Positions 1 through 64,000 of a stretch of DNA of 64,000 nt are shown in pieces. Positions within the stretch are counted from its first letter, which is position 1. Every line of letters begins with the position of its first letter. The stretch spans positions 11,470,001 to 11,534,000 of the forward strand of contig NC_087248.1 in the NCBI RefSeq assembly GCF_037042905.1. Direction: 5' to 3'. The stretch is from Lytechinus pictus (Eukaryota). A program made the position numbers and the translations under genes. The notes under the pieces are model-generated. The model ran no database searches. It had not been told where the DNA came from and saw nothing but the letters and a program-made list of their open reading frames with translations.

Positions 1-238
1 AACTAAACTGGTCAGAAGCAATAACGCTAGATCCTACTCCACATTTTGGAAAAATATCTTTTGTTAACAATTCTATGATCTAACAGTGGGAAATTAGGAG
101 AGCTCGAGAGGTTGGTAAATCAAGGCCCCTACTCTAATTTCTAAAACAAACATGAAGTTGAACCCCTATATTTTGGTCATATCTTTCTGATACAGTCTTT
201 ACAGACTCTGGGTTGTGGCTTAACTGTTAGGCTGTACT

Positions 239-678
239 TAGACCAAAAGCTTCGGTCTCTGTTATGTTGGTTGTTCAGCTGAACTCCGTTGGATTCACTC
301 ACCAAATACAGAGACCGAAGTTCTAGCGCGATTTTTCAGGGGACTCAATGGCCATATGTTTATGCATTAAGTTTGGATAAAACAGGGAATTTAAGTTGCG
401 CGACAGTCGAGGTAAGTTACTATTCTTGTTCCTTTTAACTTTATTTTTCCCCGTTTTTGGCAATTAATGCCAAGAGGGAATAACTTGCATTTCGGTCACG
501 TTAATTTTCAAAAGTTTGATTCATTAAAGACAAAAATTGAAGAGCCCCGACGGGGGGATTTTGCCTTGTAAGTCCCCTATTGGTGGCTGCACGATAGCGA
601 GCCGTCTGTGTACGAGGAGAAATTAAAAAATAAAAAATGTTTAAAAACTCCTCGAAACAGACGGCTGCCAGCTGTCTA
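239..678. mobile_element. Non-autonomous DNA transposon, ~440 bp, TAGAC...GTCTA ends, 9 bp TSD
   Basis: Flanked by GGCTGTACT at 230-238 and 679-687. A highly similar copy lies in inverted orientation at 9467-9912. Confidence 0.85.
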
Positions 679-897
679 GGCTGTACTTTACTTAACCTGT
701 AACTGTTAACGACGTTAACATTATGGGTACAATTTGACATTTCAATTTTCATTCTCAGTCTCACTCACAAAAGTCACATCATTCATTGACAGCATAATTA
801 ATATTAATAACAAATTAACATCGCTAGTGTCTAGGCTAGTCTAGTCAAATGGTCTAATTCTTTGACTTTGTTTGTAAACACAAAAACATATGGCAGT

Positions 898-1518
898 GTG
901 TCCAAACTTCGCGCGTGTCCATACTTCGCGGACGGTCCTTATCTCAAAAACTAGCCAATATCCTTAAAATCTGACATCATCAACGTGAAAAGCGACCTAA
1001 AATTACCGTATAATGAAAATTTCTTTAGGATGAGTTCAGTATTCATGAAATTATTGGCAAAAGATCGGCAAATTTGTCACCGCTAGCGCCCGTTTTGAAG
1101 AAATCACAAGCATCACGATATCACCATTTTGCAAGCAGAAATCATCAAAAATGTGAGTTAAATGTGGTACTAACCGATTCCATAGCATTTTGCCATCAAT
1201 CTGATTTAATTTTTCACTTTTTGAACTTGAGTTTTTGTTTAAATCTCCACAAAAGCTTTGGTGCGCGAAGTTAGGTCACACTTTTCTGAACGGTTTTCCA
1301 GCACAGCCCGCATTCGCCGATCGGAATAGAATTTTGAGATCGCGATACCGGCGAAACCCCTTGACCTACTTTACATTTTCGTCCATGATTTTATAGTTCA
1401 CGATCTTGCCGTCAATGTGGTAACTATTTCTTGAATTGGTTTTGTATAAATTATGAATATTTTGTGAACAAAATTAAGCCTGATGAATATTTTTGAAAAG
1501 TGCGCGAAGTTTGGACAC
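898..1518. mobile_element. Probable MITE remnant bounded by 17 bp inverted repeats
   Basis: GTGTCCAAACTTCGCGC at 898 and its reverse complement at 1502-1518, with partial internal copies. No clear TSD. Confidence 0.45.
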
Positions 1519-1803
1519 CCCATCATACTATAACTGAGTGCTAAACTTTATAAGTAAATAACCTCGATCATAGTACATGTAACGTTAGATATAAAGTTTA
1601 ATTCAGTGATTCAGCCGGATTTTTTTACGTGAATGACTGGCTGGATTTTTAGAAGACACAAAAGTATTCACATGGGACCAAGATAAATAAACTGTTACAC
1701 AGCATATGGTGCGATACAGTCCAGATTTTTCCGATAAATGTAGTTGAATGAAAAACAATTCATATTTCCCATCCTCTATTTACTGAACGTCTATCATACT
1801 CAC

Positions 1804-1883
1804 TTCTGAGTAGCAGTTGTCAACTGAGCTCGCTGAAAGTCTTTAGCGAGTCGCTTTACTTCTTCCCATTCTGAGCTGGCCAT
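1804..1883 (-). CDS. UFL1: E3 UFM1-protein ligase 1, coding exon 1 (rest of gene presumably left of window)
   Basis: Minus strand reads MASSEWEEVKRLAKDFQRAQLTTATQ(K) then a GTGAGT donor. Matches the UFL1 N-terminus (human [26 protein letters not shown]). Not in the ORF track. Confidence 0.9.
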
Positions 1884-1946
1884 TTTACCGGAACGTCAGA
1901 CAGACTGACAGAGTCAAAGCTAAGGTGAATAAAGTGTGGCGAAAAA
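1884..1946. promoter_or_regulatory. Head-to-head UFL1/TIPRL spacer, putative bidirectional promoter
   Basis: Only 63 bp between divergent start codons (1883 on -, 1947 on +). Confidence 0.65.
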
Positions 1947-4900
1947 ATGGCTCAGAAAACGGAAGATGTGGCTTGTAAAAGTGGAAAGAAAACCGAAACA
2001 TTCAGCTTTGGTCCATGGACAATAACAAGTGTGAAAGCACATATATCAAAGACAGATGTAGTAACCAAGTGAGTAGCATAAAACTTTGTTTGGAGACTTT
2101 TTGAATAATGTAATCGGAACTTCGGAATGTCATTCGTTATTGATAATTAAATGTTGGACATTTCCATTACCGGTGTGTGCGATTTTTAAGCATGCATGCC
2201 GTATTGCTTAATCACGTTTCTGTGTTTCCTCCGCCTCCGGATACCGCGGATGATTTTGTCATACCTTTATACCTTTATACCTTTATACCTTTATACCGCA
2301 TCTACTGGAAAAATACAGTTGTTCCTGCAGTCAAGTTTCCAGGTCTATCTTGTTGTCTTCCTATCTTGTTGTCTTCCTAGCTTGTTGTCTTCCTAGCTTG
2401 GATAAGTTCGAAAACTGAGTCTGTGCTATTTGTGCAATGTGCTGTGCCAATTAATGTATTGGAATGAAATAGGCACTATAACTACATGTAGGTCCGATCT
2501 TATTGCGTTTATAATTTTGAATAGTATTATGTTGATTCCTTTTCCCCTCAAAGGAGGGAGGGAAGGGGCAAAGAGAAGGATAGGAAGAAGAAGGGTGAGG
2601 AGGAAGAGAGACAGACAAAACTAAATCACTGTAGCGGTCGCGCCCCTAGCTTGACCACTAGGTTGATACCTGAAGCTAGAATATAAGGAATAAGTCACTA
2701 ACCAGTATTTTCCTGGAGTGATGTCCTAGTTCCTGTCTATTCCGTGTGAGTTCAGCTTCAAATACGATGATCCAAGGGATCCAACGTCCTCCAGCGTCTA
2801 AAAGGGGTCCAGCGCCATCTCCCGGTGGAAGACCTATATGGGGGGTGGGGTGACTTACTACAACAGTCCCCCCCGTTCTATAAAACTCGGTCCCTCGAGT
2901 TTCCAACCCAAATGGACACTATCCAAACCAGACAAAGGGAGGAAAAAATTTTCCACTCCCTAGGCACCCCAACCAGGAGACCTTATCTCCCGGCTGGGCA
3001 TGAGTAAATACAAGCCCATTTCAAAATTCCCTTTGGTCTTTTATGTACACAATGCTCCTTAAAATTTGGCAAAAAGTACTTATGCAGCATTGTGCTGTCC
3101 CAAGTCTGCATTCCCAAAAATTAATTATAATTTAATACCCGTAATCAGCCATAAACAAATCCTGTGTCTTATATAAATAAAAACTCCAAAACTATCCAAA
3201 ACACTTGGCACAACTGTGCTAAAACTTGTTCAACACTTTAAACTTCAAAAAACCTGTAACATGAAAAACGTTTAAACCCGTAATAACTCTTATCAACCTA
3301 TTTATTTACACTGGAGGTAGAATTTTTGGGTCCATACCTCCCTGAGGTTCTTTAAAAAACCCATACAAAACATATAGAACAATGGTATATATATATAAAA
3401 ATATAAAACCCATACAAAAACCCATATCCCAGGAGGGTCCCCCCTTCCCAGAAAGCTCCACTTTCCCATAGCAGTGGGCTGCCGCTGGCCCTCCCCTGTC
3501 GAGGCACCATCTTACCCGGGCTGTGCAACACATAGCATTCCCGTTCGGTTGAGAGACTGGAGCACCAGTACCCAACCTAGGTCCCCCAGGTGCAGGAAGG
3601 GGGCGTCAGCGCTGCCATTATGCAAAAAGGGCCATTTAAAACACTCCCCTCCAAAGCGGACCATGAAGCATTTCCTACATGGCCTAAATATACAAAAAGA
3701 TAGACGAAAACATAGACAACGAACACAAAAGACACCAAGAGGAGGCGACCCAGCTGGTCTCCTCCTGTACAGAAAACATGTAGGGTCCTAAACGCGCTAA
3801 CCTAACCCCAAAAAATGCAAAGGGAATCAGAATCCCTTCGTAAAAAATGGAGGACAAAGTTCCTCCATTCCCCTTTCCTACCCTCACTACACCCCATAGA
3901 GCGCCAGATGATTAATCCGAGCACGCTCCATGAGGGTGAGGAAACCTATGCGCCTAGCTGAGGCGACAAGTTCTCCCACCTCCCCGATGTATGCAGGGGT
4001 CAAACATCTGACCCCCCTACGGGAAGATATGGAGAATCAGTCTCCAGCAATAACTTGGAGAGAGGAACCTTCCTCAATGCGTCCAGCTGCTCCCCGGTGA
4101 AATGTTTCACCTTGCAGCCGAAGCTGAAGTAGGTATTGGGGAAAGTTTTTCCCCAAGCCTCGACCTCTAGAGGCCCAAGAGTACAACAGTGGATATGAAC
4201 CCGCTGATGTCTGTTGGCCCTCGTCCTGGTCGCTTCTCTTACAATCCTAGAGGGGACATCGGAAGTTTTTCCGTCTTCTCCCCGCAGATGCAGTATCAGG
4301 ACTTTGCCAGTAGCCCCGATAGTACGGCTGCTTGCCTGTAATCTGGTAGAGGAAACACGATCCAGGTGAACCCATTTTTCAACAGGGAGCGATCCCGTCT
4401 CCCTTCCCTTCAATTTTTTCAGTTTCCCCCAGCACCTCAGAGCAGGTTACCTTAAGGTGCCTATCAGATGGGTTTACAACATAGAGCTCTGTCTTCCCAG
4501 CCCTGTAAACCGAACTGGGAACTAGGAGCAGTAAGCCATCCTAAGGGTTAAACATGAAATCCCCTAAACGTTGGTCTAAAATGCCGGTGATTCGCTTGAG
4601 TGCATTCGGGGGAACAATTACTCGCTTGTGCAAATGAACCCGGGCAATCTGCCGCCCAGGGTCATCACTATACCAAAGTGGAATCCTCTGACCTCCCAAC
4701 TGCATATGCGGATCTTGGAGGTGAATCGCAGCCTTGCGCTTGCTGAGGAAATCTAACCCCAGGAGCATATGATCAGCTATAGGGGCTACATATACTTCCT
4801 CCGAGAACGTCTGGTTCCCAAGCTCTATGGAAAGGGGACCGACAATTGTCCCTCTCATCTTCATATCCCGTCCCGCTGCATGTAGGATCACTTCTCTCAG

Positions 4901-7900
4901 TTTAGGGGGCTGGGGGTCTAGTGACTGCAGGAGCCTATCCGAGATGATGGACACCTCGGCTGCGGTATCTACAACTGCGCTTACTGGCTGCCCCCCTATA
5001 ACAACTGAGACCTTGAGAGTAGAGCGCGACTCCAACCTACACACCACTACCTCTTCAATCTCGCTTGCACACCCAAGCCCAGGGAGAGCATCTGGAACTG
5101 ATTCCAGAATGGCTTCACCCAGGTCTGATATTCGGGTGTTCGAGGGAACTGGATCCCTCGCCGCAGCCTCTACATAAGTAGCTATTCCGGTTACATTATT
5201 CCCTGGGACTATCAGGCGCTCTGACACGCCCTCTGTTATTCCTTCAGATGAGCCTACAGATGGCCCCTCTGGGCTGCTTGCTAGCTTGGAACCCTCTATT
5301 TGGCCTCTGGCGGTGGGGGCCGGGGGCTGGCCAGCTCCTCCGACCCGCTGGAGTTTTCCTCCTCCTGGTCCCCTACAAAGGAAACTTGTACCTTGGCCCT
5401 GTTTTCCTGGACCAAAGGACAATTGTTCCTGTAGTGGCCAATCCCGCCGCACTCATAGCACCGGTCCCGACCGGGTGACCTCCCGCGTTCACGCGCTGGT
5501 TGGGGCCTAGTCTGGATAGCCTCCAGGACCTTCTTGAGGTCCCGTTCCAAACCACCCAGACGCTGCAGATCCCGCTCGATGTGGCCCAAGCGTTCATCGG
5601 TCTTGCGTTCGAGGTTCACCAACCTTTGCTCAAGTGCTGCATTGTTCCCTTGGGGTAGTTCCACCTTACGGACCTCCCCTTCATTAGCCTTAGACACTGC
5701 CTTGGGACGCCCGTACATTGCGCGGTGCACGTGTTGGTGCCACTCAATATACTTAAGCGCCTCATTAACAGTAGATGGATTACGCGTAAGCGCATGGCAC
5801 CCCGCCTCTCGGTTGAGGGCGCCCTGGCACAAGCGAAGGACCGCCTGTCTATTCGGGTAAGGGCCATCGACCCCTGGAAATGCACGCGCCGCTAGTTGGA
5901 GTACCCGGTCGGCCCATTCCGGCAGGGACTCGGTGGGTCCCTGCTTGGCCGCCACAAACTCCAGCTGAGCAGATTCGGAAAGACCTTCCTCCCCGAACCT
6001 GTGCTGCAGCCTGGCTATCACGTCTGCATAAAGCAGATTGGGCTCTTGATCTAGGACCATTAACAGATAATCTTCTGCCTTCCCTTTCAGGCCCCAGTAT
6101 AGCTGGCTTACGCGCTCCGCGGCATTCCAATTGTGGTGATCAGCAAAGGCTGAGAACTTCCTAAAGAAAGCCCTCCAGTTACCCTTGCCGTCGAAAGTGA
6201 GGGACTTTGGCAGCGTGCAATAAGGTAACCCACCGCCAGTCCCCCTTCCCGAGGAAGCACTAGAGTTCGCCGGTGACGCCGCCGGGCTACTTGGCGGTGA
6301 AGATGAACTGTGCTGGGCTGGGCGTGTCATACCCGCCCGCACATTTCTTGCGCTGTAGTCTGGGGTAGGGGGTGGGGCTGAGGACCCCCTCCCATCTCCT
6401 ACCCTGGTCCTTATCCCCTGCCTCCCCCCCAGGGAGGGATGCCTAGCGGGGAAGTCATCACCCCCGGACCACTCGCTGGAATCACCACTTACCTGCCCGC
6501 ATCTATTCGCATGGGCCTCATTAGCCTCTTCACCTATTAGATGCCTGGGTCTGACCCTCGGCTCTACACCACCCCCCATGCCTGCCCCTCGGGTGCTTGG
6601 GGGCTGGTGCCCCCTCTCTCCCCGGAGGTGCGAAGGGCTGGCGCCCCAGGACCCACTAGACTGGCTTGCCGCAGGAGGTGGGTAATGATCATATGGGTAA
6701 GCACCCCCTGGCCCCGCCCCATTCTGGTCGGGTTCCCTGAGAGGGGTGCTCATGGTGGGGCGCCCCCTGGGAGTAATGAAAATACTAGACTCTCCCCCCT
6801 GGGTGCCCCCCGAAAAGTCCACTCGTGCGGCTAGTTCTCGATTGTTACACAGCACTGGACTGCTCTCAAAAAGCTCAGGGGTTATCTCCCCATGGTCCAG
6901 TCTGACCCCCTGAATTATCCCGGCTAGGGCTGAGCTTAGCCCTAGCGACCTAAACTCCTCAAAGGAGCACACATTAATGGGGATTTTCTCTTCCCCGTCC
7001 ATGTTGGGTTTACCCTAATTGGTGTTATCCTAGCAAGGTTAAGTTAGGCCCAATACTGAGCCCAACCAAACCCCTGTTGAAATTATCCAAAAGCTATTCT
7101 AAAACTAGGTCTCAATCTAACCCAATCTAGCTTATTAAATTCTTTCTTTTATTTTCTTTTGGCAACTAAATTACAAAAAAGGTCCAAAAGTATACCCCAA
7201 TCAGTTTATGGTTAGGCACAATAATAAGCCCGACCAAAAACCTACTTAAATTTATCCCAGAGAAGCTATCCCAAAAAATTAGGTCCAAATGCAGACCCAA
7301 TTTATTTTATAACAATTCTTTTAATTTTAGCAACTAAAATTATAAACCCGGTACAAGTCCAAAAATATACCTTTAACAGTTAATGGTTAGGCACAGTAAT
7401 TAGCCCGACCAAAACCTGCTAAAGTTATCCAAAAAAGCTATCCCAAAAAATTAGGTCCAAATGCAGACCCAATTTATTTTATAACAATTCTTTTATTTTT
7501 TAGCAACTAAAATTATAAACCCTGTATAAGTCCAAAAATATACCTTTAACAGTTAATGGTTAGGCACAGTAATTAGCCCGACCAAAAAACCTGCTAAAGT
7601 TATCCAAAAAGCTATCCCAAAAAATTAGGTCCAAAAGCGAACCCAATTTATGGTATAAAAGTCTAGCTTTTATTATTAATTAGATTAGTTTAGTCCGGCT
7701 GTTGTTAATAGTTTGCGCTAGCACTGCCAAAAAGAATGATTTTAGTTCTAAAAATATTTATATTAACCTCTAAGCCTAACTTGTCTTTTATTAATTTACC
7801 TATTTATTTTATTAATCCTCGAAGCTGGTTCTATCACACTGGAGTCCAAGTTCAGCACACACAATATTTCATGCACACCGAGTCACCCCACACTCTCTCT

Positions 7901-10900
7901 CAAATAATCTTTCTTTTTCTTTCTTTGATTTTTTTTTTTTTTTCTTTCTCTGAACTCCCCACTACAGTGAGTGGGTGGGTTCACACACTACGCCACCTAC
8001 GTCGCAAACACCCAACACTGTATATCCACACACACACTTCCTACCCCACTCGAAAGTGAACGAGTGGGGCTGCCCGTGTTCTAGATCTAATCTAGATATG
8101 CCTAACAATAAACCCAACTTCGAGGAGCAAAACAACACGCTAAAACAACCACTACACCACAAATATACTAATCGGAAAATAGTATGATTAAAATCCTACC
8201 TATTTCTGTACTTTCCACACCTTCCTCTGCTCAAATTGGTTCTCAAATCAATTTTTTCGTCCGTAAAAATGAATTGGTCGACGATTGCTCAACGATGGAG
8301 GACAAGATGGCGTCTGTGCCAGCAGTGAGGTCGGAACGTATCCCTCCGCGGCAGCCCCGCTACGTGGATCCCGCTCCGTGCCGTCTTCCGGCCCAGCCGT
8401 ACCACCCTTACCCTTCCGCACCCTGCACCCTAACACAAATAGTGCAATCACAAATCACTCACAAAACGACACCAAAATCACCAAAACAACCAAAAACACA
8501 CGTAAAAAATACAATCACACTAACTTGAAACACACAGCCACAACAAGAAACAGAAATAAATAGCAAACAACGACAACAAACACACAACTCCACGACATGT
8601 GTTCTCCTTCTCCTTTGTGGAAATTTCCGTCACGGTACCGGAACTACCATCAGTCCCCGCGACGGAAACCTCCAAAAAAGAGAGGCGACGACTATCGAAA
8701 AAATGTCCCAAGTCAAACTTACCTAGTCTAACTCGGGACACACATACACACCACCTTCCCCGATATTCACAGAATATATATATAAATCGACAGGACCCTA
8801 ATAACTGGACCCTATCTACCAAAATCACCCCAATTTCCTCCCTGATTTTACCCTCTCCAGCGGCGACCGTTTCCCCCCACGCAGCGGGGCATAGGGAATT
8901 ACACGTCCGATGCGAATACGGGGGGCCTTGCTCACCGCGAGACAATCAATCAATATCCCAATTTTAATTTTCAGAAATTGGCCTAAAATGCCCACAAAAG
9001 CAGGCACAGTCAGGCTCGCAGCGCCACTGTAGCGGTCGCGCCCCTAGCTTGACCACTAGGTTGATACCTGAAGCTAGAATATAAGGAATAAGTCACTAAC
9101 CAGTATTTTCCTGGAGTGATGTCCTAGTTCCTGTCTATTCCGTGTGAGTTCAGCTTCAAATACGATGATCCAAGGGATCCAACGTCCTCCAGCGTCTAAA
9201 AGGGGTCCAGCGCCATCTCCCGGTGGAAGACCTATATGGGGGGTGGGGTGACTTACTACAACATCACTCACTGTAGTTTTACTAATACTACTAGTAGTAG
9301 TACTAGGCCCTACTGAAAAACTAGAAGTCTAACGTTAGATTGGATTATCATTTGGATGAGGAGGAAGTAGGAAACTCTGTCTGAGGAGGAGGGAGACTTT
9401 ACATAGACTGCCAGGAGGAGCATAGTCATGGCCGATAAATCGGTCTATTTCGGTTAGGGATATGACTAGACAGCTGGCAGCCGTCTGTTTCGAGGAGTTT
9501 TTTAACTTTTTTTTTTTTTAAATTTCTCCTCGTACACAGACGGCTCGCTAGCGTGCAGCCACCATTAGGGGACTTGCAATGCAAAATCCCCCCGTCGGGG
9601 CTCTTCAATTTTTGTCTTTAATGAATAAAAATTTTGAAAATTAACGCGACCAAAATGCAAATTAATATTCCCTCTTGGCATTAATTGCCAAAAAACAGAG
9701 AAAAATCAAGTTAAAAGGAACAAAAACAGTGACTTACCTCGGCTGTCGCGCAAATTCACTTCCCCGTTTTATCTGATCTTAAGTACATAAACATATTGCC
9801 ATTGAGTCCCCTGTACAGATCGCGCTAGAACTTCGGTCTCTGTATTTGGTGAGTGAAGCCAACGGAGTTCAGCTGAACAACCAACATAACAGAGACCGAA
9901 GCTTTTGGTCTAGGATATGACTAGCCAGGCGGCTTCTAGACGACTAGAGAGTGAAACTCATTTACTAACGTAAGGTCACTCTCATACGAAGCCAGGGCTT
10001 CCGTCATATACTTGTGCGTGTACCACCAAAAAACCTGAAACTTTCGCCCCCGAGATTTCTACTTTCTTTCTAAAAGATCTAGCCCTAAATCATGTACATG
10101 AGATAAAACTTCATTTCCGACATTTCTACGCTCTCGTTGTTATTTTTGAACAAGAATTCATCAAAAAAATGAGAGAAATATTGTGTAAAGACGGAAGAGA
10201 CTTGCCCGATGTTTACGCCGCCATCTTGTTTCCTATTGTTCTTCGCCAACGTTACAGACGCGTGCGTCGGGTAACGTTGGCGAAGAACAATAGAAAACAA
10301 GATGGCGGCGTAAACATCGGGCAAGTCTCTTCCGTCTTTACACAATATTTCTCTCATTTTTTTGATGAATTCTTGTTCAAAAATAACAACGAGAGCGTAG
10401 AAATGTCGGAAATGAAGTTTTATCCCATGTACATGATTTAGGGCTAGATCTTTTAGAAAGAAAGTAGAAATCTCGGGGGCGAAAGTTTCAGGTTTTTTGG
10501 TGGTACACGCAAAAGTATATGACGGAAGCCCTGGCTTCGTATGAGAGTGACCTTACGTTAGTAAATGATTTTCACTCTCTAGAAGCCGCCTGGCTAGATA
10601 TGACTAGGCTGAGAACTCTGGCCCGGCTCTATCCCTCCTTGTCAACAGATCGATGTCTCGTAATGCCAATGGTGGAGGTTTGTCAAAAGCTAGTTAAGAC
10701 TCACCCACGGGTACATTACCGCCGCCGTGCACAGGATAACCACTGGTAGGAATTTGCAATAAGTTTATTCCTCTATTGTAAAAATTAGAAATAGGTACCT
10801 ATTTAAACAAAAAATCGCATTTTGATTGTTGTTTGCGTAATTTCCACCGCAGTATTAAGGATCGGACGGAGTGTCTTGGCTGAGATTTGGGTTAAGCGTT

Positions 10901-13900
10901 TAAAATCCCTTTTTATAAATACGTTCGAGCACATTTTTAAAATTAAATTAAATGATAAGATGTAGATGCATAAATTTAGTATATTGTGAAGATTTTGGCG
11001 TGTTTCATTCTCTCACATTCGTGTGATGAATGAAAACTTTAAAATTCATTATGAAATGACATGCATTGTGCGAGGTTAGTACAAGTACAACTAACCTCGC
11101 ATGCTTGTGTGAGTGGTTAAGACTAGTTACTAGGTCTACAGCTAACCTTATCTACAGCGTCTATGGCCCTATGGCATAGCCTATGGCCTGGGGAAAAGGG
11201 TGAGCTACCCCACCCTCTTCGATTTCATGCAACTTAGTTCTTCTACAGTGTAATGGGCAAAAAAGACACAAGAACTTTAATTAATTAGATCTTACTTAAT
11301 CAAAATTTTGTATTTTCCAGCAAATATGTCGCAAAGATGGTAAGCCGATTATATTAGTAATAATTGGCTTACCATCTTTGCGAAATATTTGCTGGAAAAT
11401 ACTTAATTTGATGATAAACACAAAGGGTCAGGTTCTTTGATCATTTCTAATACAGCTTTAGCATACAATTGTGCCAGCCAAGCACGTTCGTGTTCCCATT
11501 TTCAGTGCATGAATATTCATTTGCAATTTGCAATGCAGCTCTTTGTAAGTTACATGTAGGCCCTACTGCTAAAATAATGCCTTGCTTTGTGTTATCCCAT
11601 AGAAATCAATCTTTCAGTGTTATTGTTTTTCATAGTGCCCTAGAATCTAATGGTGTATTTGTTATTGTTTTTGTTTTTTACAATGTATAGGCATGAAGAG
11701 GAATTAGAGCTCCCTCAGCTACCAGAGATGACGTTTGGAGATAATGTCCTTCGCATCCATCATTCCGGCGGGTTTGGGATAGAGTTCAACACGATAGATG
11801 CTCTCAGACTGGTAGATAACAAGCATGATACAATGAAAGTAGCGGCCGCTGATACATGGCAGGAAGCAAGGTAGAAAATTTATTTGAACATTAATGGGAA
11901 ATCTGACCATGTTATAGTGATCCGAGGAGAGAAATGTGGAAAAACAAATTGAGAAAATTGAATGCAATTGGACAAAAAATTAGAAAGTTACAGCGTAATT
12001 GGAAAACCTTTTGAAAATTAAATCTATTTTTACTGAGGCCGTAAAGGTGAATAGAGACTTGCTTTTCTATAAATGAAATAAAAGAAATTTAAATATAGAT
12101 AAAGGTACAGGTGTATAAATTTAAGAAATTAAGAAAATAAAGAATTAGAAATTGGTACCATGAAATCCATCTTTTAATTAACTCTCAGCTGTTTCTCACT
12201 CTTTGTCTTTAATGGGTAAATTATTTGACATCTCCCTTCTATTTTGTATTGCAATACAGTGCGTCCCAGAAAAAACGAAACCGAGATTTAGCGATGATTT
12301 ATCATAACTTAATCATAAATAAAATAGACAAATGACCTACCAATGTAAAGCTTAGAATCTCCTCTTTCATCTGGTATTACTTAGATTATTCCTCATTCAC
12401 GCATGATTGAGCAAAAACAATTCGAAGAAAGGATGCCAAAAAGAAAATCACATGACTAAAAAGTTCAATATCTTCTCTTTTCTTTGATACCTAAATCACA
12501 GAAAATGGTCAAGTAGTAAAAAAGTTACGATCCCTCGAAACAATGCTTGTATTTCCATAATTTCATTGAATAAACGTGTTGTCACCGGTTTCCCACTGAA
12601 GCTATCGCACGGTAACAAAAGACTTAATGCATGGCTGAGCGTCAATAAAACGGAGTGTCGAGTGAGTTTGAACGCTAGCCTGTAAAACCTCTTCATTTTA
12701 TGAAATTATTGAAATTCAAGCCTTATTTCAAATAACCAGAACTTTGTTATTTCTTGACCATTTTCTGTAATTGAGGTATCAAATTAAAGAGCAGATATTG
12801 AACTTTTTAAAAATGTGGTTTTCTTTTTAAAACCCAGATACGGCCCGCCAAGTGACTTTTTGGTATCCCCTTTTCAAATTGTTTTTGCTCACTCATGCGT
12901 GAATGAGAAATAATCTAAGTAATTTCAGATGAAAGAGGAGATTCTAAGCTTTAAAATGGTAGGTCATCTGTCTATTGTATTTGCGATTAAGTTATGATAA
13001 ATCATCGATAAATCTCGGTTTCGTTTTTTGTGTGACGCACTGTATATGTATTTTCTTTCAATATATTCGCCCAATGTATATGTCGTTTGTGTTTGTATAT
13101 ATACTTTATATCATTCATATGTACAGCCAGTGGAGGCCAAATTTCTATGTATTTTATCATGGATCAATAATAAATGAATCTGAATCTGATGCAAAGTGCA
13201 AACTGCAATTTTGAAGTAGATTTGGTCACATGATCACAGGGACAACTCTTTTGGTCTGTCTGATGTACAGTAGCTGGGATGAGGATGCCAAGGCTAAAAC
13301 AGCCAAGTCCCCTTTTCCCTAGCATTGTCCTCAAAATGAAAAATAACTCAGAGTAATGATTTTTTGTTTGTTTGTTTAAGTTTTACAAATCAAACATGGA
13401 GAGAGAGGTAAAATGTTTAATATAAGGGGGGGGGGGAGGAGCAGCTGGCATCAAACAGGTGGCGGGTGCAATTCAGTTCTTGCCCCCCCCCCTCCCCCTC
13501 ACATAAAAATGTATTGGACTGTGAAAAGAGTTGGTTGATTTTTGCTTTCAATAATCTGACCATGTGATGATGTGTCTACATAACAATTATTACATTCAAA
13601 GTTTTGGTTATAAATTTTTTTCAAATATAATTTTTGGGGGTTGATGAATTTTAATTGCAACTTCATCATCATTTGTGTTTTAAGGAGTGATTGTGAGTTT
13701 ATCTCAAAGGTGATAAAGCCATTTGATTGGACATACACAACAGACTACAAGGGTTCCATCGTGAATTCAAACGGAAACCATTGTAAGGTAAGTTGCAACA
13801 AGAAGGGCCTGCTCATGGGGGAGGGGGGGGGGGGCTTTTTCATAAAACTGTGTGTTACCTGTACCTGAGAAATTTCCAATCTATTAGAAATATGTTGTTC

Positions 13901-16891
13901 TTCATCATCATCATCATGTGTACGGGAGGGTATATGTAGTCCTGTAGATCTCCCGGTCGTAAACACTTGATGCATAATTAAAAGTCTAACAAGTACAGTG
14001 CGGGCATGGATGTCAGACAATTTCAAAAATGTTCTTGGGCTAATGAGGTACCTCAAATTATCTGCAATGTAGAACTGAAATTTCAAACCATGATCAAAGT
14101 GACAATTATCAAAATTTTGCATTCAAATGCTTGAATACTTTTGCAACAAAAATTATACAGGTATGTATTCATCACCGTTACATAATAAGAATTAGAATCT
14201 TATTTACCATTGAAAAATATGTTCAAGTATATTTTTATGTTCTGGGAGTAGTTTTAGTGCATTTCTTAACATTGCTGTCATTATCATTTGATTATCATTC
14301 ACACTTGTATTGTTGTTTCTAATTGTTGCTGTTGTTTTTATTCTTTGCTCATATTTCATAATTTCTGACCCTTCGCAGGTCAGTGAAACGGATGAAAGAA
14401 TAGACATTGAGAAGCTGAAAGTGAGAGAAAAGATCTTCTTCTTTGAGGACATGCCACTCTTTGAAGATGAACTAGCAGATAACGGCTGTGCCATCCTTAC
14501 TGTGAAAATGGTGAGTAGTCTGCTAGCTCAGACCCTGTTTTGCACTGTCATTATCAAGTGGGTCTTGGGAGAAGTCTAGCAATATCCTCAAGTTGCTGTG
14601 AGAAGCTACACATGTGCAGAGTACACAATTCTCTTTCACCTTCAACTTGTTTGTCCATATAGCAAGAAGCCATAATAAACATATCTGAAATTGAAGGGAG
14701 GGCTGCTCTATGTTCGGAAAATATTTAAATGTGCATTGAAATTTAAAAATTAATTCATTAAAATTCTAGAAATCTTGAAAATAATTTACTAAGTAAATTT
14801 GTGTTGAAATACACACTCACAAATGATGTTCAATTTCAATGATTATTGTGCAGTAGCACCCACTCTTCGAGTATAATCTGACCAAAGCGGTGATGAAATA
14901 TAATCCGCATGCAGCTGGGGAGTTCAAGTGTGCCTTCAAGTCACATAGATGAATATTTGTGATACACCCCTGAGGTCTTGTTTTTCAAAAAGAAATAAAT
15001 ATCAGTCCATCATTCCCAGACGTTTCTTTTTGCTCTGAGTACCAAAACTGATGGTAGATTAAAAATATTCTGTGAGACATATGTGTCACTTTTTTCATGT
15101 AGCTGAATACTAGTTAAAACTATGCATGGTTTAATGCGGTGCATCTTTGTAACTACGTGTATTACAAGATTGGTCATGAGCAGGACTCGCACATGGCAGA
15201 CTGCAAACAAGCTATAATGGTCGTGTTAGTTGAAAAAACCCAAATAGTTTGCAGTGTTTAATTAGGTCCAATTCCCTTTTAATAACTGTAGAGGAAAAGG
15301 AGAAAGATAGAATAAAGAAGAAAGCATGTGAGAGAGAGAGACAGAGGCCAGGGCTGGGGGGAGACTTGGCAAAGTTTTTATCAATGAACTAATTGATTTT
15401 TTTTCTTTGTTTCAGAGAGTGATGCAATCCAGTTTCTTCCTACTGATGAGATTCTTTTTAAGAGTAGATGGAGTTCTAGTCCGCATCAATGATACAAGAT
15501 GCTATCATGAGGTATGTACCTCGACTACAAGCAGGAATGTTACGCATAACGACCTTCATGAATAATGACCTGGGTCCCGTAACACAAAGCTTAGCGATGA
15601 ATAGCAAATGTGAAAGAACGCTTCTGATTGGTTCTTGGTCAGTATTTTGAACTAAAATGCGCGCATAACATTGATCTTGATTGGTCAGTCCATTTAGCGA
15701 TTGATTGTTAATGTTTGTGTTACTGAGCCCAGGGGCCCGTGACACAAAGGTAAGCGATTAATCGCTAACTGAAATGGCCTATCAAGATCATAGTTGCATG
15801 TGCATTTTGCTCAGTAGACTGACTAGGAACCAATCAGAATTGTTCTTTCAAATTAGCGATTGATCGAATGATCTTTGTGTTATGGAGCCCTGGACCCAGT
15901 AACACAAAGATTAGCAAGTAATCCCTAATTGATATTGGCCTATCAAGATCATCGTTGCCTGGGTATTTTTCCTCTGTAGACTAGGAACCAATCAGAATTG
16001 TTCTTTCAAATTAACGATTTATCTGTAATCTTTGTATTACAGAGCCCTGGACCCAGTAACACAAAGGTTAGCGATTAATCGCTTTAATGAAATGGCCTAT
16101 CAAGATCATCCTTGCATGTGCATTTTGCTCTGTAGACTGACTAGGAACCAATCAGAATTGTTCTTTAAAATTGGCGATTAATCGCTAATCTTTGTGTTAT
16201 GGAGCCCTGGACCCAGTAACAAAGGTTAGCGATTACTCGCTAATTGAAATTGGCCTATCAAGATCATCGTTGCCTGGGTATTTTGCTCGGGAAAGACTGA
16301 CTAGGAATCAATCAGAACTGTTCTTTCAAATAAGCCATGGATCGCTAACCTTTGTGTTACGGTGCCGTATGTTATGAGTAGTGAACTTTCAAATATGTCC
16401 TGAATAGAATTAATCCAGTGTGAACAGGGTGATCATATATCATAAGATCACAAAGATGATGTTAATAATGATAATGATAGTAAGGAGCCAAATCCCATTT
16501 TATGAAAGAAATAATACATATCATTTTGTTGTCATTAGTTTATTTCCCGATAATCTGTTCCTTTGAAAATTTGGGAGTCTCTTGGCTGCCATTCGTCTCC
16601 AATGTAATGTTCCGGATAGATGTAATCACCAGGCATTTCAACAAGTCAATTCATGAGAACACTTCTCCTTTTATCCATTTGTATTAACCCCTTCCTTTTT
16701 CTCTTCATACATAGGCTGGCACGAAGTACATCCTGCGCGAGTATAGCAGTAAGGAGAAGTCCATCCAGGCTCTGGGTCTCGAACCGCATGAACTGCAGGA
16801 TCCAATCAAACTTAACGAAATGTTGGACACGGTCTCACAGACTTTTGAAAAACTGGAGTTTCAGACAGACTCGGAACAAGCGATGTCATGA
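1947..16891 (+). CDS. TIPRL: TIP41-like protein (PP2A regulator), 6 exons, 269 aa
   Basis: Exons 1947-2068, 11691-11870, 13685-13787, 14379-14510, 15416-15511, 16715-16891, all GT-AG with consistent phases. Motifs [62 protein letters not shown]. Confidence 0.96.
2630..2865 (-). repeat. 3' LTR
   Basis: Direct repeat of 9028-9263, adjacent to the PPT. Confidence 0.95.
2866..2879 (-). other. Polypurine tract
   Basis: Minus strand AGAACGGGGGGGAC immediately precedes the 3' LTR (TGTTG...). Confidence 0.8.
3887..4330 (-). pseudogene. TatD-family DNase domain (C-terminal part), frameshifted, within the LTR element
   Basis: KVLILHLRG...RVHIHCC...TYFSFG...[19 protein letters not shown]. After a frameshift at ~4001 it continues [37 protein letters not shown] (TAG 3887-3889), the typical TatD C-terminal helices. 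5' boundary approximate. Confidence 0.85.
4541..5407 (-). CDS. Retropepsin-type aspartic protease (truncated pol), probably reached by -1 frameshift
   Basis: [15 protein letters not shown] (D-T-A catalytic motif) and MLLGLDFL. Overlaps the gag 3' end in the -1 frame. The frame continues past TAG 4541-4543 (…[12 protein letters not shown]…) to a stop near 4380, so the TAG looks premature. Confidence 0.85.
   Translation of the reverse strand, partial: GKQGQGTSFLCRGPGGGKLQRVGGAGQPPAPTARGQIEGSKLASSPEGPSVGSSEGITEGVSERLIVPGNNVTGIATYVEAAARDPVPSNTRISDLGEAILESVPDALPGLGCASEIEEVVVCRLESRSTLKVSVVIGGQPVSAVVDTAAEVSIISDRLLQSLDPQPPKLREVILHAAGRDMKMRGTIVGPLSIELGNQTFSEEVYVAPIADHMLLGLDFLSKRKAAIHLQDPHMQLGGQRIPLWYSDDPGRQIARVHLHKRVIVPPNALKRITGILDQRLGDFMFNP
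5296..7002 (-). CDS. Gag-like protein, 568 aa: N-terminal HhH-like motif, capsid region, CCHC zinc knuckle
   Basis: Intact [23 protein letters not shown] capsid-type start, [15 protein letters not shown] major-homology-like segment, [14 protein letters not shown] knuckle. Confidence 0.92.
   Translation of the reverse strand: MDGEEKIPINVCSFEEFRSLGLSSALAGIIQGVRLDHGEITPELFESSPVLCNNRELAARVDFSGGTQGGESSIFITPRGRPTMSTPLREPDQNGAGPGGAYPYDHYPPPAASQSSGSWGASPSHLRGERGHQPPSTRGAGMGGGVEPRVRPRHLIGEEANEAHANRCGQVSGDSSEWSGGDDFPARHPSLGGRQGIRTRVGDGRGSSAPPPTPDYSARNVRAGMTRPAQHSSSSPPSSPAASPANSSASSGRGTGGGLPYCTLPKSLTFDGKGNWRAFFRKFSAFADHHNWNAAERVSQLYWGLKGKAEDYLLMVLDQEPNLLYADVIARLQHRFGEEGLSESAQLEFVAAKQGPTESLPEWADRVLQLAARAFPGVDGPYPNRQAVLRLCQGALNREAGCHALTRNPSTVNEALKYIEWHQHVHRAMYGRPKAVSKANEGEVRKVELPQGNNAALEQRLVNLERKTDERLGHIERDLQRLGGLERDLKKVLEAIQTRPQPARERGRSPGRDRCYECGGIGHYRNNCPLVQENRAKVQVSFVGDQEEENSSGSEELASPRPPPPEAK
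7040..7655. repeat. ~175 bp tandem repeat (about 3.5 copies) in the retrotransposon leader
   Basis: GGTTAGGCACA…AGCCCGACCAAAA…AAGCTATCCCAAAAAATTAGGTCCAAA recurs at ~7210, ~7385 and ~7557, with a diverged copy at ~7042. Confidence 0.85.
9014..9026 (-). other. Primer-binding site, probably tRNA-Ser
   Basis: TGGCGCTGCGAGC begins 1 nt after the 5' LTR. Complementary to a ...GCUCGCAGCG-CCA end resembling metazoan tRNA-Ser (TGA/CGA); the tRNA assignment is an inference. Confidence 0.7.
9028..9263 (-). repeat. 5' LTR
   Basis: Direct repeat of 2630-2865, followed on the minus strand by the PBS. Confidence 0.95.
9467..9912. mobile_element. Second (inverted) copy of the 239-678 non-autonomous transposon, 9 bp TSD
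   Basis: GGATATGAC at 9458-9466 and 9913-9921; TAGAC...GTCTA ends. Confidence 0.85.
9922..10596. mobile_element. 675 bp near-perfect palindromic (foldback) element, 8 bp TSD
   Basis: Arms 9922-10255 and 10271-10596 are reverse complements with few mismatches and a small indel. TAG...CTA ends; GATATGAC at 9914-9921 and 10597-10604. Confidence 0.9.
11311..11401. repeat. ~90 bp hairpin/palindrome
   Basis: TATTTTCCAGCAAATATgTCGCAAAGATGGTAAGCC...GGCTTACCATCTTTGCGAaATATTTGCTGGAAAATA. Confidence 0.8.
12257..13042. mobile_element. Tc1/mariner-like MITE with long TIRs, TA TSD
   Basis: TA|CAGTGCGTCCCAGAAAAAACGAAACCGAGATTTA ... TAAATCTCGGTTTCGTTTTTTGTGTGACGCACTG|TA. Confidence 0.88.
15573..16366. repeat. 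Tandem array of five ~158 bp MITE-like units separated by CWG
   Basis: Each unit starts GGTCCCGTAACACAAAG-like and ends CTTTGTGTTACGG-like. A solo relative lies at 24522-24650. Confidence 0.85.
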
Positions 16892-17868
16892 TAGGACCTT
16901 CTGTATGTTTACTTTCACAATGAAGCTGTCCTACTTGTGGACACTTGTTGGGACAAGTTCAGTCATTCTTGTACATCAGTGAGTGATTAGTGACAAAGGC
17001 CAGGGAGAGAAATTTCGGATTTAAAACTCAGAAGATCGACTTCAGTGTAAAGTTTGCTTAATTTCAGAACAGTATGTCCGTCGATTCTGAAGCCCCTTGT
17101 CTTCATTTCTTTGGAGAAGTGGAACACCAATTCAAATTTAGAAGGACCTTTGGAATCACACGATTAAGTGTAAGAAGAATGAATTCAGACTTCTTACAGG
17201 GCCATTAGGAAACTTGTCGGAAGTCTGTGCTGTGTCTCGTAGCAAGGATCCCGTTACAAAGGAGCCATGCATTTTTTCAGAGCGGCTTTCCTGCACTCCC
17301 CATTTTCTTGTCTATGATGAAATATGAAGATTGGCTGAGGGAAGGATGTGTCTCTTACTTTTGACAAGGTACCTTACCCATTATGTTACTTGTTGCCTTC
17401 ATACATGTAGAAACACGGTGTGCAACAAAGTTCAATTCAAAACCATGGTTGCATTATTGTACCCAGCAATGAATATTTTTCAGAATGCACACTCAACACA
17501 CACAAGGTGCATTTCGAAAGGCCAATTGGCAGAATCACAGCCGTTGAAAAATCACTTGAGCACATTGGAGTTCATAATCATGATTGTATGGCGATGAACC
17601 TGCATTGCTGTGCACACCAAGTTGACCTCTACTTCCTGGGTCAAGTGGCTTGGATTGTATGAGGAAGAATCCGTGTTGATTGAAAATTGCTTGAATGCTA
17701 TCTAGCCCACAGCAACGATGTTTTATGTTTACAATTTGATTCTTTCAATCATGGTTGTGATCCCAGCATTACAAACTTAGTTGAATACTCCAGGCCAAAA
17801 AATTGTTATTTTGTATTCTGGGGAGCTACTTTCCACAACTTGCTGCCTAAGCCTGCAATATTGGATAA

Positions 17869-18633
17869 TCTAAACTGACCGGGGGGGGTTGAATCAACCC
17901 CCCCCCCTCAACATTTTCTGTGATCATTTCGCCGTGCGAAATTTTTTTACCGCGCCACTCACAGAGTTTATACTTTCAAGTCTCGTGCATCTTTTGAGAC
18001 CAAATTTGCGACGCCCAGGTACGCGGTTCCGAAATTACGCAACATTTCGTAAGTGCATGTCAGACCAAAAATTGTTCCAAAACGTGATTTTGTGTACAAA
18101 GTCAATGCAAATTGAGTTTTCTCATCTTATTCATAAAGATATGTTTATTTTTGCTTTAAACAGCTGAAATCAATTGATTTTAGCATAATTATGCTTCAAA
18201 AAGGTTGTGCAATAAATCTGGTGAAAAAAACAAAGAAAAACAAAAGGTTGAAAAACAAAGAAATACATAAGAAATTCATAAAACAATAAAATACATAATA
18301 AATTGATTTTCAAACCGAAGTTTTTTTCTATTGTGATTGTTAAGAATGCTACAAAGAATGTTTTTACCAAAAATTAGCATTCTAGGAGCTTTATTTAGTG
18401 AATTAGAGCAAAAAGTATGATTTATGCATAAATTAGCATAATTAATTCATATAAAATAAAATCTCATTATTTTGGAAAATTTTACCATACAGCCTTGTAG
18501 ATTACATCGCACTCTACCAGCGTGCAAATTTTTGCGGCGCTCGCGCGATCGGCGGCCGAGATCTCAGGGGGGGGTTGAATCAACCCCCCCCCCCCGGCCA
18601 CAGAACAGCCAAAAAAGCCCGGTCTAGTTAGGA
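17869..18633. mobile_element. piggyBac-like non-autonomous element (copy 1, degenerate left end)
   Basis: Internal similarity to 19039-19725; G/C-run subterminal motif GGGGTTGAATCAACCCC; right end followed by TTAA. Confidence 0.6.
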
Positions 18634-18654
18634 TTAACACTGCACTGAATGGAG

Positions 18655-19033
18655 AATCCAAATATGTTTTGTAGATTTTTAAACAATTTTCAAGAGGATA
18701 TTTTCAAAATTTTTAAGCTCCACCCCATTCCCTCTATGACACCATCTGTCCATCTTAATCAGCATCACTAACATTTTTCATTAGACAATGTTATGTAGCT
18801 TCCCACAGCTCAGCACATACTCATATCACATGCTTTCATACAATACATTTACATTGTCTTTCATTTGCTGTTGATGCTGCAGTATGTCTCACAATGCATC
18901 TTATATGTTGAGACTGCTAACAGGCGGTTACAAAATAAATGAGATCCGAACTCTCTGTAGGGGTGGAGCTTAGCAAGTTCGACAAAATTCTTCTTTGAAA
19001 ATTGTTTAAAAATCAATGAAATATATTTGGGTT
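18655..19033. mobile_element. Degenerate MITE with ~70 bp inverted ends
   Basis: CCAAATATGTTTTGTAGATTTTTAAACAATTTTCAA...GCTCCACCCC versus GGGGTGGAGC...TTGAAAATTGTTTAAAAATCAATGAAATATATTTGG. Confidence 0.55.
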
Positions 19034-19038
19034 CTTAA

Positions 19039-19725
19039 CCCTAATAAGAGGGGGGTGGCGCGATAAATCCTGCGCACAAATTTTTTTTTACTGCCTTGCT
19101 CGCGGACTTTTTACTTTCAAGTCTCACACAACTTCTGAGACCAAAATTGCGACCCCCAGGTATGCGGTTTAAAAATTACGCAAAATTTTGTAAGTGTATG
19201 CAGACCCAAAATAGTTCAAAAACGTGAATTCATGTACAAATCCAATGCAAATAGTGTTTTTAGCCAAAATTCATAATGTATCATTAATTTTCCTTTTTCT
19301 GATTAAAATCAATTAAATTCATCATGTTTACGGTCAAAATAAAGTCCTAATTTCCATTGAAAAAAAAAAAACTAAAAGTTGAAAAATATGTATAAGAAAT
19401 TAAGAAAACATAAAATCAAATGTGATGTTGACATTTTTTAAAAGTACATTTGATCAGATTCCTATAAAGAGTCTTCGAACCCAAAATTAGCATTTTAGGG
19501 GCATTATTTAGTAAATTAGAGCAAACTTTTGATTTTACACATAAATTAGCATAATCAATTAGCAATGAGATTTTTTGCAGGATTTGATCTTGTAGTTTTG
19601 AAGATTATGCCATGGTAACACGTGGCAAATTTTTGTCGCGATGGACGGCCAAGATCATGGGGGGGGGGCTTAATCAGCCCCCCCCAGTCTTCTTAGGCAT
19701 AGAAATAGCCCAGTCTAAAATAGGG
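19039..19725. mobile_element. piggyBac-like non-autonomous element (copy 2)
   Basis: TTAA|CCCTA ... TAGGG|TTAA ends; related to 17869-18633. Confidence 0.7.
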
Positions 19726-19889
19726 TTAAAATGTAACATATCAGTTTTTAGTACCACTATGCATCAATAGGAGTCAACTTGGATTTCGATGGCACAGAAC
19801 CTTCAAAGAATTCAAACTGTTGGTAATGACATCAATGTGCCCATCTCAAGAGTATAAAACTCCAATGTACATTAGTAATTTTGTTTGCA

Positions 19890-20100
19890 GAAGTGTGGCT
19901 TATTGGTTAAGTCCCTAGACTGTACCACAAGGTCCGAGGTTCAAATCCCACTGCAACACTTGTTTCCCTTTGTCAAGGTGTTTATATTTGCCACTCTCCG
20001 CACAGGTGTAGTGAATGGGAACTTGGTAGGAAGAATTTCCTTGAATGCGCCTGATCAGGGTAGCTGTGCCAATAGTATGCAGTGCTTGCATTAAGCGTTA
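19890..20100 (+). mobile_element. Degenerate tRNA-derived SINE
   Basis: A-box-like TGGCTTATTGG, B-box GGTTCAAATCC; body resembles 21503-21793. Confidence 0.5.
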
Positions 20101-21023
20101 TAAAGGTCCCATATCAGAATAAAAAAGTGGAAAGGGCAACATTCATCCAATTCTGTGATGATTTAGTTCATCACTTTGTTGAATCAAATCATGAGAAAAA
20201 AATTGTGATGTAAAAGCATTAAAAGGGCTTGTAATTCCAGAAATTAAGACTCAATGGCATTCAAGAAATGATTCTTTTCTATCATTTGTGACATTTCTGT
20301 GATACTGGAGAAATTAAGTAAAGTTGTGAATGGAATAAAATTCAATGAAAATAACAGAGAATCAAAGTTGACATTGTTATCTGTGAATACTGGCATTTGT
20401 ACTATTGCTATCTTTTAATCTACATGTATACCGCATGGTGTGATCAAAATCAATTTTGTAGTAAGTAGTAATGTACTAGGATTTTACTATAGAATTAATC
20501 CTCACATAAAAAGTATGCAATTTATCATTTTCCAACATTCTCACTTAAAAAATTGTTCATTCTCAGGGGGAAATAAGTATTTGGAAAGTGAAAAATCATT
20601 ATATTACTTTTTTGCTTCTGACTTCTGAAGTTGACTTTGAAATATTATGTTGTTGAAGCATTGATAATCCATACTTCTTATTCATATAAAACAAGAGACG
20701 GAGCTTATTCCTGTATTCATTTGGTCTACAAGCACCGAAGCAGTTGGTCAATTTCATAGATACCGGTAGTCAAATACCACATGGGCTCAACCCATCTGGC
20801 CTACTATGAATTTGGTCTAATTGCTGTTTTGGTCCACACTTTACTCAAATGTAATACCCATATACATGTTGTCTACATGCCAATCGTCATTTTGTGTACT
20901 GCTCAGATGGTCTGTTTTCCTCCTCTGTCTGCTAATTGCTTACACTTTGACAACTGAAAATTTAATTCTTGAACAGTTCAGCTAATATACATGTACATGT
21001 AGATTACCTGTATAGACCTTTAA

Positions 21024-21415
21024 TATGAAGAGCTTGATTCCAAAAGGAGCTAAATCCACTTTTGACCAAAATTGATTTTTTGATACAAATATATGTATGT
21101 TAGACGTGAGAATCAAGTGCAACGTATTGCATTTGAATTTTTTTTTGGAAAAGTTGGTAAAAATTGATTGCAAATTTGAGATTTGTTCCAAAAGGAACTA
21201 AATCCAAAATGGTTTTGTTCCAAAAGGAGCTAAATCCACTAAACAGTTATTTAAAATTTGTTATTTTACAAAAAGTTATGCATTCAATTTTTTAGGTAAA
21301 TGTTGTGGATACAAGTTTACACCATCAGTGCAAATTTTGCTGAAAATAAAAAACCTTAATTTACAGAAAAATACCAAAAGTGGATTTAGCTCCTTTTGGA
21401 ACAAAACTCTTCATA
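21024..21415. mobile_element. MITE with ~40 bp TIRs
   Basis: TATGAAGAG...TTCCAAAAGGAGCTAAATCCACTTTT and its reverse complement at ~21376-21415; internal repeats of the TIR motif. Confidence 0.75.
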
Positions 21416-21502
21416 TATAGACTACACATGTAATTGGTGCTAGACCAAGTGGATATGGGATGAAATGGGTATAGCCTTACTGGAACTTTGATAAAAGTTT
21501 GT

Positions 21503-21793
21503 GGAGCGTTGTGTCCCAGTGGATTAGTCTCCGGACTTTGAAACAGAGAGTCGTCAGTTCAAATCCCAGCCATGGCGTAATTTCCTTCAGCAAAGAATTC
21601 ATCCACAGTGTGCTGCACTCAACCAAGGTGAGGTAAATGGGTACCGGCAGGAAGTAATTCCTCAAAAAGCTGTGTGCACCTGAATAGGTAGCCTAGCTTA
21701 GCCGGGTAATAATAATAGCAGGGCCCGCTGGGAGAACAGTTTTTTAACTGAAGTGGCTACCCTGGGTAAATATACTGTTATTATTATTATTAT
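21503..21793 (+). mobile_element. tRNA-derived SINE with (TTA)n tail
   Basis: A-box TGTCCCAGTGG, B-box GTTCAAATCC, tRNA-unrelated body, TTATTATTATTAT tail. Confidence 0.8.
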
Positions 21794-22399
21794 AAAATGG
21801 TAATTGGGCCAAATAAATGTCAATTAGACCAAAAGGTTACATGCACTAGACGAATTAAGATTAGACCAATAGATGAAACCAAATGGAAAATAGACAAAGC
21901 TTTTGTAGACCAAGTGGCAATTTAAACAATTAGAGGCATATCCACATTCCTGTAACAAAGCTACTGACTTGGACTTTGAGCTGAACTCTAGGAACTTCAT
22001 TATTGGACATGTATGATACCTTGTACATATATCAAAAGAGATCAATCAACTCTATCATTTGTACTGTTTTTCTTTCCATTAATATAGTTTTAATTATGAA
22101 TCTTTAAAGTTATTATGTGCAGGACATGTATTATAAAAAGTCTATATATCTACAATATGAAATGTCAAACTATTTAACACTTGAAAGATCTCAGAGTTAA
22201 ATGTAAATCCTATTTTGCCATTATTTTTTAATGCTTTCAAAATTCATTTACAAAGCAATTTATTTACTGGATTTTTCCATTTCAATAGGTTATCTATCAG
22301 CATTGAATATATTCCTTAGTTCATGATATAATTTTTTTTTTGTCTACCCAAGTAAAGGGAATCGCATAAAAAAATGTGTTAATGGGAGAGCTTTTAATT

Positions 22400-22538
22400 T
22401 ATTCAAGTCCTTTCATTTGTGTGCAACAAAGGTTATGGTGCCTTTGAAAGGACAATAAATGGATTTAATTTACAGGAAAGGATTCATGTCTTTCAAAGGC
22501 ACCATAACCTTTTTTGCAGACAATGAAAGGATTTGAAT
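22400..22538. repeat. Palindromic MITE-like inverted repeat
   Basis: AAAGGTTATGGTGCCTTTGAAAG and CTTTCAAAGGCACCATAACCTTT with extended flanking complementarity. Confidence 0.7.
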
Positions 22539-23087
22539 AAATTACCAGTTCCTCCATTAATACATGTACTGCCAACCCCTTACTTGTGTTGACATTGGTT
22601 TTTAATATCATGAAGGAATATTCAATGCTGAAAGATAACCTTTTAATAGGGGGAAAAATCATGTATAAAAAAATGAATAGCTTTGCAGATGAATTTTGAT
22701 AGCATTTGAAATAATGGCAAAAATAATGAAAAGGTTAAGAGGAGTCTGCTGATTAGCAAGTCTGATGATCATATTTCTCATTTTCTTTGGTGCAAGTCCT
22801 TTACCAAACCCCGGACAAAAATGTTGTCTTCGCTCAAGCATGAACGATGCTTCTTATTTTTTAAGTGGCATTTGAACGATAAGACTTCAGAGCATCTATG
22901 AACATTGAAATGTAGACATAATGTGAAACTCAATTTTCATGAACTGTATAACACTGTTCCAGTGTTTTTTTTTACGCACTGTATAAGCATGGAGCTATTA
23001 AACACAAGAGAGTATAACCTGATTCTTCGTTGGACGAACATAAAGTGAGACTCTGTCGGTACTTTGTAGCAAGGTCCAACACCTCAC

Positions 23088-26000
23088 CTAGGAGTTGAGG
23101 GATGCTAGTATTTCACTGCTTGGTATCTGAATGCAGAATAATGATAGAAGTAGGAGAGTACATTATATCAATTAAGAAGCAGATGTAGGACTAAATATTA
23201 CAATTAATAGCATATCTGAAGCAATCAAATTACTACATATTTTAGACTAATTTTAGCAGATTAATACTCATAAAATCATTTGGGTGTACTCAAACAACAT
23301 CAGCTTCTGCCAAAAGATATCAATTATGTACATCAAACTTTAAAACTAAATAAATGTTTAATGGATGTGTTTTTGGCCCAAGTCCATATCCCACTTTGAG
23401 GGCTATTTTCTTCTTTTTTTGCTTCCTTTTTGTCCTCTCTTTTTTGTGTGTGGGGGTTGTCTTTGGGTCCGAAAAGGGTCACCCATCATCGTATCTTTAA
23501 GTTTTTCCCTCACCTTGTTAATCGGAGTGTAATGAGCGTGATGGCAGTGCTCGTACACGGGGTCATTGTCCGCGCGGTTGTACGCGACGATGAGGACCCA
23601 TCGCCGATTGTCGCTGTCATTGCGCCCGCTGGCATGAAGGACGTTCGAGTGAAAGAAGATGGCATCGCCAGGATCGATCTCGACGAAAGCGTGGCCGAGC
23701 TTCTTCCTGGCCCACTCGACGCGCTCCATGTCTGCCCCGGTCTGCTCGCCGACGAACTTGTGGTCGACACGGCCCATGTGATGCGAGCCGGGAATCACCT
23801 GGTATTCATACAATGATTAACAAACAAATAAAATAAAAAAGACATCAGAAAGGTATCGAAAATGACGACGATAAGCAGATTTAGACAAGCAAAACAGAGG
23901 GATGTGTTGGGGGGGGGGGGGGGGGGCTCCTTGCCACGAAGGAAAAGGGTTCACTTGATTCCTTATCATAAATTGCCATATAGGTCGAATCTGAACATTT
24001 ATTTTTAATCTTTGAAATTTCAGAATCGCAAATTTCGTCTCAAATCACTTTTTGACGATTCTATTTCGCTATTGGCATCGCAACTAGAAGAAGCGAAGCT
24101 GCTCGCAGTCAACATCAAGCGGTGTCGTCAATATCAAATCAAGATTAAGTTTTTGAAATTTCATAAACTCATCATGAATTTGAAAGTATAAATTACATGA
24201 ATAGAACATATGACACTGTCAGATAGTTAAAATGTTATTTCACTACAATGATCTATGATAATGTGGGAGCAATCAACCCCCCCCCCTGCTAAAACAGTGA
24301 TAGTAATATGAATCCCATGTACACACAGTTTTCAAGAAAATGATAATCATAATTTTCATATCACAAAGTAACAAATGTTATTGTTATAGTCATATACATT
24401 CATTTGAATTCCAGTAAATGCTTTCAGTAAATGCATTCTAAACACTCTACAATTCAAAAAGCTGTCGCTCGATCGGTCAATCCACTCCATTATTGACTAT
24501 CAACATGCTTCACATATCCTGGGTCCCGTAACACAAAGGTTAGCGATTGATCGTATGCTTGATTTTCACAATTGATTGTACATTGTAGTCAATGCAATCA
24601 ATCGTAGAAAAATGTTTTACGATCATTGCTAAGCTTTGTGGTACGGGACCCTGGTCCCAGAAAAGTGATAAATCATGGTTATGTTATGGGTTTTTTTAAG
24701 TTAACTCCGTCGTTAGACCATGGTTACATTTAATCATTATAGTGATTATTAATTCCGCAGACTTTTACAATTATCAAAACCTGTGATTAATAGAATTAAA
24801 ACATTACATAGACAGTCCCTCGTGTAGCGGGGATGGATATATTTAATCACATTAAATGATACCCTGTTTAGGACCTTTAGGGAAGAGAGTTGGCTATCAC
24901 ACGCTTCAATATGTTAAATTAGTACCAATACGAAGGATTTTGAGATACAGCATCTTGCAAAGCGCTCGCGTTCTTGTTTTAGTAAAATACAATGTTCACG
25001 AATTCAAACGGTGCTTGAAATATTCGCTTTTTCAGGAATGAGTAAGCTAGTGATTCAGTAAACAAAATGTTTACGCTTCGCGCTCAGATTATTTGTTCAT
25101 CGACACACTTGTCCTGTTCATAAATTCAAACGCTGTCTAAAATGCCCCTCTTTCCATTCAGTAGCAAAGTCTATGTTTTTGTTTTTTTAAGTTATGCTGC
25201 TCGTGCTCGCATTTTTTGTACATAAGTTTATCAAAAGTTGTTATCGAACTACTTGCTTTAAAAAATCCCACTGAAATGAATCATGACCATGATTGGTATA
25301 ATACAAAGTAGAATGTTGAGTTTAGAATAAAGTCCGTTCCTATCCACGTAATAGAAAAGCATAAACAAGAAACGTTGTCGTCTATGTGTTATGCCTAAAC
25401 TAGTTCATGAAGAATTTATTTTTAATCGAATCAGAATTAAAAAAAAACATTGCCATACATTTTCATTAGGTTAATACCTTATGGTACCTCACAAAAAGCA
25501 TTAGGGCAATATTAGGGCAATAAGTGTGAAAGGAGGAGAACGCTGGATGGATTACAACCAAGAAGAAAAGTACCTTACCTCCAAACAACCATTTGCTTTC
25601 TCACATTTGTCGATCGCTATGAATACAGATCCCATATCGGGTGTCAAACATCCGTTCCTATACCAATACCTATTAAGAAAGAACCACAACAAAACATGGT
25701 AAAATAGTTTTTAAACAGGTGTGTACACGCATTGTTACCAAGAATTGTTATATAGCGATTTAATTTACTGATATGTATAGCTCACGGTAGGTGCCGCGAC
25801 CGGGAATCGAACCCCGATATTGGGAAATAATGGTAATAGATATTAAAGGGGTCGTTCCATCGATCTCATCGTATTGTCTTATCTGTTTATGAATAATAAA
25901 AAACGCCCTCTTGCTTGTAGCTTACATGTACATACCTTCTTGAAGACTTACATAATCTTACCATAACTATAATAACCATTTATGGTAAAGGCAGTCAATG

Positions 26001-29000
26001 CACATCCACGCTTAACTTTGAAACATTGAGTTCCTCAACGTGGTTGATATTTTTACGATTTTGAAAGATACGCATTCCATATCGTGACAATGTTCTTATC
26101 TAAGTAGACAACAAACTCGATCATATTTCATCATGTACTCTCTAAAATGTTCACTATTGACGCCGATTCCAATGTGAACTCTAAACGTTCATTATACTCT
26201 TTACATTATTTAGCCGTCTGAATATGAAAAGAAAAGGAAAATCGTATTTAGCCATAATTAGTTTTTTTTTTACTACATAACATTTGAAGAGTAGCATTAA
26301 TATGCTCTCCCCACCCGAAAGAAAGGTATTTCTATCACATACTACCCCTCGACCATACCCCCCATGACCAAACGTTCTTACCCGTAGTCTTGGTGCCAGA
26401 CGTGTTTGCCACCCGTCTTTGCCTCTTTCAGCATGAGTTTGGCATGATAGTGGTACACCTCCCCTCCAAGAAGCTGAAGAGAGGGTATTTGATGAAATTT
26501 ATTACAAAAAGAAATCATTGCAACATTCAATCTTTCCTAACACACATTGTTTATAAGAGATAGTATTCGGTTATATTGGACATCTATGTACATACACTTG
26601 GATATGTTATTCATTACAAGGATGCGAATTATATATTCATTTTCTTCCGATTGAGTTGACACATGGATATACTAAAAATCGCGATGATGATAATGATGAA
26701 GATACTGATATGAAGATGATGCTGCTGCTGATGTTGATGTTCGACGATTTAATGAGGGTGATGAATATGAGGACAATAATGATGTTGGTCGATGATGATA
26801 ATGACGATGTTGTTGATGATGATGATGAGGATAATGATGGTGATAAATATTATTATACTTGTGATGATGGAGACGATTGTGGTGATGGTGATAAATATAT
26901 TTATGATGATGATAATGATGGCGATGTTGATGATGGTGGTGGTGGGGATGATGATAATGATGACGATGCAGATGCTGCTGCTGATGATGATAAAGATGGC
27001 GATGGTATTGATGGTGAAGATGATGATGGTGGTGGCGATTACGATGGTGAAATTTATGATGGTGGTGATGGTGGTGGTGCTGATGCTAATGATTATGACA
27101 GCGATAAGGGAAGGGTATATAAGGAGGAGAGGAAAACGATGACGATATACATAATTCAGGTGGTGGTGGTGATGGTGATTATGACAACTAAGACAATAAT
27201 CGTGATGACAGTGCTGGTGATGATAATTCACAGCATTCGCGCCATCATATGGCACACGACATGAAAGAAAACAAACCGTACCGCTTCCATCGTACCCGCA
27301 ATCTTCTCCGATCTGCTAATGAGACCAGTGATGTCATCTTTTGGTTCATTCCATAGCGTCATCATCCCTTTCCGACCCTCATCATCAGTCCGCCCATAGG
27401 CTTTGTCCAATCGTTCCTGGTCATTCTCCAGGAAGCTGTTCGTCATACGGACTTCTTCCGAACTCAGGGCATGCCTTAGGTAACAAATCATAAAAGTCTA
27501 CAGCCGCATTCCCTCGAGAGCGGAGAATGTGCACGAATTAAATGTGCAAAATACTGTATAATGACCCGGGGACCTGGTTTCATAAAGAATTACAACTATT
27601 GTAACTTTGCCATTATGACAACTATCATTGAAACCTTGATTGTGATTGGCTGCTTAGCCCCATCGTAATGGTAAAGTTACCTCTTTATGAAAATGGGCCT
27701 TGATAATCAATGATTAGAAAAAATTAGATTTAGATATTCATTGCACTGCTGCTTCATTCGATTTGAATGCTAGTCGACGCATGGAGTAGAAAGTTATGAC
27801 TTTTAAAAGTTTTTATTAATTTCACAAAGCAATTATTCCAAAAAAAAATTATTTTATTTCCAATAGAAAATATAATACAAACTCATAACATACGTGGATA
27901 ATTACATTGAAAATAAATGATAATCAACACAATATGCACAACCTGTGGAACGTTTTTTTATGAAAGGACTTGTCGGACGTTTTATCAGACATGTCCTGTT
28001 TTATCCGACAGTTGCCATAGTAACAGTGCTTCTCAACCAATAAAAATCAAGGAAAGTTGTTAGATCTGACAACTTGTCGGACAAGAATGTTGATGAAACT
28101 CTCCCCTTGTCGATATGCTAATGGGGAACCGATGACGTCACCTACTCACTATTTCATTTGTATTTTATCATAATTATGAAAATGTGAAATATTTTAGTTT
28201 TTAGTCATTAATTATAATGTGAAAAAACGTGATTCCTTCCCGAATATATGGCATTTTCGTTGTGGTAAACCAGTTTGATTTGATGAAGAGTCTTCTTATA
28301 ATCAAATCTACAAAATAAAAAAAAATGTTTTAGTCATAAATTATGATAAAATACAAAAGAACTATTCAGTGAGAGACATCATCAACTTTCTCATTATGTA
28401 CATCACAGTGATGTGTATATAATTGTTTTGTGAAAAACAAGCAAACTTTAAAGATGTCAGAACTATCCTTTTTTTTTACATCCGATTTCGATAAAAAATT
28501 TGCGCGTCATGCTTGTTTATTTTTTCTCTTTTTATTCAAATCAACTTTTCAATGGGGTGGGCCTGATCTTGGATTTAATAGCCTAAAACAATAGAAATGT
28601 CATATCATATTAATTACTTTCAGACGAGATCGCTATTGTCTGAAGAAATGTCAGAATTCTGCTAAAGAAATCAAACACAATCAAAATAACCAGTGTGTGA
28701 ATTGGTTCCTGATCTTTGAAAGAGTAAAAGTCAAGTATATTTAGACAATAGTGAAGAGAACACAAAAACCTCAATCTGCACAAGTCAGCAAAATACATGT
28801 ATTGTAAGCAAAAAAAAAATATATATATATACCTTAATATGATAAACCCATAGCGATCGAAGGTCGACTTGACGTCAGAAGTTACTATGAATTTGTCGCT
28901 GTAGTCGTAAGTGACATCTGTGTTATTAAGGAAGAAAAGAAAACAAACAAGTACATGTGATTCAAATTCGATTGCACAGACAAAATAGATAAAGGAAGTA

Positions 29001-29907
29001 AATCAATAAATTTCATATTGTATTTCCCGTATCGTTTACTATGCAAAGTGCTAAACTTGCATTCCTGGTTGCAGGTAATAAAACAATTTACCTAAATAAC
29101 TTATCGCCACGATAATGCCCGAATGGGTTTTGAACCCCCAGGATCTTGCTAGAAGTCCAACATGATGCCCAATCATTAAATACTATCTAACATAGATATA
29201 AGTGGATCAAGGGACTCAAAGTGACCCTCTCCCGCCCCATTATTGCCGGTGCAAAAAAAGGGAACAAAAGGGGAAAGAAGGAGAGAGGTGGAAAATAGAA
29301 AGATGAATACAAAAATAAGAGGAGAAAGAAACGTGAATGAAAATAGGAAGGAAATGATTGGAAAATATAAACACTTTTATACAGTCACCATTTACCCCCC
29401 CCCCCCAAAAAAAAAGGTTTCTTTTCAGGTCTTAACATAAATTAAAACTTTCCTTTATTGATAAACAAATCTTAGCTCACGCTTAGTGCTCACATGACGG
29501 ATTCAAGAACAATAAATGCTCATGTTAATTAATGAACAACCACGAAGTCTTTGTCGAAAATTGGTGAAACAGCAGTTTCGGCCAGGACTCTGGACGAATG
29601 ACATAATTTGTAATTTTTCTGTCAGCTCCGAAATTTAGGACGTCATTGTTCTGGTTCATCGATTTTCGACAAAAGCTGTTTGTATATTATTTACTATATT
29701 TATATTTTTACAAACGAACACATCTTCGTGATTTCCTACATAATTATGTCGGGGCAGTATATCTATACAACAAAATATTAATTAAAGTAGCTGCATATCG
29801 GCGAAAAAGTTGGATACACCACTGATCACCACATGAGCTCAGGACAATGCGAGAATATAGGACAATAAAAAAGTAATTATAAGTATATACCTACCAGACA
29901 GGTCCAT
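23088..29907 (-). CDS. PhyH-family Fe(II)/2-oxoglutarate dioxygenase (phytanoyl-CoA/ectoine/proline hydroxylase-like), 7 exons, ~265 aa
   Basis: Exons 29907-29895, 28917-28833, 27474-27282, 26473-26382, 25669-25579, 23798-23514, 23126-23088 with consistent phases. [18 protein letters not shown] (HxD), [29 protein letters not shown] (distal His). First and last exons are less certain. TATAA-like at ~29984-29988 (-). Confidence 0.9.
24522..24650. mobile_element. Solo Harbinger-like MITE, 3 bp TSD CTG
   Basis: CTG|GGTCCCGTAACACAAAG ... CTTTGTGGTACGGGACC|CTG. Confidence 0.75.
26680..27230. repeat. Degenerate (GAT/GGT)n microsatellite, intronic
   Basis: Trinucleotide-rich tract that explains the spurious Asp/Met/Ile-rich ORFs. 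Confidence 0.9.
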
Positions 29908-30156
29908 TCGAACCTCAGAATATATCGCTGCCAAGAATAAAGAATGTCCGCACTCGATGGCAGCTCAGGAACTTCTGACTCCCTTATACCTGGGTGATTG
30001 GTTTGAGGAAATTGCAAAAAAACAAAATCAAATTGTCATCTGGTCCATATTGATCCTAGTGTTCATAAACAGGGAACAATTCTAAGACCGAGCCAGGTAG
30101 CACTCGAGAACGCAAATCCAGGTTTCCAAATGGACTTTTGTGTATCACATCATTAA

Positions 30157-30759
30157 AGGTCAAGTCCACCCCAGAATATTGTTGATTCGAATCGATAGAG
30201 AATAATCAAACAAACATAACGCTGCAAATTTCATCGAAATCGGATGTAAAATAAGAAAGTTATGACATTTTTAAGTTTTGCTTATTTTTCACAAAACAGT
30301 TAAATCCACAACTCAGCGATATGCAAATGAGAGAGTCGATGATGTCCATCACTCACTATTTCTTTTGTTTTTTATTGTTTGAATAATACAATATTTCAAT
30401 TTTTACAAATTCGACAATAAGTACCAACTTAACTTAACCATAGACTGTTAAAATAATGGTAATTCCACATGTTTAGGGAGAAATAAAACTTTGTTTCACT
30501 TGACAAGGAGGAAAAAATTAAAATATTTCATATTTCATATAATAAAATACAAAAGAAATAGTGAGTGGGTGACGTCATCAGTCTGCCAATTTGCATACCG
30601 ACCAGGATGTGCATATAATTGTTTTGTGAAATTAAGCGAAACTTTAAAATGTCATAACTTTCTTATTTTACATCCGATTTTGATGAAATTTTCAGTGTTT
30701 TGCTTGTTGGATTTTTCTCCTTTTTTCAAATCAACCTTTTGTTGGGGTGGACTTGTCCT
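30157..30759. mobile_element. Kolobok-like MITE, TTAA TSD
   Basis: TTAA|AGGTCAAGTCCACCCC ... GGGGTGGACTTGTCCT|TTAA with long imperfect TIRs. Confidence 0.8.
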
Positions 30760-33700
30760 TTAAGGTTACTGAAATTGACATTTCCAGATAATGCTCCGTG
30801 GGCATGGGAAGCAGGCGATTATAGCCTCGTGTCCCAGGTATCAGAGTTCAAATATTTTGATTGTGTTTGGATGTTTGTTGGTAGCTTGACTCGTAGTTTG
30901 CAAACACAGACCCTATGATTGGATCATCATGTATAGGCCTATAAACGAGTGCACGTGTCTTGAGGGAAGTCTAGATGATCTACCTTTTTTTTTATGTCAG
31001 TTCCCTTTTAACATCACTTATTTTGTGCAAAACAAGATAAGTCTCTGTGTACTGGTTCCCCTTTTCCTTTCGAGGCCGCCATTAATTAATTCACGCTCTA
31101 AGCTTAAGATGGCGGTCTCCCACATTTCAAATGACGATAATATGATTACAAATATAGCCAATATGTTTTTTTTTATGTCAGTCATTATTCTTGTTAATTT
31201 TGTTAATAATTATGCTATTTGTATTAATCATTACGCTTTTTTCTTATGGATATGTAATTTTAAACAAATGTATGATAGGCATACTTTTGCCATTTGATTG
31301 TGGCAATAAAATCAAATCAAATCAAATCAAATTCATTGTGATTCATCACAGTATTAAGATTGATTTGACAAACTGGCTGTTTGTGACTCTAAAATAGGCC
31401 TAACAGATAAATACACTCGCACCCTCACACACACTCGTACACCCTTATACAATCTAAAAAAATGAAGTGCTAATTTAGCTCTTAAGGAGCGTGTGTAGTG
31501 ACTGCACTTCGGAGTGCTGATTTTTCTCGTTCAAATTTCAACTAATAAAATCAGCGCTTCGAAGTACGCAGACGCTACGGTTAAGTTTCCTCAAAATTAA
31601 AATCCTGGCTAATGACAATTATGTGTGGCACATTAAATAAAATAGAAAGGATATACAAAGTTAGGAATAAATCTGCAGAGATATAAGCGAACAGAATATA
31701 TTTCATGCTTAAAACCCTAAACTTGCCAGACAAGCACCCCCATTGGCGGCGGTAACATAAAAATTTAAGGGGGAAGGAAAAAAATATTTTCACCTATACA
31801 TTTTCCCAGTCGGCTGCTAAAAGCTGATTTTGTTTATATTTTTGTTTACGGGGTAGTCCACACTAAAGTCTGAAGTTTTAACTACATCTTAGTTTTCCTT
31901 ACAAACAAGATGAGATAACATAAGGCAGGCGCATTACATAATTTTGCATCCCGTGGGCCCTACCGGTTTTTGGCGCCCTTGTGTACGCCCCCATTAACAT
32001 GAATGATGAACAGGATTGGTATCTAAACAAACATTTTAGGCGAGCACGAAGCGCGAGCTGAATTTTTAAATATATTTTTACCTGAAATCTTGACATTCTA
32101 AGCACTTTTGGTCATCAAGCGAATGGGTATCTTTCTATTAAACAATTGATGCGAGCGTGAAGCGCGAGCAAAAAATATATATTCTTACCCAAAAGCTCGG
32201 ATTCTAAGCACTTTTTGAAACGATGAATAGGATGGTCATTTAACTAAACAATCAATGCGATCGAGGAGCGAGATGAAAATAAGTGATATAATGACTTGAA
32301 TCGGTAACACTTGAATTACTGCATCATTGCATTATGAAGGGGTAATGAATCCCGTTCATCCTGGCTGGGAAGCATGGGTGTAGAGTCACCGCCAAGATGT
32401 TTATTGGAATAGGGTTCTAATTACAATGGAGAGATTTGACCTAAATCTCCTTTATTTTGGTGCGAAAAAAAACCCTTTTTTGGGGTTGTCAAGTTTTTCT
32501 GAACAATATCCCGTTGGATCGAGTAAGTTTGTGTATTTTCCATTTTTGACTGTTCTGTCTTCGTTTCTTTCTTTTTTTCTTTCTTTCTTCCTTCATTTCT
32601 TCATTCCTTCCTTCTTTTCGTCTTTTTTTCTCTCTCTTTATTTTTTAGGGGGGGGGGGCTGTTCCCTCCTCCTGAAATTTAGGGGGGACGTGTCTCGGCC
32701 CCTGCCCCCCCCCCCCCCGCCCCGCGACCAGTGAATCGCACACTTTGACCCGCTCTCTTACAATCGTCTCGTCAAACTGAAATCTTGACTATGACGCAAA
32801 TAATAAAAAGTCATCCCAGTAATATTTGCTTTACTAACTCCTCTTCAAAGAAAGTAACTGTATCAGTCATTCCTGGCAAATATTTGATTTCATTGTGATT
32901 TCATTCCATTCGTCAAATATTGACGGATATGGCTTATGATGAGAAGATGTGTTAAATCATGGTTAAATTCAGTGAGAGGCGACATGAGAGTGCCTCTTGA
33001 AATGAGAGGCGTCATCTCGGAAGTTGTTTATCTGGGCCCTGGCGTGGTTCAAATAATGGATGGCTTTGGGGGATCGACCCCCTCCCCCGAAAAAAAGAGA
33101 ATAATATGATATGAAATGAAATGATAGATAAACATATTAAGCCGCCACAAAAAAATAAAATATAATATGCAAGCATGTACACGTATATTAAATTAGATAA
33201 TACGAGTACTGTGCTTTAAAATTGAATTGCCTTCCAAAATTGAAAAAAAATTCACTCGGTCGCTACAAAGCTCCATTTCAAAATCATTTTTAAATCTAGA
33301 ATTAATTAATACGCCGTTACTGATAATAATTAGCCAATGTTTTAGTTTTTTTTTTGTCTGCAATACAATAGACTGCCGTGCACACATGATACAATTGAGG
33401 GCCAGCAATATATTTAGGGAGCAAGAAACAACTTACCTCCGAAAATCAAAATACCAGTGAACAGTTTCAAGCCAGAATTACTTTACATATAGATGTAAAA
33501 TATATATGAGTTCCTAATAAAGTTCTCCTAATTCTCAGTTTTACTTTGTCAATTTTTCTCCTCGGTCTCATCCCTCTTACTTCGATGTTTTTTTTCTGTA
33601 TTCTCTCGTTTTAGGTTATTGTCCTTGTACTGCTAAACAGTATACAATTTGTAAAGTCACTCCTTAGTTTATCTTAATGAGACGACCCCCCAAAAAAATA

Positions 33701-34113
33701 TATAAAAAAATTTAAAAAAAGCAAAAGAGGGAGAAGAAAAAGAGTGGAACGGTTATCATTATGAGATTGAATTGAGAACGAGTATGAAATTGAATTTTAA
33801 GATATAGCTGAATTTGTTTAATTGTTTTGGGAATCTTGCTTGGATCTGAGTAAATTCTTTGAGCAAGCTCCTAGAAGGCATACCAAGAGAAAAAGAGCTC
33901 ATCTTTCCACCGAATCTTTACTCAACCTTGATCTAAATGTTCTCTGAAGTGAAATCGAGTAAATAATTCACTCTGCAGATGGTGTGAATAAAATTTCAAT
34001 CCATCAGTCCCTCCGTTCTGTTCCATTGACTGTTTATAGCCAAAACAAAATTGCAGCTCACTTCAGTTTCTGTTTATGTAATATCATTGAATTGTTTTGT
34101 TATTGTCAATGTG

Positions 34114-34956
34114 CAGAGGCGTCGATCCTGGGGGGGGGGGGGGGGCGATCGCCCCACCAATTAAAATATTGGGGGGGGGCAAACATCATTTGCCCCCCCC
34201 CCAATAATTCCGGATATGCATTAAAAAAAACAAGATTGTAATGTTCAGCAAGCGAGATTGAGATACACAACTCGTTCTTTATTTAAAATCGTGCTCAAAA
34301 TGTCCGCTTTTTAGATTGGAATATAACAATTTTCAGCTCGCGCTTCGCGCTCGCATCATTTCTGTAGCAAAAACCCATAATTTTCATGATTAAATTGGTG
34401 AATGTAAATGTCCCGTTTTCAGTTCTAAGCCTCAAAAGAACTGCTTCAATTTGCAATCATCTTTTCTTGGATATATAGCTTGTTCTTTATCAAAAACGTC
34501 CAGTAAACTCATTTTTTCAGATCGAAATATCAAAATTTTCAGCTCGCGCTTCGCGCTCGCATCTATTCTTCTTTTAGATACAAATCTTAATCATTGGTAC
34601 CAAAAATGCTTAGAATATCAAGTTTTCAGCTCAGAATATAAAAAATTTGAGCTCACTCTCGGCACTCGTACTATCTGTGTAGTGAGATACNNNNNNNNNN
34701 NNNNNNNNNNNNNNNNNNNNNNNNNNNNNNNNNNNNNNNNNNNNNNNNNNNNNNNNNNNNNNNNNNNNNNNNNNNNNNNNNNNNNNNNNNNNNNNNNNNN
34801 NNNNNNNNNNNNNNNNNNNNNNNNNNNNNNNNNNNNNNNNNNNNNNNNNNNNNNNNNNNNNNNNNNNNNNNNNNNNNNNNNNNNNNNNNNNNNNNNGCGC
34901 CTTTGGAACGTTAATGATTTTGCCCCCCCAATCTGAAAACTGGATCGACGCCCCTG
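34114..34956. mobile_element. hAT-like non-autonomous element, 8 bp TSD (spans an N gap)
   Basis: TCAATGTG|CAGAGGCGTCGATCC ... GGATCGACGCCCCTG|TCAATGTG; internal CTCGCGCTTCGCGCTCGC motifs. Confidence 0.85.
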
Positions 34957-35386
34957 TCAATGTGTATTGTGTACTGTTATTCAATTGTATTTTTTATGAA
35001 CTTTATTTTGTTGAACGGAAATGAATAAGATCTATTAATGAAATTTCACTAAATTGAAATGAGACTTTCGCTCGTTATTTAGTGAAATTCATTCTTCTAC
35101 AGTGTGCATTTGTTCACTCCAAATCCTCTCTCACTGATGTCACTACATAATACATATGTTAGTGAAAATCGAGTGAATTACTCGTTAGTTGTCTTTATTA
35201 AATCAATAAACAATAATTAACGTATTGGTCAAGCTTCAATAGAATTCGGTTTTCATTATAAGGTAGTATATGGGTACCACTCGCTCGCTGTCTCAATGTT
35301 GTGGCCCTATATACTCCCGGTATATACTTTACAGATGATGGGGGCTGAAAGCGAATCGGAATTAGTTTTCAAGGAAGAGGTCTAGC

Positions 35387-35676
35387 CAGTAGCGTACCTA
35401 GGATTTTCCACAGGGGGGCAAAACCGTCCGCCAAAAAATTTGACAAGCAAAAAAAAAAAAAAAAAAGGTCCTCAACCACATGTATAGGATTTCGAACCAG
35501 AAAAAAAATTGACAAGCAAAAAAAAAAAAAAAAAAAAAAAGGTTTTCAAGCTCGTCAGGGGGGGGGGGAGCAAAAAAGGTCTTCAGGGGGGGGGGGAGGC
35601 AGGGATACGTCCTTTGCATGGGTTGTGCCTCGTCAGGGGGGGGGCAGACTGCCCCCCCCGTAGGTATACGCTAGTG
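35387..35676. mobile_element. hAT-like MITE, 8 bp TSD
   Basis: GGTCTAGC|CAGTAGCGTACCTA ... TAGGTATACGCTAGTG|GGTCTAGC. Confidence 0.8.
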
Positions 35677-36538
35677 GGTCTAGCTCTTATTCATTTTTTT
35701 AATACAATTCCTGTATATCAGTCATGAACCTTTAGTTCTTATATCGCGGCAAATCAATTTAATTATTCCATTATCTGGGGCGGAGTTTCCCTATAACCCC
35801 ACTTCCAAAGTTTTTACATGTATATCTCCACGAGTTCTATACAATTTTTCTCATTAAAAAAAATACCCCACCCTTCCCTTTCTCTATGGCTTTTTTGGTA
35901 GATTTATGATTAATCGTTTAAATATGGGGTAAACCAGTGGGGTAAACTCGTGACTGATACGGAATGGATAATAAATAATACGGTAGGAGAATAATAGGGG
36001 GAAATTTGCTATGGATTCAGGCTTCAGTGAACACATACACACACGCACTCACCCTCGAGTATACTTGCAATTGCATGTATATACGGATACACACGCAAAA
36101 ATGGGAGCATTAAAAAGGCTATGAAAAGGTGTTTCGTCATTCGTCATCATGAAAGCATCTATACGCAGACAATAGGGTAAAGCCGTTGAATACATTCAAG
36201 CGAAGACCAATATTCTCTCTTCTTTCAACTTGCATGTACAGAATAATACACTCGTCTGTACTGTAGATCGTCTGATGTGACTCTTCGCGGTACTCTATTT
36301 TTAATTTATATCCTAGTTTACATTTGAGGACTTTCGATTCATTTCTGCTTGCTGCACGCAGTGGATCAGAAATATACCCCAATCCCTCTGTTCTCGAATT
36401 GGAGTAATCTGAAGCTGAAGCGAGAGCAAGAGGACACTTATATTTTGGGAATATATTGAGGTCACGTCAATGGGGATATTCGGGTGACCTCAACCTCGAC
36501 GAGAATACCAACATCACCATCATCATCACTGTATCAAG

Positions 36539-64000: not shown

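Follow-up and report, generated by a model that had tools for sequence, protein, structure and literature searches.

We identified a young, recently inserted copy of an LTR retrotransposon on the minus strand at positions 2630 to 9263 of the window, by which we mean the whole 64-kb stretch of Lytechinus pictus DNA that was analysed. The LTR pair, at 2627-2865 and 9025-9263 before trimming, has 100% identity. The features of the element are listed below from its 5′ end, with L001 and L076 denoting full-length relatives from L. variegatus and L. pictus, P0164 an intronless 862-aa L. pictus protein, and ORF3 the third ORF of intact relatives.

9264 to 9267, with its partner at 2626 to 2629, no strand assigned: target-site duplication TCAC (4 bp), from sequence inspection
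9028 to 9263, minus strand: 5′ LTR, 236 nt, TG..CA, 100% identical to 2630-2865 and 99.6% identical to the LTRs of L076
9010 to 9026, minus strand: primer-binding site TGGCGCTGCGAGCCTGA, one base past the 5′ LTR, with the same sequence in L001 and L076
7038 to 7674, minus strand: tandem repeats of ~174 nt in the long 5′ untranslated leader, also present in L001 (2985-3505) and L076
5296 to 7002, minus strand: gag, 568 aa, with a capsid-like region, a CCHC zinc knuckle and an N-terminus that is possibly a diverged HhH (Pfam zf-CCHC_6, zf-CCHC, PNMA)
4541 to 5452, minus strand: start of pol, comprising only the aspartic protease, with a premature stop at the end (Pfam gag-asp_proteas, Asp_protease_2, RVP)
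4320 to 4367, minus strand: deletion junction with a 48-nt filler, replacing ~6592-12156 of L076 (RT, RNase H, integrase, PHD and ORF3 residues ~1-717)
4018 to 4319, minus strand: first piece of a TatD remnant (Pfam TatD_DNase; 100% identical to residues 718-821 of P0164), in which the LHLR His, HIHC His and ETD Asp are kept and the HxH and GEIGLD motifs are missing
3887 to 4017, minus strand: C-terminal helices of the TatD remnant, frame-shifted and terminated by a stop codon at 3887-3889; 35 of 37 residues match the tail of P0164
2866 to 3886, minus strand: 3′ untranslated region ending with the PPT, aligning to the 3′ regions of L001 and L076
2630 to 2865, minus strand: 3′ LTR, 236 nt after trimming to TG..CA, 100% identical to the 5′ LTR

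Target-site duplications of 4 bp flank the relatives too (TGCA in L001, AGCC in L076). The G-rich PPT is a G7 tract at 2868-2874, two bases from the 3′ LTR, and its sequence AACGGGGGGGAC is kept in both relatives. Taken with the identical LTRs, target-site duplication, primer-binding site, gag and protease, this bears out the original prediction of a Ty3/Gypsy-type LTR element. A tRNA-gene scan and an Rfam scan of the 64-kb window gave no hits, and no further copies of the element were found within it.

The window gag shares 89% amino acid identity with that of L001 (dN/dS 0.115), and the protease aligns to residues 2-247 of the L001 pol (dN/dS 0.197). The claim that the element encodes an HhH-Gag held in part: the gag N-terminus of one relative has a Pfam match to HHH_3 (E = 8.7e-8) and is 30% identical to that of the window gag, but the latter had no match in a Pfam HhH search even at E = 10. 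Exact-sequence look-ups returned no record for the window gag, nor for P0006; the record for P0037 came with no DNA attached.

The minus-strand ORF from 4413 to 4000 contains the motifs LHLR, HIHC and YFSF, from which a TatD-type nuclease had been proposed. The profile search agreed, as the fragment matches Pfam TatD_DNase (PF01026) with E = 1.8e-10 and 41.1 bits (cutoff 27), covering positions 121-208 of the 253-position profile. From residue 33 to residue 134 it matches P0164 at 100% identity. Relative to an intact copy the frame changes at 4017/4018, and the tail of the remnant, ending LALYGV, is read from 4033 to 3890 in a frame different from that of the TatD ORF. This frame-shifted 48-aa tail had no match when searched alone against Pfam and was identified by alignment to P0164; the two pieces of the window copy were analysed separately and were never joined or repaired. 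At the level of sequence, the identity of fragment and tail to P0164 is far beyond chance. The earlier observation of TatD motifs, a frameshift and a stop ~1 kb from the PPT is confirmed, with one correction. The frame upstream of 4319 is not TatD: homology to ORF3 starts at 4319, past the deletion junction. Among the metal ligands of the family (HxH, Glu, His, His, Asp), the HxH and Glu are deleted and His, His and Asp are left. Because three of the six ligands are gone and the frame is broken, the remnant, in which the TatD domain is reduced to its C-terminal ~60%, is dead.

The deletion comprises ~5.5 kb, from just past the protease to two-thirds into ORF3, and searches for the origin of the 48-nt filler gave just 14-17-nt matches at chance level. 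The pol order PR-RT-RNaseH-IN is reduced to PR in the window copy and occurs in the full-length relatives L001 and L005. In L001, LTRs at 1413-1648 and 13375-13610 enclose gag (3658-5400), pol (5424-9584) and ORF3 (10001-12319); the pol has PR, RVT_1, RT_RNaseH, Integrase_H2C2, rve and PHD domains, and its matches to Integrase_p58_C and SH3_Tf2-1 are below the Pfam cutoffs. L076 has an intact ORF3 and a pol that is broken over three frames; a master copy intact throughout was thus not encountered in the L. pictus genome, which counts against our reading. A copy from Diadema setosum (L002), whose own LTRs are 99.5% identical, shares 64% identity with L001 in pol and 41% in ORF3. The gag-pol-ORF3 order was also found on eight metagenome contigs (L005, L006, L016, L018, L020, L030, L032 and L039), and on nine contigs (L004, L009, L010, L024, L025, L037, L044, L048 and L065) ORF3 is directly preceded by IN-PHD. 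In six loci neither pol nor ORF3 is interrupted. Thus, the layout common to intact relatives is gag / PR-RT-RH-IN-PHD / ORF3, with ORF3 in the env position, and this synteny is conserved across distant hosts; the named homologues come from echinoderms, hemichordates, molluscs, a brachiopod and an ostracod.

Since RT, RNase H and integrase are absent from the window copy while full-length relatives have them, the copy is non-autonomous, and it is very probably an internal-deletion derivative of a three-ORF Ty3/Gypsy family of Lytechinus sea urchins. Autonomous relatives must have mobilised it in trans, if this is so. The copy had been read as the element architecture itself, with a TatD nuclease captured at the 3′ end of pol. 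Instead, it lacks RT, RNase H and integrase, its TatD is partial and frame-broken, and that TatD is a deletion leftover of the C-terminal domain of a separate ORF3, which intact relatives carry downstream of integrase (L. pictus, L. variegatus, D. setosum and metagenome contigs). The idea that the lineage carries TatD as an accessory module, and not as a one-off capture, was supported, as full-length relatives have it within their LTRs and it is under purifying selection.

In intact relatives ORF3 is 770-1100 aa long. Its N-terminal domain (A3; 13% mean identity) is only weakly conserved and is followed by a basic patch resembling an NLS and by a CxxC..HxxxH zinc knuckle joined to an orphan helical domain, while the TatD TIM barrel forms the C-terminal part. 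Across the whole PF01026 profile full ORF3s score 81-134 bits, and of 80 long homologues 77 have kept all of the catalytic residues H, H, E, H, H and D. The AF2 model of the P0164 TatD domain has a pLDDT of 96.7, and its top 17 Foldseek matches in PDB are all TatD proteins (E = 1e-15 to 1e-11, TM 0.64-0.77). Identity to solved TatDs is 17-27%, with structural matches spread evenly over the TatD subfamilies and NCBIfam scores under every equivalog cutoff. For the zinc-knuckle and helical domain, Foldseek against PDB and BFVD gave nothing under E = 1, and a word-based search with this domain alone returned three Lytechinus proteins only; because the domain has no structural relative, any role given to it is a guess. 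All strongly supported splits are common to the pol and ORF3 trees. ORF3 evolves at ~2 times the rate of pol and has long disordered, variable linkers, features that would also suit a host-interaction or counter-defence protein.

In the TatD tree, 69 ORF3 TatDs are split from 24 TATDN2-named or bacterial-type TatDs by a branch whose SH-aLRT support is 100%; the outgroups were those returned by the word-based search, and TATDN1 and TATDN3 were not among them. The same branch separates ORF3 TatDs from the TATDN2-named proteins of Amphiura and Nephila, so that they do not nest in the TATDN2 clade as a host orthologue or retrocopy would. Could reverse transcription of this single element nonetheless have incorporated part of an mRNA from a host TATDN-type gene, followed by neutral decay? 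The window fragment is intronless, partial and frame-broken, and “YcfH-like” or “TATDN2” are the NCBI names of some short relatives. However, the fragment is colinear with the ORF3 of full-length elements that are bounded by LTR pairs of their own, in three urchin species and on many other contigs, and its dN/dS against L001 is 0.19, which like the values for gag and protease is not ~1. Moreover, the ORF3 TatDs are monophyletic, apart from TATDN2-named proteins that include the one from the echinoderm Amphiura. A one-off transduction is thus barely credible, and we hold with considerable confidence that the locus as a whole is best explained as a deleted copy of a three-ORF family whose ORF3 carries a TatD nuclease.

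Single-stranded DNA and RNA are substrates of bacterial TatD, which acts as a 3′ exonuclease and depends on Mg. We infer that ORF3 is an accessory nuclease. In intact elements it would be translated from a separate mRNA, probably a spliced one, and could enter the nucleus or the replication complex by way of its basic, zinc-knuckle and helical region. There, the TatD domain may apply 3′-end exo/endonuclease chemistry to the element's own nucleic-acid intermediates, with the RNA strand of RNA:DNA structures, cDNA 3′ ends or the tRNA primer end as candidate substrates and more integration-competent cDNA as the outcome. This mechanism, taken as a whole, is tentative, and proofreading or repair of cDNA by TatD is a guess. 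ORF3 lies outside Gag-Pol, so its packaging into particles is only presumed, which counts against the mechanism.

ORF3 might instead be a nuclear nuclease for counter-defence or host manipulation, which would destroy restricting host nucleic acids (e.g., small-RNA precursors) or surplus cDNA and hybrids that trigger innate sensing, or would repair deaminase-induced abasic sites in cDNA. Its separate ORF outside Gag-Pol, its rate relative to pol, its variable linkers, the NLS-like patch ahead of the zinc knuckle and the conserved catalytic residues are all consistent with this, and QatD, a TatD-family nuclease of a bacterial anti-phage system, provides a precedent whose model scores similarly to that of bacterial TatD. 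ORF3 has no recognisable host-binding module, however, and sequence alone does not separate such a role from help in replication; we consider it rather unlikely. The YcfH/DTD3 branch of the TatD family hydrolyses D-aminoacyl-tRNA, and ORF3 could likewise make the primer tRNA extendable by deacylating or trimming its 3′ end. The best sequence matches are to YcfH (PDB 1yix; NCBIfam PRK10812), in line with the “YcfH-like” names, the primer-binding site is of the canonical tRNA type, and a deacylase activity of YcfH/dtd3 has been mentioned (PMC10711561). That ORF3 acts on the tRNA primer in this way is nevertheless improbable, given that all scores are well under the equivalog cutoffs, that structural matches are even over all TatD subfamilies and that other LTR elements do without such an enzyme. 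Position alone (downstream of pol, before the PPT) would suit an env-like or structural protein in which the TatD fold is catalytically irrelevant. Yet we found neither a signal peptide nor a membrane anchor in ORF3, the maximum Kyte-Doolittle 19-residue mean being 1.3-1.8, short of transmembrane grade, with peaks inside folded domains. The conservation of the six metal-binding residues also speaks against an env-like protein, and we regard it as very improbable.

LTR retroelements rarely extend their gag-pol core with enzymes; the known additions are dUTPase, a second RNase H, a DEDDy exonuclease and a GDSL esterase, each of which indicates a pressure on the replication cycle. The family described here resembles other Ty3/Gypsy elements (Metaviridae) in its TG..CA LTRs, 4-bp target-site duplications, primer-binding site, PPT, CCHC gag and, in full-length relatives, PR-RT-RH-IN order. 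It differs in having an ORF3 with zinc knuckle and TatD and an integrase whose C-terminus bears a PHD finger; the gag of at least some members also has an HhH-like N-terminus. In the Juno and Vesta LTR retrotransposons of bdelloid rotifers, ORF3 is a DEDDy 3′-5′ exonuclease or a GDSL esterase (PMC5408684). As here, it is a non-env hydrolytic enzyme with intact catalytic residues and no TM domain, and for the nuclease an action on 3′ ends was proposed (PMC5408684). However, its DnaQ-like fold contrasts with the TatD TIM barrel and there is no sequence relationship; the hosts of the present family are different (marine deuterostomes and lophotrochozoans), and it has the extra zinc-knuckle/helical domain. 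Retroviruses, Tat/Athila and Odin elements, all with a second RNase H domain (PMC9040795), likewise show that LTR retroelements have repeatedly acquired additional nuclease modules, but theirs is an RNase H fold inside pol rather than a TatD fold in a separate ORF. Identity with Odin was considered and rejected, as was identity with Troyka. Troyka elements are also sea-urchin LTR elements with many non-autonomous derivatives (PMC12440569), but have CG..CG termini and 3-bp target-site duplications (PMC12440569), as opposed to TG..CA and 4 bp here.

Cellular TatDs (E. coli TatD, YcfH and YjjV; human TATDN1, TATDN2 and TATDN3) share the fold and metal ligands, whereas the ORF3 TatDs form a separate clade, are intronless and lie within LTR elements. 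TATDN2 further resembles ORF3 in being a long protein with a C-terminal catalytic domain, whose N-terminal part may bind substrate (PMC10711561). In the literature searched, with Repbase and Dfam outside the search, we found no prior description of TatD in an LTR retrotransposon, Gypsy, Ty3 or retroelement ORF3, and could not find one of an ORF3 TatD accessory gene in several marine invertebrate phyla.

As TatD with intact catalytic residues is conserved in echinoderm, hemichordate, mollusc, brachiopod and crustacean elements, this implies a step of nucleic-acid processing or counter-defence that benefits these elements and that others either do not have or obtain from the host. Tentatively, we suggest a hitherto undescribed, multi-phylum Ty3/Gypsy lineage, marked by an HhH-like Gag, a PHD-tailed integrase and ORF3, that is dependent on a TatD nuclease of its own. 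This nuclease would be delivered by the fold-orphan zinc-knuckle/helical domain and would process RNA:DNA intermediates or the primer tRNA end, or disarm host nucleic-acid defences; it may have been acquired once from a YcfH/TATDN2-like gene and long kept in several phyla. If the dependence is real, it adds a new enzymatic step to LTR-element replication. ORF3 elements also offer a natural, selectable setting in which to study YcfH/TATDN2-type enzymes. For the window, the appropriate annotation is a dead TatD remnant inside a non-autonomous element, not a host gene. Many invertebrate gene models named “uncharacterized” or “TatD” are explained as retrotransposon ORFs, as are such models in symbiont genome bins that probably contain contaminating host DNA.

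A direct-repeat search of the window found identical (100%) repeats in direct orientation at 2627-2865 and 9025-9263. They bound a Ty3/Gypsy-type element with the following parts.

Features of the window element (window coordinates)
2630-2865 and 9028-9263, minus strand: LTRs, 236 nt, TG..CA, ends read on the sequence
2626-2629 and 9264-9267: 4-bp target-site duplication (TSD) TCAC, flanking the LTRs
1 base past the 5′ LTR, minus strand: PBS-type sequence TGGCGCTGCGAGCCTGA
leader of ~2 kb, minus strand: ~174-nt tandem repeats at 7038-7674
7002->5296, minus strand: gag, 568 aa, CCHC knuckle and PNMA-like capsid region
5452->4541, minus strand: protease ORF
4413->4000, minus strand: TatD-bearing ORF with LHLR, HIHC, YFSF and a ten-residue motif
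4320-4367: deletion-junction filler, 48 nt
2 bases ahead of the 3′ LTR, minus strand: G7 polypurine tract (PPT)

As in the original prediction, the two LTR copies are identical and enclose gag and protease on the same strand. Identical LTRs and a clean TSD show that insertion was recent and must have relied on proteins from autonomous relatives. We rejected identity with Troyka, whose ends are CG..CG and whose TSDs are 3 bp (PMC12440569), whereas the window element has TG..CA ends and a 4-bp TSD.

The TatD motifs predicted in a reading frame are present in ORF 4413->4000, which matched Pfam TatD_DNase significantly (E 1.8e-10, 41.1 bits, gathering score 27), with the match limited to positions 121-208 of the 253 in the profile. 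Its sole PDB sequence match is E. coli YcfH. The expected continuation past a frameshift was found as well: the TatD tail, which contains LALYGV, lies in a different frame, and relative to the intact copy the shift is at 4017/4018. The first 32 codons of the ORF are junction or pol-derived, not TatD.

With this 137-aa ORF as query, an exhaustive HMMER search of 1.84 billion representatives returned only 565 matches at E ≤ 0.001. Many of the top matches are proteins of 600-1100 aa in which the matching region is C-terminal. The top match, P0001 from L. variegatus, is a 772-aa intronless protein labelled “uncharacterized,” and it lies in L001, a complete LTR element of 12.2 kb. Its PBS and PPT are the same as in the window, and its leader has 174-nt repeats.

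Features of the L. variegatus element L001
1413-1648 and 13375-13610: LTRs, 236 nt, 98% identical to each other, TSD TGCA
3658-5400: gag
5424-9584: pol, with protease, RVT_1, RT_RNaseH, Integrase_H2C2, rve and a C-terminal PHD finger
10001-12319: ORF3 (P0001)

In L. pictus, the ORF3 protein P0164 (862 aa) is 100% identical to residues 33-134 of the window fragment and matches 35 of 37 residues of the window TatD tail. Its locus, L076, is a 14.8-kb element with LTRs 99.6% identical to those of the window; leader and gag, and the ORF3 end and 3′ region, are 97-98% identical between the two. These identities make the window almost certainly L. pictus DNA and place its element in the L001/L076 family. 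The pol of L076 (L076:5674-9826) matches L001 pol in three frames, despite identical LTRs and an intact ORF3, and this reflects either real disruptions or assembly indels.

The window copy is colinear with L001 and L076 to about residue 300 of pol, and again from about residue 718 of P0164. Alignment to both elements places ~5.5 kb (L076 ~6592-12156) in the missing interval. Lost with it are RT, RNase H, integrase and the PHD finger, the N-terminal and zinc-knuckle domains of ORF3, and the first ~40% of the TatD domain, including the metal-binding motifs DSHFH and GEIGLD. No clear source for the junction filler turned up in either the element or the window, the only matches being of 14-17 nt, to pol. 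By these alignments, the window copy is a deletion derivative. The predicted TatD domain is genuine, but in this copy its start is gone and its frame is broken. As read from its sequence, the remnant cannot be active, so the mechanism proposed below for ORF3 is inapplicable to this copy. The protease segment (window 4368-5651) shares just 88% identity with L076, against 97-98% for the leader, gag and 3′ end, and this difference suggests recombination between subfamilies.

From three alignments (A1, A2 and A4), ORF3 comprises a weakly conserved N-terminal domain (mean identity 13%), variable linkers rich in proline and serine, and a K/R-rich patch followed immediately by an invariant CxxC...HxxxH knuckle. 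After the knuckle comes a helical domain with a near-invariant NSPAxLxHWR motif. The predicted structure of knuckle plus helical domain (pLDDT 90.6, pTM 0.85) has no neighbour in PDB or BFVD (best E above 1). No segment of ORF3 is hydrophobic enough for a membrane anchor. The C-terminal TatD domain was also modelled (pLDDT 96.7, pTM 0.94), and the 17 closest PDB neighbours all belong to the TatD family, including YcfH, TatD, YjjV, TATDN1 and TATDN3 (E 1e-15 to 1e-11, TM 0.64-0.77, identity 12-27%). NCBIfam assigned it to the general YchF/TatD subfamily with scores far under the cutoff; in four of five proteins tested, the YcfH score equalled or slightly exceeded those of TatD and QatD. Six metal ligands (His511, His513, Glu603, His639, His672 and Asp723 in P0001) are complete in 77 of 80 long homologues; these were picked via the ETD motif and the knuckle, so the unbiased test is of the other five ligands only. 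The alignments show that a predicted metal-dependent TatD active site is kept intact in a separate ORF of autonomous elements.

The gag / PR-RT-RH-IN-PHD / ORF3 layout recurs on a single strand in a Diadema setosum element (L002) within 99.5% identical LTRs. L002 and L001 share 64% identity in pol, 41% in ORF3 and 39% in gag. The same order occurs on a JGI metagenome contig (L005), whose gag also matches HHH_3, and on metagenome contigs L006, L016, L018, L020, L030, L032 and L039. IN-PHD lies directly upstream of ORF3 in L004, L009, L010, L024, L025, L037, L044, L048 and L065, and at six loci neither pol nor ORF3 is interrupted. Named homologues come from sea urchins (Lytechinus, Diadema, Strongylocentrotus), hemichordates (Ptychodera, Glandiceps), bivalves (Pinctada, Mytilus, Saccostrea), gastropods, the brachiopod Lingula and an ostracod. 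Others are in “MAGs” of clam symbionts and are probably host contamination. ORF3-TatD is thus a lineage trait, and the layout in Diadema and many contigs contradicts a one-off capture by the window copy. The prediction of an accessory module is borne out by full-length relatives, which carry ORF3 after IN-PHD, inside LTRs in L001 and L002.

The predicted architecture, possibly undescribed, holds for intact relatives, but the window copy is a dead deletion derivative. Public annotations call ORF3 proteins “uncharacterized,” “TatD” or “YcfH-like.” A search confined to the full-text literature found nothing relevant that links TatD to retrotransposons, to Gypsy or Ty3, or to retroelements and their ORF3. 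The nearest conceptual precedent is ORF3 of bdelloid Juno and Vesta (a DEDDy exonuclease or GDSL; PMC5408684), which differs in fold and hosts.

Comparison of the window with L001 gives dN/dS values of 0.115 (gag), 0.197 (protease), 0.19 (main TatD piece) and 0.49 (42-codon tail), or 0.23 with counts of both TatD pieces summed. By these values, the TatD end was under purifying selection until the window copy was truncated. For eight loci, pol and ORF3 trees agree on three of five splits, which are the best supported in both (94-100% SH-aLRT): those of the Lytechinus pair, of the urchin group and of L005+L006. One split conflicts with moderate support (ORF3 89%, pol 71%), and ORF3 branches are ~2x as long as those of pol. 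A TatD tree separates 69 ORF3 domains from 24 other TatDs (TATDN2-named, tick, snail and bacterial-type) by a branch whose SH-aLRT support is 100%. The pattern is consistent with one old acquisition, with a YcfH/TATDN2-like gene as the candidate source.

On single-stranded DNA and RNA, bacterial TatD acts as a Mg-dependent 3′ exonuclease; nuclear human TATDN2 binds R-loops via a long N-terminal region and degrades the RNA strand, and the YcfH/dtd3 branch has D-aminoacyl-tRNA deacylase activity (PMC10711561). We propose that ORF3 would be made from its own message and targeted by its basic, zinc-knuckle and helical region. TatD would then trim or degrade element-derived intermediates, which could be RNA in RNA:DNA structures, cDNA 3′ ends or the primer tRNA end. 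The separation of ORF3 from gag and pol, its faster evolution and its disordered linkers would fit a counter-defence factor equally well; by sequence alone, these two roles are indistinguishable.

Several further observations concern related loci. In chromoviruses, the integrase ends in a chromodomain. Here its C-terminus is a PHD finger (Pfam E 3.4e-8; L001:9424-9584, pol residues 1337-1382; also in L005 pol), which suggests histone-tail-guided targeting. On metagenome contigs L017, L022 and L023, gag and pol recur after ORF3, in what looks like tandem or permuted assembly of a multi-copy element. An ORF3-type TatD fragment follows a YqaJ/viral alkaline exonuclease-like N-terminus in P0002, and fusions of ORF3-type TatD with zf-CCHC occur among P0216, P0218 and P0258. 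In L. variegatus CM031018.1 (L003:10001-16204), an ORF3-like gene (P0040, 1111 aa) stands alone: it is accompanied by a degenerate tandem copy, but gag and pol are absent for 10 kb around it. P0040 carries Arg in place of His639 and Asn in place of Asp723 in alignment A1, and it may be a domesticated or decaying ORF3.

The window contains three N runs (34691-34896, 47316-47508 and 59357-59517). Long inverted-repeat arms flank the LTR element at 239-679 and 9466-9912 (92-199-nt segments, 85-99% complementary), which suggests insertion into a foldback or TIR-bearing element. Just downstream, within 9944-10582, is a 312-nt palindrome, 99% complementary with a 15-nt spacer.

Follow-up and report, generated by a model that had tools for sequence, protein, structure and literature searches.

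Organization of the element

On the reverse strand of the window (i.e., the whole analysed stretch of 64,000 nucleotides from Lytechinus pictus) lies an internally deleted LTR retrotransposon of the Ty3/Gypsy type, the features of which are compiled in Table 1. The hallmarks of such elements, TG...CA ends of the LTRs, a target-site duplication of 4 bp and a polypurine tract, are all present, and as the two LTRs are moreover identical, the insertion appears to be very young. The 568-aa gag ORF begins with the residues quoted in the preliminary description, and the long G/S/P-rich linker reported there ahead of the capsid is indeed found (46% G+S+P in Gag residues 64-262 vs. 16% in the capsid region). 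Public proteins of L. pictus exhibit an N-terminus identical or 91% identical to that of the window Gag. Three RNA runs, about 6% of each of which was read, gave a depth of 0-0.4 over the helix-hairpin-helix (HhH) domain, a sample too thin to be informative.

Table 1. Features of the LTR retrotransposon situated in the window.
Feature	Position	Strand	Characteristics
Ty3/Gypsy LTR element, 6.6 kb	2630..9263 (outer ends of LTRs)	-	internally deleted, young
5' LTR, 236 bp	9028..9263	-	236 of 236 bases identical to 3' LTR; TG...CA ends; 4-bp target duplication at flanks
3' LTR	2630..2865	-	polypurine tract just ahead
gag ORF, 568 aa	5296..7002	-	intact
Degenerate ComEA-type (HhH)2 domain, Gag residues 1-63	6814..7002	-	assigned by profile scores, predicted fold and dN/dS (0.07-0.09)
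First hairpin, L20-G21-L22-S23	6934..6945	-	in alignments one residue short of paralog xPG[IV]G
G/S/P-rich linker, Gag residues 64-262	6217..6813	-	46% G+S+P; dN/dS 0.24-0.29
Capsid (CA) region, Gag residues 263-432	5707..6216	-	Pfam PNMA E 1e-3 (residues 294-369); conserved in 11 clade Gags
CCHC zinc knuckle (nucleocapsid), Gag residues 514-529	5416..5463	-	Pfam zf-CCHC
Start of pol, aspartic protease frame	4541..5452	-	Pfam gag-asp_proteas E 1.7e-10; overlaps end of gag; stop before RT
Approximate junction of internal deletion	4319..4368	-	blastn vs. relative of full-length architecture
ORF3 remnant, C-terminal TatD fragment	4000..4446	-	Pfam TatD_DNase E 2.2e-10, covering profile positions 121-208 out of 253

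Full-length relatives consist of a Gag with the HhH domain, a pol encoding protease (PR), RT, RNase H and an integrase with PHD finger, and a third ORF (ORF3) with TatD at its end; the order PR-RT-RNase H-integrase is seen in L075, L076, L078 and L079 as well as in the same-family copies L061 and L063. In the window copy, RT, RNase H, integrase, the PHD finger and most of ORF3 have been lost. Deletions affect 11 of the 13 copies of the window family examined, which keep at most a TatD fragment. The left breakpoint, just past the protease, is common to the window copy and to all ten other deleted copies compared (L062, L064-L072); gag and protease are intact in all of these, and two types of junction exist. 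The deleted copies give the impression of a non-autonomous lineage that has proliferated since the deletion occurred, and they could be complemented in trans.

Several further observations concern the locus. Comparing window positions 5296-7002 with L002, L003, L005 and L009, synonymous divergence along gag is mosaic (relative to L003, the HhH region shows 0 and the capsid 0.38; relative to L002, the HhH region shows 0.02 and the coil 0.25), which suggests recombination between subfamilies. The 2-kb leader upstream of gag contains three tandem repeats of around 174 bp each (positions 7150-7674). Long inverted repeats at positions 239-679 and 9466-9912, with arms 85-99% complementary, enclose the LTR element and probably represent a DNA-transposon-like element into which the insertion took place; a near-perfect inverted repeat of 312 bp with a 15-nt spacer is situated at positions 9944-10582.

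Identity of the N-terminal Gag domain

The beginning of Gag had been described as a diverged ComEA/HHH_3-type HhH motif, and the spacing of IN, S-EE, L-G, A-II, R and G on which this was based is present in the window Gag. Searched alone against Pfam, its first 70-80 residues yield no match at E<=10, and the curated cut-off of HHH_3 (27 bits) is not reached. When Gag residues 1-70 were searched against the genome of L. pictus, 44 matches were obtained, namely 18 close copies with 87-100% identity, in all 18 of which the HhH domain is found, and 26 sequences at 34-44% identity, many of which sit at the start of frames of 500-730 aa. In several of these distant paralogs the hairpin reads xPG[IV]G, and five paralogs (L028, L029, L077, L079, L080) reach the HHH_3 threshold. 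They align with the window Gag across the whole domain; the latter differs by a gap of one residue before G21 and by Ser at the second glycine, such that the hairpin LGLS was rightly called degenerate. Elsewhere, L031:1258-2697 is an open frame of 480 aa in which a canonical HHH_3 (60 bits) is the only Pfam match.

A 16-row profile that leaves out the window family scores the window domain at 49.0 bits (best of 2000 shuffles: 8.4), and a profile of nine canonical-hairpin rows at 39.4 bits (best of 2000 shuffles: 6.8). Profiles of three host HhH domains and of five metagenome Gag domains give only 2.9 and 3.8 bits, and here 14 and 5 of 2000 shuffles, respectively, score at least as high. Given strong scores with paralog profiles and weak direct ones with host and metagenome profiles, homology of the window domain to HhH domains is transitive via the paralogs. 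Searching PDB sequences with a family profile of 12 rows, the first matches were EEPD1 (E 7.6e-13), ComEA (3.7e-9) and a ComEA-related protein (6.4e-7); the rank of EEPD1 sums two domains, and the best single-domain score is that of ComEA (33.0 bits vs. 27.6 for EEPD1). Both bacterial ComEA and a host EEPD1-like protein may thus be considered as donors of the domain.

The AlphaFold model of the window domain, built on an alignment that included canonical paralogs, has five helices and a pLDDT of 81. With Foldseek, neither this model nor that of a canonical paralog found anything at E<=0.001 (top match of the window model: ComEA, E 1.9), and this part of the structural check proposed in the preliminary description gave no support. 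In the wide structure search, the first five matches for the window model were ComEA (Z 6.8, rmsd 2.6, 64 aligned residues), Tex (Z 6.4), the ComEA-related 2duy (Z 5.2), TEFM and KIF22, and the canonical-paralog model matched ComEA at Z 8.8. Both ComEA values are modest, lying within or near the range that the tool calls common (Z under about 8). The window domain is predicted to adopt the helical (HhH)2 fold. A homodimer prediction scored 0.02, to which no weight is given in either direction.

Paralog sequences, profile scores, conservation and predicted fold thus agree, and judged by these comparisons the N-terminal segment of Gag is almost certainly a diverged (HhH)2 domain of the ComEA/HHH_3 type. 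An HhH-like structural match and conservation among related Gags, on which the preliminary description had made this assignment dependent, were both found, with ComEA as best match (Z 6.8) and the domain shared by related Gags.

Selection on the domain

In five comparisons chosen for sufficient divergence (dS 0.64-0.69), all of which include the window copy and are hence non-independent, dN/dS amounts to 0.07-0.09 in the HhH domain, 0.09-0.19 in the capsid and 0.24-0.29 in the linker. A count of distinct variants in 17 of the 18 copies (the interrupted L004 was left out) gives 0.16 for the domain, 0.13 for the capsid and 0.42 for the linker. Despite its erosion, the HhH domain is under strong purifying selection, similar to the capsid; this means that the domain matters, and says nothing of what it does.

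A chance resemblance or a functionless, decaying relic is hardly conceivable under these circumstances. Such a reading could draw on the lack of a direct Pfam match, on the weak scores of the host-only and distant-only profiles and on the Foldseek result; it is largely refuted by the leave-out profile, which far exceeds its shuffle maximum, and by the low dN/dS, and the presence of the domain in all 18 close copies likewise contradicts it.

Distribution and the relation to TatD

From an RT search, 150 of 1145 candidates were scored, 33 of which are at least 68% identical and the remainder at most 55%. Among the 33 clade copies, an N-terminal HhH domain lies within 8 kb upstream of RT in 30 and TatD within 8 kb downstream in 25; the three copies without the HhH domain show no capsid region either in the DNA scanned. 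In 18 outgroup elements, chosen among 117 more distant RT matches, a profile scan found no HhH domain, PHD finger or TatD, and 19 upstream ORFs of outgroup elements had no HHH Pfam match at E<=0.05. A quick tree of RT-RNase H (47 rows, midpoint-rooted, no bootstrap, built from the sequences compiled here) places every HhH and TatD element in one clade of 22 rows (SH-aLRT 100), counting row L094, which was labelled HhH although its Gag was unseen. We infer a single capture of the HhH domain in the ancestor of this clade. An unrelated Gypsy element of the same genome has a different domain at the start of its Gag, an RRM (L125:6899-8200, reverse strand; Pfam RRM_1 E 1.3e-11).

Outside L. pictus, the domain starts one protein of the starfish Patiria miniata and four ENA proteins, of which two represent complete Gags. 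On metagenome contigs, it starts the Gags of L164 and of the sister-group elements L167, L168, L170 and L174 (HHH_3 E 3.7e-6 to 0.14); in L164 and L167, the start of Gag spans the terminal overlap of the contig. This sister group (L167, L168, L170, L171, L174) is 58-64% identical in RT, with an HhH-Gag in four of the five (the fifth is cut off), TatD in three of the five and no match to the PHD profile in any; the PHD finger therefore looks like a later gain. Other searches contributed less. The word-indexed homolog searches returned 2, 1 and 2 proteins, so few, and all from L. pictus, that they are mute on taxonomic range; the whole-library profile search was dominated by tandem HhH repeat proteins, with a single N-terminal match in 7 of the 150 matches listed. 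The ESM Atlas, queried with the domain of a canonical paralog, gave HHH_3 clusters (top score 0.90) and no Gag cluster with HHH_3 among the matches listed, and a scan of IMG/VR with the capsid alignment found no relatives.

It had been suggested that the domain works together with TatD, either by providing the nuclease of the element with DNA binding or by recruiting it. The co-occurrence proposed as a check does exist: both domains are found in 22 of the 33 clade copies within 8 kb of RT, TatD occurs in three sister-group metagenome elements as well, and both domains are missing from all 18 outgroup elements. All such elements form a single clade, however, so that common ancestry explains the co-occurrence. 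TatD, moreover, is encoded by a separate third ORF in full-length relatives and remains only as a C-terminal fragment in the window copy, and the two domains are uncoupled in L103, a complete element (LTRs 97% identical) with HhH domain and PHD finger but no TatD match in the 3.4 kb ahead of the 3' LTR; its relatives L102 and L104 have no TatD match either. A direct partnership between HhH domain and TatD is therefore highly improbable. The TatD ORFs of L082, L083 and L095 comprise 775, 763 and 1180 aa, respectively; neither gag nor pol was matched in the upstream DNA scanned, and these are possibly solo or domesticated copies of ORF3.

Hairpins, lysines and charge

The first hairpin of the window domain reads GLS instead of GhG, following the deletion of one residue. 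In alignment A6, hairpin 1 deviates from GhG in 7 of the 13 own-genome rows, and hairpin 2 lacks GhG in the window Gag and in all 18 Gag rows; the motif is present in the three host rows. Within the subclade of the window family (SH-aLRT 94), the first hairpin is non-canonical in all three members whose Gag was seen, and on a separate branch formed by L084, L102 and L103 (SH-aLRT 98) two residues of the hairpin are deleted. As the shortened hairpins are found on two separate branches, the hairpin was probably lost at least twice, independently.

In the excerpts available of PMC3879209 and PMC9747964, the lysines following the GIG hairpin of Vibrio cholerae ComEA are described as necessary for DNA binding and the mutation G60A as harmless (PMC3879209), and the equivalent lysine as essential in Bacillus and Geobacillus (PMC9747964). 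R71 of V. cholerae ComEA, at the end of helix 2, is presumably structural. By spacing from the hairpin, the positions of K62/K63 are occupied by Ala25/Leu26 in the window domain, and the DNA-contacting lysines (V. cholerae K62/K63, B. subtilis K164) are absent from it and from most canonical Gag paralogs. R34, the conserved Arg that ends helix 2, lies 11 residues past the third position of the hairpin and is invariant in alignment A1 and nearly so in A6. The window domain has 5 K/R vs. 11 D/E; this net charge of -6 argues against DNA as a partner and fits any basic one, histones not exclusively. Among 19 rows, 16 have a negative net charge, and that of the three host domains is +1 to +2.

The DNA binding suggested for this module in the preliminary description is hence doubtful for the window domain, with its hairpin deletion, its missing lysine pair and its acidity (cf. 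the available parts of PMC3879209 and PMC9747964). It is, likewise, unlikely that the domain binds DNA canonically and protects or compacts the cDNA of the element, comparable to BAF in retroviral pre-integration complexes: the hairpin is one residue short, Ala and Leu stand in place of the required lysines, acidic residues prevail, and a position outside the particle would separate the domain from the packaged genome. Still, the HhH motif of BAF is reported to bind dsDNA and to block autointegration (PMC3381236, in the part available), the exchange of G for S may be tolerated given the harmless G60A, and paralogs with canonical hairpins exist. What BAF would share with the Gag domain is HhH-based, non-specific dsDNA binding in the cycle of a retroelement, but it is a host-encoded dimer (PMC3381236) and is absent from the 50 listed fold matches of each model.

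A protein-interaction module unrelated to chromatin, in which the HhH fold serves as scaffold for Gag-Gag assembly or for contact with a host trafficking or restriction factor, is a tentative alternative that we consider somewhat unlikely. The best-conserved positions are the core residues C12, I30, R34, D62 and F63 and not the hairpin, which, together with the frequent loss of GhG and the prevailing negative charge, suits such a module, as does the dimerisation of XPF-ERCC1 by (HhH)2 domains mentioned in the available text of PMC12988330. Against it, six own-genome families and the distant L164, L174, P0124, P0135 and P0142 have kept a GhG or near-GhG first hairpin, which suggests that the hairpin is in use in at least some lineages.

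A possible role in chromatin tethering

We tentatively favour a reading, to which we give a probability of roughly 40%, in which the HhH domain acts as a weak chromatin tether present in many copies, in the window family probably by protein contacts rather than by a grip on the DNA backbone. The domain occupies the matrix/p12 position ahead of the capsid, on a G/S/P-rich linker of 200 residues. Since the N-terminus of the Ty3 capsid points outward (PMC6525542, in the part available), the linker would let the domain hang outside the particle, with many copies displayed. Its ancestral role may have been non-specific dsDNA binding by avidity; in the window family, the acidic domain would hold on to host chromatin weakly and multivalently, likely by protein contacts. 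The PHD finger at the end of the core-clade integrases fits this theme of chromatin targeting.

In MLV, p12 is situated N-terminally to the capsid in Gag. It binds nucleosomes directly and in this way anchors the complex carrying the capsid to mitotic chromatin, according to the excerpt available of PMC6021111, and a chromatin-binding sequence of foamy virus Gag is a comparable tether. The analogy is functional only: these are short nucleosome-binding peptides, whereas the Gag studied here has an HhH domain of predicted fold, and no homology is claimed.

Among HhH proteins, the DNA-binding domain of ComEA (HHH_3, PF12836; PDB 8dss, 2duy) resembles the window domain in predicted fold, motif spacing and the Arg at R34, and is the best structural match of both models; the window domain differs by its fusion to Gag, the deletion and G-to-S exchange in hairpin 1, the missing lysine pair, the lack of GhG in hairpin 2 and its acidity. 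The (HhH)2 domains at the N-terminus of EEPD1 (PDB 9yi2), an animal protein and the top PDB sequence match of the family profile, offer further parallels in the available text of PMC12988330: a flexible tether and binding by avidity only (the domains alone do not bind DNA, but are required in the full dimer). A GLS hairpin is also seen in the second domain of EEPD1. EEPD1, however, is a host repair protein with two (HhH)2 domains and an EEP fold.

That LTR elements capture DNA- or chromatin-binding domains is already known, e.g., from CopiaMBD and the chromoviruses (PMC6673714, in the part available); these differ in superfamily or position and carry other domains, and MBD binding was shown experimentally, whereas binding by the HhH-Gag is putative. 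The 'helix-hairpin-helix' of CERV was considered as a precedent and dismissed, as it is, in the available excerpt of PMC10309623, a predicted helical domain with a leucine zipper and not a ComEA-type Gag domain. In the open-access literature, we found no description of an HhH-Gag (subscription papers, Repbase reports and supplements might list the architecture) and, judged by titles, no element-encoded TatD in LTR retrotransposons. The accessible portions of three papers contain no mention of 'PHD' (PMC6238403), of TatD, HhH or PHD (PMC13524379) and of HHH (PMC8321522).

Implications

Taken together, a Gypsy clade of marine invertebrates would have captured an (HhH)2 domain on Gag beside TatD and later a PHD finger on its integrase, and in the window family and a second lineage this domain would now be a pseudo-HhH without a grip on DNA, constrained like the capsid and tethering the particle to chromatin via protein contacts; as a whole, this scenario is rather doubtful. 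To our knowledge, chromatin access and target choice of LTR retrotransposons without a chromodomain have been little studied beyond yeast and flies. The HhH-Gag clade offers for this a compact candidate domain with a predicted fold, ranging from canonical to eroded hairpins within the one genome of a sea urchin used in the laboratory, and because these natural variants coexist, the binding target is directly testable. A caution concerns public annotation, where some animal 'HhH domain proteins' are Gags; P0008, e.g., is a Gag, yet annotated as an uncharacterized protein with PF12836. If the scenario holds true, tethering of the p12 kind would have been invented independently, and natural DNA-binding and non-binding variants of one domain would exist within a single genome.
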